A DNA stretch of 64,000 nucleotides from a candidate division FCPU426 bacterium (lineage in GTDB: Bacteria > Oederibacteriota > JAAXVQ01 > JAUVAV01), in the NCBI GenBank assembly GCA_030637655.1, contig DAOWGI010000027.1, positions 57,576-121,575 on the forward strand, read 5' to 3'. Position 1 is the first letter of the stretch; the number at the start of each line of letters is the position of its first letter. Under the pieces are notes generated by a model. That model saw only the letters and a program-made list of their open reading frames with translations. It was not told the origin of the DNA and made no database searches. This document shows positions 1-64,000 of the stretch, one piece after another. Position numbers and translations under genes: made by a program.

Positions 1-1120
1 TAATCGCTTGGGCCGCTTCGGTCCAACCCAAGTGCTCCAGCAGCATAACGCCTGAGAGTATTAATGATCCTGGATTCACTTTGTCCTGACCAGCATACTT
101 TGGCGCTGTCCCATGCGTGGCTTCAAACAAGGCTACTCCATCTGCCAGGTTGGCGCCTGGGGCCATACCCAGACCACCTACTTGGGCGGCACAGGCATCT
201 GAGAGATAATCCCCGTTGAGGTTTGGAGTGGCAATCACCGAGTATTCATCCGGACGTAATAACACTTGTTGAAACATGGCGTCGGCAATCCGGTCTTTAA
301 TCAGGATTTTTCCTTCCGGCATTTTGCCGGCATACTTTTCCCATAAATCCTTCTCACTAATAGTCTCTTCCGCAAATTCCAGAGCAGCCACCTCATAACC
401 CCAGTCACGAAAAGCACCTTCGGTAAATTTCATGATGTTGCCTTTGTGCACCAAGGTCACATCAGGGCATTGGTGTTCAATCGCATAACGAATGGCAGCG
501 CGCACGATACGATGTGTGTTTTTCCGGGTCATCGGTTTGATGCCGATTCCTGCTTCTTCGCTCACCGGTTTACCCAATTCATGCGTGATAAAACCCGCCA
601 GTTTTTTTGCTTCTTCGCTGCCGGACGGCCATTCAATCCCGGCATAGACATCCTCCGTATTTTCGCGAAAAATCACTACCTTCAGTTTCTCCGGATGTTT
701 GACCGGAGCAGGCGTGCCTCCATAATATCGCACCGGACGAACGCAAGCATACAAATCCAATAATTGGCGCAAACTTACATTTAAGGAACGAAAAGCTCCT
801 CCCACCGGCGTGGTCAACGGCCCCTTGATAGCTACGCGGTATTTCCGGATGGCCTCCAGGGTTTCGTCCGGCAAGGCCGAAACTCCGGCGTTTACTGCTT
901 TTTCACCGCATAAAATTTCCATCCATTTGATTTTTTTTCGGCCGTTATAGCTTTTAGCCGTTGCCGCGTCCAGCACTTGTTGGGTGGCTGCCCAAATATC
1001 CGGACCAATGCCATCTCCCTCAATAAAGGGAATAATCGGTTTGTCCGGAACCTGCAGCGAATTTTCTTTCCAGCCAATTATCTGACCGCCTGGTGGCTCC
1101 TCATAATTTAACTTCCGCAT
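1..1120 (-). CDS. icd: NADP-dependent isocitrate dehydrogenase (3' end runs off window)
   Basis: Manual translation from ATG at 1120 gives [13 protein letters not shown]...[16 protein letters not shown]...[12 protein letters not shown]...SLNV...[14 protein letters not shown]...[13 protein letters not shown], the E. coli-type IDH signatures. Missing from the ORF track because there is no stop in the window. Confidence 0.95.
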
Positions 1121-1123
1121 ACC

Positions 1124-2515
1124 TTAACCTCTTTCATGATGCGCGACGCCGACCCATTCGGAAAAGTGAATGCGTGCCTGCTCCCACATTTCTTCATCCG
1201 AAATACCTGTGACACGGCCGTCTTCATACTCTTTATCCACCCATTCTTTGATGGCAGTAACGCCGGGATCTTTTTTCTCAATCTTGAATTTTTCCGGAAT
1301 TTTCAAACGGGCATTGATCCAATAGGCAATACCAGCCGCCCCGGATTTGTCCATGATCCCAATATCCACCGGACGATTCAGCACTTTTTCCGTATCAAAA
1401 ATATTGTATATTTCATGATCTTTCATCAAACCATCAGCATGGATGCCTGCTTTGGTTACATTAAAATTGGCTCCCACCAACGGCTGATTGGCCGGCACTT
1501 TGTAATTCATCTCTTTTTCAAAGTATTCAGCCACTTCGGTGATCACCGAAGTATCCATCTCCGCCATATCGCCGCGCAGTCCGATGTATTCGATCAGCAA
1601 GGCTTCGATCGCTGTGTTGCCGGTTCGTTCGCCAATGCCCAACAAGGTTCCATTGACTGCTGAACACCCGTACATCCACGCGGCTACTGAATTGGTTAAA
1701 GCACGATAAAAATCATTATGACCATGCCATTCCAAAAGTTCGGAAGGTACTCCGGCGTATTTAACTAAACCATGAATAATTCCATTCACATTTCTGGGAA
1801 GCATGACGCCCGGCACACTCACACCATAGCCTAAGGTATCACAGGCCCTAATTTTAACCGGGATACCGGATTCGCGGGATAAACGCATCAACTCCTGGGC
1901 AAAAGGAACTACAAATCCATAAAAATCAGCCCGGGTGATGTCTTCAAAATGACAGCGTGGAATAACTCCTATTTCCAAAGCGCTGCGCACAATCTCCAAA
2001 TAGCCATCCAAGGCCTGTCGCCTGGTTTTTTTCAGTTTGTTGAAAATATGATAATCAGAAGCAGAGGTAAGAATTCCGGTCTCTTTCAGCCCGAGCTCTT
2101 TTACCAGCTTTAGATCCTCTTTTTTGGCACGAATCCAACCGGTCACTTCCGGGAATTCATGGCCGCGCTCCATACATTTATTCACAGCTTCTTTATCTTT
2201 GTCCGTATACAAGAAAAACTCGCTCTGACGAATAATGCCATTGGGACCGGACATTTTGTGCATCAAATCGAATAATTTGACGATCTGATCCACAGTAAAA
2301 GGAGGCATGGCTTGCTGGCCATCCCGAAAAGTGGTATCTGTGATCCAGATGTCTTCAGCCGGCGTCAAGGGTGATACCCGGTGATTGAAGCACATCAAAG
2401 GCGGCATTTCATACGAATAGATATCCCTAAACAGGTTTGGCTCCTGAACTTCCTGGAGATCATAGCAATATTCTTCCCGCATCAAGGTTCGGCGGTGTTT
2501 ATCAAATTTTATCAT
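1124..2515 (-). CDS. DRE-TIM metallolyase, most likely Re-citrate synthase (IPMS/homocitrate synthase family)
   Basis: Motifs IWITDTTFRDGQQ, RQSEFFLY, HFEDITRAD, EWHGHNDF, GIGERTGN and AGIHADG; no LeuA regulatory domain; directly upstream of icd. Confidence 0.8.
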   Translation of the reverse strand: MIKFDKHRRTLMREEYCYDLQEVQEPNLFRDIYSYEMPPLMCFNHRVSPLTPAEDIWITDTTFRDGQQAMPPFTVDQIVKLFDLMHKMSGPNGIIRQSEFFLYTDKDKEAVNKCMERGHEFPEVTGWIRAKKEDLKLVKELGLKETGILTSASDYHIFNKLKKTRRQALDGYLEIVRSALEIGVIPRCHFEDITRADFYGFVVPFAQELMRLSRESGIPVKIRACDTLGYGVSVPGVMLPRNVNGIIHGLVKYAGVPSELLEWHGHNDFYRALTNSVAAWMYGCSAVNGTLLGIGERTGNTAIEALLIEYIGLRGDMAEMDTSVITEVAEYFEKEMNYKVPANQPLVGANFNVTKAGIHADGLMKDHEIYNIFDTEKVLNRPVDIGIMDKSGAAGIAYWINARLKIPEKFKIEKKDPGVTAIKEWVDKEYEDGRVTGISDEEMWEQARIHFSEWVGVAHHERG

Positions 2516-2567
2516 ACTCTCCCCTCCCTAATTAAATAAATAACCCCCAGTTCCCCGGGGGAGTAAC

Positions 2568-2596
2568 AATATACGAGAGGCCATGATGATTGTCAA
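2568..2596 (-). promoter_or_regulatory. sigma70-type promoter for Re-citrate synthase/icd
   Basis: TTGACA-N17-TATATT on the minus strand, ~55 nt upstream of the ATG. Confidence 0.6.
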
Positions 2597-2618
2597 CCTA
2601 GGAAAGATGCTTTTTGCA

Positions 2619-2772
2619 ACATGTCAGTGAACTAATGGAAAGAATATTAGATTCGCCCCTACGGCATCCGGGGCATTCACGGGCGATTTCGCGATTCGTC
2701 ATCGCCCACTTTCATAGGGGCGATCCTTGTGATCGCCCTCACATCACAGATGATTACATGCTTTGCCCCTTC
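2619..2772. repeat. Degenerate repeat cluster: one ACATGTCAGTGA terminal repeat plus GTAG/CTAC-type REP-like palindromes
   Basis: ACATGTCAGTGA at 2619; TTCGCCCCTAC; GGGCGAT...ATCGCCC hairpins; TAGGGGCGATC-CTTGT-GATCGCCCT. Confidence 0.55.
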
Positions 2773-2811
2773 GATATCGTTTGTGATTTTTCTTTCATTC
2801 CTTTTTTGACA

Positions 2812-3360
2812 CTACCTGGATTTATATTCCTGTTTTGTAAACAAACCATTGAAAATCAAGTATATTATTGCCAAAGCAGACAGTGCCAGTAAAAACCACT
2901 TTGTTGCTGATGCAATTGATGCCAACAATAAAAGATTGGCATCAGGAATCCAACCCGCAGAGAGCATTATAATATGTAAGCTGTTTTCAATGTAATCAAA
3001 GGGGATTGCCAATATCGGCAGACTGCAAAGCAAAAAGTGAGTATTAGTCAGTATAGCGCCTTTTCGCAGGGCTAAAAAAGCTAAAACTCCGGCTAAAAAC
3101 AGACCATAGGTTGCTGCATATATAAAATCCATCCAAATATTTTGCAAATACGATTCAATTCCATCAGAACCCCAAATGGCTATTATCTTTAATGCTCTGG
3201 TTACTTTAAAGGACAATTGTAATTCCGGGAGGTATTTGCTCACTTGTGGCAATTGACTGAACTGCATGGTACAGAACATGCCTATCATGGCAAGTCCGGA
3301 AACAAGAATAATTGGGAGGCGGGAAATTTTTTTATATATATATTGAAGAAACTGGTACAT
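2812..3360 (-). CDS. Hypothetical integral membrane protein (~4 TM)
   Basis: 182-aa ORF with hydrophobic segments and DFIY / FDYIEN motifs; GGGGGA RBS. Confidence 0.75.
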   Translation of the reverse strand: MYQFLQYIYKKISRLPIILVSGLAMIGMFCTMQFSQLPQVSKYLPELQLSFKVTRALKIIAIWGSDGIESYLQNIWMDFIYAATYGLFLAGVLAFLALRKGAILTNTHFLLCSLPILAIPFDYIENSLHIIMLSAGWIPDANLLLLASIASATKWFLLALSALAIIYLIFNGLFTKQEYKSR

Positions 3361-3413
3361 ATTTCCCCCCTAAAATATGTGATCAGGCTGAAAATCCAAA
3401 TCTTTGGTGATTG

Positions 3414-4178
3414 CTACTCATCTTCCCAAATCTCAGAAGATCGTACCCAACCTTTATAACCCTCTTGCGCTAACCCGATCGCTTTCCACTCTTTTTCATA
3501 ACCTAATACCAGGACCTCGCGTCCTTCGGGTACGGTAAATCCAACCTGATTCTCTTCGCCTGGTCCATTGCGTGCTTCAGCTTGATTCACGACTATAACC
3601 CCCCAGCGCACATTACGCTCTTTTACTATACGCAGGCAGGCCCAAGTCGCCAGCAGCAAAAAAACAACGCCAATTATACTTCCGGTCCATCGCCAAAAAA
3701 ATCCTTTGCCGCGCTGCCAAATAAACATTGCTATACTGCTACAAAAAATAATATATGTAACCAGTGCCAAGAGTGCCAAGGTCTGCCCGGAAAACCGCTG
3801 CATAAGCGCTTGGAAAAGTTTGGTCAGAACACCGGTTTTATCTTCCGGTCGTGGTACCATGCTCCTGGCGTACTTTAAATTATACTGGATATCCGCATCG
3901 CCAGGTGCCCGTTTTTGTGCTTGACGATAATAAGCAATCGCTTTTCCAATATGTCCGTATTTAAATTCCGTGTTACCTAAATTATAATACAATTGAGAAC
4001 TTTCCAAACCCTGTTTTTTCAACTCCAGATATTTCTTAAGGGCTTGAGTATATTCCCCTTGATCATACGCTATTCTGGCTTCTTCCGCTTTTTGCTCAAA
4101 AACACCCTGTACTTCCTGCGCCCGGCTCCAGGAGGTCATGTTTACTATAACGATAAGAAGGAAAAAAACTCTTTTCAT
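3414..4178 (-). CDS. batE: BatE-like TPR + SH3 domain protein
   Basis: Signal peptide, TPR (LYYNLGN...GKAIAYYRQA), two TM helices, C-terminal SH3b-like end (GWV); last Bat gene; start set at MKRV after AAGGAG. Confidence 0.8.
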   Translation of the reverse strand: MKRVFFLLIVIVNMTSWSRAQEVQGVFEQKAEEARIAYDQGEYTQALKKYLELKKQGLESSQLYYNLGNTEFKYGHIGKAIAYYRQAQKRAPGDADIQYNLKYARSMVPRPEDKTGVLTKLFQALMQRFSGQTLALLALVTYIIFCSSIAMFIWQRGKGFFWRWTGSIIGVVFLLLATWACLRIVKERNVRWGVIVVNQAEARNGPGEENQVGFTVPEGREVLVLGYEKEWKAIGLAQEGYKGWVRSSEIWEDE

Positions 4179-4220
4179 GCGCTTGCTCCTTGCCAAACAG
4201 TCATTACCTGTTTGGCAGCT

Positions 4221-6104
4221 CTATTTACTTAAAATCCGGCCCAATTGCGTTAATAATTCTATAGCCTTTTGTTCATCCGCGGCCATGGCTGCGGATTCGC
4301 GTTCACTGGGCGCAAACCGGGCAAAATCGGTTTCATCAAACAATTCCGACAGTTCGGTTATTAGTTGTTCCTTGGCTCCGCGCTTATGCAATTGCCACAG
4401 AATTTCTCTCTGGGTAATACCACTGCGGGAGGCTCCCATCTCATCAGCCAGGTAACCTATTAAAGCTTGCGCCAAGGCTGCATAGAATTCCTTGGCATCG
4501 TGCCGCAAACGCGCGCTGCTGGCCTGTTTTAAGGCCCTTTGCGCGCTGCGACCGGCAGTTATTTTTCGGGCATACCGGGGATCTGCTGCCAAGCGATCGC
4601 GCTGTTTTTGCCAGGCCCGGAAACCCAATAATCCCAGCGGAGGAAATAAAAAACCCGCGATCCAAAATAGCGGAGGCAAAGGCGGTGCTTCGGGATGCAG
4701 AGGAATTTCGGTTTTCAGATAACGGATATCCTGGGCAATAATTTTAACACCCGCTCCTGTAGTCTGCGGTAGAGTGCCAACTACCGGAACCAGCGTAGGC
4801 ACTTCCCCGGGCAATACTTTCAAATGCAGACTGGGCACTTTGACCTGTTCAAATTTTTTCCGGCGCGGATTGAAATAACTGTACGTTATCGGTGGAATGG
4901 ATAATGTTCCAGTGACTTCCGGGCGCAGCAAGGTGCGATATATCTTCACCCCTTGAATAGTATCCGCTTTTTTTTGTACTTCAGACGAGGAAATCGTCTC
5001 ATACACTTTAAATCCGGTAAGCGGCGGCAACCGCGGTTTGCCCACGGATTTCACATTACCTTGACCAAAAATACGCACTTCTAAGGTAACCGCCTCTCCC
5101 ACCTTGGCTTCTGTGCGGTCCAGGCCGGCTGACAGGGACCACTTGCCCACGGTTCCGGTAAAATCCCGGGGCCGTTTTGTGGCTGGTACTGGTTGTACCT
5201 GCATGGTAATCGGTTTGGATTGCAGGTTAACCCGTTGTCCGGTAGAAAAAAAGTTTCTAAAAAAACTATCGGAAAAAGGATCCCGTATCTTGCGCTGAAA
5301 ATCCTGGATATGCACAGTCAGCTCTGCCGGTCCAATAGTTAGCTTCCCAGATGTGGTCGGAAACAAGACCTGGCGAATCTCAATTACTTTATATTCCCTT
5401 CCCTCAATATGCGTCATGTATTCCCGTTGGGGTGGTAAATCTTCCGCCCAAAAACCACTGGTGTCCGGTGCTGTATACTGAGGTTGTGATAATGCCGGGA
5501 TGCGTGAGTACCAGCGAAATGTCAGAATCACCGGTTCATTGACATACACCGAACGTCTATCCACGGTTGTGGTCACAAAAATCGCTTTGTTTTCTTTTTG
5601 CGCCGCATCGCCAGGTGGTCCTGCTTGAGGTCGCGAGCGCGCCTGAGGCTGTGAGCGCTGTACACTTCCGGGACGACCGGGTGGGGTGAAGCCTTGCGCT
5701 GCCCCGGTAACAGTCATCTGTATGGGCTGGGTGGAATAGGTCTTGCCTTTGTACTCAATACTAATCGGTCCAAGCGTAAATTGACCGGCACGCTTGGGAA
5801 CCATGACATACGTAAATTGCAGTGTTGACGACACTTGGCCGTTAATAAAAGAAAAATTCGAGGAACGTCCTCCCCCGTACACTTGAAAATCCGGTAAATC
5901 CGGAAGCTGGGGCACGTTGCGTAGATTCGCTTTACCCTCGATAGCTACAACCAGTTGTATATGCCGGCCAACACTTGCTTGCTTGGGCTTTACCACCGCT
6001 TTGATGGAAATATCCTGCGCGGATGTCAAGAGCGGCTGATTAAACAGCAACACAGCCAGTCCTATACTAATTTTCAATAGAGATTCCCAAAACAAATGCC
6101 TCAT
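4221..6104 (-). CDS. batD: BatD family protein
   Basis: Signal peptide, repeated Ig-like BatD segments, FTGTVG and G.GNV motifs, C-terminal TM plus ARFAP; position in the Bat operon. Confidence 0.85.
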   Translation of the reverse strand: MRHLFWESLLKISIGLAVLLFNQPLLTSAQDISIKAVVKPKQASVGRHIQLVVAIEGKANLRNVPQLPDLPDFQVYGGGRSSNFSFINGQVSSTLQFTYVMVPKRAGQFTLGPISIEYKGKTYSTQPIQMTVTGAAQGFTPPGRPGSVQRSQPQARSRPQAGPPGDAAQKENKAIFVTTTVDRRSVYVNEPVILTFRWYSRIPALSQPQYTAPDTSGFWAEDLPPQREYMTHIEGREYKVIEIRQVLFPTTSGKLTIGPAELTVHIQDFQRKIRDPFSDSFFRNFFSTGQRVNLQSKPITMQVQPVPATKRPRDFTGTVGKWSLSAGLDRTEAKVGEAVTLEVRIFGQGNVKSVGKPRLPPLTGFKVYETISSSEVQKKADTIQGVKIYRTLLRPEVTGTLSIPPITYSYFNPRRKKFEQVKVPSLHLKVLPGEVPTLVPVVGTLPQTTGAGVKIIAQDIRYLKTEIPLHPEAPPLPPLFWIAGFLFPPLGLLGFRAWQKQRDRLAADPRYARKITAGRSAQRALKQASSARLRHDAKEFYAALAQALIGYLADEMGASRSGITQREILWQLHKRGAKEQLITELSELFDETDFARFAPSERESAAMAADEQKAIELLTQLGRILSK

Positions 6105-6131
6105 CGTATCAAGTGCTCGCTTCTGGTTATA

Positions 6132-7910
6132 TTACCAAGTGGCTTTTCTTCGACCCTCTGGTTGTTGCTGTCGCTTCTGCATGCGTTTTCGGTGCGCGTC
6201 TTTTTCCGCCTCGCGCACCGCGTCGAGTATTGTTTCCGCTTCTTCCGGCCGCATCTCTCCCGGCCGGGGTTTTTTTGGCTCTTTCTCCTCCGGTGTGTTC
6301 TGCTCTTGTCCGGAATCCGCTTTTTGCTCGCCTTTATCATCCGCTTGGTCCGGCTCTGATTCGTCTTTGGACTTGCGCGGATCCTGATCCTTTAGATCCT
6401 GCTCTTTTTTCCGCCCACCAGCTGATTGCTGCTGCTGATTTTTCTGATCCTGCTTATCATCTTTGTTCTGTTGCTCTTGTTGCGACGACGGATTTTTCAG
6501 CATTTGAATCGTCTGAGCTAAATTATAAATCGTATCCTCATCCTGGGGAGCTAATTTTAAAGCTTCCCGGTAATGTTTGGCTGCTTCCTGATATTTTTGG
6601 GAGGCAAAATACGTATTTCCCAGGTTGTACAAAATTTCAGCGCGCATTTTTTCATGCTTACTCTTTAATGCCCGTTGATACGATTTTTCCGCCTCGTCAA
6701 AGCGTTCTTGCTGATGCAGGCTGTTTCCAATATTATAGTTCACCTTGGGCTCATCCGGACTTTTAATTTGCGCCTCCCGGTAGGCTTCCAGCGCTTCTTC
6801 GTATTTGCCTTGTTTATATTTGCGATTTCCTTTATTAACCTCCTCGGCCGTGCCGGCCCAAGCTAATTGCGGTAATAATAGCATAACCAGAAATATAGTT
6901 AACCAGGAACCTTTCCGTTTTGGTAACCAAAAAGCAAAAAGCAATAATAATAACGCGGGCAAAAGTACATATTGATAGCGATTCTCGTTTGCTCCGTATT
7001 GTCCGCCGGTCACCTCCCGTTTTCGCATTTGCGCTATAAGATCCACAATTTGTTTGGCTTCTAAGCTGCCGTGATGCGCCGGTAAGTATACACCCCCTGT
7101 CATATCCGTGATTTTTTTTAAAGTTGCTTCATCCAATCGGGACATCACAGTTTTTCCATTTTTATCTTTAACATAATCGACGATCTCACCTTTGGCATTA
7201 CGAATCGGTATGGGCTCCCCGCCGGGAGATCCGAAACCAATACTGAGTATTTTCACTCCCGCGGCTTTAGCTTCTTGGGCAGCTTCTATGACTTTCGAAT
7301 CATGATCCTCTCCATCGGTTAGCAAAACCAAAACACGGTAGCCTTCTGATCCCTCAGGAAAAATTTCCAAGCCGGCCCTAATGGCGGTCCCCAATTCGGT
7401 CCCAGCCACAGACACGGATTGGGGAGATAAATAGTTTAAAAACATCTTGGCCGCAACATAATCCGTAGTCAGAGGACAGGCCACCTGAGCGGAGCCGGCA
7501 AAAGCAATGATTCCGACCCGATCCCCGCCCAAATGATCAATAAACGCTCCCAGTTCTTGCTGCGCGCGTTCCAGGCGATTGGGACGAACATCTTCAGCCA
7601 ACATGGATTGTGAGACATCCAAGATAATAATGACATCCACACCTTGCCGTAGCACTTCCACCATTTTCACCCCATATTGTGGTCCTGCCAATGATAACCC
7701 GAGCAGAAATAACCCCGCCAAGAGTGCCAGCCCTTTTAGAACCCGGCGAGTATTGGACAGGTCTTGTATCAATTGGTCCACCAAAGACTGATTTCCAAAA
7801 ACCCGCAGATCGCGTTGGCGTTGCCAGCGCGCCCACAGGGCAATGATTACCAGAGCGGGCAGCAGAATTCCCAACACCAGGTAAAAAATAACCGGGTAAA
7901 CAAATTGCAT
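6132..7910 (-). CDS. VWA + TPR protein (BatB-BatC fusion)
   Basis: LAGPQYG, MIDAS DVSQS, PLTTD and LLTDGEDH (BatB), followed by TPRs, a Q/K/D-rich low-complexity linker and EEAETILDAV...W end (BatC); start MQFVYP after GAGG. Confidence 0.85.
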   Translation of the reverse strand: MQFVYPVIFYLVLGILLPALVIIALWARWQRQRDLRVFGNQSLVDQLIQDLSNTRRVLKGLALLAGLFLLGLSLAGPQYGVKMVEVLRQGVDVIIILDVSQSMLAEDVRPNRLERAQQELGAFIDHLGGDRVGIIAFAGSAQVACPLTTDYVAAKMFLNYLSPQSVSVAGTELGTAIRAGLEIFPEGSEGYRVLVLLTDGEDHDSKVIEAAQEAKAAGVKILSIGFGSPGGEPIPIRNAKGEIVDYVKDKNGKTVMSRLDEATLKKITDMTGGVYLPAHHGSLEAKQIVDLIAQMRKREVTGGQYGANENRYQYVLLPALLLLLFAFWLPKRKGSWLTIFLVMLLLPQLAWAGTAEEVNKGNRKYKQGKYEEALEAYREAQIKSPDEPKVNYNIGNSLHQQERFDEAEKSYQRALKSKHEKMRAEILYNLGNTYFASQKYQEAAKHYREALKLAPQDEDTIYNLAQTIQMLKNPSSQQEQQNKDDKQDQKNQQQQSAGGRKKEQDLKDQDPRKSKDESEPDQADDKGEQKADSGQEQNTPEEKEPKKPRPGEMRPEEAETILDAVREAEKDAHRKRMQKRQQQPEGRRKATW

Positions 7911-7943
7911 ACTTAAATCATCCTCTCTGAGAATAGAACAAAA

Positions 7944-8189
7944 GAGCAATAGAAAAAGCTCAATTGCGGTAACATGTCAGTCATGCGTTTTTTTGTTTAT
8001 CATCCATGAATGCAACCCCACCCTGTCATCCCCGAATGCTCTTATCGGGGATATGGTTTAAAAAACCAGATTCCTGCCGAATGCGTCCCTATATATCTTT
8101 TCCGGTCGGGGCCGATTAAACCCTCGGGAATGACAACCTTTGTTAACCGCAATTCGCTGACATGTTACTACTAAATGCTCAAGCTCCTA
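7944..8189. mobile_element. Nested miniature inverted-repeat element (outer shell + TA-flanked inner MITE 7972-8165 + REP doublet)
   Basis: TA|ACATGTCAG...CTGACATGT|TA; internal GTCATCCCCG...CGGGAATGAC; outer end CTAAATGCTCAAGCTCC|TA; near-identical to 10261-10494 and 12509-12672. Confidence 0.75.
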
Positions 8190-9176
8190 GGGAATACGTC
8201 GAAAAACGGTTTGCTGTAACAAGGCGCCCAGCACCAATAATAAAAATCCCGCAGCCAACCAGCCGAAATACAGATCCCGATAGCTGGTGAATTCCACAAT
8301 CTTGTATTCGCTTTTTTCCATGCGATTGATTTTTTCGAATATTTTTGCCAAGCCTTTGGGGTCTTTGGCGCGAAAATACCTGCCATTGGCCGCATTGGCC
8401 ACCCGTCTCAGGGTCTCTTCATCCAGGTCATTTTTCATGGGTACCATACGTGTTCCGTACACTGGATGCTGCATAGGCATCAAACCACCTTCCAACGACC
8501 CTGCGCCTACAGCATATATCTTAATCCCCAGTGCGGCCGCAGCCTTGGCGGCTGTCACCGGATCAATCTGACCCATATTGTTTCGTCCATCGGTCAGAAG
8601 CAGGATAACCCGGCTGGCAGCTTTGGATTCACGCAAGCGATCCGCGGCTGTCGCAATGGCCATACCAATCGCCGTGCCATCCACTTCAGTCATATCAATT
8701 GCAACATGCTTCATATATTCCAGCAAGGCTCTTTTATCCGAGGTCAAAGGGCTCACAGTCATGGAGGTCCCTCCAAAAACAACTAAACCTATTCTGTCTC
8801 GTACACGACTTTCGATAAATTTGAGCGCCACTTCTTTGGCCGCGCCTAAACGATTCTGGGGTTTAAAATCCACGGACCGCATGGAACCTGAAGTATCCAG
8901 ACACAGAATAATATCCACACCTTTGCCTGAAATTTGTTCGGTCTTAAGCCCAAACTGGGGACGAGCCATAGCCGTTACCGTTAAACATAAACCAATAACC
9001 GTAAGCAGCCCTATGATCTCATCCGGACCCAGCCTGGTTTGGGAAACGCTCTTTTCAATACCAGTCAATTCAGGGAAGCGAATCCCGTTCGGTTTGCGTG
9101 CCCGCAACCACCACAATACTGCTAATCCGGCAATTGGAAGCAGAAGTAAAAACCACCAGGGATTCGCGAACTTCAT
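8187..9176 (-). CDS. batA: BatA VWA domain protein
   Basis: MKFANPWW N-terminus, ARPQ, MIDAS DTSGS, GTAIG and LLTDGRNN, C-terminal RRIP; ATGA overlap with the upstream gene. Confidence 0.9.
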   Translation of the reverse strand: MKFANPWWFLLLLPIAGLAVLWWLRARKPNGIRFPELTGIEKSVSQTRLGPDEIIGLLTVIGLCLTVTAMARPQFGLKTEQISGKGVDIILCLDTSGSMRSVDFKPQNRLGAAKEVALKFIESRVRDRIGLVVFGGTSMTVSPLTSDKRALLEYMKHVAIDMTEVDGTAIGMAIATAADRLRESKAASRVILLLTDGRNNMGQIDPVTAAKAAAALGIKIYAVGAGSLEGGLMPMQHPVYGTRMVPMKNDLDEETLRRVANAANGRYFRAKDPKGLAKIFEKINRMEKSEYKIVEFTSYRDLYFGWLAAGFLLLVLGALLQQTVFRRIP

Positions 9177-10201
9177 GGCTTCTGTTTCTCCTCTTGCTCC
9201 TGTTGTTGTGTTTCCTGCATTATCCGCGTAGTATGCTCCACGGCTTCGTAGATTTGTATCCAATCCGCTTGCGCTTCTTTTTCCATTGGCTGAAATTTAG
9301 CAAACTTGACCATATCACTTTGTTCCAATACATTACGAATCGCATTCACATCCTGGCGGGGGATGGCTGTTCCTTTGATTTCCCGCAGCAACTCATGTGT
9401 CGTGCGATCAATGGCCGGAATACGGAACTGGTTTTCAATGTAATGTCGTGCTATCCCTGACAGTTCACTATAATACTTCTTCCATTGCCCCTTTAAAATA
9501 AGCGTTGAGTTTCGCAAAGCCAGCAAGCGTTCTTTGGCAATTTCATCGGCCGGCCGGGTCGGCGCTGCCGACGCTTCGGTCTGTTGCCTTAGCTTACGAT
9601 ATCGGTCAAACCAAAACAGCGCCGCGGCAAGCACACCTGCTGCCAACAACACACTGCCCAGCAACCACCAGGACGTCATTCCTCGCGGATCCTTAAGACC
9701 GCGTATTTTTCCCGGTTCATCATTCTCTCGTGGCAACAGGTGCTTTACTTTAATTATTATCGGCGCAGAATGAAATTCCGAAGCTTTTCCATCCGGGCCG
9801 GAAAACTTTTGGATCAAAGCGGGTATCTGCACTTCTCCTGACACAAAGGTTTGCAGAGTTAAAATATCTTTACGCACAAATTGCCCGTTCACATAGTCGG
9901 GTTTGCCAAGTTGGGCATACACCACTTCCCAATCATTTAGTGTTTCCGGATACTCCATTTTTTCCAGCGTGATCGAGGGTTGCGCTTCAACCAAAACCTC
10001 CACGAGCACACGATCCCCTATTTTGGGATTTTCGGTCATGGGTGTAAGTGTAATACGCATTGGACCCTGAATGTCCGGACAACGCCTGGCAGTCACTGTG
10101 GCGCTGATTGCGTCAGCTGCTCCGCGCTCTATTTTCACGGCTGAACCAGAACCCGGCAGCCCTAACACTATGGCAATAAATAACAGCACTATTTTTTTCA
10201 T
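9173..10201 (-). CDS. Membrane-anchored protein of the MoxR/Bat operon (DUF4381-like)
   Basis: Signal peptide, TM helix, then YYSELS..RHYIE...DRTT.EL...SDMVKFAK, typical of the gene between DUF58 and batA. Confidence 0.75.
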   Translation of the reverse strand: MKKIVLLFIAIVLGLPGSGSAVKIERGAADAISATVTARRCPDIQGPMRITLTPMTENPKIGDRVLVEVLVEAQPSITLEKMEYPETLNDWEVVYAQLGKPDYVNGQFVRKDILTLQTFVSGEVQIPALIQKFSGPDGKASEFHSAPIIIKVKHLLPRENDEPGKIRGLKDPRGMTSWWLLGSVLLAAGVLAAALFWFDRYRKLRQQTEASAAPTRPADEIAKERLLALRNSTLILKGQWKKYYSELSGIARHYIENQFRIPAIDRTTHELLREIKGTAIPRQDVNAIRNVLEQSDMVKFAKFQPMEKEAQADWIQIYEAVEHTTRIMQETQQQEQEEKQKP

Positions 10202-10260
10202 GTTCTTATCTTCATTTCGTTCCTGGTTTCTTCGCTTCAATCTCCGGGCTGAGTACTTCC

Positions 10261-10494
10261 TAGGAGTTTGAGCATTTAGTCTGTTTTTTGGTAACAGGTC
10301 AGTCATGCGTTTTTTTGTTTGTCATCCCCGAATGCAGCCCCCACCCTGTCATCCCCGAATGCTTGTATCGGGGATACGGTTTTAAAAAACCAGATTCCTG
10401 CCGAATGCGTCCCTATATATCTTTTCCGGTCGGGGCCGATTAAACCGTTCGGGAATGACAACCTAAAAAAACCGCCTAAATGCTCAAACTCCTA
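10261..10494. mobile_element. Nested MITE: outer TIR GGAGTTTGAGCATTTAG with TA flanks, carrying an inner ACAGGTCAGT element and REP doublet
   Basis: TA|GGAGTTTGAGCATTTAG (10263-10279)...CTAAATGCTCAAACTCC|TA is a perfect 17-bp inverted repeat; the interior matches 7972-8138. Confidence 0.8.
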
Positions 10495-11370
10495 ATGGAA
10501 CCGTTTGGCACGCATGCGAAAGAACTTAACTAATGGTCCAATATATGACCGATCGGTCTGCAATTCAATTCCATCCATATTTATTTTTCGGAACAGATCA
10601 CGTCGCGCTTCCCGCTGATCCCGGTTATATTGAGCATAGGCTTTTCGAACTGCCGCCGAACCGGTCGGCACCAAACGACTGGTTCCCCGTTCCGAATCCT
10701 CCATAACCACATACGGAATGTTTGGCAAGGTCTCTTCCCGCGGATCACGTATTTCTATGGCAATCACATCATGCCTGCGGTTGGTCACAGCCAACGCGCG
10801 TTCATAGCCGTGGACATGGAAATCGGAAATTAAGAAAACAATGCAGCGCCGCTTTAAAACCTCATTTAAATACTCCAGAACGGGATTGAAATCCGTGCCG
10901 TGACCTTCGGGTTGCGCGTATAGCACATCCCGCAAAATTCTGGATAGATGCGAGCCGCCCTTGGCCGGCGGAATAAATTTTTCAATTTGATCAGTAAACA
11001 ACAATGCGCCTACGCGATCATTGTTTTTAATGGCCGTATAACTGAGCACTGCCGCGATCTCTGCTGTCATTTCCGCTTTGGTTTGCGATTGCGTACCAAA
11101 TCTTTGTGAGGCCGAAGCATCCACCAACAGCATAATATTAAGTTCGCGTTCCTCAGTAAATTTCTTGATGTGCGGATGTCCGGTGCGCGCGGTAACATTC
11201 CAATCAATGGCACGAATATCATCTCCGGGAAAATACTCCCGAACCTCATCAAATTCCATGCCTCGTCCTTTGAACACACTCTCATATTGACCGGCAAATA
11301 TTTCGTTTACAATACGGCCGGTTCTAATTTCCAGACGCCTGATTTTGGCAATGATTTCTTTGGGTAACAT
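10492..11370 (-). CDS. DUF58 domain protein
   Basis: GRGMEFDEVREY.PGDDIRAIDWNVTAR and EERE..I.LLVDASAS motifs. Confidence 0.92.
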   Translation of the reverse strand: MLPKEIIAKIRRLEIRTGRIVNEIFAGQYESVFKGRGMEFDEVREYFPGDDIRAIDWNVTARTGHPHIKKFTEERELNIMLLVDASASQRFGTQSQTKAEMTAEIAAVLSYTAIKNNDRVGALLFTDQIEKFIPPAKGGSHLSRILRDVLYAQPEGHGTDFNPVLEYLNEVLKRRCIVFLISDFHVHGYERALAVTNRRHDVIAIEIRDPREETLPNIPYVVMEDSERGTSRLVPTGSAAVRKAYAQYNRDQREARRDLFRKINMDGIELQTDRSYIGPLVKFFRMRAKRFH

Positions 11371-11401
11371 ATCGTTATTACATTCCTTCGCAGATTGTCG
11401 T

Positions 11402-11428
11402 GTAGGGGCGAGGTTACCTCGCCCCTAC
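11402..11428. repeat. GTAG-type REP-like palindrome
   Basis: GTAGGGGCGAGG-TTA-CCTCGCCCCTAC, perfect 12-bp arms, 2 nt after the moxR stop. Confidence 0.7.
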
Positions 11429-11430
11429 GA

Positions 11431-12420
11431 TCATGGGACTTCCACCCCGTCAAACACGGATTTTACAATATCCTCTGAGGTCAATTGCTCGGCCTCGGCT
11501 TCATAAGTCACAATGATCCGGTGTCTCAGCACATCCGGTCCAATGGTTTTGACATCTTCCGGAGTAATAAATCCACGACCGGATAAAAAGGCGTACGCCT
11601 TGGCTGCCATGGTAAGACTAATAGTTGCTCGAGGAGAAGCGCCATAGGCTATAAGTTCGCGCATATCTTTCAAGCCTGCTTGTTCCGGTTCGCGCGTGGC
11701 AAATACCAAGTCCACGATGTAGTTTTGCATTTTTTCATCAACATAAATTTGAGCGACTATTTCACGTGCTTTGAGTATTTCTTTGGTGGATATCTTGTTT
11801 TTCACTTTTGGCATCTCACCCACGGTCATACGCTTGAGTATCTCTTTTTCCTCTTCCCGGGTGGGATAACCAATTTTCAATTTCAAAAGAAAGCGATCCA
11901 CCTGGGCTTCAGGCAAAGGATAGGTCCCTTGTTGTTCAATCGGATTTTGGGTGGCCATCACCAAAAACGGTTTATCCAAAGGAAAGGTTGTATCACCAAT
12001 GGTGACTTGGCGTTCTTGCATGGCCTCTAACAAAGCGCTCTGCACTTTGGCCGGTGCCCGGTTGATTTCATCGGCTAGAATCAGATTGGAAAAAATCGGA
12101 CCGCGCTTAACACTAAAACCAGCACCTTTGGGATTGTAAATCATAGTTCCAATTAAATCCGCGGGTAATAAATCCGGGGTAAATTGCAAGCGCTGAAAAT
12201 CAGCGTCAATGACTTCTGACAGGGTTTTAATGATCAGTGTCTTGGCCAAACCAGGAACACCTTCCAACAAAACATGTCCATCAGCCAGCAGTCCAATCAA
12301 CAGGCCGTCGACCAGAGTGTGCTGCCCTACAATAACACGGCCTATTTCCTGGCGTAATTCTTCCACAAAAACGCTTTCTTTTTTGACTTTTTCGTTCAAG
12401 GCACGAATATCTTTATTCAT
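11431..12420 (-). CDS. moxR: MoxR family AAA+ ATPase
   Basis: HVLLEGVPGLAKT, RLQFTPDLLPAD, LADEINRAPAKVQSALLEAMQE and TQNPIEQQGTYPLPEAQVDRF. Confidence 0.95.
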   Translation of the reverse strand: MNKDIRALNEKVKKESVFVEELRQEIGRVIVGQHTLVDGLLIGLLADGHVLLEGVPGLAKTLIIKTLSEVIDADFQRLQFTPDLLPADLIGTMIYNPKGAGFSVKRGPIFSNLILADEINRAPAKVQSALLEAMQERQVTIGDTTFPLDKPFLVMATQNPIEQQGTYPLPEAQVDRFLLKLKIGYPTREEEKEILKRMTVGEMPKVKNKISTKEILKAREIVAQIYVDEKMQNYIVDLVFATREPEQAGLKDMRELIAYGASPRATISLTMAAKAYAFLSGRGFITPEDVKTIGPDVLRHRIIVTYEAEAEQLTSEDIVKSVFDGVEVP

Positions 12421-12508
12421 ACTTACTTCCCTCCCAACAATGCGATTTTTCTGTACAATAACTTATTCAAAAACATAACGCTTGTCAAGTCCTGAAGCTA
12501 AAAATAAG

Positions 12509-12672
12509 TAATATGTCAGTGAAGTGCGTAGTTAAACAAAGATTGTCATTCCCGAGGGTTTAATCGGGAATCTGGTTTTTTAAACCGTATCCCCGATACA
12601 AGCATTCGGGGATGACAGGGTGGGGGCTGCCTTCACGGATGACAAACAAAAAAACGCTTCACTGACATGTTA
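12509..12672. mobile_element. TA-flanked MITE (ACATGTCAGT family) with REP doublet, inverted relative to the 7972 copy
   Basis: TA|ATATGTCAGTGAAG...CTTCACTGACATGT|TA; lacks the 38-nt insert present in the 7972 and 10294 copies. Confidence 0.8.
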
Positions 12673-14007
12673 CAAAAATAAAATAGCCGTAATTCGCGTG
12701 CGCAAAGATCCCTTTTGACTGCCTTCTCCCAGGGAAAGGTCTGATACCAGAACACGCGCTACCCGTTGAATGTAATCACCTTCTGAATCACGCGCGTGAA
12801 TGCCATACAGATTGTGAATCACATAGGTTCTGCCCTGGACATTTCCCAATACCAGCATAATATGCCCAGGTAGGTAGAGCAGACACCTTCCTCCTGTCAA
12901 CCGGCTGAGCTGTTCCGCCTTTTGCCGGCTATTGCCGGAAAGTTGTTCTTTCGGCAATACAGCCTGCATACCCATTGTGCTCCGTGGCAACTCAAGACCG
13001 CAGGTAAGTCCGATACGCCGAATGAATTCCGAGCAATCACCGTAGCCTCCTCCTCCTCCCCAGCTATAGGCTTCACCTAACAAAATGAAGGCCTGCTCAA
13101 GTATGACACGCGCTGTGCCCGGACGTGGTCCAAAATGAAGCGCAGCTCTCTCCTTGACTGTGACCGGTATGAAATACAGCTTTCCTTGCTGATCCCGGCG
13201 GGGAAAAGCCAGTTGGTTGCCCTTTTTTTTATAGAATGCCAATTGGCAGCCCATTCTGGCTCGATCTTCCGTTTCTTTTTTTTTCCATTGTATGAACGAG
13301 ATTTCCTTACCGACAACAATGGTCTGGGATTGCCGCACCTGCTCTCGCAAAGCGCTTTTACTGACCATGACCCCTGCATCCTGTGCTTTGATCCAGCCGC
13401 GAGCAATCGTAGTAGCTACAAAAAACCATTTTTTATCCGTACTGCTGTGCAGTATTGCCAACGGCTCGGATAAACGCAGGCCGGAAATCAACAGCATATT
13501 AAATTCCGTATCCAAGGGCTTGGTGGTAATTATTTCTTCGGTTGGAAACATACGCAACTGCGTCCGGCGAACTGTCATTCCCCACACAACCGGATTAGAC
13601 CCCTGCAGGCTTGCCAGGTTCACATTTTTTTTTATCGCTTGGTACGCCTGCTGTTGCATTGCCTGCCCTTGTTCATTAAAGCGCCCTACTCGCTGCAAAT
13701 AAGAAAAATCGCTTTTTAGCCACTCGCGCAGTGTGTTGCAAGACAATTGGTCCGGCAGCACAAAAATATCAATAAAATATCGTGTATGTTTCCATTGCGC
13801 CGGCTGTTTTTGCGCCGGCTTTTTGGCAAACAACAGTTGATCCGGTTTTTCCAACCGCTCAATCCAATACTGCGCGGTTTCCATGTTTTTTTCAACATAG
13901 GGCAGGTTGTCAGGTCCTGCCTGAATGCGGAGTTCTGTTTGTACTCCCTTTGGCAATACGACCAGAAAAAAACTAAAAAAAACGATTACCAGCTTGTTTT
14001 TGTTCAC
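12670..14007 (-). CDS. Secreted NlpC/P60 peptidase with SH3b-like domains
   Basis: Signal peptide; YSWGG...GDCSEF (catalytic Cys), LPGHIML (His) and VIH. Confidence 0.85.
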   Translation of the reverse strand: MNKNKLVIVFFSFFLVVLPKGVQTELRIQAGPDNLPYVEKNMETAQYWIERLEKPDQLLFAKKPAQKQPAQWKHTRYFIDIFVLPDQLSCNTLREWLKSDFSYLQRVGRFNEQGQAMQQQAYQAIKKNVNLASLQGSNPVVWGMTVRRTQLRMFPTEEIITTKPLDTEFNMLLISGLRLSEPLAILHSSTDKKWFFVATTIARGWIKAQDAGVMVSKSALREQVRQSQTIVVGKEISFIQWKKKETEDRARMGCQLAFYKKKGNQLAFPRRDQQGKLYFIPVTVKERAALHFGPRPGTARVILEQAFILLGEAYSWGGGGGYGDCSEFIRRIGLTCGLELPRSTMGMQAVLPKEQLSGNSRQKAEQLSRLTGGRCLLYLPGHIMLVLGNVQGRTYVIHNLYGIHARDSEGDYIQRVARVLVSDLSLGEGSQKGSLRTRITAILFL

Positions 14008-14117
14008 TTTTTACACCATGTCCGTTTTGAAGCTTTTGAGGAGATATTCCTGTTTTCTACATTTATAAATATAGCCTCTTAGGCACTTACAAATGAAATT
14101 CTTTCAAAAATGGAAAG

Positions 14118-14242
14118 AAAATTAACCGCCGATGAACGCAAATAAACGCAGATATTTATAGCCTAATGGATAAAAAAGATTTTAATTTGCGTGTATCCGC
14201 GTGTATCGGCGGCTAATTTTGGTTCCGGTTTATCCGGGTTAG
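14118..14242. repeat. Imperfect palindromic element with ~10-nt periodic arms plus GGTTCCGG...CCGGGTTAG terminus
   Basis: AAAATTAACCGCCGATGAACGCAAATAAACGCAGAT...ATTTGCGTGTATCCGCGTGTATCGGCGGCTAATTTT; the 22-nt terminus matches 38329-38350. Confidence 0.65.
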
Positions 14243-15702
14243 GGACGCAAAAAATTAATGGTTTTTAATCGTTCCAACAAAGATCCTTTGGTGCTTCCCT
14301 CTCCCAGGGATAAATCCGAAACCACAACTTCTCCAATAATTATTTTACGATCTTTTTTTGGTTTGTCCAACACCCGATACGCCCAAATATCATGTATCGC
14401 GTAGTATATATCTCCTTCGCTCCCAAGATAAAGCATGATATGTCCGGGAAATTGCAGCAGCACCGGATGCTTGATCTTGTTCAGTTTTGCTTGTCTTTGC
14501 CGCGTATTGTTCTTCCTGGCAAACGTATACCGGCCGCTTCCTACCCTGGCTTGGGACGACGAATTGCGAGGCAAAATAAATCCCATGGTGGCATACACAT
14601 CCATTATCACTTGTGAGCAATCCCGGTACTCATTCATCCCGCCCCAAGCGTATGGTGTGTGTAGGAGTTTGAACGCCTGTTGACATATATTACGTGGCGT
14701 ATATGCCAAGTACCCTTGGTGCACATCCGCTGCTCGGGAAATATATATTTTCCGACGAATAATATCACCGTTCTTCTTTTTTTTCGGAAATCCGACAACA
14801 TAATATGCTTTCGTTCTGCCCAGCAAGGGACACACGGTTCCCATATAGAGTTTCTCCGCCACTATGGTGGTGCCGGGCGCTTCAACTGCTTCCACCTTAT
14901 GTCCGGTAATCACAAGAAAACGCTTAGGCTTGATATACCGCTCCAATTTTTTTGGATTGCAGTCTTCTAAAATATCACTCCGTTTTATCCAGCCACGACA
15001 ATACGCGGTGACCACAAATACCCAGGCTTGATCACGACTGCTGTGCATAATGGCCAGGGGTTGCAGAGCCCTGACTGAGGAGACTTGTACAATGTCAAAA
15101 TTTACATTCCAACGCTTTCCGGTGACTAAAAGCTCAGTCGGATAATATCGCACATTGGTTCTTCGCAGGGTGAGTCCATATCGAACCGGATTGTTTTCCT
15201 GAATGGCGTTCAGATTCAGGTTGTCATCCAAAGCGGCAAATGTTTTCTGACAAATCGGCTCTCCTCCACTATCCCACCGCTGTTTGCGTTTGATCCGTTC
15301 GGTCTCGTCTTTGAGATAAGTATATAGTGTATACCCTTCCAATATACCCGGGCTATAGGCTGAAGGACGTTCCAAATTCCATTCCCACTCCGGATTGTCC
15401 TCTCCGGGTCGATCGACCTCCACATAGCGATAATCCCATAATTTATCCGTAAACACATTGGTCAACAAACCCCGCGTGATATTTTTGCGATTGATTTTCC
15501 TGATTTGCTTTTTTGTGAGCAATAAGTGATCGCGAAAAATATATTTGTTTATCCAATATTCGGGCTGATCCATTTCCAAAGTACAATTAAACAACGGCAG
15601 TGTTGCCCGCTCTTGATAAGGCGGGCCTGCTGGAATCTGCAGCGAAGCGCAACCAGACAGATTGACGAGCAAAAAGCAGAGGATAATATATTTTCGCAAC
15701 AC
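14239..15702 (-). CDS. Lipoprotein NlpC/P60 peptidase with SH3b-like domains
   Basis: Lipobox LSGC; PYAWGG...RDCSQ, FPGHIML and AIH; C-terminal VSDLSLGEGS.KGSL shared with the neighbouring paralog. Confidence 0.85.
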   Translation of the reverse strand: MLRKYIILCFLLVNLSGCASLQIPAGPPYQERATLPLFNCTLEMDQPEYWINKYIFRDHLLLTKKQIRKINRKNITRGLLTNVFTDKLWDYRYVEVDRPGEDNPEWEWNLERPSAYSPGILEGYTLYTYLKDETERIKRKQRWDSGGEPICQKTFAALDDNLNLNAIQENNPVRYGLTLRRTNVRYYPTELLVTGKRWNVNFDIVQVSSVRALQPLAIMHSSRDQAWVFVVTAYCRGWIKRSDILEDCNPKKLERYIKPKRFLVITGHKVEAVEAPGTTIVAEKLYMGTVCPLLGRTKAYYVVGFPKKKKNGDIIRRKIYISRAADVHQGYLAYTPRNICQQAFKLLHTPYAWGGMNEYRDCSQVIMDVYATMGFILPRNSSSQARVGSGRYTFARKNNTRQRQAKLNKIKHPVLLQFPGHIMLYLGSEGDIYYAIHDIWAYRVLDKPKKDRKIIIGEVVVSDLSLGEGSTKGSLLERLKTINFLRP

Positions 15703-15882
15703 TCGGTTACTCCTTTGGCGCCGGCATCTGCAAAAAAATTTAAATAATAAATTTATTATAGCAACTTTTGTATGTTGGAGAAAATTTTTTTAACTTCCTT
15801 CCCGGTTGTCACCAGGTAAATCCCTATATTTTTCCACCCTCTGCTTACAGAAACAATTTAGCCTTGCTCTGTCCAGTTGGTG

Positions 15883-17313
15883 TCATCCCCTCCGCAGGAC
15901 ATCCCGGGCTTGCCCGTGGGGCTCCCTAATATGATATTGCTTCATTTTAGTGAATAATGTTTTGTAATCAATTTCCAACCAGCGAGCGGTTTTAACCTTG
16001 TTCCCGCCACTACGTTCCAATGCTCGCTGGATTAATTCCTTTTCTAAGTGGGAAATCACTTCGCGGGAAACTTCTTTCATTGGCCGGTTTTGCTCTAAAT
16101 TCGCCTGAATGAAAAAGGCAGCTGGCCGGCTGTTGGCGGCAATTTCCTTGGACAAATGCTCTGTACGTACGCAGTCAAAAGCAAAAATAACCGCCCGTTT
16201 AATAGTTGACTGCAATTCACTTATGTTTCCCGGCCAGGAGTACGCGCACAAGCATGCTTCTGCTTCCGGGGACAGGGTGACTACGTTTTTCTTAAACACT
16301 TGGTTATATTTATCTAAAAAATATTTACTCAACATTCGGATATCCTCACCACGTTCCCTTAGCGACGGGACTTGCAGCGAAAACTCGTTTAGGCGATAAT
16401 ACAAATCCTGATGAAATTTACCCTGCTTCATCATCGTTCTCAGATCCTGCTGACTGGCAGCAAGCAGCCGGATGTCCAACGACTTTGAAGCACGGTCTTC
16501 TTTTAATCCCATATCTTGTTCCTCTAAAAATAACGCCAATTGCGTTTGCGCTGAGTAGGATAATTGTTCAATATCCTTAATAAAAAGCGTACCCACCGTC
16601 GCTTTGGCTAATAGTCCGTTACTTTTCATAGGATAACCCGCAGCTTCGGTCATTTCCTTGCCAAACAGTATCGCTGCTGTATCTTTTTTTGCCAACAGAC
16701 TACAATCCATGCTGATAAAAGACATCTGTGATCGACTACTACTGGCATGTATCGCATGGGCTATAGACTCTTTCCCGGTTCCGCGTTCACCCAGGATGCA
16801 AACAGAAATCGGATTTTGACTCACCTGCTCTATTTGCTGACGAATATTGACTATTGCCGGGCAGTCCCCGATGATTTGGTCCGCATCCCCTGCTTCCTGA
16901 ATTTGCCGCTTCAGAGTTGTTACCTCTTGGGCCAATTTTCTGGTATGCAGAGCATTTCTTATAGTAATCATTGCCTCGTTAATATTCACTGGTTTTAATA
17001 AGAAATCGTAGACCCCAAACCCACAGATATCACTTAAATTCTCTCGTGTGTGTGTTGAAGTAAGCATTATTATTAGGGCGCTTTGATGAACTTGCCGCAC
17101 TTTAGCAATCAGAGACGTTCCGCATAAGTCCGGCATGCGCAATTCCAGTATGACGATCTCCGGATGTTCTTGAGCCATTATTTCTAATCCGGTTTGCGCC
17201 GTACTTGCCCTAAGTGCGATTTGCCCTTCTGACTCAATCACTTTTACCAGCTGCTGGCAGCTTTCTACGTCAAAATCCAGTACTAATATTTTCAATCTTT
17301 GCTTGCTTCTCAT
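15883..17313 (-). CDS. NtrC-family receiver-AAA+-Fis HTH regulator with degenerate catalytic motifs
   Basis: Receiver fold, GERGTGKE, DLYYRL, PSLRER, WPGN and a Fis-type HTH (GGNKVKTARWLEIDYKTL); no GAFTGA; Walker B reads FIKDI. Confidence 0.85.
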   Translation of the reverse strand: MRSKQRLKILVLDFDVESCQQLVKVIESEGQIALRASTAQTGLEIMAQEHPEIVILELRMPDLCGTSLIAKVRQVHQSALIIMLTSTHTRENLSDICGFGVYDFLLKPVNINEAMITIRNALHTRKLAQEVTTLKRQIQEAGDADQIIGDCPAIVNIRQQIEQVSQNPISVCILGERGTGKESIAHAIHASSSRSQMSFISMDCSLLAKKDTAAILFGKEMTEAAGYPMKSNGLLAKATVGTLFIKDIEQLSYSAQTQLALFLEEQDMGLKEDRASKSLDIRLLAASQQDLRTMMKQGKFHQDLYYRLNEFSLQVPSLRERGEDIRMLSKYFLDKYNQVFKKNVVTLSPEAEACLCAYSWPGNISELQSTIKRAVIFAFDCVRTEHLSKEIAANSRPAAFFIQANLEQNRPMKEVSREVISHLEKELIQRALERSGGNKVKTARWLEIDYKTLFTKMKQYHIREPHGQARDVLRRG

Positions 17314-17533
17314 GGCGTTTTTTTATCCTTGGATTGGAAATCAAAGCATTAGTTACTCTATTCAGAATAACCACTTATTTTTCTGTAGCTTCTTACTCTT
17401 CTTGATTACTATTAGTATGAAACCCCTGCCGCTTTCTAAAAACACCTTTGTTTTATTCGGTTTTTATTCTGTTCTCATTGTGAATCAATAATAATTGATT
17501 TTTAAACGTCCCGCACCACATACCTGGTTTGAA

Positions 17534-17569
17534 ATAAAAATCCCACAGGCGTGCGCCTGTGGATTTTTA
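17534..17569. terminator. Intrinsic terminator downstream of the two small ORFs (probably bidirectional)
   Basis: AAAAATCCCACAGGCG-TG-CGCCTGTGGATTTTT, a GC-rich hairpin with A/T tails on both sides. Confidence 0.7.
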
Positions 17570-17622
17570 TCAATATTTATACGTTTTGGAAAAACACTTC
17601 CCAATCTATCTGTTTTCTATTA

Positions 17623-17832
17623 TTAATCATAAGCACCTTGATCAACCTGCCACCAGGGAAAATATAGTCTCCATCTCATTTTCGGACTCCTTAAGGCCGC
17701 TCGCAATTTTTGTCGCGGGTCTTCATTACCATGTAGATATATCGCTCTTGGTTGAATTTGATATCCCACTGTTTCTGCAGTGCGTAAATGACCTGGTTCC
17801 CAAGTCAGTGATTGTAGTCGCCTGGATCGCAT
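17623..17832 (-). CDS. Small protein (69 aa), FPWW-motif paralog 2
   Basis: RBS GGAGAGGGG 4 nt before the ATG; shares LxWxP and W...FPWW motifs with the upstream ORF. Confidence 0.6.
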   Translation of the reverse strand: MRSRRLQSLTWEPGHLRTAETVGYQIQPRAIYLHGNEDPRQKLRAALRSPKMRWRLYFPWWQVDQGAYD

Positions 17833-17856
17833 TGTACCCCTCTCCGCAAAGAATGC

Positions 17857-18054
17857 TTATTCTGTTTTTAAACGCCACCAGGGAAAAAAGTCTGCAATTT
17901 GCCAGTCATTGTCAACTCGCTTGACTGTACTGGATTGCTGGTAATAATCTGATCGATGTACAGTGGTTTTTTTCCATAGAAGCGCTGGGTGTGTGCTACC
18001 TTCCGGATACCAAGCCAGACGCCCAGGTACTGTTTGGTTAATTTCTCTTGGCAT
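17857..18054 (-). CDS. Small protein (65 aa), FPWW-motif paralog 1
   Basis: GGGGGG RBS 6 nt before the ATG (MPREINQ...LAWYPEG...WQIADFFPWWRLKTE); directly behind a sigma-54-like promoter. Confidence 0.6.
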   Translation of the reverse strand: MPREINQTVPGRLAWYPEGSTHPALLWKKTTVHRSDYYQQSSTVKRVDNDWQIADFFPWWRLKTE

Positions 18055-18080
18055 GATCATCCCCCCGTACACTTCAATAA

Positions 18081-18096
18081 AGCAAAATGCATGCCT
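18081..18096 (-). promoter_or_regulatory. sigma-54 (-24/-12) promoter
   Basis: AGGCATGCATTTTGCT = GG-N10-GC, close to the consensus TGGCACG-N4-TTGCW; predicted +1 falls just before the RBS. Confidence 0.65.
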
Positions 18097-18176
18097 GCTT
18101 TTTTCCATTTTACCTTCGTCGAAAAACTTTAAATATCAATCGTTTTTTTGACTGTTCTTTTTTACAGCTAAACTTT

Positions 18177-18214
18177 GCTCCTGAAGTATGTAACCAATTC
18201 CACACTTCAGGAGC
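18177..18214. promoter_or_regulatory. Inverted repeat, candidate enhancer (UAS) or hairpin
   Basis: GCTCCTGAAGT-N16-ACTTCAGGAGC, ~80-120 bp upstream of the -24 element. Confidence 0.4.
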
Positions 18215-18289
18215 TTTCACTATGGAATGCACTACCCTGTTCAATATTTAGAATTTAGAATCCGGTTATTGGCGCTAAAAACGATCGCC

Positions 18290-18586
18290 TAGGAGTGTGA
18301 GCAATTAGTCGGTTTTTTGTAATATATTAGCCGTTCGGTAGTTACGTCTACTTGCTTGAAAAGCCCTGAGGTCTGGTTCTTTTTTCAAAAAAGCGAGGTT
18401 TCAGGAAATACCACTATTATTAATAAGTTTTAACCGGCTTCGTACTATGATTACGCTAGCTGTTCCCGATTACTATTTAATGCCGTTAGCGTTTTGAAAA
18501 AAGAACCAGACCTCAGGACTTGCACTGAACAGCTAATATATTACGATTTTTTTAATTTCTGAGCAATTGAGTTTTTTTATTGCTCT
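18290..18586. mobile_element. Nested MITE (same outer shell as 7944-8189, different cargo)
   Basis: TA|GGAGTGTGAGCAATTAG; inner TA|ATATATTAGC...GCTAATATAT|TA; perfect 26-bp inner IR 18365-18390/18492-18517; the GCAATTGAGTTTTTTTATTGCTC end matches the reverse complement of 7944-7967. Confidence 0.7.
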
Positions 18587-18717
18587 ATTGGCCAATTGGT
18601 GAATTGTAAACACAAGTGCAACATTACGGGATTAAAAAAAGAGTCCCTTTACTCAACAAAACCTGATAGCGTGTAGGTGTGAACCAAACACTAAAACCAG
18701 GGGAGCAAAGGCACAAT

Positions 18718-18756
18718 AAAAAAGGGCTAAGGAGTTTTGTCTCCCCAGCCCTTTTT
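18718..18756 (-). terminator. Intrinsic terminator of the ktr operon
   Basis: AAAAAGGGCT...AGCCCTTTTT hairpin ~14 nt after the ktrA stop. Confidence 0.65.
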
Positions 18757-18769
18757 CAATAGCTACGCC

Positions 18770-19615
18770 TTATCCCTTATGCAAACGATCCAATTTTTTC
18801 AGATCCTCGTCCCGGCCCAGGATCACCAGGGTGTCATCCTTGCCAACCTCATGATCCGGGGTAACCAAAACATCATAATACGCTTCCTCGTGACCCACAC
18901 CTTCTTTATCCAGCTCCAACTTCCTGTGTTTTAAGGCGATCACATTCACATTGAACTTATTACGCAATTTGGTCTCGCGCAGGGTTTTACCAATAATATC
19001 CGCCGGCGCCGGCACTTCCACCACAGAAATCCCTTCCGCCAACTGGAAATAATTCAGAACTCTGACTGCTGTGAGTTCACCAACCAAGTCAATGGCAGCT
19101 TCCCTTTCCGGAAACACAACCCGGTCAGCTCCCACTTTGTCCAGAATTTTCGCATGCAGAAGATTAGTAGCTTTGGCAATAATTTCCGGCACATCCAATT
19201 CCTTTAAGATCATCACAGCCAAAACCGAGGCCTCAATATTTTCACCGATAGACACGATGGCTGAATCCACGGCATCTACACCGGCAGCGTGTAAGGCTTT
19301 GACATCTGTTACATCAGCAGTAAGGGATTGGGTAACCAGATCTGACATTTCTTCAATACGTTCGGAATTGCTATCTATAGCCAATACTTCTACTTTGGCG
19401 CGAATCAACGCTTCAGCTACATTTTGCCCGAAATTACCAAGTCCCAAAACAGCAAACGAACGCCGTTTTTTAGATTCCATTCGCGTGGACAATGGCCGCA
19501 CTGATTTTAACCAATCGTCAAATTTAAACCAATCCAGATCCTGTTTTACAGTATTTTTGCCATTGGCTTTGGCACCTGCGGCTTTACCGCTCTTTTTCTT
19601 TTTGGACGCGCTCAT
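18770..19615 (-). CDS. ktrA: TrkA/KtrA potassium uptake RCK subunit
   Basis: FAVLGLGNFG Rossmann motif, GADRVVFPE and a C-terminal RCK_C (GKTLRE..LR..FNVNVIALK); ~50-aa N-terminal extension. Confidence 0.9.
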   Translation of the reverse strand: MSASKKKKSGKAAGAKANGKNTVKQDLDWFKFDDWLKSVRPLSTRMESKKRRSFAVLGLGNFGQNVAEALIRAKVEVLAIDSNSERIEEMSDLVTQSLTADVTDVKALHAAGVDAVDSAIVSIGENIEASVLAVMILKELDVPEIIAKATNLLHAKILDKVGADRVVFPEREAAIDLVGELTAVRVLNYFQLAEGISVVEVPAPADIIGKTLRETKLRNKFNVNVIALKHRKLELDKEGVGHEEAYYDVLVTPDHEVGKDDTLVILGRDEDLKKLDRLHKG

Positions 19616-20982
19616 CCGATACTCACTCTCCCCTCAGGATATTTCACTTGTGGATGCTGGGACTGGAAGGCTGCTGCCAGCCCCAAAGTTAATGGTCCTA
19701 AACGACCGATAAACATGGTGATTACAACCAATAGTTTTCCCGGGGTGGAAAACAAGGCGGACAAGCTGAGATTTCCGCCATCCCCCAAGGACAAACCCAC
19801 GGTCCCTATGGCTGATGCCATCTCAAATAACACCTGCCCAATACTACGATTCTCCAACAACTCTAAGGTTAGCGTTAACCCTATCAAGCTAATGCTCATA
19901 ACCACAAAAATCATTAACGCTTTGAAAATCGTCTCAGCGTTTATACGGCGGTGAAAAGCAGTTACTTCATTTTTTCCGCGAAGTGTGGCCCAAATTGCCA
20001 TGATAACAATCGCGAAAGTGGTGGTCTTAATCCCGCCTCCGGTTCCTCCGGGCGAGGCGCCTATAAACATCAGCGGGATCAACAGCGTCTGGGAGCGAAA
20101 CGCCAACGCGCTGGTATCCTGAATATTAAAACCAGCAGTGCGAGCCACTGAAGATAAGAAAAAAGCCTGTCCCCAATTCATCTCCGCGGTAAAATACAGC
20201 CCAATCGCTCCCAGCACGCTAAGCGCGAGGGTTGTAATTAATACAATTTTGGTATGCACGGATATTTTCTTGCGCTTACCGCGCAGAATATAAATAAACT
20301 CATGAAACACAAAAAATCCCAGCCCGCCTAAAACAGCCAAAAACAGAATGGTTGTTATAACCACAGGATTTCCACCCTCGCCCATTAAATTGTCGGAAAA
20401 CAGGCAAAAACCGGCATTGTTGAAGCCTGAGACGGCATGAAACACCCCCAGCGCCGCTGCCCTGCCAAACGTATGGTCACCTAGGAACGAAAACGTAATC
20501 ACAATCGCGCCCAGCAATTCCGCTCCGAGGCTGACAAATATCACGTTGCGTACAAAGCGTCCCATGCCTTCTGTGGTATCCAAATTCAAGGCCTGTTTGA
20601 TGGTTGCTCTTTCATTTACTCCCATTTTTCTTCCCAATAATACTGCCGCGGAAGTAGCTAATATCATATACCCCAAGCCGCCCACTTTAAAAAGCAGAAG
20701 AATAACACCCTGGCCAAAAGGAGTGAACGCGGTAGCTGTATCGCGTACAATCAGCCCGGTAACGCAGACTGCCGAGGTGGCTGTAAACAAGGCATCCACC
20801 CAAGTAATGGATTGATCCTTAGGCACTGACCAGGGCAAAAGCAGCAGTAATGTTCCCAAGAGAATAATAACCGCAAAAGACAGAACCAAACGCTGCGGTG
20901 GAGAGCTGCCAAGGGTTTTTCCCCCTGCTGCCGCACGGCGCGCGGTAAATATATCTTTTATGAATTCTTCCGTTGTTTTCAT
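19612..20982 (-). CDS. ktrB: TrkH/KtrB potassium uptake membrane subunit
   Basis: Four pore loops SAVCVTGL, SGFNNAGF, ARTAGF and SAIGTVGL; FIGASPGGTGGGIK; MFIGRLG. Confidence 0.92.
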   Translation of the reverse strand: MKTTEEFIKDIFTARRAAAGGKTLGSSPPQRLVLSFAVIILLGTLLLLLPWSVPKDQSITWVDALFTATSAVCVTGLIVRDTATAFTPFGQGVILLLFKVGGLGYMILATSAAVLLGRKMGVNERATIKQALNLDTTEGMGRFVRNVIFVSLGAELLGAIVITFSFLGDHTFGRAAALGVFHAVSGFNNAGFCLFSDNLMGEGGNPVVITTILFLAVLGGLGFFVFHEFIYILRGKRKKISVHTKIVLITTLALSVLGAIGLYFTAEMNWGQAFFLSSVARTAGFNIQDTSALAFRSQTLLIPLMFIGASPGGTGGGIKTTTFAIVIMAIWATLRGKNEVTAFHRRINAETIFKALMIFVVMSISLIGLTLTLELLENRSIGQVLFEMASAIGTVGLSLGDGGNLSLSALFSTPGKLLVVITMFIGRLGPLTLGLAAAFQSQHPQVKYPEGRVSIG

Positions 20983-21425
20983 GATTTCACCGTCGGAACA
21001 GTATCTTGCGCAATAAAAATCCTTTCGCTTTTAAATTTCCACGCCCAACGAACTAATAAAAAATATCCGACCGGACGAATCCCATTGCCAAATTGATCAA
21101 GCAATAAGTGGTGGAACAAACCAAAAGCCAGACCACCGGTGATGGCAGGAGCCACACCCAACCAGGCCGCGCCTGCCAATATAAGAATATACTCTATACC
21201 ATGAAAAAACAGGTATAAACGCGGTTCTTTATAGTTCATCCAAAACTCGAAAAAATCCCGAATAGAAACCCATTTCCGGCGAATCCCGAAATATTCAACC
21301 ACATGATCCAAATCCACCAGTACTCCGCTGAACACAGAACAGGCGGCAGCCTGCCAGGAGCCCAGCAGGCTGCCTACCAGCACACCACCGATGATTGATA
21401 CTGTTACATGAACACTAGGTCGCAT
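20979..21425 (-). CDS. Membrane protein, putative metal-dependent hydrolase-like
   Basis: Hydrophobic 148 aa with H...DLDH...FH...HHLLLD residues; ATGA-coupled to ktrB. Confidence 0.65.
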   Translation of the reverse strand: MRPSVHVTVSIIGGVLVGSLLGSWQAAACSVFSGVLVDLDHVVEYFGIRRKWVSIRDFFEFWMNYKEPRLYLFFHGIEYILILAGAAWLGVAPAITGGLAFGLFHHLLLDQFGNGIRPVGYFLLVRWAWKFKSERIFIAQDTVPTVKS

Positions 21426-21436
21426 AGGTAGTCTCT

Positions 21437-22975
21437 CTATTTGAACAATTCGTCAGATTCCGGCACATGGTCGGTCTTTAACCGGGAGGTTTCCCAAGGA
21501 TACACAGACAGCATTATACCTGTTACCAGGGTGGCAATCAGCCAGGTCACTCCAATACCTAACAGTGCGCTGACCGAATATCCTCCATAGCCTTTACTGA
21601 GTTCCGTATACAGGGAGCGGACCAACATGACCAGTAAAATGGCAGGAGTAAGATACTTTATCATAAAATCCCATACCCAGGTCAATTTAACCCGGGCTGT
21701 CGCATTAATATGGTTGCGGAGCACCTTGGTTTTCAAAACATATCCCACCACTAAACACTCCAGCAAACCGGCCAGGACCAAACCATATTGATTCAGGAAA
21801 TGATCTACAATATCCAGCCAAAACAGACCTCCACCGGTTGTGAAAATAAGGGACCCAAATAAACCAATCATACACAAGGCTGTCACAATCCATTTCCGGG
21901 CAAGCTTAAATTTATCCATAATCGCACTGGTCAGCGCCTCAACAATCGAGACCCCGGAAGAAAGGCCGGCCACGGTCAGGGCAGAGAAAAAGAGCACACC
22001 AAAGACTTCACGCAAAAACGGGAGCTTGGATATGGCTTCCGGGAAAACCACAAATGCCAGGGTAGGCCCGGATTTAATCACCTGATCAATTGGCAGACCT
22101 TTGGAATACGAGAGATATCCCAATATTGAAAAAACAGCAAACCCGGCCACAAACGAGTACAAACAGTTGGTCAAGGCGACAATCCAGGCATTTTGCACCA
22201 AGTCTGTCTTTTTGGGCAGATAACTGGCGTACGCGATCATAATTCCAAAAGAAATGGACAAAGTAAAGAAAATTTGACCATACGCTGCCATCCAGACTTT
22301 AAAATCGAGTAACTTTCCCCAATTGGGCTTTAAGTAATATTCAATTCCTTTGGCTGCTCCGGGCAGGGTTAAACCCCATACCACTAATATGATCGTAGTA
22401 ACCAACAAAACAGGCATAAATATTTTGCACGCCCGTTCAATTCCCCGGTGTACTTCCTGGTAAGTAATAAACCAGGTCACAAACCACATGAGTGCAGTGG
22501 CTGTCGCAATGATCCCTTGCAGACCACCCAGCTCACCCGGACCTTTGGTAATGCCTAAAAATTGGTTCAGAAAAAAGTCCTGCGTATCACTGCCCCAGGC
22601 CAGATTAAAGGAAAAAATCGTGAAGTTCGCGCACCAGCCAATAACCACTTGATAATAAAACATAATGCCAAACATAACAAAAATGGGCATCCACCAGCCC
22701 AGCCATTCCATCCGCCGGCTCAGCTTGGCAAACGCCAAGGGCGCTGAGGCTTTTTCACGGTGACCCAGACCATATTCCAGCATCAGCAAAGGAATGCCTG
22801 CTGAAAAAAGCGCCACAAAATAAGGAATCAGAAACGCTCCGCCGCCATTATCATAGGCCATATAAGAAAAACGCCAAATGTTTCCCAGCCCAATGGCTGA
22901 GCCAATGGCTGCCAGAAGAAATCCCCAATTTGACGAAAAAATACCGCGTTTGTGTTCAGTTGAGGAAGTGTTCAT
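21437..22975 (-). CDS. Sodium-dependent transporter, NSS (LeuT/SNF) family
   Basis: GSAIGLGNIWRF, NGGGAFLIPY, QIFFTLS and YASY motifs. Confidence 0.93.
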   Translation of the reverse strand: MNTSSTEHKRGIFSSNWGFLLAAIGSAIGLGNIWRFSYMAYDNGGGAFLIPYFVALFSAGIPLLMLEYGLGHREKASAPLAFAKLSRRMEWLGWWMPIFVMFGIMFYYQVVIGWCANFTIFSFNLAWGSDTQDFFLNQFLGITKGPGELGGLQGIIATATALMWFVTWFITYQEVHRGIERACKIFMPVLLVTTIILVVWGLTLPGAAKGIEYYLKPNWGKLLDFKVWMAAYGQIFFTLSISFGIMIAYASYLPKKTDLVQNAWIVALTNCLYSFVAGFAVFSILGYLSYSKGLPIDQVIKSGPTLAFVVFPEAISKLPFLREVFGVLFFSALTVAGLSSGVSIVEALTSAIMDKFKLARKWIVTALCMIGLFGSLIFTTGGGLFWLDIVDHFLNQYGLVLAGLLECLVVGYVLKTKVLRNHINATARVKLTWVWDFMIKYLTPAILLVMLVRSLYTELSKGYGGYSVSALLGIGVTWLIATLVTGIMLSVYPWETSRLKTDHVPESDELFK

Positions 22976-23098
22976 AAATCCCCTTTAAAAATAACAAAGC
23001 AGGCCGCGAAAACTTCTTCACAGCCTGCACTTAATGCTTAAGGTGAAATGATACGCACTAACCTAAACCCTGTCAAATGGAAAAACGAGAATTTTGGA

Positions 23099-23327
23099 AC
23101 ATGTCAGTGATGGTACTGGGAGCCTTGTCGAATTTTACTCTTTCTCCCCCTTTTGTAAAGGGGGCAGGGGGGATTTAATCAATAAAACGCCCACTTTTAT
23201 AATAAAATCCCCCTCAATCCCCCTTTTTAAAAAGGGGGAAGAGTGTTTAAAATCCGCTTTTGTGCCTAAATCCAACAGGCTCCTAGCAAACCTGAAAAAC
23301 CTTTCTAGTACCATCACTGATATGTTA
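23099..23327. mobile_element. Three-layer nested inverted-repeat element (ACATGTCAGT family shell)
   Basis: ACATGTCAGTGATGGTACT...AGTACCATCACTGATATGT|TA; inside it GGAGCCTTGTCGAATTT...AAATCCAACAGGCTCC; inside that a CCCCCTTT/AAAGGGGG hairpin doublet. Confidence 0.75.
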
Positions 23328-23460
23328 CGGAATATTATAATCAGTTAGTTTCAGTTGCGGAAAGACTGTTTTTTAAAAAAGCCTTTTTAGCCGTCATCCC
23401 GGCTAAAATCATGCCAGGCGGTTTTCAAAATGGTATCCCCGGAATGAATTATAATTATAA

Positions 23461-24189
23461 CTAATAACCCCACTCTTCATGCGCCAATGGTGTGCTGTTC
23501 AATATCTTTTTCTGCATTTCCCATTTGGGATAAAACTTGTCCATATATGCTTTGAATTTATCATTATGCAGGCGTTCGAGCAGATGAATCATTTCATGAA
23601 CAAGAATATACTCAAGACATTCTATTGGTTTCTTGGCTATTTCAAGATTGATCCAGACACGTTTGTCTTTTATATTGCACGTTCCCCAGCGGGTGCGCAT
23701 TCTTTTAACGCTCCAGTCATTTACTTTAACACCAATGACCTGCTCCCATTTGGTAATCAATTCGGGTAATTGCTTTTTCAGATGATCACGATACCATTCA
23801 TAGAGCGCAAGCTCTCGATTCTTTCTTGTTGTTCCGGGGTTGACATACAAAATCAATTTCGTATTATTCTTCATCACAACTTCATGCCTTCCATAACGTT
23901 CATTAACTTCGAGCAAATAACGTCTTCCCATGAAATAATGGCTTTCACCGGATACAAATTCCCTGGCTGATTGTCTGGGTTGGTCTATAAACTTCGACTG
24001 ATGTCTTTTTATCCATCTCATTCTGGTAATAATAGCCAATCGGACGTTATCATCATCCAGCTGATTAGGTACTGCAACTCGAATTCTGCCATTTGGCGGA
24101 TACACAGCCAAATGAAGATTTTTAATTGGTTTACGTACCACTTCCACTTCAAGATTGCTTACTGTAATGAAATGTTTGCTAGTACTCAT
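23461..24189 (-). CDS. M48/YgjP (DUF45)-like zinc metallopeptidase associated with type I R-M
   Basis: SGESHYFMG, MRTRWGTC and EYILVHEMIHLLERLHN (HExxH). Confidence 0.9.
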   Translation of the reverse strand: MSTSKHFITVSNLEVEVVRKPIKNLHLAVYPPNGRIRVAVPNQLDDDNVRLAIITRMRWIKRHQSKFIDQPRQSAREFVSGESHYFMGRRYLLEVNERYGRHEVVMKNNTKLILYVNPGTTRKNRELALYEWYRDHLKKQLPELITKWEQVIGVKVNDWSVKRMRTRWGTCNIKDKRVWINLEIAKKPIECLEYILVHEMIHLLERLHNDKFKAYMDKFYPKWEMQKKILNSTPLAHEEWGY

Positions 24190-27100
24190 GCTGATTAACC
24201 ACCAATTCAAATATTGCTTCTACCAGGCTATCTTCTGCACTATCCCCACCTAGTTCCTGACGAATAGCACTACGTACTTCCCGTTGTTTGAATCGATTAG
24301 ACCTAAATCCTTCACGTACGGTATGGCGGACAACAGTATCAATCCGAATTGCCAATTCCTCATTTTTATCCAAGTTATCATAAAGTGCACGTTGGGCCGG
24401 AGTATTCATAGACGTCGGATAGCCTGATGTTTTCTCGGGTTTTTTTAACCGCTCAGCTAATTCCTTAATACGTTCCAGATATTCTTCGTATCGCAGTGCC
24501 TGTTCTTTCCTCTCTTTTATCAATGCTTCCAATAATTTTGACAAATTCTCATAATACGCAGGATTGGTTGAGTACTCATCAATAATAACTTTTCGAAAAT
24601 TATTTTCAATTGTATCAGCCATGGCTTCCTGATTATCACGAATAGACTTAGGCAGTTTGTTAAGACCATCAAGACCATTCTCAACAATTAGTTCTACCAG
24701 CCCCAGCTCTTCAAATTCTGATATTTTTTTACTTTCATCTGCCTGTACATACGTATCAAGCAGATGGCGCATGGCAGGTTCAAAACGTTTCATGTCAAGG
24801 TAATCACCACTAGCGATTTTTATTTCCTCACGAACTTTACTGTAATAAGTTACTTCTTCTTTAATTGTCTTTATTTCCTCATCATTATATCCGGCATCTT
24901 TCATCTCATTTGCCAGATTGGCATACGCTCTTATAAATGATGCAACAAGTTTATAAAGCACAACACGTTTTGATTCGTTTTTCTTCAAAGCATCTTTATC
25001 ATCCTCAGGTAAAGAGCAAAAATAATGAATATAATCGGAAATATTTCTTGGCATAGCCACAGGTTCACAAAGTGCTTTAACAGCTTCACGTACTTCATCC
25101 AATCGTTCTTTGCCTTTTTCCAATCGATCTGACAGAAGCCCTGCTACATCTTCTTTGTCATATCCGGCAAATGCATCCCCGGTATAATCATTGAGCGCAC
25201 CACATAAGCTATTGAACAAATCTTTATAATCAATAATATAGCCATATTCTTTATCTTCACCATCCAGGCGGTTAACACGACAGATGGCCTGAAATAGACC
25301 ATGATCATGCATAGACTTATCAATATAAAGATAGGTTGCAGAAGGCGCATCAAAACCTGTCAATAATTTATCCACTACAATTAGAAGACGCATCTGGCCA
25401 GGTTCATCAACAAACCTTTTTTTCACCTCTTCTTCAAATTTTTCCACTTTGGACATTGCTTTATCCGCTGATTCATCAAAATAATCTGCCAACATTTTGC
25501 GATAGATCTCATACTGTCTCAATTTTTCAGTCATACCTTCGCCTGATTCTTCCAGCTTAATATCCGCAGGTGATGGTTTGTAACTGGTGATGATGGCACA
25601 TCTTCCTGCCAGATCGGTTTTGGTAAAAAGTTCAAAAACTTTGCAAGCCTGATAAATGCTGGAGCATACAAGCATGGCATTACCTCCGCCATTCATTAAA
25701 CGAGGTTTAAGTGCCATATCAAGCAGAATATCGGCAACGATCTTTTCAAGTCTATTCTGACTTGAAAGAATTTTTTGCATGGTTCCCCATTTTTGTTTTA
25801 GCTGAAATTTGGCCACATCAGTAAGATTTCTGGTTTTGGCTTTAAACCATTGATCTATTTTGTCTTTCGACGTTAGACTTTGGTCAATGTCTCTGGCCTC
25901 ATAACACAAATCAAGAACAACTTTATCGTTTACCGCTTCGTCATATTTGTAAGTATGAATATAGGGACCAAAGGTTTCTATACTCATTTGCTTATCAGTT
26001 CTTAAAAGCGGTGTACCTGTAAAGCCTATACTCATACTATTAGGCAATATTTCTTTCATGGCTTTATGCAATATACCTGATTGGGTACGATGACATTCAT
26101 CAATAAATACAAAAAGTTCACCCTTAGGCTTAAAATCTTTTTTTAGAAATTTATTAAGCTCAGCAATATATTGCTCCATAGCTTGATCTTCTGTTCTGCC
26201 AAATTTGTGGATTAACGAACAAATAAGCCAGGGTTTGGTACTATTGAGATTATCCATAAGATCGGAACCGCTCTTTGTTCTGTAAATTTCTTCATCAATT
26301 CCAAAGAAAACACCTTCGATCTGCTCATCCAATTCTGTTCGATCCGTAATGATCAATACTCTGGTATTGGTAACATTTTCACGAATCCACTTGGCTAGCC
26401 AAACCATGATCAGACTCTTACCAGATCCTTGGGTATGCCAGATAATGCCGCCTTCGCGCTTTTTAACATGATCTTGTGCTGCTTTTACACCATAGTATTG
26501 ATTGTGACGCGAGACCTTTTTTATGCCTTTATCAAAAACAATAAAATCATGAATCAATTCCAAAAATCGCTTTTTATTACAAAGCTGGGTTAAATCACGA
26601 TCAAGGAGATTGGCAATATCACTGGATGCTTTCCATTTGAGGTAATACTTTTCCTGTGTTTCGATCGTTCCATAGCGCAAGCCTTGGGTATCATTGCCGG
26701 CCATAACCAATTGCATGGTCGTAAAAAACGGCCTGATAAATTCTTTTTTTTGATTATCCAGATTTTGACGGATGCCGTTTTCCAGGGTTACGCTGGAGCG
26801 TTTGAGCTCGAGAATGGCAAGGGCAATACCATTGACATACAGCACAATATCCGGCCTTTTGTTATACTTGCCAAGTACAGTTACTTCTTCCGCTATGGCA
26901 AAATCATTCTTTTCCGGTTCTTTCCAATTAATCAGCCATACTGTCTGATAGTTATCACCTGCGCCTTCTCTGACCTTAACACCATAGCGCAGCTTACTAT
27001 AGACTTCTTTGTTGGCATCATAGAGATTGCGGCCGTCACCAATAGCTGATGCTTTATCCAAATCATAGAGCGCTTTATTGATCAGTGTCTCATTAACACC

Positions 27101-27244
27101 CTGCTTAGCAAGCCAATGCTTTAATATCTCAGGTTCAATATTGCGGTTATCAGGCCTATCTTTCCAATCACCAAGATAGCGATAATTCAGTTGTTTGGTA
27201 AAAAGCTCAATTACCCGGTTTTGTGTGTGTCGTTCAGTTGCCAA
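24179..27244 (-). CDS. hsdR: Type I restriction endonuclease subunit R
   Basis: RPDIVLYVNGIALAILELK nuclease motif, WHTQGSGKS, DECHR, GFTGTP, LLTGFDAP and QAICRVNR; TTG start after AGGAGG. Confidence 0.95.
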   Translation of the reverse strand: MATERHTQNRVIELFTKQLNYRYLGDWKDRPDNRNIEPEILKHWLAKQGVNETLINKALYDLDKASAIGDGRNLYDANKEVYSKLRYGVKVREGAGDNYQTVWLINWKEPEKNDFAIAEEVTVLGKYNKRPDIVLYVNGIALAILELKRSSVTLENGIRQNLDNQKKEFIRPFFTTMQLVMAGNDTQGLRYGTIETQEKYYLKWKASSDIANLLDRDLTQLCNKKRFLELIHDFIVFDKGIKKVSRHNQYYGVKAAQDHVKKREGGIIWHTQGSGKSLIMVWLAKWIRENVTNTRVLIITDRTELDEQIEGVFFGIDEEIYRTKSGSDLMDNLNSTKPWLICSLIHKFGRTEDQAMEQYIAELNKFLKKDFKPKGELFVFIDECHRTQSGILHKAMKEILPNSMSIGFTGTPLLRTDKQMSIETFGPYIHTYKYDEAVNDKVVLDLCYEARDIDQSLTSKDKIDQWFKAKTRNLTDVAKFQLKQKWGTMQKILSSQNRLEKIVADILLDMALKPRLMNGGGNAMLVCSSIYQACKVFELFTKTDLAGRCAIITSYKPSPADIKLEESGEGMTEKLRQYEIYRKMLADYFDESADKAMSKVEKFEEEVKKRFVDEPGQMRLLIVVDKLLTGFDAPSATYLYIDKSMHDHGLFQAICRVNRLDGEDKEYGYIIDYKDLFNSLCGALNDYTGDAFAGYDKEDVAGLLSDRLEKGKERLDEVREAVKALCEPVAMPRNISDYIHYFCSLPEDDKDALKKNESKRVVLYKLVASFIRAYANLANEMKDAGYNDEEIKTIKEEVTYYSKVREEIKIASGDYLDMKRFEPAMRHLLDTYVQADESKKISEFEELGLVELIVENGLDGLNKLPKSIRDNQEAMADTIENNFRKVIIDEYSTNPAYYENLSKLLEALIKERKEQALRYEEYLERIKELAERLKKPEKTSGYPTSMNTPAQRALYDNLDKNEELAIRIDTVVRHTVREGFRSNRFKQREVRSAIRQELGGDSAEDSLVEAIFELVVNQHEY

Positions 27245-27254
27245 TGATGACCTC

Positions 27255-28097
27255 CTATTTATCGCCCAGCTTTTTTCTTTTATCTTGTTCAAGGTAATTC
27301 TGTTTTGATACCACACTTCTGCCTAATTCTTTTTCTGTTGCTTTGCGGGCATTGCCGGCAACTTTTCCGCCTCGTTTGGCGACTTTTTTATTTTTCTCAA
27401 AGGTAGTGGGTTTTTCTTTTTTTGAAATCTCGGTTGTAACGCGCTCGCCCAACATATTAAAGATCAATTCCAGATCATCCATGTGATCCCGTAAATTGGC
27501 TTTTGATTTTTCAGGAATATTTTTATGCTTCATATATCCAGTTGGTGTCATGCCAAAAGTTGCTTTTGAAATCTCGGCAGTTAAAATAGAAAACTCTTTT
27601 TGACCTTCAATTCCCCGCTCTTTCCACTCATCAGTCAGATTCTGACGAATGGCAATACCCCTAAGTCGTTTATCTATCCAATCCTTTGGGTATCCTTTTT
27701 GTTCGTATATTTCTTTCATCCGCTGTTGAGCCAACTCGGGATTTTCGATTTCATCAAGCCTGTCCTGTCCAACCTGAGCCAACCAGCGTTTGAATGGTTC
27801 AGCTTTTTGGGAGGGAATTGACTGGATCAAGCGCAAAGCACTTTTGGTATTCACACAGTCAGTTTGACGCATTTTCCCATCCTCGGCAGGTAATTTCAAC
27901 TGTACCCAAATTGGGGACAGTTGAAGCTGAATAAACTCTCTTTCCTTCAATTTGCCCCAATATTGCCTTGGTGTAGGGCTTTCGGTTAGCGCTGAGATAA
28001 TATCCACCACCGAATAGTACCACTCATCTTCATACCATAGCCTTCGAATTTCCTTACTTTGAAAAATCACAAGTTTGTCAGTATGTTCTTTTGACAT
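27255..28097 (-). CDS. Bro-N domain (phage antirepressor-like) DNA-binding protein
   Basis: F..KEIRR.W...EWYYSVVDII..L, LIQSIPS.KAEPFKRWLAQVG and NLRDHM motifs. Confidence 0.85.
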   Translation of the reverse strand: MSKEHTDKLVIFQSKEIRRLWYEDEWYYSVVDIISALTESPTPRQYWGKLKEREFIQLQLSPIWVQLKLPAEDGKMRQTDCVNTKSALRLIQSIPSQKAEPFKRWLAQVGQDRLDEIENPELAQQRMKEIYEQKGYPKDWIDKRLRGIAIRQNLTDEWKERGIEGQKEFSILTAEISKATFGMTPTGYMKHKNIPEKSKANLRDHMDDLELIFNMLGERVTTEISKKEKPTTFEKNKKVAKRGGKVAGNARKATEKELGRSVVSKQNYLEQDKRKKLGDK

Positions 28098-28155
28098 CTT
28101 TACATATTCCTCCTCTATGTAGAATTTTTGGTTCTACACAGTTAGCCCGATATTT

Positions 28156-29472
28156 TTAAATTTCCTTGCAATATTTATCAATTATCCTCGTTTTTCCGGT
28201 AAGTAATTCCTGCATCATGCCCTGCTTAATCGCCTTGGTCTTAGCACGCCGCGCTTCTAAAGCTGTTATATCAGCATCCATGTCTGAAAGAACGGAAGCA
28301 ATGGCGGATTGTTCGCTTTCATTTCTTGGCAACGCAATTTTGAAAACAGACAAATCTTTATTTGTAAGTTGATTTATTGTCGCACCCATGACTTCATTTA
28401 TCTGTCGTTGAATAATATTTGATTGAAATTGATAAAAAATATATTGGCTATATTTACTTCTATATAAAGACATAAATGCACCAAATGCACTCCCAACCAC
28501 ATGCTTATTAATTAGAGCGCATTTACCTATTAACTGGCGGCTTCCATTTCGCACACAAATAAGAATGTCACCTTCTCTTACCATTACTCGATCCGGCAGA
28601 TTCATCTCTACAAACACATTATCTTCAAATGCCAATTTACCATTTTGAACATTCGAAGAACGAAGAACAAGTACGCCATAATCTTTTACATCTCTCGGAC
28701 TATACGTCAATCCTATTAAGCTGCAACCAACATCACCTAGCGGTACATTGTCCCAATCTTCTGGTATCTCTCCAACCTCTGTCTGTTTATATCCTTTTCC
28801 TTCACCAAACCCCGGCAGGCGTTTTTTGCCTGTCAGCAGTTGCTGCATGGTGGCAATTTTGATGGCGCGTTTTTTGGTGATGAGTTTATCGAGGGATGAA
28901 ATCAGATCATCAATATCAGAAAGCGCAGTGGCGATTAAACGTTGTTCGGACGTTTCTTTTGGAAACCCGACCGGTAATTGATGCAGTATACTTCCTTTTA
29001 TTCCTTTAGCCGTACTTCCTGAAGAATGATCACCTAATATTTGTTGAAATACATCTGACATTAAATAGTACTTCAAATAATCATTACGAAGTAAATCCGC
29101 ATTAGCTCTATATTTAATAACCCTCTGAGCTAATGCAACATTCTCTTTATCAACTTCAGCAACATTACCTAATGGCGCTTCAGTTGTTATTAACACATCA
29201 CCTTTTAAAGGATATCCACGTCTCATTATTGTTTGATACTCTTTTTCGGAAACAAATTCCTCTGATATTGAATAATCAATAAATCCAAAACGAATATTTT
29301 TAGCGGTTACAAGTACGACGCCATCTTTTGTCTTTCTTGGCGTTTTACCTCTATAATCAACATAATTTGTACATCGATTTATAGGAAGTGTCTCCCAACC
29401 CTCCGGAATCTCTCCAACCTCTGTCTGCTTATATCCTTTTTTCAATTGTCCATTATCCATTGTCAATTCCAT
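28156..29472 (-). CDS. hsdS: Type I restriction-modification specificity subunit
   Basis: Two TRDs, each preceded by GYKQTEVGEIPE.W; conserved EQ..IA..LSD.D and MQ.LLTGK regions. Confidence 0.95.
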   Translation of the reverse strand: MELTMDNGQLKKGYKQTEVGEIPEGWETLPINRCTNYVDYRGKTPRKTKDGVVLVTAKNIRFGFIDYSISEEFVSEKEYQTIMRRGYPLKGDVLITTEAPLGNVAEVDKENVALAQRVIKYRANADLLRNDYLKYYLMSDVFQQILGDHSSGSTAKGIKGSILHQLPVGFPKETSEQRLIATALSDIDDLISSLDKLITKKRAIKIATMQQLLTGKKRLPGFGEGKGYKQTEVGEIPEDWDNVPLGDVGCSLIGLTYSPRDVKDYGVLVLRSSNVQNGKLAFEDNVFVEMNLPDRVMVREGDILICVRNGSRQLIGKCALINKHVVGSAFGAFMSLYRSKYSQYIFYQFQSNIIQRQINEVMGATINQLTNKDLSVFKIALPRNESEQSAIASVLSDMDADITALEARRAKTKAIKQGMMQELLTGKTRIIDKYCKEI

Positions 29473-31907
29473 TGAAGTCCCATCTTCTTCAGATGCGCAT
29501 CAACCTTAACACTTAATGTTTCCACTTTTTCCACCAATTGCGCTAGTGGTTCGGCATAGCGTTCTTCCAGCACTTTAATCCTTGTTGCCAATTGCTGGGT
29601 AATGCGTTCGATCTCGGACTCAATGGATTCTTTCATCGTAGCCAGCCATTTGTCTTCTATAATTAATGTTTTGATTTCATCTATTGTTACTTTTTGATAT
29701 TTGGCCAACACTTTTTCACCAAGTACTTTCTGTGCTGTTTTTATTTTATTACTGGCTTCTGTTTCTTTTTCCATGAGTTCATGGCATTTGGTTAGGACAG
29801 CCATTTCTTCCTGATTGTCTTCCTGGTTTTTGACTTCTGCAATTGTTGTTTTTAGAGTAGCTTTAGTTATTTTGCCTTTATCATTCTTGGCATCTTCCAG
29901 AACGCTCTCTTCTCCGCTATGTTCTTCTATAAAAGATTCCAGTTCCTGGGTAATCGTATCTTTATCTGATTGCAGTTCATCAAGTGCTTGCTGCTCTTTG
30001 CTAAAGAACCGATTAACAATAAGCTGCGGCGGAATAAGGTCCATTTTGAATTTCAGTTTATCAATAATCAGGTCCGGTGTTTCTTTTTGCTTTTCGCCGT
30101 TTTTCGGTTTTTCTAGTTTTCGCACTTGTTTGCCTGCTTGCCAGCCATCCTGGACAATTATATAGACATCATCCTGCATGGTTTCCGACCAATAGTCCAT
30201 GAGATGCTGATAAATATCATAGGGATTGATGAGTTTTGCTTTGAAAAACGTTGCGAGCAGATTTTCTGATAATTTATTAATAAGCTCTTTAGGCTTATCT
30301 TTTATTTTAATAGCTTCCAATTGTTCTTTATGCTCTTTTTCCCAGGCCTTGTATAATTTCATAATCCCTTTGGAAAAGAATTGATACTCTTCATGCTTTA
30401 AAATATTTGCTTTAACCTGATTGGCCGGTACCAATGCTTTGATATACCCTGCTCTATTGCCTTTGGCAAACAGCTGATTACGCACATTTGGGAATAATTT
30501 CCAGTATTTATCCAATGCTTCAATATCTGCTTCCGGTATACCGCCTTTTAAATGAGCTGGAAGATCATGCAAGTCTTCTGGCTCACTTGAATCAATGTAG
30601 CGGGGTATATTTAGATTGAATTCATTTTTTTCAATTTCCGCAAAAGGCACCATGCGAGAATACCCGGCAACTTCTGATTGTTTGGTAAATATATCGACTA
30701 TTTTATGTATATCCTGGCTACGCAGACGGTTTTTATTGCCATCCTTCATAAAGCCCTTGCTGGCATCAATCATAAAGATGCCCCGTCTGGCCTGGGCGTG
30801 TTGTTTGTCTATGACAATGATGCACGCCGGGATGCCGGTACCATAGAAGAGATTGGCCGGCAGGCCTATGATGCCTTTGATATAGCCTTGCTTGATCAGA
30901 TTGCGTCTGATGTCTGATTCAGTATTGCCCCGAAACAAGACTCCGTGGGGTAGAATGATCGCGCCTTTTCCGGTACTCTTCAATGATTTGATAATATGCA
31001 GCAGAAATGCATAGTCGCCGTTTTTAGCAGGCGGCACACCATACTCAAAGCGTTGGTACTGATCCTCTGTGGGTTTAATTCCTGTGCTCCAGGATTTATA
31101 GGAAAAAGGCGGATTGGCTACGGCAAAATCAAATTGTTTAAGGCTTTTACTATCTGGATTTTTAAAGTGTGGACTTGATAACGTATTTCCTTTCCATATT
31201 TCGGCATATGGAGCATTATGCAAAAACATATTCATTCTTGCCAAGGCATAGGTGGCATTATCATTTTCCTGGCCATAGATGGAAAGTCCTCGCGGCGCTT
31301 GATCATTGGCTTTGAGTAGTAATGAGCCTGATCCGCACGTTGGATCATAGATTGTGCATTTTTGTGAAGTCGTTTCATCTATTCCAATTACTTCGGACAT
31401 GACTATTGACACTTCAGCCGGTGTATAAAACTGTCCCTTACTCTTGCCCGATTCTGTGGCAAAGTGTCTCATTAGAAATTCATATGCATCTCCCAGTAAA
31501 TCATCGTCACCTGCACGATTGGAGCCTAAATCAAGTCCTTCAAATATGGCGGCCAACTTGGTAAGTCTGTCTACCATTTCCTTACCTTTGCCAAGTTTAT
31601 CCTCATCATTAAAATCAGCTATATCAATAACACCTTGCAGATCATTGTCTTTGGCAAGCCGGCCAATAATTTTATTAATCTTGTCGCCAATTTCTTTATC
31701 ATTTTTGATTTTTATTATATCCGTAAAAGAACTGCCTGATTTAACAAGAATAGAATCATCGGCTTTACCGGTTGATTTGTCAGAGGCATATTTTACAAAT
31801 AATAAGGTGAGTACATAATCTTTATACTGCGAGGCATCCATGCCGCCCCGTAATTCATCACAGCTAGCCCATAGTGAGCTGTATAATTCGTTTTTTTTGA
31901 TCGCCAT
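29463..31907 (-). CDS. hsdM: Type I restriction-modification methyltransferase (N6-adenine)
   Basis: LWASCDELRGGMD, GQFYTP, YDPTCGSGSLL, ANPPF and LPHGVLFRG. Confidence 0.96.
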   Translation of the reverse strand: MAIKKNELYSSLWASCDELRGGMDASQYKDYVLTLLFVKYASDKSTGKADDSILVKSGSSFTDIIKIKNDKEIGDKINKIIGRLAKDNDLQGVIDIADFNDEDKLGKGKEMVDRLTKLAAIFEGLDLGSNRAGDDDLLGDAYEFLMRHFATESGKSKGQFYTPAEVSIVMSEVIGIDETTSQKCTIYDPTCGSGSLLLKANDQAPRGLSIYGQENDNATYALARMNMFLHNAPYAEIWKGNTLSSPHFKNPDSKSLKQFDFAVANPPFSYKSWSTGIKPTEDQYQRFEYGVPPAKNGDYAFLLHIIKSLKSTGKGAIILPHGVLFRGNTESDIRRNLIKQGYIKGIIGLPANLFYGTGIPACIIVIDKQHAQARRGIFMIDASKGFMKDGNKNRLRSQDIHKIVDIFTKQSEVAGYSRMVPFAEIEKNEFNLNIPRYIDSSEPEDLHDLPAHLKGGIPEADIEALDKYWKLFPNVRNQLFAKGNRAGYIKALVPANQVKANILKHEEYQFFSKGIMKLYKAWEKEHKEQLEAIKIKDKPKELINKLSENLLATFFKAKLINPYDIYQHLMDYWSETMQDDVYIIVQDGWQAGKQVRKLEKPKNGEKQKETPDLIIDKLKFKMDLIPPQLIVNRFFSKEQQALDELQSDKDTITQELESFIEEHSGEESVLEDAKNDKGKITKATLKTTIAEVKNQEDNQEEMAVLTKCHELMEKETEASNKIKTAQKVLGEKVLAKYQKVTIDEIKTLIIEDKWLATMKESIESEIERITQQLATRIKVLEERYAEPLAQLVEKVETLSVKVDAHLKKMGLQWN

Positions 31908-32006
31908 TTTTTATGTAATTCCTTTATTTGATTTACTCCACGCTGTGCGGAGAATATTTTGCGCAATGTTTTATTGTGGTCCTGTCAAAAAAAACCTCTG
32001 CTTTTT

Positions 32007-33551
32007 TCAATGCTTCTTGCTTTGCTTCTTTATGTACTCAGCGCCTTTTTTAGTAAGACGATATTTTTGCAAACGGCTGTTGGGCTTTTCGGGGATGGTT
32101 CGCTCTATCAGACTATTTTCCAAAGCAATGCTGAGGTATTGCTTCTCAAAATTATCACGCCCCTTTAAATGCATCGCCTCCATTATCTCTTTGCGGCTCA
32201 TTTCCTGATTTTTCAAGCATCTCAACAACTTTCCGACTTGCCCTGTGACTTGCCCTGTGACTTGCCCTGTGACTTGCCCTGTGACTTGCCCTGTGACTTG
32301 CGGGGCTATCCCACCAACAGCCTCAAAAGCGCGCCCGGATTTCCGGCGAATCGTTATCACAAATCCGTCTGTTAGCCGGAACTCCGGTTCCTTGAGTCCT
32401 GCTTCGCGGCAGCGTTCAACCATATCGCTGATGCCGGTTCCCATGCGCTCAATATACTTTGTCAGATATAAAGGCTCGGCAATCAACGGATTGACAGGCA
32501 CTGATCCATGCGGCTGGCGCAGCTTTTCCAATGTGAGCGGGGGCGGAAGAGTACCGGGATTCCACACTTCCAGCCGGTCGGAAAAAAGCATGACCTGCAC
32601 ACTGCCATTGCTGGTATAGTCGCGATGCGCCACGGCATTGACGATCGCTTCGGAAACCACTTCCGGGGGGATTTCATACGCCACCGGCGCCTGCGGTCCG
32701 CGAGCGCGCGTACCCACGGCTAAATCAATTTTTGAAAGAACAAAATTGACCGACTGATTCACCAGATCAAACAATGTTCCCTTAAAGATTTGATAGAAAG
32801 GAATGGGTTTTGAAACGCTTGTGCCGTGAAAATGGGCGCATTTCACTTCAGACGAAATTAGAAAACGCTGCGGATTTTTCCCGAATAGAAGCATGGCCGC
32901 GTTGGTCGGGAGATCGTTTTTAAGCAAATTCAAATGCGCCAGCACATCCCGCATCTTGGTGTCGTCCGTCAAGGGTAATCCGCGCGAGTGACGGGCAAGT
33001 TGAAGAAACCAGCTGATTTTCTCTTCAGATAGGTCTTCCAGTTTCGCATCACGGCACAGCGCGGCGTCAAACGGCACGTCGCGAAGCAACTCATGCGCTG
33101 CCAAATAATCCACCAGCGCCGCGTAAACTCCTGCCATGAGCTCTGAAAATGTTGAAAATCTCCGGCGGATAAGCTGTGCGCCGGCGTGTTGCACGAGTGC
33201 GCGCATTTTCGGATGGCGTTGGCTGTCATCCAGACCTTTGACAAATATCAAACGATATTTTCCGCGCCTGGTTGCTTCATCAAACTCCTGATGCGTGGCC
33301 GAAAAACCATTCGCATCTTCAGTCCCGTATTGATTCCCGAAAATGCCAATATAAACCTCACATTGCCCGATTTCGTTCATGTACAATGCCACCGCTGATT
33401 GATCCGCAGCAGCTTTGTCTTCAAACACAAACGGCTCAAAAAACCTCCGCAACATTGGATCAGCGCGCAAATACTCGCGCAGGGCTGCGCGCTCCGCTTC
33501 AAACTCTTTTTGAACACTGCTAATGAATATTTTAAATTTCATCCGCGTCAT
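32007..33551 (-). CDS. DUF4062 + ATP-binding (RecG C-terminal/HATPase_c_4-like) + winged-helix protein
   Basis: IFISSVQKEF..ER N-terminus; EAIVNAVAHRDY, NPG.LP, NPLIA and IERMGTG; C-terminal TIPEKPNSRLQKYRLT. Confidence 0.85.
   Translation of the reverse strand: MTRMKFKIFISSVQKEFEAERAALREYLRADPMLRRFFEPFVFEDKAAADQSAVALYMNEIGQCEVYIGIFGNQYGTEDANGFSATHQEFDEATRRGKYRLIFVKGLDDSQRHPKMRALVQHAGAQLIRRRFSTFSELMAGVYAALVDYLAAHELLRDVPFDAALCRDAKLEDLSEEKISWFLQLARHSRGLPLTDDTKMRDVLAHLNLLKNDLPTNAAMLLFGKNPQRFLISSEVKCAHFHGTSVSKPIPFYQIFKGTLFDLVNQSVNFVLSKIDLAVGTRARGPQAPVAYEIPPEVVSEAIVNAVAHRDYTSNGSVQVMLFSDRLEVWNPGTLPPPLTLEKLRQPHGSVPVNPLIAEPLYLTKYIERMGTGISDMVERCREAGLKEPEFRLTDGFVITIRRKSGRAFEAVGGIAPQVTGQVTGQVTGQVTGQVTGQVGKLLRCLKNQEMSRKEIMEAMHLKGRDNFEKQYLSIALENSLIERTIPEKPNSRLQKYRLTKKGAEYIKKQSKKH
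32235..32301 (-). repeat. In-frame 12-bp tandem repeat (~5.5 copies) encoding QVTG
   Basis: (GACTTGCCCTGT)x5 + GACTTGC on the plus strand. Confidence 0.95.
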
Positions 33552-33672
33552 ACCCTCTTAAATAAAGCCTTGCCGTGAAAGTCCGCATATCAGTAGGGAC
33601 TTCTCCGTCTTCATACCCCCATATGCTGCTATGCGCAAATATTGGGGCAAGCAATTAAATGTTTTTTAGGGG

Positions 33673-33864
33673 CTACCCTCGCCGCATTCGCAGATACGCC
33701 TCCACACTCCGGTCATAGGTTTTTTCGGTTTTGGCATCAAAATAACAAGCCGGCAGTTCGCCTAAGCGCCTGTGATATTGTACGCACTCGCAACATATAC
33801 CTTTACGTGAACAAGGATAGGTGCAATTGCAGTAACTCATGTTTTTATCCTTTTTGCATTCCAT
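33673..33864 (-). CDS. Small Cys-rich protein (DUF6485-like)
   Basis: [20 protein letters not shown]...LPACYF...TYDRS; AGGAGGTG RBS. Confidence 0.8.
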
Positions 33865-33992
33865 CAAAATCACCTCCTGTTACTCTCAATCAAACTGTAC
33901 TACTTTTTATTGCGTTCGTTTTTGTGGTTTCATCTTTTACCCGCATTTTCCTCAGCGTTCTCTGTGCCTCTGTGCCTCTGTGGTAAACGCTT

Positions 33993-34406
33993 TTATTCCC
34001 CCATCACTTTAATCACCAACCGCTTGGGACGTTGGCCGTCAAACTCCGCGTAAAACACTGCTTGCCAAGGACCTAAATCCAAGCGTCTTTTGGTAATGGG
34101 AAGTATAACCTGATGATGAACCAGCAAGTTTTTTAAATGCGCATCTCCATTGGTTTCACCGGTCCGGTGATGGTGGTAATCATCCTTATAAGGCGCCAAA
34201 CCTTCCAACCACTCATCAATATCCTGATGTAGGCCGGGTTCATTATCATTCACAAATACCCCGGCAGTGATGTGCATGGCTGAGACCAGCGCCATTCCCT
34301 CCTGCACCTTGGAAGCTCTCACTTCTTTTTCTACGTCTGAAGTGATATTGATATACTCGCGATGTTTGGCAGTATTAAAGGTTCTATAGGCAGTATGGCT
34401 TTTCAT
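33993..34406 (-). CDS. yjbQ: YjbQ/UPF0047 (secondary thiamine-phosphate synthase) protein
   Basis: MHITAG...ND.EPGL, NGDAHLK and [15 protein letters not shown]. Confidence 0.92.
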
Positions 34407-34554
34407 TGATTCCTCCTTTTTGTCTAAAATTAAACACAGGGGCCTGGCATGCCCGGGGGACTTTATAGTGAGAATAATAGCAAATCAAAAAATAGAATGT
34501 TAGTAATTTATGTGATTTTTACATAAATAGCTGCCCGGCACAGAATAAAATTGC

Positions 34555-34908
34555 TGAATTGTAACCACAAGCGCGACAGTTATTAAGTTGTCATTGAACC
34601 TAATAACTGTCGCTGAATCACAATACTGATTTTAAGGTCCTTTTAGCTCGTCATCCCCCGACCGGAAAAGATATATAGGGACGCTTCGCAGCCGGCATTT
34701 CGTCACCCCGGTATGCAGTTAACCGGGGCGGGATCCAGGACGGCTACTTACAAACGAAGGATTTCCTGGACCCCGGATAAAATCGTTCCGGGGTGACGAA
34801 CTTTAAAGAAAAAACCTTTTTTACCAAGATCAGGTATGTTGCAATATGAGTTACAATCTGCCGGTTACCTTCTAACTTACAACATGTTGCACTTGTGGTT
34901 ACAATTCA
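34555..34908. mobile_element. MITE-like element with ~24-bp TIR carrying a REP doublet and the 38-nt insert
   Basis: TGAATTGTAACCACAAGCGCGACA...TGTTGCACTTGTGGTTACAATTCA; internal GTCACCCCGG...CCGGGGTGAC; solo end copy at 18600-18624. Confidence 0.7.
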
Positions 34909-35042
34909 CCAGCTTTTATAAATATTCTATTGGATTTTTCATTCCGTATCATTAGACTGGGCTCAGAATGGCAAATTTCGCGAGCATTATTTTATGCGGA
35001 AACTGGAAAAAGTCCGCCCGGTTTCCAATAAACTAAGCTTTT

Positions 35043-36203
35043 CTAGCTTTCCAAATCCTTTATTTTCTGCACGGCATGCACGATATCATCCGCCAGATGG
35101 GGTGGAGCATACCGAAGAAAAAGTTTATAAGCTTCTACTGCTTTACTAAGCCGGCCGGATTTCTCGCAGCTTAAAGCCTTATCAAAATAGATTCGCGCTG
35201 AATCCGGTTGGATCTGCAAAGCTTTATTAAAATCTTCGATTGCCCGAATATAATCGCCTTTCCTGTAATAAATCACTCCGCGGTCGTGGTAGGCTTCACC
35301 ATTATTTGGCTGTATTTCCAATACTTTGTTAAAGTCTCGAATCGCCTGTTCATAGTTATTTTGGGCGCAATAAGCAATTCCCCGATTTCGGTATGCGGTT
35401 TTATCCAAAGTATTTATTTTCAAGACATGATTGAAGTCAACAATGGCATCTTCATATTGTCTGTTTTTGAGATAAGCTATTCCGCGATGCTTGCAGGCAT
35501 CCGCATCTTCCGGCTTTAGATCCAAACTTTGGTTGAAATCATCAACTGCTTTAGCGCATTTGTTTTTAAACAGATAAGCTAATCCCCTATGGTAATAAGC
35601 GTCAAAATATTTCGTATTGAATTTCAGCGCTTGATTAAATTCGGCAATTGCTTTATCGAACGAGGCGCCGGCTAAATAAGTTAATCCCCGGCAAAAATAG
35701 GCTTCAGCGTTATTGGGCTTGATTTTTAAAGCCCTGTTAAAGTCGTCAAGCGCCGGCGGGTATTTGCCTAGATTGTAATAGACTTTACCCCTCAGCACAT
35801 AAGCTGAAAAATATTCAGGGTCAATTTCCAATGCTTTAGTTAGATTTTGATCCGCCTGGAAAAAATCACATTTCAGCGAATAAATCAGTCCTAAATTGTG
35901 ATAAATGCCGGGGCTTTTGGATTGAATTTCCAATACTTTTTTTAACTCGGCAATGGCCCGGTCATACTTCTTATTATTCACATAGACTGTCACGCGGTTG
36001 TAGCGGTCTTTTATCGCCTTTTGCTCTTTTTCGGCAGCTTTATTTAACTTGGAAACTGCTAGACCAGTACCATCTTGCCTGACATTGAATTTTGCATTTA
36101 AATTTTCAGGAATTGCATAACTTTTGAAACCTAATATGACTGCCATAATAAAAAGCACTGTTTTAATCAGTGTAAATTTTATTATATTCATCAGAATCAA
36201 CAA
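35043..36203 (-). CDS. Exported TPR-repeat protein
   Basis: N-terminal hydrophobic segment followed by ~9 canonical TPRs; exact start uncertain. Confidence 0.85.
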   Translation of the reverse strand: MLILMNIIKFTLIKTVLFIMAVILGFKSYAIPENLNAKFNVRQDGTGLAVSKLNKAAEKEQKAIKDRYNRVTVYVNNKKYDRAIAELKKVLEIQSKSPGIYHNLGLIYSLKCDFFQADQNLTKALEIDPEYFSAYVLRGKVYYNLGKYPPALDDFNRALKIKPNNAEAYFCRGLTYLAGASFDKAIAEFNQALKFNTKYFDAYYHRGLAYLFKNKCAKAVDDFNQSLDLKPEDADACKHRGIAYLKNRQYEDAIVDFNHVLKINTLDKTAYRNRGIAYCAQNNYEQAIRDFNKVLEIQPNNGEAYHDRGVIYYRKGDYIRAIEDFNKALQIQPDSARIYFDKALSCEKSGRLSKAVEAYKLFLRYAPPHLADDIVHAVQKIKDLES

Positions 36204-36612
36204 CTTTCTTTTTTGGGAGGAGGGGGAATGGAAGAAAATTCGGAGGAATCCTATTTTTTTAAACCAACAACCAAAACCATTCCATTTTACATCTATTATA
36301 AATATAGCACATATTTATTGGGATGCAAATTTCTCTGATTATTTTCACCAATCTGCCGGTGTGAGGTGATAAAATTGCCATTAACCAATTCAAATTTCTA
36401 TGCAATAATGGCGTGGTTGGTGCAAAGGCCGGTTGTTGGGAACTGTCGAAGCGGAGCTTTCAGGGGGACCGCAGGTCCCCCTGACGCAAACGCCGATGCG
36501 TTTTGCTGGCCCCTCCTATCCGATTCAGGGGCTCCGCCCCCGAACCCCCGCTCTCTATTTTTATAGAGAGCCGCTGCCAATAGGCGGCAAATCATGATGA
36601 AAGGCACCTGTT

Positions 36613-37329
36613 ATGCCAAAAACTATTATTGTAGGTGCCACCTCCGGTATTGGCTGCGAGTTAGCGCGTCAATTAGCCCAGGCAGGTTGGACACTCGGTC
36701 TTACCGGCCGCCGCCTGGAACGCTTGGAAGCTTTAAAAACTGAACTTCCCGGATCTGTTTTTATTCAGGCTATGGATGTAAGTCAAACCTCCCGGGCTAT
36801 TTCTGCTTTGCAGCAATTGATACAGACCATGGGCGGAATGGACCTGCTTATTATTAGTGCCGGCATTTCACATCGTAACGCCTCCTGGGAACAGGCAAAT
36901 GAAATCATTAAAATCAATGTCCAAGGCTTTGCTGCCATTGCTCACGTTGGTTTCTCTTTTTTTAGTGAGCAAGGCTTTGGCCGGCTGGTTGGGCTCTCCT
37001 CAATTTCCGCGATTCGGGGCCGGGGAGAAAACATAGCTTACTCAGCGAGCAAAGCTTTTGTTTCCAATTATCTTCAGGGGCTTAGGCAAAAAACCGCGCG
37101 CGCTAATAAAAAAATCATCATCACAGACATTCTTGCCGGTTGGATCAATACTCCCTTAATCCGCAGAGGTGGCTCCAAACGATTTTGGGTGGCACCGGTT
37201 GATGTTGCTGCTCGTCAAATTATCACAGCCATTCAGAAGAAAAAATCCCGCGCTTATGTCACCCGCCGATGGAAACTCATCGCCTGGTTCTTGCTCCTGA
37301 TTCCGGATTGGTGGCATAAAAGATTGTGA
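36613..37329 (+). CDS. SDR family oxidoreductase
   Basis: GATSGIG, SAG, SS and YSASK catalytic motif. Confidence 0.92.
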   Translation: MPKTIIVGATSGIGCELARQLAQAGWTLGLTGRRLERLEALKTELPGSVFIQAMDVSQTSRAISALQQLIQTMGGMDLLIISAGISHRNASWEQANEIIKINVQGFAAIAHVGFSFFSEQGFGRLVGLSSISAIRGRGENIAYSASKAFVSNYLQGLRQKTARANKKIIITDILAGWINTPLIRRGGSKRFWVAPVDVAARQIITAIQKKKSRAYVTRRWKLIAWFLLLIPDWWHKRL

Positions 37330-37334
37330 TATTT

Positions 37335-37352
37335 GTAGAGACGCGTCTCTAC
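37335..37352. repeat. GTAG-type perfect palindrome
   Basis: GTAGAGACGCGTCTCTAC. Confidence 0.55.
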
Positions 37353-37360
37353 AGCCAAAT

Positions 37361-37391
37361 AAAAAAGCCTCCTTGAGAAGGAGGCTTTTTT
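37361..37391. terminator. Bidirectional terminator between the SDR gene and tRNA-fMet
   Basis: AAAAAAGCCTCCTT-GAG-AAGGAGGCTTTTTT. Confidence 0.85.
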
Positions 37392-37396
37392 ATATA

Positions 37397-37471
<75 letters not shown>

Positions 37472-37566
37472 TCATTAGCATAATGAGGATGGAATTTAAC
37501 ACATCATGTATGCAATGTCTAGAAAAAACTTGATTTTTACTTAAAACCATTTTTCTTTAAAACACC

Positions 37567-38316
37567 CTATTTTTTTACTGATCCCTGGGCTGCTACTGCG
37601 GCTTGGGCCTTGGCAATGGCTTCCTGATCCCCCAAATAATAGTGTTTGATTACTTTGAAATCATCATCAAACTCATAGACCAAAGGAATACCTGTGGGAA
37701 TATTCAGTTTCACAATCTCCTCATCAGACATATTGTCCAAATGCTTGACTAAAGCACGCAGAGAATTCCCGTGTGCAGCAATCAAGATCTTTTTGCCGGC
37801 TTTAAGTTCTGGAAAAATTACATCCTTCCAATACGGCAAGGCGCGTTCCAGCGTCTTTTTCAAATCCTCGGTAGCCGGACGTTCCTCAGGCGAAAGATCC
37901 GCATAACGAGGATCGTGATTGGGATGACGCTCATCGGATTCTTCCAAGACCGGTGGTGGTATATCATAACTGCGGCGCCAGATCTTGACCTGGTCTTCTC
38001 CAAATTTTTCCGCGGTCTCGGATTTATTCAACCCCTGTAATTCTCCGTAATGACGCTCATTCAAACGCCAAGTACGTATCACAGGAATCCACATGAGATC
38101 CATCTCATCCAGGGTAATCCAGAGCGTACGAATCGCGCGTTTGAGAACAGAGGTATAGGCTACATCAAAGGTAAATCCCTCTTTTTTAAATAATTTTCCT
38201 GCCGCCTCTGCTTCTTGTAGCCCTTGTTCGGACAAATCCACATCCGTCCAGCCGGTGAACTTATTTTCCAGGTTCCACGTGCTCTGCCCATGGCGCAGCA
38301 TGACCAATTTCGTCAT
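37567..38316 (-). CDS. gpmA: 2,3-bisphosphoglycerate-dependent phosphoglycerate mutase
   Basis: [27 protein letters not shown] and AHGNSLRAL. Confidence 0.97.
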
Positions 38317-38328
38317 AATAGTAACCTC

Positions 38329-38443
38329 CTAACCCGGACAAGCCGGAACCAAAAATATTTGATAGGATTAACAGAATATACGGGATTTTAAATAAATCCT
38401 GTCAATCCTGTTATCCTGTCAAAAAAAATTCTTTGCGCTCTTT
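38329..38443. repeat. Element with CTAACCCGG...CCGGAACC terminus and 9-mer periodic palindromic cargo
   Basis: GATAGGATTAACAGAAT...ATCCTGTCAATCCTGTTATCCTGTC; the terminus matches 14221-14242 with 2 mismatches. Confidence 0.6.
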
Positions 38444-38579
38444 ACGGCGAATGATTTTCTGCCATAAAAAGTACGAATTTGAAAACTAAGATACTAAGAT
38501 GTAAAAACGCAGGAATTATATCATATTAGGTCTGGGAGAAAAGCCTTTTTTTGTTAAAATTTCAGATGTGAACCCCTGA

Positions 38580-40103
38580 TTAGTGGCTGACCTCATAAAA
38601 TCCCCGGGTGGAGATGTTGGGTTCGCTGGTCAAATTGAGACCCAAACGCCGTAATCCAGCCTCATCACCGGGCGTGGGAATATGGGTCATGTGTACTTCG
38701 CACCCCTTCAGTTCTTTTAACTTTTCTAAAGCCGTTTTCGCGGTCGGATTGGTCGTTGCGCTGATACTCAACGCGATCAAGGCTTCGTCTAAATCCAGGC
38801 TGGCTGATTTTGATTGCATGATATCTTCTTTAAACTCGGATATAGACTCAATAATATTCCCGGACAATAAATGGATACTATCCGGCACACCTGACAGCTT
38901 TTTTGCTGCATTGAGAATTAAGCTGGACGCCGCATGCAGTAATGGCTTGTTCGTCCCTGTTTCAATGGAGCCATCCGGTAATTCTATGGCCGCACCGCAA
39001 TACACCCCTTGATGCCCTTTGCCTTTTTCCGGCGCTTCTGCGGCAGCCTTACGCGCAGCTCCAACCACCAAGCGGTCTTCCGGTTTGGCGTTGACTTCCT
39101 TCATTATAAGCTCTGCCCGTTGTACCGACTCGCTATCGCCCATGCCCAGGGTATACTCGCAACAGGCACGAAAATAGCGCCGGATGATTTCCTGGATAGC
39201 CGCCTGGCGCACAGCCTCGTCCTTGACAATCCCAAAGCCGGCCCGGTTCACACCCATATCCGTAGGTGATTTGTAGATGGATTCCGCACCGGTGATTTTT
39301 TCTAAAATCCGCTTCAAAACCGGGAAAATTTCTACATCCCGGTTGTAGTTAATGGTTTTTTCATTGTACGCTTCCAGATGCCAGGGATCAATTTCATTAT
39401 AATCCTTCAAATCCACGGTGGCAGCTTCATATGCCACATTAACCGGATGCTTGAGCGGAATATTCCAGATCGGAAAGGTCTCGAACTTGGCATACCCGGA
39501 TTCAATGCCCCGGATGTGATCATGATACATTTGGGAAAGGCAGGTCGCCAATTTACCGCTGCCCGGTCCGGGGCCGGTTACAATTACCAGCTTATTCTTG
39601 GTTTCCACATACTCATTTGCTCCATAGCCTTCTTCGCTCACAATCCTATCCACTTCCGTAGGATAGCCCTTGGTAAAATAATGCTTGTATACCGGTATGT
39701 TTTGTCGTTCGAGCCTGTTTTTAAATATCCGGACAGCCGGTTGATCCTCATAACGCGTTATGATTACCGCAGTTACTGCAATCCCCCAGTCTTTGAGATC
39801 ATCGATTAGTTTGAGCGCGTCTACATCATAGGTGATGCCAAAATCCGCGCGAACTTTACGTCGGGCAATATCTCCGGAATAGATGCAGAGAATAATGTCC
39901 GCCTCGTTCTTCATTTGCTGGAGCAAACGCATTTTGACGTTCGGATCAAATCCCGGCAACACACGCGAAGCATGCATGTCATACATAATTTTACCGCCAA
40001 ATTCCAGATACAATTTGTTGCTGAATTTTTCCAGGCGTTCCCGGATGGCTTCGGCCTGTTCTTTTAAATATTTTTCATTATCAAATCCAACTTCAATCGG
40101 CAT
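38580..40103 (-). CDS. DUF1846 (UPF0371) family protein
   Basis: GFDNEKYL, KLYLEFGGK, HASRVLPGFDP, GPGSGKLATCLSQ and GYAKFETFP. Confidence 0.9.
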   Translation of the reverse strand: MPIEVGFDNEKYLKEQAEAIRERLEKFSNKLYLEFGGKIMYDMHASRVLPGFDPNVKMRLLQQMKNEADIILCIYSGDIARRKVRADFGITYDVDALKLIDDLKDWGIAVTAVIITRYEDQPAVRIFKNRLERQNIPVYKHYFTKGYPTEVDRIVSEEGYGANEYVETKNKLVIVTGPGPGSGKLATCLSQMYHDHIRGIESGYAKFETFPIWNIPLKHPVNVAYEAATVDLKDYNEIDPWHLEAYNEKTINYNRDVEIFPVLKRILEKITGAESIYKSPTDMGVNRAGFGIVKDEAVRQAAIQEIIRRYFRACCEYTLGMGDSESVQRAELIMKEVNAKPEDRLVVGAARKAAAEAPEKGKGHQGVYCGAAIELPDGSIETGTNKPLLHAASSLILNAAKKLSGVPDSIHLLSGNIIESISEFKEDIMQSKSASLDLDEALIALSISATTNPTAKTALEKLKELKGCEVHMTHIPTPGDEAGLRRLGLNLTSEPNISTRGFYEVSH

Positions 40104-40416
40104 TATACGCTCCCTTATGATCACAAAAATGAATACTCCGGTCTTGGCAACAGGAGCGGAAATTTTATAACCGTTTCATTTAATTGTATATATTTTTTCA
40201 TTCTTGTCATTATTTTTCAATTTGCTTTGTCCCGTTCGGATTGTATGTTTTTTTGAGTAAACGCGTTTAAACGTGATAAGAATGGCTTGGGATAAACTAT
40301 CAGGAATGATTGCCGGATAAAAAAAGCGCACTTCCCTCGTACTGCTCCAACCAGCCCAAAATCACTTGAAGAAAAGCGCCTTTTTACAAAAAAATATATT
40401 TCACAAACCCCTTAGT

Positions 40417-40620
40417 TTAATTACGATAAAACGCTGCTTGGCGTTTAGGCCATTTTGACTTAATAAAAACAATGATTTTCTCGAATTTATTAGTATCTTT
40501 GGCAACCGCCTTAATAAACGCCTTACGCAGCTTTTCTCTTTCTACTGCCCGTATCAAATCTAAAGAAGCCTTATTCAACAGAACTAAATAATTGTTTTCA
40601 GTATCAGGAATCGGTAACAT
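40417..40620 (-). CDS. Small basic hypothetical protein (67 aa)
   Basis: GGGTGA RBS before the ATG; helical composition; hairpin with T-tail downstream. Confidence 0.45.
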   Translation of the reverse strand: MLPIPDTENNYLVLLNKASLDLIRAVEREKLRKAFIKAVAKDTNKFEKIIVFIKSKWPKRQAAFYRN

Positions 40621-40961
40621 TGGTATCACCCATTCTTTTGTTTATTTACTATAACTAAGTATAGCATACAAAACAACAAAAACCGAATTTAGGAGTTGAT
40701 ATTAAACCCTTTAAAAACAGACTTTTTATCCAATCGTCCCCCCTGTGTGTCTTCACGCTCACCTGAGTGGAGTCAATGTAAGTATAGACACCAAAAAACG
40801 TTTTTTGCTGAACCGTAATCACCCTCTTATCGTGCCGGCGCGAACACAATGGGCGTGAGACCATTACGGTGGATTCTAAAGTTTTCTTACTCAGAGCCGT
40901 TAATTTAATTGAGGCAACTGGCAGGGTTCGACAACACCTAAAATAAATGGAGACGTTAATC

Positions 40962-41522
40962 ATGGCCAGACATAAAGGCAATAGTATATTTACCCTGCGA
41001 AAATTATTTAAAACGAAAGGCGAGCCCTTTTTCCAAGCATTCCTGGGCCGGCTTTCCCCGGAAGCAAAAAAAGACTTTTTAAGCGCCATTTCCGTGACCT
41101 GGGTTGATATCGAAATTTATGCCGAAATCATAGAAAAAGCCGCACCGCTCATTTACCCGAACGATTCTAAGTGCCTTGAAAAACTGGGGACGTATCTGGT
41201 CAAAGAACATTTGCCAAAATTGTATAAGATTTTTTTTCCGGTTTTTTCCCTAAAATTTGTTATAACAAAATCCACTAGGATATGGCCTCACTATTATGAT
41301 ACGGGTGCTTCCCATATAGAAAATTTCGCGGTCAAGGAAGGGGGACAGGGGTATCGGCTAACTATGGTGGTAACTGGCTTTCCTGAATTACCCAAGGTTT
41401 TAAGAAAACTTGTCAGCGGCTGGATCTATGGAATGATGGAAATCTGCGGCGAAACTAATTTTATTATTAAGCTTGATGAAAGTAATCCCAACGCATGGAG
41501 TTGGACTGCAGACAACCGTTGA
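40962..41522 (+). CDS. Hypothetical protein, DUF2378/H-NOX-like fold suspected
   Basis: KG..., LSPE, W.D...Y, LG, YKIF and W..YYDTG pattern resembles the myxobacterial DUF2378 family; GGAG RBS. Confidence 0.6.
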   Translation: MARHKGNSIFTLRKLFKTKGEPFFQAFLGRLSPEAKKDFLSAISVTWVDIEIYAEIIEKAAPLIYPNDSKCLEKLGTYLVKEHLPKLYKIFFPVFSLKFVITKSTRIWPHYYDTGASHIENFAVKEGGQGYRLTMVVTGFPELPKVLRKLVSGWIYGMMEICGETNFIIKLDESNPNAWSWTADNR

Positions 41523-41633
41523 GCTGTGCAAATAGTTAAGAGTTCTGTTGATTACTCCTATCTCGGGTTGCACACAATTTCGCGCAGGCTTCTTTTAATG
41601 TTCATCACAAAAATGTGGAACATGGCAAGCTTT

Positions 41634-43277
41634 TTATTTCCTGCTTTTATAAAAATTGATTAATCCATTGGTTGAAGAATCATGGGTTGTAATGGTCGCG
41701 TCGCTCTCCAATTCAGGAATAATGGCCTTTGCCAGTACCTTACCCAGCTCTACTCCCATTTGGTCATATGAATTGATCCGCCAAATAATTCCCTGCGTAA
41801 ATATCTTGTTTTCATACAATGCGATTAAAGCGCCCAACGTCTCTGGTTTCAATTCCTTAAAAAACAACACATTGGAAGGAATATTTCCCAAAAAGGTTTT
41901 GGCCCGAACTAACGTTTCCGATTTTTCACCCTCAATACCTTGGGCTTCCAATTCCTCGCGCGCTTGCTCTTCGGTCTTGCCTTGCATCAAAGCTTCCGGC
42001 TGGGCAATGAAATTTGCCAGCAAATAGGTGTGGTGTTTTCCCAGCGGATTATGCGATTTTATTGGAGCTAAAAAATCACAGGGAATGAGCTTGGTGCCCT
42101 GATGAATCAGCTGATAAAAGGCATGCTGTCCGTTAGTTCCGGGTTCTCCCCAGATGATCGGGCCGGTGGAATAATCCACCCATTCTCCTGCTTTGTTCAC
42201 ACGCTTGCCATTGCTCTCCATATCGGCCTGCTGGAAATAGGCGGGAAAACGGGCCAGGTACTGGTCGTAGGGTAAAATCGCATGGCTTTCCGCCTGGAAA
42301 AAATTATTGTACCAAATACCCAGCAGCGCCATGAGCACCGGGATGTTTTCCTTGAATTCCGCAGTGCGAAAATGTTCATCCACCTGATGCGCGCCTGTTA
42401 GCATTGCTTCAAAATTGTCCATCCCAATGGCCAGGGCAATGGACAACCCAATGGCTGACCACAAGGAATAACGTCCTCCGACCCAGTCCCAGAATTCAAA
42501 CATATTTACCGTATCTATCCCGAATTTGGCAACTTCTTTGGCATTAGTGGACATGGCTACAAAATGCCTGGCCACTCTTTTTTCATCTTTGGCTGTCTGT
42601 AAAAACCAATCTCTGGCACTATGCGCATTGGCCATGGTCTCCAGGGTGGTAAAGGTCTTGGAGGCAATTAAAAAGAGCGTGGTCTCCGGATTAACACGCT
42701 TCAAGACCTCGGCAATATGCGTCCCATCCACATTGGATATAAAATGAAAATTCAAATCCGGCTGCACGTACGGGGTCAGGGCAGAAACCACCATCTGCGG
42801 CCCTAAGTCAGAGCCGCCGATGCCAAGATTAACCACATCTGTAATTCTTTTCCCCGTATATCCTTGCCATTCTCCTGAGCGCACTTTTTCAGTAAACACG
42901 CGCATTTTTGCCAATACTGCGTTTACTTTTGGCATGACATCCTGTCCATCCATCTGAATGGGCCGGTTGGAACGATTGCGCAGCGCGATATGCAAAACCG
43001 CCCGGTTTTCGGTGGTGTTAATCTTTTGACCTGAAAACATGGCATTTATTTTTTCTTTCACTCCTGTCTGTTCGGCTAATTGTATGAGCAGCAAAAGCGT
43101 TTCATCCGTAATCCGGTTTTTGGAATAATCAAAAAGAATGTCCTGAAAACACAGTGAGTATTTTCGGAACCGCTCCGGATCCGCGGCAAAGAGATCCCGC
43201 ATATGCGTATCCTTGCTGGACTGATAATGTTTAGATAGGGCTTGCCAGGCCGGGGAAGTTGTAAGTTGGGACATCAA
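41634..43277 (-). CDS. pgi: Glucose-6-phosphate isomerase
   Basis: [49 protein letters not shown] and DQMGVELGK. Confidence 0.98.
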
Positions 43278-43279
43278 GA

Positions 43280-46200
43280 TTATTTTCCTTTCTTTTTTGC
43301 TGGTTGCTGCTGCGAAAAGGTTGTTTTATGAATGAAAACTTGCTCGTGCTTCGTTTTTTTAGAGAATATTATCTCCTCTGCACTCTCTTTACTAAACCAG
43401 CGTTTGCAGTGTATCCTGGCATTCATGGACATAACCAGAAAGCTGGGAATAATAAACAATGTAACGCCTGTGGCAAAAACCAGCCCCCAGGAAAAGACCA
43501 TGGCCATGGGACGAATAAAGGGCTCTTCCCCGCCAAACCAACCATAGGCCAAAGGAAACAAGCCGACTGCAGTGGTGACTGTGGTTAACATGACCGGACG
43601 CAGACGGGTTTTAGCGCCCTCCAACACAGCTTCTTCCACTGCTTTCCCTTCTTTAATAAGCTTTTTAATAAAGTTAACCAAAATCAGGGAATCATTGACC
43701 ACCACGCCGGATAAGCCTACAAACCCCATAAAAGCCATAAAAGAAATCGGCATCCCGTGAATAAGCAGGGTCAGCATGACTCCAATAAAACCAAAGGGTA
43801 TGGCCAGCATAATAATGAGCGGCTGAGCAATTGAATTGAACAGGGTCGCCAGGATAATAAAGATCAAGAAGACGGCCAGAATAAAGGCTTTGCCCAGATC
43901 CATAAATCCTTCCATCATTTCCTGGTGTTCGCCGCCCACTTCAAACTCAATGTCCGAAAATTTTTCCCGGAACGATTCCAATACTTTGAGCACTTTCCGG
44001 TTCACGGCATTGACCTTGGTCTTTTGTTGGTCAATGGACCCAATTACAGAAATCGAGCGGTTTCCGTCCTGGTGGATCAAGGTTGCAAAAGAAGCGCCTT
44101 TTTCCACCTCAACAATCTCTCTGAGCAAAATACGGTTCCCAAATTTGTTGGGCACACGCAGCTCCAGTAAATCATCAACGGTTTTAATGGATTGCTCGTT
44201 TACGCGTATCATTACATCAATATTCTCTCCGAGCTTTTTAATGGTTTTCAATTTAATCCCAGCCACTGCCGCGCGCAAAAGACTTCCGGCCTGAGTGAGA
44301 CTGACTCCTGCCAAACTGGCTTTGGCTTCATCAATTTTAAAACGAATCTCGGTTTTTCCTTCCTCAAAATCCGTCTTAATTTCTTTGACCGGTTGAAACA
44401 TTTTCGTCTTCGCTTTATTCTGTTCCTTGTTTGGAACCGGAACCTCAATGGCTTTGATGACTGCCAGTACTTCTTGAGAAACATTGTCTAAGGTTTCGTA
44501 ATCCTTCCCAATCACTTTCACATCAATAGCCGCCCCGGCCGGTGGACCGCCTTTCATGGCCTCAATATCTAATTCGCGTATACCCTCCGGCATACCGATC
44601 CACTCGCGCAGCTGATTGACAATCTTGTTCGCGTCCTTAATCCCGCGCTTATCCTCAATGTGCAACAAAACCATGATCTGAGCAATGTTGGGCGCGAACC
44701 TGGGCGGACCATGACGGTCATCGGCCATACCCACATAGCTGTTCACCACATCCAGGTCTTGGTCCGAGAGACGCATCACTTGTTTTTCAATATTCATCAC
44801 AGCACGTTCGGTATCGTCAACGGAATAGTCTTTGTCTGTTTTTAGGATAATGTTAATTTGCTGCATCTGCGCGTCCGTAAACACAATCCCGTTCTTCAGC
44901 TCAAAGAACGTAGCCACTACCAGCAAAATCAGAATCATCAAGGCAAACAACAGCCGCCGGTGCAACACCCAATTTAAAACCTTGCCATAAAACTCCCGCA
45001 ATATATCAAACCAATGTTCCTGGCGTGATTCCATACGTAAATCTTTCTTGGGTTTCACAAAATCCGCCAAATGCGAGGGCAGAATAATGAAGCACTCCAA
45101 CAAGGAGGCGGCTAAGGCAATAATGATCACTTTGGGAATAGCCGAAAGAAATTCGCCCATCATGCCGCCCACCAGAAGCAAGGGCGAGAAAGCGGCAATA
45201 GTTGTGGAGACTGAGGCAATGACCGGCATAAACATTTCCTGAGCTCCCGCCACTGCTGCTTCCAGGGGCGGTTTCCCTTCCTCAATATGGCGGTACACAT
45301 TTTCCCCAACCACAATCGCGTCATCCACCACCATACCCAGGACCATGATGTATCCCAAAATGGACATCATGTTTAACCCCATACCCATGCTATGGGCCAC
45401 GTAAAAAGCGCCGGCAAAAGCAACCGGCATGCCCAGGGCAGTCCAAAAAGCTACAGATGGCCGCAGCAACAGCAGCAACATAACCATCACTAGGACCGCT
45501 CCAAATAGGCCGTTGGAATAGAGTACTGTCAACCGGTTTTTCAAGTAGATGGACATATCATTGGAAAAGGTAATTTCCACACCTTCCGGCAATTCGTCCT
45601 TTATCTCCTTTACCAGTTTGCGCAGGTTCCGCACCATTTTGATGGTGTCATAATTTTTCTGTTTTTTGATTTCCAATAAAATGGCGCGTTTGCCTTGCGC
45701 GCGCATATAAAAATCCTCGTCCTTGTAGCCGTCCGTAACAATTGCCACATTACGAACACGGACATGATTGCCCATCTCATTGGACCGGATAATCACATTG
45801 CGTACATCTTGGGCATTATCCATGGGCAAGGACATGCGAATCGCGTTTTCACTTTTGCCAAACACTTTATTTCCGGCAGGCATGGATATGTCACGATCTT
45901 TCAGCACATTAATAAAATTGAACAGCGTCAGTCCATATTCCGAGAGTTTACGACGGTCCGCGTCCACCCAAATCGCCCGGTCATAGTAGCCGTTTTTAGT
46001 AACCTCTCCCACACCCTTTAGGTTTTCAAACTTGTCTTCCAAGTGTTTTGCCGCCGTGCGGAGTTCTGAATAATTTTTGCCGCCGGACACGGAAACATTT
46101 ATCAGAGGAAACATATCGGTCGAGATCTCTATTATTTCCGGATCTTCCACCTCATCCGGAAAATCCTGAATTTTGTCGATCTCATCTTTTACCTCATCCA

Positions 46201-46516
46201 GTACGGCTTTGACATCTTTAACACTGGGCAGCAACTCAATGCCGATCATGGAAAGTCCCTCACTGGACCAGGAGGTCATACGTTTCACACCCTCCACATC
46301 TTCTAAAGCATTTTCAATGGGTATGGTAATTAATTTCTCAATTTCACCGGCCCCGGCTTGCGGATAGACTACCCAGGCGGCAATGTAGCCAAACCTGATC
46401 TGGGGAAAGACTTCTTTGGCTGAGGTTAAAAAAGTATATCCGCCCACAATTAATATGAAGACTACCATCAAATTGACAAAAACACTCTTTTGCGCGAAAT
46501 AACGTATAAATCCCAT
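43280..46516 (-). CDS. RND efflux transporter permease (AcrB/AcrD/AcrF family)
   Basis: [19 protein letters not shown] and RLRPVMLTT; 1078 aa. Confidence 0.93.
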
Positions 46517-46520
46517 GGCG

Positions 46521-48017
46521 TTACTCCTTTATAAAAGCTTGGCTGTAGTTGTTGTATTTACCGGTTAATTTTCTCCAGGTATTTAGGGCCTTGATAAATT
46601 CGAAATACGAGCTGATCTCAGAAAATTGCGCGCGGTGAAAATCACTTTGTGCCATAAGCAGCTCACGGGTAGTGATACGACCTTGGGAAAAATGACGGTT
46701 CTGAATAGTCAGGGTTTTTTCATACAGTTCCCGGGCCTCCACTTTGAGCTGATAATCCTGCTTAGCTGCCACCAGCGTCCGCTGCGCCATGCGAATTTGA
46801 AGCCTGATTATTTTACGCAACTCAACATAGCTCTCCTGCGCTTTTTCAAGCTCATTGTTTTTTGTGGTGATTTCTCCGGTGCTGGAACGGTTGGGCAGGT
46901 ACATGGTAAAATTAACCCCCAACGCGAAATTATTATACTCGTTGGAAAACATCTCGCTAAAACCACCTCCGGCCGTCCCATCCGACCCAACAATTCCGTA
47001 CTTGCCAAAAAGATTGAGCGAGGGCCAGGCGGCATTATCCGCAATGGTTTTGCTTAACCGCGCCATCTCCAGCGAGAGCTTGGAAATCTTCACTGCCGGT
47101 TGTTGGTCAACCAGCCTGGTTTCCCGCTCAGGTGTTAATTCAGCGGCAACTTCAATGTCTTTAGGTTCTTCAGCAGTTGTCAGCTGCAGGCCTTCCCATT
47201 GAGCCGCGGTAAATCCGGCCAAACTTAAAAAATTGTCTTTGGCGGTTTTTACGTTGTTTTCCGCCGGTGTTATTTCCGCCCGGGCGCTGAGCATGGCTGC
47301 CTTGGTTTGAAGGACATCTTTGTTTTCACGCAAACCAATCCGTTGCATGCGTAAGGTTTGGGCATAATACTGCTCTGATTCCGTTAAAGCTACTCTCTGA
47401 ACTACGAGAATTTTTGTCGTCATAGCAATAAAGTAATAGGCTGCCACCAACTTATCGACCTGGTCCTGCACTGTGTTCAACACGCTGGTCTTTGACAAGT
47501 CAATGCTAATGGCACCTATTTTTAAAGCTACTTGATCCGGACGGCCTAAAAAATCTTTCAGCAGGGGCTGCGTGTACGACAAAGATAATTCCGGTTGGTA
47601 GGTCGGATTGACACTGGAAGTAAACATGCGTAAGTCCAAACCCGGACTGCCGGCGCCTCCGGTATCCGCGTAGGTCAATCCGGTACGGGCCGAACTGAAA
47701 TCAAGACTCAAGAACCCGGCGGTCGGCAGCATCTCGGACAATGAGAGGTTGTACGCCAACACTTGAGTCCCTTCAGGAGCCAGCGCTGAGGTCGCTTCTG
47801 ACAAACTCTCGGAATAATTCATACCGCCGTCCAGTTTGAGATCAAACATGGCATAGGTTTTTTCCACTATGGCTTTAGCGATCTTAAAATCCGCTACTGC
47901 CTTTTTTATATGGGTATTGTTGTTCAAGGCCTGTTGAATAACCTCCGGCAGCCCGGCTGCCGCGGCCAAACCCACATTCAGCAATAGCAGGCTTACCAGT
48001 AATCCAACTGTTCTCAT
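46521..48017 (-). CDS. TolC family outer-membrane efflux protein
   Basis: Signal peptide, two OEP repeats (QPLL..., P.LNL.G.Y), located upstream of the RND gene. Confidence 0.88.
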   Translation of the reverse strand: MRTVGLLVSLLLLNVGLAAAAGLPEVIQQALNNNTHIKKAVADFKIAKAIVEKTYAMFDLKLDGGMNYSESLSEATSALAPEGTQVLAYNLSLSEMLPTAGFLSLDFSSARTGLTYADTGGAGSPGLDLRMFTSSVNPTYQPELSLSYTQPLLKDFLGRPDQVALKIGAISIDLSKTSVLNTVQDQVDKLVAAYYFIAMTTKILVVQRVALTESEQYYAQTLRMQRIGLRENKDVLQTKAAMLSARAEITPAENNVKTAKDNFLSLAGFTAAQWEGLQLTTAEEPKDIEVAAELTPERETRLVDQQPAVKISKLSLEMARLSKTIADNAAWPSLNLFGKYGIVGSDGTAGGGFSEMFSNEYNNFALGVNFTMYLPNRSSTGEITTKNNELEKAQESYVELRKIIRLQIRMAQRTLVAAKQDYQLKVEARELYEKTLTIQNRHFSQGRITTRELLMAQSDFHRAQFSEISSYFEFIKALNTWRKLTGKYNNYSQAFIKE

Positions 48018-48049
48018 AATATTTGCCTCCGTCCCGGCACGTTCCGTTC

Positions 48050-48520
48050 TTATTTACTCTGTGCTTGTCGATTTTTTTGTTTGCTTAATATGTGTTCAAT
48101 GGTCTGAATGGCTTGCATTAACTTGTCCCTTTCACTATCCGGTAAGGGACGTAAAATATTTGTGACATGCTCACGAAAATACTGATGTTTGGCGGCAAAC
48201 TCTTTTCTACCCTTGGGCGTTACTTCCAGCAGCACCAGCCGCCGATCATTAGGATCCTGCCGCCGTTTGATCATGCCCAAACGAACCAACCGGTTGGCCA
48301 TATCGGTCATAGTAGACATCACCACCCGGCTATACTCCGCCAGGGCGCGCATGGAGGTTGCCCCGTGTTCCATTAAATAATGCATAAGACGCAATTGACC
48401 CATAGTCATCCTGGTGGTTAACACCTCCGGCATTTTTATGACCTGCGCGTCCACGGCCTTATGAAACCGGGCGAACAATTCCATCAGATACTCCGCTTGT
48501 TGGGATATATTCTTTTTCAA
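48050..48520 (-). CDS. MarR family transcriptional regulator
   Basis: RLVRLGMIKRRQDPNDRRLVLLEVTPKG wing motif; TTG start after GAGGAG. Confidence 0.9.
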   Translation of the reverse strand: MKKNISQQAEYLMELFARFHKAVDAQVIKMPEVLTTRMTMGQLRLMHYLMEHGATSMRALAEYSRVVMSTMTDMANRLVRLGMIKRRQDPNDRRLVLLEVTPKGRKEFAAKHQYFREHVTNILRPLPDSERDKLMQAIQTIEHILSKQKNRQAQSK

Positions 48521-48541
48521 AGACCGCTCCTCAGCTATTAT

Positions 48542-48613
48542 TTCGAACATCAAAACATTTGATGTTCGAATAGTTTGGTGCCTGAACAATATCATTTTTT
48601 AAAGTACTTGTCA
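48542..48613 (-). promoter_or_regulatory. sigma70 promoter and probable MarR operator
   Basis: TTGACA-N16-TATTGT with extended TG; perfect 13-bp IR TTCGAACATCAAA-ACA-TTTGATGTTCGAA (48542-48570) between promoter and RBS. Confidence 0.75.
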
Positions 48614-48794
48614 ACTTCGACATTTCTCTTTCGGAAAACCTCAGTATCATGGATTTTAAGAGCAACAACCAGAACAAATCCGGATGGGATGATAATTTTT
48701 TTAACGAAATGGACTAAAGCAAATCCAAATAAATGCCGGGGTCAAAAGACCTATTCATTATTCGCAGACTCCGGGATACAGGTGCCTGGTGCAA

Positions 48795-49262
48795 TCAAGA
48801 GGTAATAATACTGTTGCTCTGAGACATCAGGACTTCATCGGTTTCGCGCAGACGTTTGACCAGTTTGGCGATAAACACTCTGAAAAATTTCAACGCTGCT
48901 TTGGGAACCGCAGCGGCAAATTCGGCAAAATCATCCGGTGTCAATTTATACAAGGTTGCACTGCCGCCGGCAATGGCGGTCGCGGATCTGGGTTGCGAAT
49001 CCAAAAAAGACATGTCTCCGAAAAAATTTCCTTCACTTAAAACAGCCAGTACTTTGGCACCCGCACCTTGACCCTTAATAATGTTAATCGTGCCGTCGGT
49101 GATAAAATAAAGCGCCTCGTCGTCTTTTTGTCCCTCGGCAAACAGAGTTTCGCAGTCTGAAAGACACACTTCCCGGCTATGCTCCGCTAATTTAGTCAAC
49201 TCTTCGTAAGAAAACGGTTTAAACAACTGAGTTGCCTGCAGTACTTTAACCAGATTCCCCAT
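48795..49262 (-). CDS. Stand-alone cyclic nucleotide-binding domain protein
   Basis: LFAEG, LYFI..G.I.I and FFGDMSFLDSQPRSATA; no HTH; AGGAGG RBS. Confidence 0.88.
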   Translation of the reverse strand: MGNLVKVLQATQLFKPFSYEELTKLAEHSREVCLSDCETLFAEGQKDDEALYFITDGTINIIKGQGAGAKVLAVLSEGNFFGDMSFLDSQPRSATAIAGGSATLYKLTPDDFAEFAAAVPKAALKFFRVFIAKLVKRLRETDEVLMSQSNSIITS

Positions 49263-49463
49263 ACCATCCCTCCTTGCCCAGCTGAGTTGATAAAAATTTG
49301 CTTTTACAGGATAGTGTAGCAAAGGCTGAAATAGTACGTCAACGGCAAAAATTCGGTCTGAAGCTGTCGTATTCTGACTGGTAAAAACTTTAATCTCAAT
49401 TGCTCCGCCATGCACAGCGTTTAAAATTTTGAAAGGAGGAAGTAGATAGTAGACCACATTTTC

Positions 49464-49491
49464 GTAGGGGCACAGCATGCTGTGCCCCTAC
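49464..49491. repeat. GTAG-type REP-like perfect palindrome
   Basis: GTAGGGGCACAGCATGCTGTGCCCCTAC, just downstream of tRNA-Leu. Confidence 0.7.
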
Positions 49492-49506
49492 AGCCTAGCG
49501 GAACGC

Positions 49507-49595
49507 TGGTGCCGAGGGCCGGTCTCGAACCGGCACGAACCTTTCGGTTCAGCGGATTTTAAGTCCGCTGCGTCTGCCTATTCCGCCACCCCGGC
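49507..49595 (-). tRNA. tRNA-Leu (TAA)
   Basis: GCCGGGGTGGCGGAATAGGCAGACGCAGCGGACTTAAAATCCGCTGAACCGAAAGGTTCGTGCCGGTTCGAGACCGGCCCTCGGCACCA: long variable arm, encoded CCA. Confidence 0.96.
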
Positions 49596-50171
49596 AGCTT
49601 CATGTGCATGGGCATAATAACAGAAATTGCACTGCCATTTTTCCTTTGAGAGCCGGATCATTTTATCAACCAATTCCCCAACCGGATTGTTGCGCGTGAC
49701 CAAATAATGCGCATAATGCATATGCAGACACTTGACGCCTTTGAGATCCGACACTCCGCCAATACCGACTTTTTCAATATATTTCAATGCGTTGTCTTCC
49801 GCCTTACGCAATCCGACCCTCACTTTATAATCCAAGAGTGTGCGTCTTATGTATATGTATTCTTGATGCGCTGCTTGCACTATTTCCGACAAGCCGCTAT
49901 TAGAGTTCACGTGCTCTTGAATTCGCCGAATAAAACCCTGATCTTCAATCTTGCCCACCAGGCGTACAGCTCCCGGACAGGTTAACCAGAAAACTGTTGG
50001 AAAAAAATCAGCATCCTGCTCTTTTTTTGAGAGTGGGTAATTAACACTGACTTGCGGACATTGATGTGGGCAGCGGCGTGCTACCCCGTGTAAATTTCGC
50101 GGTTCCCGCTGGATCTGTCTTGCTATGATCTCATTATCTTTTTTGGAAATCGTCTCCCAGTTCATCTTCAC
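49578..50171 (-). CDS. DUF501 domain protein
   Basis: QIQREPR, RC..CP.V, FPTVFWLTCP and GIGG...VKCLHMHYAH; downstream of ftsB. Confidence 0.88.
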   Translation of the reverse strand: MKMNWETISKKDNEIIARQIQREPRNLHGVARRCPHQCPQVSVNYPLSKKEQDADFFPTVFWLTCPGAVRLVGKIEDQGFIRRIQEHVNSNSGLSEIVQAAHQEYIYIRRTLLDYKVRVGLRKAEDNALKYIEKVGIGGVSDLKGVKCLHMHYAHYLVTRNNPVGELVDKMIRLSKEKWQCNFCYYAHAHEAAGVAE

Positions 50172-50264
50172 CGCGTATGCTTATGTTTATTTGTCAATAC
50201 ATCCGCACTTACTCTTTTCACCGCACCTTCGGGTATACCACGCCAAAAACGAAGCGTCAAGTCA

Positions 50265-50618
50265 TCATTCTCGAGGTTCGACCGCCATCTCAGGTGAAAC
50301 AAAGCGATACACGATCTCATCCTTGCGAACCATACCTAATTCTTCCCGCGCAATACGCTCCACTGCCTTGGGATCGGTTTTCAAATCCTCAATCTGCTGT
50401 GCCAGTTTTTTATTTTGATCCTTCATTTCATCAATTTGAGTTGTTAAATGGTCCTGTTCTCGATACAACGCAATCACTGTGAACAGACTTTTTTTTCCGG
50501 CCAGCAGTAACACCAGAATAATAACCACTCCCATTCCGGTCAACACACTCCACCAAACGCGACCGGTCCCGGGCACTTTAAAAACATAACGAGAATTGGG
50601 ACGGTATATCTTGGCCAT
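50265..50618 (-). CDS. ftsB: Septum formation initiator FtsB/DivIC
   Basis: One TM helix, a coiled coil and ERIAREELGMVRKDEIVY. Confidence 0.88.
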   Translation of the reverse strand: MAKIYRPNSRYVFKVPGTGRVWWSVLTGMGVVIILVLLLAGKKSLFTVIALYREQDHLTTQIDEMKDQNKKLAQQIEDLKTDPKAVERIAREELGMVRKDEIVYRFVSPEMAVEPRE

Positions 50619-50716
50619 CCTAAAAAACCTCTCCAAATAAAAAAACCACCCTGAACCGATAACGATCACAAGTGGTTTGCTTTTTTTCCTGATACCTGAT
50701 TTTGGGCATATGCGTT

Positions 50717-51076
50717 TTAAGTTAATTCTTTTTCAAATTTCGGCAACGCCTTTTTCACTTCCAGCCGTCCGCGTCCCAAATTCCCTTCCAAATTCAACGC
50801 AATGGCTACAAAATAATCGGCGCTCACTGTATTCATGATCATCGTAGCTTTTTCCGTGCTAATTAAAATCTCGCTGGTTTTTCCCAAGCCGAAATTCTCC
50901 GAGGCTTTTTTCGCATTTTTAATAATGGTGGCATATTCAGCACCCACATCGCTGATATTAAAATCACCTTTCAATGCAATCTGCTCGATGACAATACCGT
51001 CGGTTCCCACCAAACCGGCGCCAATCGCGCCATCCACATTGGCTACAATTTCATTCAGTATGGCTTTAAAATCCAT
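50717..51076 (-). CDS. Roadblock/LC7 domain protein
   Basis: VDGAIGAGLVGTDGI...GNLGRGRL pattern. Confidence 0.85.
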   Translation of the reverse strand: MDFKAILNEIVANVDGAIGAGLVGTDGIVIEQIALKGDFNISDVGAEYATIIKNAKKASENFGLGKTSEILISTEKATMIMNTVSADYFVAIALNLEGNLGRGRLEVKKALPKFEKELT

Positions 51077-51105
51077 CGTTTCTCCGTAACGTTTTTTTCG
51101 TAAGG

Positions 51106-52335
51106 CTAACGTAATGCTTTGACAACTTCGCTCATGGCCAAACGCATTTTGCCCAAATTAATATTTTCATCGGCCATCACAACCAGAATCTTTGACCCAA
51201 TTTTACTAAAAATAATCTGTCCCTTCTCTCCGGTAATCAGAATTTGATTCACCTGCTTGCCGTAATCCATGGCCTGAACCGATTTCTCGGTCTTGCTAAA
51301 AATCAGGGAGACCGTGTTTGTCAATTCCGGCGTACCGGCTTTGGTTTTTAATGTGCTGGACAAAACCTTGCCGTGAATATCCATCAACATAATTCCGACT
51401 ATTCCTTCCGTCTGCTTTAACTTGCTCAAAGCCGGCATTTTGTCGATATCCACAACTTCTTCCGAACCTTTGGTATTGACTATTTTTGATTCTGCCGACT
51501 TCGGCGCCACTGGTGTTGCTTTCACTGGCGCAGTGGCCGCTGCTTTGGGCTTAACCACCGATTTGATCGGTGGCGGCGAAGTCCGCGGCACTGTATCTTT
51601 CATGACCGACAAAATATCGTCGGAAGTAATTTTGTCATTGTCCCGAAAACTGCTGACTATATCTGTCTTGGATCGGACCACCGTTTTTGGGAGAGTACTG
51701 GCTTTTACTTTACGTAATTCTAAATCCTTTAAACGCTGGCGAACAACCAAATTCTCCGGATCTGCCTCAAGAATCAACCGGTAGAGTCTGATGGCGTTTT
51801 CAATATCACCTTGCTTGCTCAGCTCTTCCGCACGGGAAAGATTCTTCTTTTTATCCTGTTCGACTGCTCCGCCGCCGGACGAACCTGCCGGAGCGCCTTT
51901 CGGCGGAGCGCTTTGCCGCGCCAGCTCCAAGGCTTTGTTCAGCATTTGCTGCGCGGTAATATCGTCCGGATTCAAGGTGAGTACTTTTTGGTACTCTTTG
52001 ATCGCATCCGCAAACTTCGCCTGTTTCATGTAGTTTTGTCCCAAAAGCGAGTGTGCCATGATATTGTTCACATCCGCAGAAGCCACCTTGCGAAATTCGG
52101 TCTCCGCCTCCTCGTACATCTTCTTTTCCATATACGCGCGGCCCAAAACCATCCTGGCGCTCATGTACGAGGGATGAAGTTGTAATCCTTTTACGCAGGT
52201 CTCGATTGCTTCATCGAGCATTCCGCTTTTGCGATAAGACTCAGCCAGCGGGACAAACACCAATGATTCAGGATTATTATTTAATTTTTTACTATATTCT
52301 TCAACTTCGGTAAATCCGGAATCGTCTTTTGCCAT
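51106..52335 (-). CDS. TPR protein with C-terminal roadblock/LC7 domain
   Basis: N-terminal PESLVFVPLAESYRKSG TPRs, P/A/K-rich linker, C-terminal GIVGIMLMDIHG...NLGKMRL. Confidence 0.8.
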   Translation of the reverse strand: MAKDDSGFTEVEEYSKKLNNNPESLVFVPLAESYRKSGMLDEAIETCVKGLQLHPSYMSARMVLGRAYMEKKMYEEAETEFRKVASADVNNIMAHSLLGQNYMKQAKFADAIKEYQKVLTLNPDDITAQQMLNKALELARQSAPPKGAPAGSSGGGAVEQDKKKNLSRAEELSKQGDIENAIRLYRLILEADPENLVVRQRLKDLELRKVKASTLPKTVVRSKTDIVSSFRDNDKITSDDILSVMKDTVPRTSPPPIKSVVKPKAAATAPVKATPVAPKSAESKIVNTKGSEEVVDIDKMPALSKLKQTEGIVGIMLMDIHGKVLSSTLKTKAGTPELTNTVSLIFSKTEKSVQAMDYGKQVNQILITGEKGQIIFSKIGSKILVVMADENINLGKMRLAMSEVVKALR

Positions 52336-52352
52336 AACATAAACCTCCGCCC

Positions 52353-53447
52353 TCAGGCACCGCCCATAATGGTTTCAAGTACCCGGTGCACAGAAAAAGA
52401 CGGTATTTTCTTCATAATTCTAGCATGACCAATATAGGGTGTCAATATAAAATTATTTTCGCCGGCTAGAACTTTTTTGTCAGTTTTCATGTGCTCCCAA
52501 ATTTTAGCAACCTTTTCGCGTTTCCCTCGGATTGGTAATTTTGCTTGATATAATAATGAAACTTGTCGTTTCACCGTCTCTTGTTTGCATATACCGAGCT
52601 GTGCTGCCAAGTGCGCTGCCATGACCATGCCAATGGCCACGGCTTCTCCATGCGTATAGCCTTGATAGTGATGATACGTTTCCAGAGCATGTCCAAAAGT
52701 ATGGCCATAGTTCAAAATAGCACGCAGCCCCCGCTCTGTCTCATCTTTTTCCACCACCGCGCCTTTTATACTGCAACTTTTGATAATGGCTTTACTTAAC
52801 AGGTTCATGTCCAGCGCCATAATGCCGGGCATATCTTTCTCCAACTGCCGGAAAAATTTCGCGTCCGCAATAATTGCGGCTTTTATCATTTCCGCCAGAC
52901 CGGATCGAAATTGGCGCGCAGTCAAGGTTTTGAGTACTTTCGGATCAGTGACAACCAAACGCGGTTGTAAAAAAGCGCCAATCAAATTTTTACCCAGCGT
53001 GTGATTGACCGCAACTTTTCCTCCGACTGAGGAATCCACTTGCGCTAATAACGTAGTGGGTATTTGAATAAACTCAATGCCCCGCATATAGGTTGCAGCC
53101 ACAAATCCGGCCAAATCACCGACTACGCCGCCGCCTAACGCAATCAGACAGGAAGACCGGTCAGCGCGTTTGGCAATCATCCGTCCAATGATTTTCTCAG
53201 CTTGCTGCATGCTTTTAGTGGCTTCGCCTTCCGGAACCAAGATAGGCTGTACTTGAAAACCGGCTTTTTTCAAGGAACGCTCTACCGGGTTCCCGTACCA
53301 GCGATAGATTCTCGGATGCGAAATCAGACAGGCAGTTTTACCGCGCACCTGTTTTTGAGCCAGGGCGCCGACCTCTGTCAACACTCCGGGGTTGACAACA
53401 ATCGGATAATCTCTTTTATCTCCAAAACGGATCCAAACCGTAGACAT
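52353..53447 (-). CDS. aroB: 3-dehydroquinate synthase
   Basis: GEATK, GGGVVGDLAGFVAATYMRG, PTTLLAQVDSSVGGK, LNYGHTFGHALE and HGEAV. Confidence 0.97.
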   Translation of the reverse strand: MSTVWIRFGDKRDYPIVVNPGVLTEVGALAQKQVRGKTACLISHPRIYRWYGNPVERSLKKAGFQVQPILVPEGEATKSMQQAEKIIGRMIAKRADRSSCLIALGGGVVGDLAGFVAATYMRGIEFIQIPTTLLAQVDSSVGGKVAVNHTLGKNLIGAFLQPRLVVTDPKVLKTLTARQFRSGLAEMIKAAIIADAKFFRQLEKDMPGIMALDMNLLSKAIIKSCSIKGAVVEKDETERGLRAILNYGHTFGHALETYHHYQGYTHGEAVAIGMVMAAHLAAQLGICKQETVKRQVSLLYQAKLPIRGKREKVAKIWEHMKTDKKVLAGENNFILTPYIGHARIMKKIPSFSVHRVLETIMGGA

Positions 53448-53641
53448 GCATTCTCCTAAATTTTCGCTGTGTATGGTTTCATAGTATAACATGCCTTGTG
53501 CAATATTTCTCTGTCAGATTGTGCTTTAGACTGATCTTTTCTATATCATTGGGGTCCAAAAATCAATCTTTTTTCCTCGCTCTGCCAAAAAAATGTGGAG
53601 TAAAAATATGGCAAAAACTTGACTCAGCGTCGAGCAAGCAC

Positions 53642-53670
53642 TTGACATCCGGGTACGTGAAGGTTATGAT
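53642..53670 (+). promoter_or_regulatory. sigma70 promoter of the outer-membrane protein gene
   Basis: TTGACA-N17-TATGAT followed by AGGAGG RBS. Confidence 0.75.
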
Positions 53671-53706
53671 CAGCAGATTATATTAATTGCAGGAGGTTTT
53701 TTTCGT

Positions 53707-55422
53707 ATGCGTTTTTTCAACTTGACGATTCTGGGTTGTGTTTTACTACTCAGCCTTTTGCCTGTGCTCTCTCAAGCGGATTCCTCTACGGTCGTAGGTC
53801 TTGGCAATGCATCTTTGGTCCTGGAGGATGAAATTACCAAACTCACCATATATAATATGGGCAATCCGGCTGGTATAATTTTTCAGCCCCGGGATAATCG
53901 GCTGGATCTCTCGCTCCAATTTGGGCATGATGAAAAACTGGAAGAATTTACCACTCACTATGCTGATGACACGATGGGAACCTTTTTACTGCCTGAATCT
54001 AAGATTCACTATGATTGGGACCCCTCTACACCAAATACGTACGAATCTGCAACGCAAACGACTACTACCAGGTATTACTATTATTATAATGTTGATTCTA
54101 AAGGTAATACGCTCTTACCGGATACTATTTATTCCTGGAGAACAACCAGAACCTTTTTGGGCCTCCTGCCTTTAAAGCAATCCTTGTATCAGGGGGTGCT
54201 GGCCTGGCCGACTGAAAACTTAGGAATACAGTTTATCCCACAGGTATCTTATCAAAAAGTGGTTTCCAATGACTCTGATCGACTTTCCCCTACCTCCTGG
54301 CAGAACGGAGGTACTATCCGCTGTGCCTATGAGGTTTTTAAAAATGCCTCGTTAGGAGTGGGCCTTACCGGCACCCAGTCGGTCTGGAATTATTCCGGAC
54401 GTGAAGATCAGTCCCGCTTTACTGGTCTGCAAGCTGGTCTGGGATACCGCCTGGTTGAGGTCTTTGATCCTGAAGACCGGCTTACCTTGGGCCTGAGCTT
54501 TGAGGGTGCCCTGGAAAATCAATCCACGCATGCGCATGATCTCTCCACACTGGATTTTCCTCAAGTCAGTAGTTATACCCAGCTCAACCGACCAGTCAGA
54601 TCCGCTTTTCAGGGAGTGTATCATTATAAGAAAGTGATGGATGTTGGGCTAAATCTGGCATATAAATATGACGACAACACGTTAGCTTGGTCTGGCCGGG
54701 ATTACGTAGCTTCTGCCTTGCGAAATGTAGACTATGAGTTGGAATTCCGTGTGCGCTTACCCATGGTACGCGAGGATGATCTCCGCTTTGGAGTAACTTT
54801 TAACAATCAGAGCTTTGATCATCCGTATCCCAACGGATCCCTTGAATTACTGGACACGTCCACTTTGGGTTTTCAGGATCCCATTACCACCTTCACCTCA
54901 GGTATTGGCATTGGTACTGCCATTGTTCCATCCGAAGGCTCGATTTTCTCCCTGGAATACCGCTTGGGGTCATCCAAGAGCCGTCAAGCAAATATGGAAG
55001 AAACCTTGGCTGATTCCGGATACGCCCTATTCTCATTTGGCGTCCAATATCAACTGCTCCCGGGATTGTTTCTAAGGACCAGTTATGTGGACCAACGAGT
55101 AGCCTATGAATCTTATGAAAAAATTCTCGCACATCAGATAATAACCCAAAAAGATCCTAGCGGTGTAGAAACCATTCTCGTTGATAAATATTATACTGCC
55201 GGCGAAAATCTGTTGACCTATTCCACGTATACACGCTCTTTCCGCTTTGGTGTGGGTGTGGAAAAAGGGCCGTGGAAAATTAATCTTACGGGTAATTATT
55301 CTAAAATCACACACAGTCCGGAAGGCTGGGATATCCCGGAAAAACCGATTGCTTTGGACAAGGTGAATAAGGACAAAAGCGAAAACCTGTCTGGCATGCT
55401 GAGTCTGACCTGGATGTATTAA
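53707..55422 (+). CDS. Putative outer-membrane beta-barrel protein
   Basis: Signal peptide, N-terminal G.GNA...NPAG motif (FadL/PorV-like), amphipathic beta strands, C-terminal LSLTWMY aromatic signal. Confidence 0.7.
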   Translation: MRFFNLTILGCVLLLSLLPVLSQADSSTVVGLGNASLVLEDEITKLTIYNMGNPAGIIFQPRDNRLDLSLQFGHDEKLEEFTTHYADDTMGTFLLPESKIHYDWDPSTPNTYESATQTTTTRYYYYYNVDSKGNTLLPDTIYSWRTTRTFLGLLPLKQSLYQGVLAWPTENLGIQFIPQVSYQKVVSNDSDRLSPTSWQNGGTIRCAYEVFKNASLGVGLTGTQSVWNYSGREDQSRFTGLQAGLGYRLVEVFDPEDRLTLGLSFEGALENQSTHAHDLSTLDFPQVSSYTQLNRPVRSAFQGVYHYKKVMDVGLNLAYKYDDNTLAWSGRDYVASALRNVDYELEFRVRLPMVREDDLRFGVTFNNQSFDHPYPNGSLELLDTSTLGFQDPITTFTSGIGIGTAIVPSEGSIFSLEYRLGSSKSRQANMEETLADSGYALFSFGVQYQLLPGLFLRTSYVDQRVAYESYEKILAHQIITQKDPSGVETILVDKYYTAGENLLTYSTYTRSFRFGVGVEKGPWKINLTGNYSKITHSPEGWDIPEKPIALDKVNKDKSENLSGMLSLTWMY

Positions 55423-55702
55423 ACCAAGCAGTAGCAAATGATCTGGACAAATGGGAGCAAATAACTTGAACTGGTCCTGAAAAATATGGGCGCAAAAGAA
55501 AAACAAGCGTTAAAGGACAGGTTCGAGACCAGCCTGCAGGCCGGGAAATGGAGTATAAACTATCCTCTTGGCTGACCAAAAGGGCAAAGATAATATAGTA
55601 TGTGGTGTCGGTTGGGTTGAGACGATTATCGAGATAGGTTTCTATGACAGCAGACGGAATTTTGTAGGGGGCTGAAGATGCCGGACCTAAAAGAGGTTTT
55701 TT

Positions 55703-55999
55703 ATGGTAAACATTAATATTGAGCAGGCCAAGATTGAAGCCTTTTGTAAAAAAAACCATATTTTTAAATTAGCGTTTTTCGGGTCTGTTCTCAGAGATGA
55801 TTTTAAACCTCAGAGTGATGTTGATGTTTTAGTCGAATTTGAAAAAGATCACGTTCCCGGATTGAAGTTCTTCTCAATGGAACAAGAGTTGTCGGAAATT
55901 CTAGATCAGAAAGTAGACCTGAATACTCCGAAATTCTTGAGTAAATATTTTCGGGACCGGGTTATTTCTGAAGCAGAGGTTCAATATGTCGCAGCATGA
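55703..55999 (+). CDS. MNT nucleotidyltransferase antitoxin (MntA-like)
   Basis: FFGSVLRDDFKPQSDVDVLV = GSX10DXD. Confidence 0.92.
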   Translation: MVNINIEQAKIEAFCKKNHIFKLAFFGSVLRDDFKPQSDVDVLVEFEKDHVPGLKFFSMEQELSEILDQKVDLNTPKFLSKYFRDRVISEAEVQYVAA

Positions 56000-56324
56000 A
56001 AATATAGTTTGTTTAAAACATATGTTGGATCATGCCTTGGAAGCTCTGGAGATGGTTTGCGGTAAAAAGAGGAAAGACTTGGACAATGATCGCAAACTTA
56101 ATCTGTCCCTGGTTCGTCTTCTGGAAATTATAGGTGAGGCAGCCGGCCGAATATCCCGTGAAGATCAAAAGCAATATCCGGATATACCTTGGCCGGAAGT
56201 AATTAGTTTGCGCAATCGACTTATCCATGGTTATGACCAGGTTGATTTTGATATTCTTTGGGAAGTTCTTACCAAAGATATTCCTGTAATTATAAATCCC
56301 TTAAAAAAAATTATTTCTCGATAA
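55986..56324 (+). CDS. HEPN/DUF86 RNase toxin (HepT-like)
   Basis: LEIIGEA and RNRLIHGY (RX4HXY); overlaps the MNT gene. Confidence 0.92.
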   Translation: MSQHENIVCLKHMLDHALEALEMVCGKKRKDLDNDRKLNLSLVRLLEIIGEAAGRISREDQKQYPDIPWPEVISLRNRLIHGYDQVDFDILWEVLTKDIPVIINPLKKIISR

Positions 56325-56467
56325 ATATAATATTCTAAAGATCAGGGTTTTTACAAAAGATAGCCACCTGACAAGCAAATTAGTTATTTTACATTTTATG
56401 AAAATTTCACCAACCAGGAACACCTCTGATTTTACACCCCTTTATAGAAAAAGGGCTTGGTCTATAG

Positions 56468-56619
56468 CTACGTTTTCAGCAAATCTCCGCAACTTATATA
56501 CTTTCTAACCACCTCTTCCACAATTGCTCGCAATCGTCCATACTTCTGCCCATACTTCTTCTGATATTCCTCCGGAAACTGGTCAAAATATTTATACAGA
56601 CATCAACTAAAGGCGTGCG
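56468..56619 (-). pseudogene. Remnant of an IS91-family transposase N-terminus
   Basis: RTPL (frameshift) CLYKYFDQFPEEYQKKYGQKYGRLRAIVEEVVRKYISCGDLLKT*, resembling the F...Y..YG..R..V..YL.CGD segment that precedes the Zn-binding motif. Confidence 0.6.
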
Positions 56620-56691
56620 ACATTGAATAGACATTGGATATCTTACCCAGTAAGTATCTTTGCTGAATTGGAATATTTGGTCCATTAGTCA

Positions 56692-59481
56692 CTATTTCAA
56701 AAGGGCGATTTTTTTAATCACTTTTTCTGAGTATCCCGCATCATCCTTGGCCTTAACCAACAACAGATATACACCATTAGCCAAATTCCCCACATAAATG
56801 CGCTCCTCATGCTTGCCTATAGAATAATTCCGCCGAAAGGACAGCACTTCCTGATTCGAAGTTGTGAACAGCTTTGCGCTTACCTCCGCGGATTCCTTCG
56901 TGAAAATGACAATATTGGCATACCTGCCCCGGACCGGATTGGGAGCGGCATAGATGAATTTCTTCGAGATTATTCTTCCGTCAAACCCGGTAATCGGGGT
57001 AGCCGTTGGAATGGGTGTAACAGTCGGTGTTGGAGTAGGCAACAGAGAGTGTGATTTAAACTGATAAACATGATTGTTTTCACCCGCAGCATATACTTCA
57101 AACCGGTTGTCATTATTCGCGTCACCTATGGCAAACTTACGCAAGGGTGTTTGCACGGATCCCAGGTTGTTTGTTGTCCACTGGGTGGTATAGCTGAATT
57201 GATACATATGGCCGTCAGCACACGCCGCATAGACTTCATCCTGACCGTCATTATCTCCATCGCTGACTTTCACGTCATACACTTCGCAGCCAACCTCTCC
57301 AACAATCGTGGTTGACCAGGTGGCTATCTGCCATTTGAACTGGTAAATTTTTCCGTCCTGATTGGCGCCATACACTTCCTTTTGGCCATCGCGGTTTCCG
57401 TCGCCCACAGCCAAACCGTACATTTCTCCCGCGCCCGAACCTACCGTGGTCATTGTCCAGGATGAACCGTTGTATTTGAATTGATGAATAGCATGGTCGA
57501 TGTTTGACGTATATACTTCAAATTCCCCGTCACTATTACCATCACCTGATGCTATGGCATAAATCTGGGAACCTGTATTTCCCAGGTCGGTTATATTCCA
57601 GTTGAAATCCTTTTTGTATTGATAAACATGCTTGTCGCCGCAGGCGGCATAGAGTTCCATTTTACCGTCATTGTCACCGTCGCTGTGGGAAACTGCATAA
57701 ATCTGATTCGGCAGGGCTCCGATGCTTTGTTTGGTCCAGCCGGCGCTTTTAAATTCGTATAGATGATATCCATTGTTTAGTGTAGATCCATATAGGTCAT
57801 AATTGCCGTCTCCGTCCCCATCGCAAACAACCACGCAGCTGTACAGCTCTCCGGTTGCCGTCCCAGGAAGCTTGCTGATGGTCCAATAACTGTCGAAGTA
57901 ATTAAAATATGACAATTGCTGAAACCGGTTCGCCACAAACAGTTCCTGGTAGTCATCATTATCACCGTCGCCTATGGAAAGTCCGTAATAAGGACCTGCC
58001 AGGGTCGGAGCGTCAAGCTGTCCAATATCTTTCACGGTCCATTCAACCGGTGGTTCTACTTTATCCAATACAGCAAAACCTTTGGATAGGGTTGCAATTC
58101 TACCGTTTATATTTACCTGCACATCATAAAATCCGGGGATATCATTCAAAGATAATGTGCAATTCAACTTCCTTAGACTTTCAAGAACAATATTTGTTGC
58201 AAATATTTCTCCTGAACTTTTGACAAGTTTAATGCTGTTGATTTGAGTATATTCAGTACCAAAGAAACTGACAGATATGGTTCTGGATTCAGTCGAATAA
58301 TCAGGGGAAATAATCGAAATGGTGGGAATTGTATAATTGTTGTAAATGGTGATTCTGTTGTTAAAAGTATCAGCCACAACCAGCTTGTTGTTTATTGTCA
58401 ATGCAAAAAGCGGCTGGTATAATTTAGTGGGACCGCAGGATTCTCCCTGGTTTGCAGCATTGCTTGTAAAATTAGACTGGCCAACGACTATATCAGCCGA
58501 TGCATTATTTTCTACAGGAATTGAATTATAAATCAAAACTCGGTTATTCCCTACGTCGGCAATAAACAGTCTGGTTCCCTCAACCCATACATTGGTTGCA
58601 TGGTTTAAAGTATTTGCATCACATGCTCCGCCCTGGTTAATCTCTTTGCTGTTCATATCAACTTGACCTATTGCCAAATCTGCCTCTGCGCCGCTAACTG
58701 CTGGTAAATAATTGTAGATAATAACCCTGCTGTTTTCCCCATCGGATATAAACAATCTTGTTCCGTCACTTGCAACAAATGTCGGATTGTCCAACTTTAT
58801 CGAACTGCAACCATCCGTAACTACAAACATCTCTGGTTGACCAATTACAATATCCGCAGAGGCATTGTGAGTATTAGGTATTGAATTGTAGACCAAGACA
58901 CGATTGTTCATCGTGTCGGCTATAAATAGTTTGCCATTGACAATGAAAACACTATTCGGGTAGCTAAGTGTTTTGCTGCTAGCAGATTCTCCTTGATTGG
59001 CAGTACAACTCCATAAATCCGGTTGTCCAATCACGATATCAGCTTCAGCATTATGCGTGTTTGGCATTGAATTGAATATTAAAACACGATGATTGTATGT
59101 ATCCGCGATAAATAATTTGTCATCATATACACACGCACCAATAGGTGATCTTAAAGTATTTGGACCGCAATTTCCACCTTGATTATATGCTTTGCTGTAA
59201 AATCCGGGTTGGCCAACAACAAGATCAGCTGCTGCATTGTTGGTGTTTGGTATACTGTTATAAATCAATACACGGTGGTTGTTAGTATCAGGCACAACCA
59301 TTTTACTCCCGTCACTATGCAAAAACTGAGGTCTGTACATTTTGTATTCAGAACATCCGGAAGAATTATCAGTATAATTACTTTGACCTACCACAATATC
59401 CGCGGATTGATTGATGACGTATGCAAAAGAAGGTGAGCCTGACAGAACCAGTAAGACCAGCAAAATTATTTTTTCTTTCAT
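56692..59481 (-). CDS. Secreted NHL-repeat + FG-GAP/VCBS-repeat protein with PT linker and C-terminal sorting-like domain
   Basis: Signal peptide; repeated ADT.NHRVLI.N...AD.V.GQ; repeated GDGD.DG..E.YA; PTPTPTVTP; APNPV...LANGVYLL.V tail. Confidence 0.85.
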   Translation of the reverse strand: MKEKIILLVLLVLSGSPSFAYVINQSADIVVGQSNYTDNSSGCSEYKMYRPQFLHSDGSKMVVPDTNNHRVLIYNSIPNTNNAAADLVVGQPGFYSKAYNQGGNCGPNTLRSPIGACVYDDKLFIADTYNHRVLIFNSMPNTHNAEADIVIGQPDLWSCTANQGESASSKTLSYPNSVFIVNGKLFIADTMNNRVLVYNSIPNTHNASADIVIGQPEMFVVTDGCSSIKLDNPTFVASDGTRLFISDGENSRVIIYNYLPAVSGAEADLAIGQVDMNSKEINQGGACDANTLNHATNVWVEGTRLFIADVGNNRVLIYNSIPVENNASADIVVGQSNFTSNAANQGESCGPTKLYQPLFALTINNKLVVADTFNNRITIYNNYTIPTISIISPDYSTESRTISVSFFGTEYTQINSIKLVKSSGEIFATNIVLESLRKLNCTLSLNDIPGFYDVQVNINGRIATLSKGFAVLDKVEPPVEWTVKDIGQLDAPTLAGPYYGLSIGDGDNDDYQELFVANRFQQLSYFNYFDSYWTISKLPGTATGELYSCVVVCDGDGDGNYDLYGSTLNNGYHLYEFKSAGWTKQSIGALPNQIYAVSHSDGDNDGKMELYAACGDKHVYQYKKDFNWNITDLGNTGSQIYAIASGDGNSDGEFEVYTSNIDHAIHQFKYNGSSWTMTTVGSGAGEMYGLAVGDGNRDGQKEVYGANQDGKIYQFKWQIATWSTTIVGEVGCEVYDVKVSDGDNDGQDEVYAACADGHMYQFSYTTQWTTNNLGSVQTPLRKFAIGDANNDNRFEVYAAGENNHVYQFKSHSLLPTPTPTVTPIPTATPITGFDGRIISKKFIYAAPNPVRGRYANIVIFTKESAEVSAKLFTTSNQEVLSFRRNYSIGKHEERIYVGNLANGVYLLLVKAKDDAGYSEKVIKKIALLK

Positions 59482-59538
59482 AGCCACCTCTGCCAAGAGT
59501 TTTTCGGACTTATAATGTCCTTTTACTTATACCGGTGA

Positions 59539-61452
59539 TTGCGTATAATTAGGTTTTCCAACAAGGCAAAAGGATATCAAACTGTGACAGAAAATGCCAT
59601 AATTAAAACCACATCCAACATACTTAAGAAGATCGACATTGCTTTCGCCGCTTATTTCATCTTCGTTTTTTTGTTGTTAGGCATCCTGCGCGCCCAATAT
59701 CCGTTTGAGCTTGAATTATTTGAAGGATATACTCTGGAACATGTCCAGCGCATTTTACGCGGCCAGAAAATATATATCGCCCCGGGTCTTGATTTTGTTC
59801 CTTTCATTTACACCCCGCTATATTATCTTCTTTCGGCTTTGCTGGCATTGTTCCTGGGGCCTTCTTTTTTCACTCTACGGATGCTTTCCATCATGGCGAC
59901 ATTCGGCGTTTTCATCCTGGTTTATTTATTCGTCAAAAACGAAACCCAAAGCAAAACGCACGGAATAATTGCAGCAGGATTGTTCGCGGCAACCTACAAA
60001 ATCTGCAATACCTGGTTCGATATTGCACGCATTGACTCCCTTTACAATTTCTGGCTGGTATTTTCAATCTACCTGTTGCGTTCATCCCAAAATAAATACC
60101 GGATATTTATTTCCGGTATTTTGTTTACACTTGCTTATTTTACCAAGCAATCGGTCATTTTGTTTTTGCCTCCGTTGGTATTGTCGATATTTTTTCTGGA
60201 AAGGAAAAATGCCTTCAAATTGGCATTTTTTACGGCCACCGCCATTTTCGTTATCAGTATTTTTCTGGATGTCATCCATAATGGTTGGTTTAATTATTAT
60301 ACCTGGAAATTGCCGCTCACCAACACCCTGGATCGCGAACTTTTGCCCCTGTTTTGGAGTCGTGGTCTTCTCAAACCTTTGTGGATTACCATCCTTTTTA
60401 TTGCAGCATATTTTATCAAGGATATGATCATCTCTAAAAATTACACCCAGAACAGTTTTTGCTTTTTCATACTGACAGGACTGTTGGGATTGTCTTTCGC
60501 CGCCACCGGAAATCTGGGAAGCAATTTAAACTCCATGATGCCGGTTTATATCGGTATGGCCATAATGTTTGGAATATCCAGTCATCGCGTTATTTCATGG
60601 TTGTCAAACAAGGAAGTAGTCAAATTAATCGTACACCTGTTGATTATCATACAGTTCAGCATACTGGTTTATCCCCCTCAAAAGCAATTGCCCTCGCAAA
60701 CAGACAAATTATCCGGCCGGCATTTTATGGATATCCTAAAGAAAATCAATGGACCCGTATGGATTCCCGCTCATGGTTATCTGGCAACTATGGCGGGAAA
60801 ACCAGCCTATGCAAATCTGCCTGCAATGCATGAAATTCTGCGCACCATATCCAAACAGGAAGATAGTGCAGGGAAATCATTCCTTCAATCATTGGCATCG
60901 GCACTTCATCAGAAAAAGTTTTCCGCCGTTATTCTGGACATGCCTTTTGTACAATATCCGGAATTAAACAACGTCCTTCTGGAAAACTATGAGTTGCAGG
61001 GCAAATTATTCCGCAAACATGACGGCTTTGTGCCTTTGATCAACAAAACACGTCCGGAGCTTTTATACCTTCCAAAAGGCTCGACTGCTGACATTGCTAC
61101 TGATATTCCAATCTATAGGATCGAAAATATCCATAAACCTGGTAGGGCAAATGCTCAAAAGGGTCTCATTAAAAGAATATTAGCTGTTGCCAAAGATAAT
61201 AGTGAATACGGCAAACTAAATAATATGGGCATATCAAAAGCAACACAAGGTGATATGCATGCAGCAAAACAAGTATGGCTACAGGCCCTGGAAATCAATC
61301 CCCAGGGTCCGGAAGCGCATGCCAACCTCGGCGTTTTCTACGAACGCTTTGGTGATCTTGAAAAAGCGCTTCAGCATTACAAAATAGCAGCAAAAGAACT
61401 CGGAAGCCCCTGGAAAGAATATGCTGATCAGTTAAATAATAAATTTAAATAA
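59539..61452 (+). CDS. GT-C (ArnT/PMT-like) glycosyltransferase with C-terminal TPR
   Basis: EG...IY...YTPLYY, R.LS, ARIDSL and FTKQ; many TM helices; TPR at the C-terminus; start uncertain (GTG at 59584 possible). Confidence 0.75.
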   Translation: MRIIRFSNKAKGYQTVTENAIIKTTSNILKKIDIAFAAYFIFVFLLLGILRAQYPFELELFEGYTLEHVQRILRGQKIYIAPGLDFVPFIYTPLYYLLSALLALFLGPSFFTLRMLSIMATFGVFILVYLFVKNETQSKTHGIIAAGLFAATYKICNTWFDIARIDSLYNFWLVFSIYLLRSSQNKYRIFISGILFTLAYFTKQSVILFLPPLVLSIFFLERKNAFKLAFFTATAIFVISIFLDVIHNGWFNYYTWKLPLTNTLDRELLPLFWSRGLLKPLWITILFIAAYFIKDMIISKNYTQNSFCFFILTGLLGLSFAATGNLGSNLNSMMPVYIGMAIMFGISSHRVISWLSNKEVVKLIVHLLIIIQFSILVYPPQKQLPSQTDKLSGRHFMDILKKINGPVWIPAHGYLATMAGKPAYANLPAMHEILRTISKQEDSAGKSFLQSLASALHQKKFSAVILDMPFVQYPELNNVLLENYELQGKLFRKHDGFVPLINKTRPELLYLPKGSTADIATDIPIYRIENIHKPGRANAQKGLIKRILAVAKDNSEYGKLNNMGISKATQGDMHAAKQVWLQALEINPQGPEAHANLGVFYERFGDLEKALQHYKIAAKELGSPWKEYADQLNNKFK

Positions 61453-61557
61453 TTGTTGTGAACACACAGCTGGTTTCTTAAAAACCCTGGTTTCGTATTC
61501 TCCACTTATCCTATATAATATATCAATTATATGCATGCTCACTGAGGAGTTGCTGCT

Positions 61558-62856
61558 ATGTCCGTGGATAACCGCAAAGCCATCTGGAGTTGGAGTCTGT
61601 ACGATTGGGCGAATTCCGCCTTTTCCACTACTGTGATGGCCGGTTTCTTCCCTGTCTTTTTTAAGCAATATTGGAGCCTGGGTGTGGATCCCACGCTTTC
61701 CACCGCGCGTTTGGGTCTGGCCAATTCTTTGGCCGGCATCCTGGTGGCGCTCCTGGCTCCCTTACTGGGAGCTATTGCTGATCAGGGCAGTGCGCGCAAA
61801 AAATTTCTCGCTTTCTTTGCTTTTTTAGGCGTGGTTATGACCCTGGCTCTCTTCTTTGTGAACAAAGGACAATGGGTATTTGCAGCCGGATTTTTTGTGA
61901 TTGCCACGCTTGGATTTTCCGGGGCCAATATATTTTATGATGCTCTTTTGCCGAGTGTTGCCTCCAAAAAGAAAATGGATTTTGTTTCCACGCATGGCTA
62001 TGCCTTGGGTTATATTGGCGGCGGTCTGCTCTTTGCCGTGAATGTGGCTATGACCATAAACCCAACAGCCTTTGGTCTGGCAGATTCCGCCGCGGCAGTA
62101 CGAGTCTCATTCTTAACAGTGGGTCTATGGTGGGCGCTCTTTACCATTCCCCTGCTTTTGTATGTACAGGAATTAAAAAATCCTGTGCCGCCGGCACAGG
62201 GCTATGTGCTGGTACGCGGGTTCCGACAGCTGGCCCAAACCTTTCATGAGATCCGAAAGCTCAAAGTCATTTTTCTCTTTCTGCTCGCCTATTGGTTTTA
62301 TATTGATGGTGTGTACACCATGATCCGCATGGCTGTGGATTATGGTATGTCCATTGGTCTGGCTTCCAGGGATTTGATCCTGGCCTTGCTGCTGACCCAG
62401 TTTGTGGGCTTTCCCTCGACCTTGGCCTTTGGAAAACTGGCAGATCGTATTAGCGCCAAAAAAGCAATTTTAATTGGTATTGTCGTATATTTGGGCGTTT
62501 CTGTTTGGGGCGCTATGATGAAATCCAGTTATGAATTTTATCTCTTGGCTGTTACCATCGGTCTGGTTCAAGGCGGTATCCAAGCCTTGAGCCGCTCCTA
62601 TTATGCCAAACTCATTCCTGCGGAAAAATCCGCCGAATATTTCGGCTTCTTCAATATGGTCGGTAAATTCTCGGCCATTCTCGGTCCGGTCTTGATTGGC
62701 GGGGTAGGATTATTTCTACGTTCACTGGGCACCGGCAGTGTACTGGCGTCCCGCTTAAGTATCACCTCTATTGGGATTCTGTTTATTATTGGCGGAATAC
62801 TATTCGCTTTGGTTAAAACGCCTGCCCAGGACGCTGAGCATGCCAAATACAAATAA
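61558..62856 (+). CDS. MFS transporter (UMF1/Atg22-like)
   Basis: WSLYDWANSAF, PLLGAIAD, FYDALL, GYALGYIGG, QALSRS and EYFGF...GK. Confidence 0.9.
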   Translation: MSVDNRKAIWSWSLYDWANSAFSTTVMAGFFPVFFKQYWSLGVDPTLSTARLGLANSLAGILVALLAPLLGAIADQGSARKKFLAFFAFLGVVMTLALFFVNKGQWVFAAGFFVIATLGFSGANIFYDALLPSVASKKKMDFVSTHGYALGYIGGGLLFAVNVAMTINPTAFGLADSAAAVRVSFLTVGLWWALFTIPLLLYVQELKNPVPPAQGYVLVRGFRQLAQTFHEIRKLKVIFLFLLAYWFYIDGVYTMIRMAVDYGMSIGLASRDLILALLLTQFVGFPSTLAFGKLADRISAKKAILIGIVVYLGVSVWGAMMKSSYEFYLLAVTIGLVQGGIQALSRSYYAKLIPAEKSAEYFGFFNMVGKFSAILGPVLIGGVGLFLRSLGTGSVLASRLSITSIGILFIIGGILFALVKTPAQDAEHAKYK

Positions 62857-62925
62857 ACTACTCAAGTGTTGTTTCTGTGCACTCCGTGGCTGGCTTTGGA
62901 CTTTCTTTACCGTACAGGAGTTGTT

Positions 62926-64000
62926 GTGAACAAGACAATTATTGACTGCACCACTGCCATTGAAAACAATCCTAAGGATATCAGCGCTTATTTTAACCGC
63001 GGTCTGGCCTATGCCCGGACGCAGGACTTGAAAAATGCCATTGCGGATTTTTCCCGCGTCTTGGGCCGTGATCCGTCCCACGAAGGAGCGCGCTTGTGCC
63101 GGGGCTTGGCATATGCTGAAAAAAGCGACTGGCTAAACGCGCTCACAGACTATAACGCCGTCATAGAACAAAACCCCAAACGCGAAGACGCCTATTTTTG
63201 CCGCGGTTATGTCTTTGCCAGTCAAAAAAAGTGGGACCAAGCCATCACTGATTATTCCAAAGCTGTGGATTTGAATCCCGAATATGAAACCGCCTTCTAT
63301 AACCGCGGACTAGCCTACGCGGAAAACGGTGATCAAGAAAAAGCCATTGCCGATTATTCCAAAGTCGTCTCTTTGCATCCAACTCAAAGTGACGCGTATC
63401 ACAATCGCGGCACTGCCTATACGGAATTGGGCAACCTGCGCAAAGCGATCGCGGACTTCACCCGTGCCCTGGAAATTAATCCCAAGCATGAAGTGGCTTG
63501 TTTTTGCCGGGCTGTGGCACTTGCTCAAAAAGGCGACCTGGAAAACGCAATCGCCGACTACTCCAAAGCGCTAAGGCTTAATCCCGGGCGGATCGGTGCT
63601 TGGTACAATCGCGGCGCTGCTTATGTAAGAAAGGGTGATAAAAACCGAGCCATTGCTGATTTCTCCAAAGTTGTGGAATTAAATTCCAAGCACGCGGATG
63701 CTTTTTTTAACCGGGGTGTGGCCTTCGCGGAAAAAGACGATTGGGACAAGGCTATTGCTGATTTTACCAAAACAGCGAAGCTCAATCCCAAGTACGAGCC
63801 GGCGTATTATCACCGGGGGCTAAGTTACGCTATTAAAAAAGAGGTCAAAAAGGCAGTGGCCGACTTCAATAAAGCGCTGGCTTTGGCGCCGGAACATGAA
63901 GACGCGTACTATCATCGCGGTCTGGGCCATGCTAAACTGAAAGATCATGAAAAAGCCATTGCTGATTTCACCAAAGTGATTGGGCTTAATCCTACGCGTG
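62926..64000 (+). CDS. TPR-repeat protein (3' end runs off window)
   Basis: GTG after AGGAG; ~10 consecutive AY.NRG.AY...AIADF.KA..LNP repeats; no stop before the window end. Confidence 0.88.
   Translation, partial: MNKTIIDCTTAIENNPKDISAYFNRGLAYARTQDLKNAIADFSRVLGRDPSHEGARLCRGLAYAEKSDWLNALTDYNAVIEQNPKREDAYFCRGYVFASQKKWDQAITDYSKAVDLNPEYETAFYNRGLAYAENGDQEKAIADYSKVVSLHPTQSDAYHNRGTAYTELGNLRKAIADFTRALEINPKHEVACFCRAVALAQKGDLENAIADYSKALRLNPGRIGAWYNRGAAYVRKGDKNRAIADFSKVVELNSKHADAFFNRGVAFAEKDDWDKAIADFTKTAKLNPKYEPAYYHRGLSYAIKKEVKKAVADFNKALALAPEHEDAYYHRGLGHAKLKDHEKAIADFTKVIGLNPTR

Follow-up and report, generated by a model that had tools for sequence, protein, structure and literature searches.

Two Trp-rich small genes are probably the stranded head of a flagellar rod operon beside the degenerate regulator of the same island

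Two small genes in tandem, each encoding a protein with an FPWW motif close to its C-terminus, lie behind a sigma-54-type promoter and next to the gene of an NtrC-type EBP whose activator motifs are altered. Such an arrangement raises the question of whether the small proteins and the regulator work together, or whether they became neighbors for another reason. A preliminary description of the window (the whole stretch of 64,000 nucleotides that was analyzed) suggested the former, proposing that the Trp-rich motif may be a docking element, possibly for the adjacent pseudo-EBP. Here, we find that the unit is probably not a purpose-built microprotein–regulator pair. Gene order, a shared enhancer, and a narrow protein family instead indicate that it probably represents an ancestral rod operon of the flagellum of which the promoter-proximal part alone has stayed behind, beside the inactivated regulator of the same island.

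The comparison involves the window's genome (G000), four flagellated members of its bacterial family (G002, G005, G006, and G008), and the aflagellate relatives G003, G004, and G009. FlhA and rod proteins are detected in 4 of the 11 genomes of the family, namely the four just listed and not G000, in which four independent markers (FlhA, rod proteins, flagellin, and FliG) were all missed and no flgF homologue was found. Since G000 is 91.55% complete, these genes are to be read as not found, their absence being not proven. The sigma factor itself is present: rpoN occupies an open 494-aa frame on contig C15 (Sigma54_DBD, E 1.1e-62). The features of the locus are collected in Table 1.

Table 1. 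Features of the locus, numbered from the first letter of the window
Feature	Position	Strand	Remarks
SH3b-NlpC/P60 lipoprotein gene	14239..15702	-	Right syntenic anchor
Degenerate orthologue of the flhA-linked flagellar EBP	15883..17313	-	REC-AAA+-HTH_8, 476 aa
Intrinsic terminator-like hairpin with T run	17542..17563	-	9 bp, GC-rich; scored on both strands; 60 nt past the ORF2 stop
ORF2 (P0002)	17623..17832	-	69 aa, C-terminus ...LYFPWWQVDQGAYD; G-rich RBS 17845-17837
ORF1 (P0001)	17857..18054	-	65 aa, C-terminus ...DFFPWWRLKTE; G-rich RBS 18066-18061
Sigma-54 -24/-12 element AGGCATGCATTTTGCT	18081..18096	-	GG 18095-18094, GC 18083-18082; predicted start near 18070
IHF-like site	18134..18146	+	One mismatch; treated as chance
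Inverted repeat	18177..18214	-	14-bp hairpin; overlaps the right half of the UAS
Enhancer (UAS) ATTCCATA-N16-TGTGGAAT	18197..18228	-	One mismatch from the palindrome of flagellar sigma-54 operons
Multi-copy MITE-like repeats	18230..18770	.	Left border of the putative scar; relatives carry a histidine kinase gene there
trkA	18770..19615	-	Left syntenic anchor

The preliminary description had reported two tandem minus-strand ORFs of 65 and 69 aa, each with its own RBS and an FPWW end, a DNA core shared around FPWW, a GG-N10-GC element, an inverted repeat, and a terminator, and all of these are present where it had placed them. The shared core measures 14 nt, and the 24-nt spacer between ORF1 and ORF2 carries the GGAGAGGGG RBS. 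Its further view that the ORFs are paralogues holds in one respect, as both match an independent family profile (see below), whereas BLASTP aligns only seven residues of ORF1 and ORF2 directly, the FPWW heptad (E 0.008). The duplication must therefore be old, and direct paralogy between the two appears weak. In ORF2, a His replaces the second Trp of the N-terminal family motif. AlphaFold predicts almost no structure for P0001 (mean pLDDT 61.5, pTM 0.16). Screening G000 for short ORFs with a PWW end yielded nine candidates, among which ORF1 and ORF2 are the only family members.

Judged by sequence, these proteins belong to a microprotein family that is new, very narrow, and without earlier description. 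Its members are 60–70 aa long; toward the N-terminus they carry W-x3-W(Y), followed by a third Trp some 12 residues further, and toward the C-terminus (F/Y)(F)PWW. The core members share a Trp-rich N-terminal YKYxIWNSxWYKK and a C-terminal FFPWWR. ORF1 and ORF2 fall within this definition by their profile matches. In fact, a profile built from six other members, with the window's sequences left out, matches P0001 at E 7.8e-8 over 48 columns and P0002 at E 1.1e-4 over 19 columns, and P0002 also matches the flgF-linked copy of G002 (P0003) over residues 4-64 (E 5e-5). Between G005 and G008, the small gene has a dN/dS of 0.149 in frame versus 0.65 and 4.1 in the other frames, which shows that the family encodes protein and is under constraint in these two genomes. 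Together, the window-free profile matches and the in-frame ratio bear out the earlier proposal of a microprotein family.

The family is small by any search. A profile of five sequences run against 1.84 billion representatives (threshold E<=1e-3) returned 11 proteins, nine of them 60-69 aa long with both motifs and two being repeat-protein false positives. Among 5.8 billion clusters at 90%, 12 of 67 candidates match, including P0015, a 71-aa orthologue of ORF2 with about 71% identity, in which the blocks IYLHGNEDPRQKLR and MRWRLxFPWWQ are fully conserved. The family thus counts about a dozen members among billions of proteins, and in a phylum-level search it was found in 4 of 99 genomes, all from the window's own family (f1). 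Pfam-A and NCBIfam gave zero families for P0001, P0002, P0003, P0012, and P0014, the FPWW proteins have no Pfam match to the FlgM or FliX models at E<=0.01, and an Atlas search with the small proteins gave no usable match. A related-locus search with narrower alignments returned only two genomes already known and none from metagenomes. In the full-text literature, among the matches listed, "FPWW" occurs as a peptide only in tritrpticin-type antimicrobial peptides, with none on flagella or sigma-54. The preliminary description was thus right that the ORFs fall into no recognizable family; they are unannotated in the sense that no Pfam or NCBIfam model covers them, but not in the sense of being unlisted, as they are already predicted proteins in public collections.

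The relatives indicate where such genes belong. In the four flagellated genomes, a small gene of 65-67 aa heads the flgF-flgG-flgA-flgH-flgI operon, in G006 by position only. As a single ORF it lies directly before flgF in G002, G005, and G008, and the G005 operon reads, by Pfam, small gene-flgF-flgG-flgA-flgH-flgI-orf99-flgM-flgN-flgK. FlgM and FlgN are encoded there beside the small gene and are therefore separately accounted for. In G006, a 65-aa ORF with the spacing WY...W...PW occupies the same position before flgF; its hhalign E of 0.099 is not statistically supported, and we therefore count this copy as positional. In the second copy of G002, P0014, the C-terminus reads FLNWF after drift, and FPWW is lost; this copy stands in front of two methyltransferase genes and one for a radical SAM enzyme, which begin 14 nt downstream, in an insert that also carries CRISPR-Cas. 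The window ORFs are not first in a flgF operon, no flgF having been found in G000, and their position between trkA and the EBP gene corresponds to the left end of the flagellar island in G006 and G002.

The regulatory DNA points the same way. Taken alone, the sigma-54 consensus match is not above chance: AGGCATGCATTTTGCT fits a TGGCAC-N5-TTGCW-like 16-mer at 14 of 16 positions, and the consensus at <=2 mismatches is found 27 times in the window versus 39 expected. What raises the window promoter above chance is the conserved position of the -24/-12 element at homologous loci together with the shared enhancer. The 16-mer, with GG and GC intact, is found 56-63 nt upstream of the start codon in all five related loci, compared with 42 nt in the window. 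With rpoN in the genome, these observations support the earlier assignment of a sigma-54-type unit. The IHF-like site, which had been taken as part of the promoter layout, does not share in this support, since the pattern is found 118 times versus 104 expected and an exact site occurs in none of the eight related promoter regions.

The enhancer, too, differs from what had been proposed. An 11-bp inverted repeat had been taken for the UAS; the enhancer is better placed at a flagellar-type palindrome on 18228-18197 that partly overlaps this repeat. The palindrome ATTCCATA-N16-TATGGAAT was searched in five genomes, the matches of G006 not being among those listed, and it precedes the flgB, fliL, and FPWW-flgF operons in G002, G005, and G008 (among the matches listed). 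Zero-mismatch copies stand before the sigma-54 promoters of the flgB and fliL-fliM operons of G005 and of the fliL operon of G002; others lie about 0.8 kb upstream of the flgB/flgC region of G002 (placed by coordinates only) and before P0014, and a one-mismatch copy precedes the FPWW-flgF unit of G002. In G000, the palindrome has two sites at <=1 mismatch versus none for 13 control patterns, and the window UAS is the only intergenic one. The second site, on C48, falls inside a 767-aa ORF and is treated as chance. In five aflagellate relatives, the palindrome was not found at <=2 mismatches except for one two-mismatch match, which equals the control count.

The inverted repeat itself (dG -25 kcal/mol, z -4.0) is unique in the genome and merits separate mention. 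A 625-nt DNA contig from another study covers 17618-18242 and differs from the window at 20 positions (19 listed). Six of its seven intergenic substitutions fall within the 38 nt of the repeat (p 4e-4), and they comprise two compensatory pairs, one change from G.U to G.C, and one loop change, so that the stem is broken by none. Something thus appears to select for the hairpin itself. In the same contig, both enhancer half-sites and the -24/-12 element are unchanged; with seven intergenic substitutions, chance alone would spare them in roughly one case out of four, and we therefore do not count it as evidence.

Comparison of the neighboring regulator with its relatives identifies it as a degenerate orthologue of the flagellar EBP. 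Its domains are readily detected by Pfam (REC 2.1e-15, AAA+ sigma-54 interaction 1.5e-38, HTH_8 6.3e-11), and its best relatives (44-46% identity) come from the four flagellated genomes and no others, the remaining matches reaching <=37%. These orthologues start 75-97 nt past flhA. As the preliminary description had recognized in calling it a pseudo-EBP, the window protein has lost its working parts, and four functional motifs are replaced: TEAAGY stands for GAFTGA, LFIKDIE for the Walker B sequence LFLDEIG, FHQD for the arginine finger FRED, and LELRMPD for LDLRLPG around the phospho-acceptor, with DFDVE also replacing DDEPE. The orthologues in G002, G005, and G006 keep GAFTGA, Walker B, the arginine finger, and the phospho-Asp. 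Decay is distinctly uneven across the domains. Identity between the window protein and the orthologues is 31-35% in REC and 40-41% in the AAA+ core, compared with 77-85% and 72-76% among the flagellated orthologues themselves, and in the HTH it is 72-78% versus 82-85%. Signalling and ATPase functions therefore appear to be gone, while the DNA-binding domain is conserved.

With GAFTGA and Walker B replaced, the window EBP does not qualify as a competent cognate activator, and G000 holds seven further EBP-like genes, none of which is tied to the window UAS. The regulator reaches the cut-off of no NCBIfam equivalog, scoring 327 bits against FlgR and 326 bits against FlbD where 750 is required. 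We note that the EBP of aflagellate G004 likewise has no GAFTGA, carries a Lys at the Walker B Asp, and shares other derived residues with the window EBP, which suggests that both may descend from one degenerate ancestor that has been maintained since. Because the reading frame of 476 codons is full in spite of strong divergence and the derived residues are shared with G004, the window EBP seems to be maintained, and the module may be in use.

How the small genes came to adjoin this regulator can be read from gene order. The window runs SNF-x-trkH-trkA-[repeats]-ORF1-ORF2-EBP-NlpC/P60 x2. On a single contig of G006, trkA (925.5 kb) is followed by a histidine kinase gene, the small ORF (928.1 kb), flgF...flhA (970.2 kb), the EBP gene (972.3 kb), and, further on, NlpC/P60 (978.1 kb). 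G002 presents the same order with an additional insert, SNF symporter-x-trkH-trkA-HK-HK-P0014-MT-MT-rSAM-WYL-Cas3...FPWW-flgF...flhA-EBP-fliA...NlpC/P60 x2. Between the small gene and the EBP gene, G006 has about 45 kb of flagellar island, and G002 about 75 kb. This synteny between trkA and NlpC/P60 indicates that the part of the island lying between the first unit and the regulator was excised; the genes that separate EBP and NlpC/P60 in the relatives are missing in the window as well. The trkA-side kinase has orthologues of 52-54% identity in G005, G006, and G008, the best match in G000 being 33%.

Other aflagellate relatives present further states of the same place. In G003 and G009, trkA and NlpC/P60 are 1.4 and 2.1 kb apart with a kinase gene alone between them, a layout that would correspond to a more complete loss of the same island. 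At this place G004 retains a kinase, the degenerate EBP described above, a sigma factor resembling FliA, and a second kinase, but no FPWW gene. Since a deletion of about 45-75 kb accounts for the adjacency of the ORFs and the EBP gene, this adjacency is not evidence of a partnership, and the docking hint drawn from it in the preliminary description falls away: in the relatives, that length of flagellar genes separates the two.

The proposed course of events is then as follows. In the flagellated members of the family, an NtrC-type response-regulator EBP encoded just past flhA would bind ATTCCATA-N16-TATGGAAT, a role suggested by co-occurrence and by the conserved HTH. Bound there, it would activate the sigma-54 promoters of the flgB, fliL-fliM, and flgF operons, and the first gene of the flgF operon would supply a 65-67 aa, predicted-disordered protein with two Trp-rich motifs. 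In the window's lineage, the island between the trkA and NlpC/P60 genes would have been deleted. The survivors would be the EBP gene and, from the first unit, the enhancer with its sigma-54 promoter and the small gene in two diverged copies. The EBP would then have lost its motifs for ATP hydrolysis, sigma-54 contact, and phosphorylation and retained its DNA-binding domain, so that it could do no more than bind at the enhancer. Without cross-activation by another EBP, the window promoter is expected to be silent. For the ancestral small protein, our best guess is an accessory or checkpoint factor of the flagellum, located in the cytoplasm, that would act through its two Trp-rich linear motifs.

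Whether the window ORFs are still under constraint bears directly on this account. The sequencing runs listed for this stretch include DNA contigs and no RNA run. In the strain contig introduced above, the listed differences comprise four amino-acid and two silent changes in ORF1 and four changed codons in ORF2, among them P59S inside FPWW, and pN/pS over both ORFs is 1.0 (9.3 N versus 2.7 S). An omega of 0.15 is rejected (p 0.005) and one of 0.3 is not (p 0.08). The density of substitutions is 2.9% in the ORFs versus 3.7% in intergenic DNA, which we treat as equal. This comparison rests on 12 ORF substitutions in a contig of depth about 4, and sequence errors are possible because the depth is so low. 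In our reading, constraint on the window ORFs is probably much weaker than in the flagellated relatives, decay being not proven. The conserved blocks of P0015 and the fact that both ORFs are open in every strain contig examined argue for some long-term constraint.

Several other explanations were weighed, and the most serious, which takes in the docking idea of the preliminary description, holds that the dead EBP and the microproteins were kept because they work together after flagellar loss, the EBP as a DNA-bound repressor or a sigma-70-type regulator at its old enhancer and the FPWW proteins as its partners or effectors, docking onto it through their Trp motifs. Such a retained module would fit an HTH that is conserved while the catalytic motifs are lost, the second degenerate EBP with shared derived residues in another aflagellate genus (G004), the intact ORFs in all strains with a conserved orthologue for ORF2, and a UAS that has no other intergenic counterpart in G000 at <=1 mismatch; moreover, atypical EBPs without GAFTGA and the Walker B residues work with sigma-70, according to PMC6158489. 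We nevertheless consider it doubtful. The deletion already accounts for the adjacency, G004 keeps its degenerate EBP with neither an FPWW gene nor the enhancer, and strain pN/pS is about 1 with one change inside FPWW. Furthermore, as is well established, an EBP without GAFTGA and Walker B cannot fire a sigma-54 promoter. A more specific version, by analogy with FliX and FlgM, would make the FPWW proteins a new class of small disordered partners of the flagellar sigma-54 activator that report basal-body assembly to it through their two Trp-rich motifs, the dead EBP and its two partners being kept here as a rewired, flagellum-independent switch; this we regard as quite unlikely. A complex prediction for the G005 EBP with its own FPWW protein scored 0.00, which bears neither way on docking.

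The remaining readings concern what the ORFs are. Tandem Trp codons followed by a terminator recall a leader-peptide attenuator that would sense Trp-tRNA and gate read-through into the EBP gene: ORF2 has its WW codons close to the 3' end, the terminator follows 60 nt past its stop, and a sub-threshold His_leader match covers 17532-17644 (22.8 bits versus a gathering score of 49, E 0.5). However, this match is at chance level, and all Rfam matches at the locus fall far below their gathering scores and were set aside; in addition, ORFs of 65-69 aa with a conserved N-terminal motif and a dN/dS of 0.149 over their whole length in the relatives are poor leader peptides, and there flgF follows the gene with no terminator-like sequence seen by eye. 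We give the attenuator next to no credence. That the Trp-rich peptides are RiPP precursors, substrates of tailoring enzymes, is brought to mind by P0014 with its two methyltransferases and radical SAM enzyme after 14 nt, and by the N-terminal WNSxWYK motif, which we take to resemble Trp-crosslinked peptide cores. Yet P0014 is the copy without FPWW, its cluster sits in the insert with CRISPR-Cas, and tailoring enzymes are found neither near the window genes (trkA, EBP, NlpC/P60) nor near the flgF-linked copies, which makes this reading very improbable. Chance ORFs in a non-coding leader would agree with the short length, the low-confidence fold, and the match to no known family, but hardly with the in-frame dN/dS, with profile matches independent of the window's sequences, or with the RBSs; for the family this reading is already refuted, and for the window we hold it to be close to negligible.

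The stranded head of a rod operon thus remains the probable reading, and it finds its closest parallel in the RpoN/EBP-controlled middle operons of flagellar systems of the FlgR, FlrC, FleR, and FlbD type. There, as here, an upstream enhancer and a -24/-12 promoter drive rod, ring, and switch genes, and an NtrC-family EBP is encoded inside the flagellar cluster; the differences are that the present regulator reaches no NCBIfam equivalog cut-off and that G000 has kept no more of such a system than enhancer, promoter, leader genes, and a dead regulator. FlgM is a secreted, disordered anti-sigma-28 factor; the FPWW protein is similarly small, predicted to be disordered, and encoded in the same operon family, but the G005 operon has a separate FlgM (PF04316) along with FlgN, and the FPWW proteins have no FlgM match. 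FliX of Caulobacter is a trans-acting partner of the sigma-54 activator FlbD and couples assembly to EBP activity by direct binding, as described in PMC3096577. As a small flagellar-cluster protein without an enzymatic domain, it may serve as a functional model for the FPWW proteins, to which it bears no sequence relation; the FPWW protein is half its size and predicted to be disordered, and its EBP binding is hypothetical. Finally, VpsR, TyrR, HupR, PhhR, HsfA, and NtrX are atypical EBPs without GAFTGA according to PMC6158489, and the window EBP resembles them in having neither GAFTGA nor the Walker B Asp-Glu while keeping its HTH. Unlike them, it is orthologous to a flagellar EBP that works, although no flagellar genes were found in its own genome, and the one good intergenic site for it stands before a sigma-54 promoter, which it is unable to fire.

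In sum, the locus offers a clean example of how an island disappears, in which the first unit and the regulator, left side by side, mimic a purpose-built pair. It is also a warning for annotation, as genes that adjoin a scar are not thereby partners. The uneven decay of the EBP across its domains, seen in two aflagellate genera, provides a natural case of a working EBP turning atypical. For the sigma-54 flagellar regulon of this uncultured lineage, known from cold-seep metagenome runs, the enhancer sequence is now defined, and the regulon gains a small protein that had not been described.

The hairpin that overlaps the enhancer, the flagellar-type palindrome upstream of the sigma-54 promoter of the two FPWW genes (small Trp-rich protein genes), occurs only once in the genome, and no U-run was found 3' of it. 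We note that six of the seven intergenic substitutions of one strain variant (a 625-nt contig at a depth of about 4) cluster within this hairpin, where two compensatory base-pair changes and one G·U to G·C change are seen. A further enhancer match in the same genome was not followed by any visible sigma-54 element.

Beyond the enhancer, the gap towards trkA holds repeat fragments that recur across many contigs of this genome, for example with matches of 79% identity over 229 nt (C69) and 87% identity over 118 nt (C34), and read depth spikes at 18284-18320; in relatives, a histidine kinase gene occupies this place. On the other side of the FPWW genes, the AT-rich palindrome may serve as operator, or as part of the promoter, of the gene for the EBP, the degenerate flagellar sigma-54 activator.

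Location and context of features in the window and in related loci
Feature	Location	Context
AT-rich palindrome, arms AATCAA...TTGATT	window 17483-17500	between terminator and EBP gene
14-bp hairpin	window 18177-18214	overlaps enhancer
Multi-copy repeat fragments	window 18230-18770	540-nt gap separating trkA and enhancer
Second enhancer-palindrome match, one mismatch	G000:C48:1529-1560 (L066)	inside 767-aa OmpA-like ORF
Degenerate EBP and FliA-like sigma factor genes	L075 (G004:C230) 5701-7200 and 7200-8111	between trkA and NlpC/P60
Extra first gene of flgB operon	L070 (G005:C3) 2097-2615	172-aa ORF, weak FlgN match (E 3.9e-4)
P0014 cluster	L072 (G002:C2) about 6800-10900	P0014, then two methyltransferase genes and radical SAM gene

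In G004, a second aflagellate genus has retained a FliA-like sigma factor together with an EBP that is likewise degenerate. This EBP lacks GAFTGA, reads LILKEVG at Walker B and has lost the REC Asp, with its HTH intact; neither an FPWW gene nor the enhancer was found at this locus.

Among flagellated relatives, the flgB operon of G005, like the flgF operon with its FPWW gene, opens with an additional gene, preceded by the enhancer and a sigma-54 promoter. Finally, P0014, the second FPWW copy of G002, has a zero-mismatch enhancer and a sigma-54 promoter of its own and stands first in its cluster, with a type I CRISPR-Cas locus and the gene of a WYL regulator as neighbours. The arrangement may represent a RiPP-like cluster, or an insert with a captured promoter.
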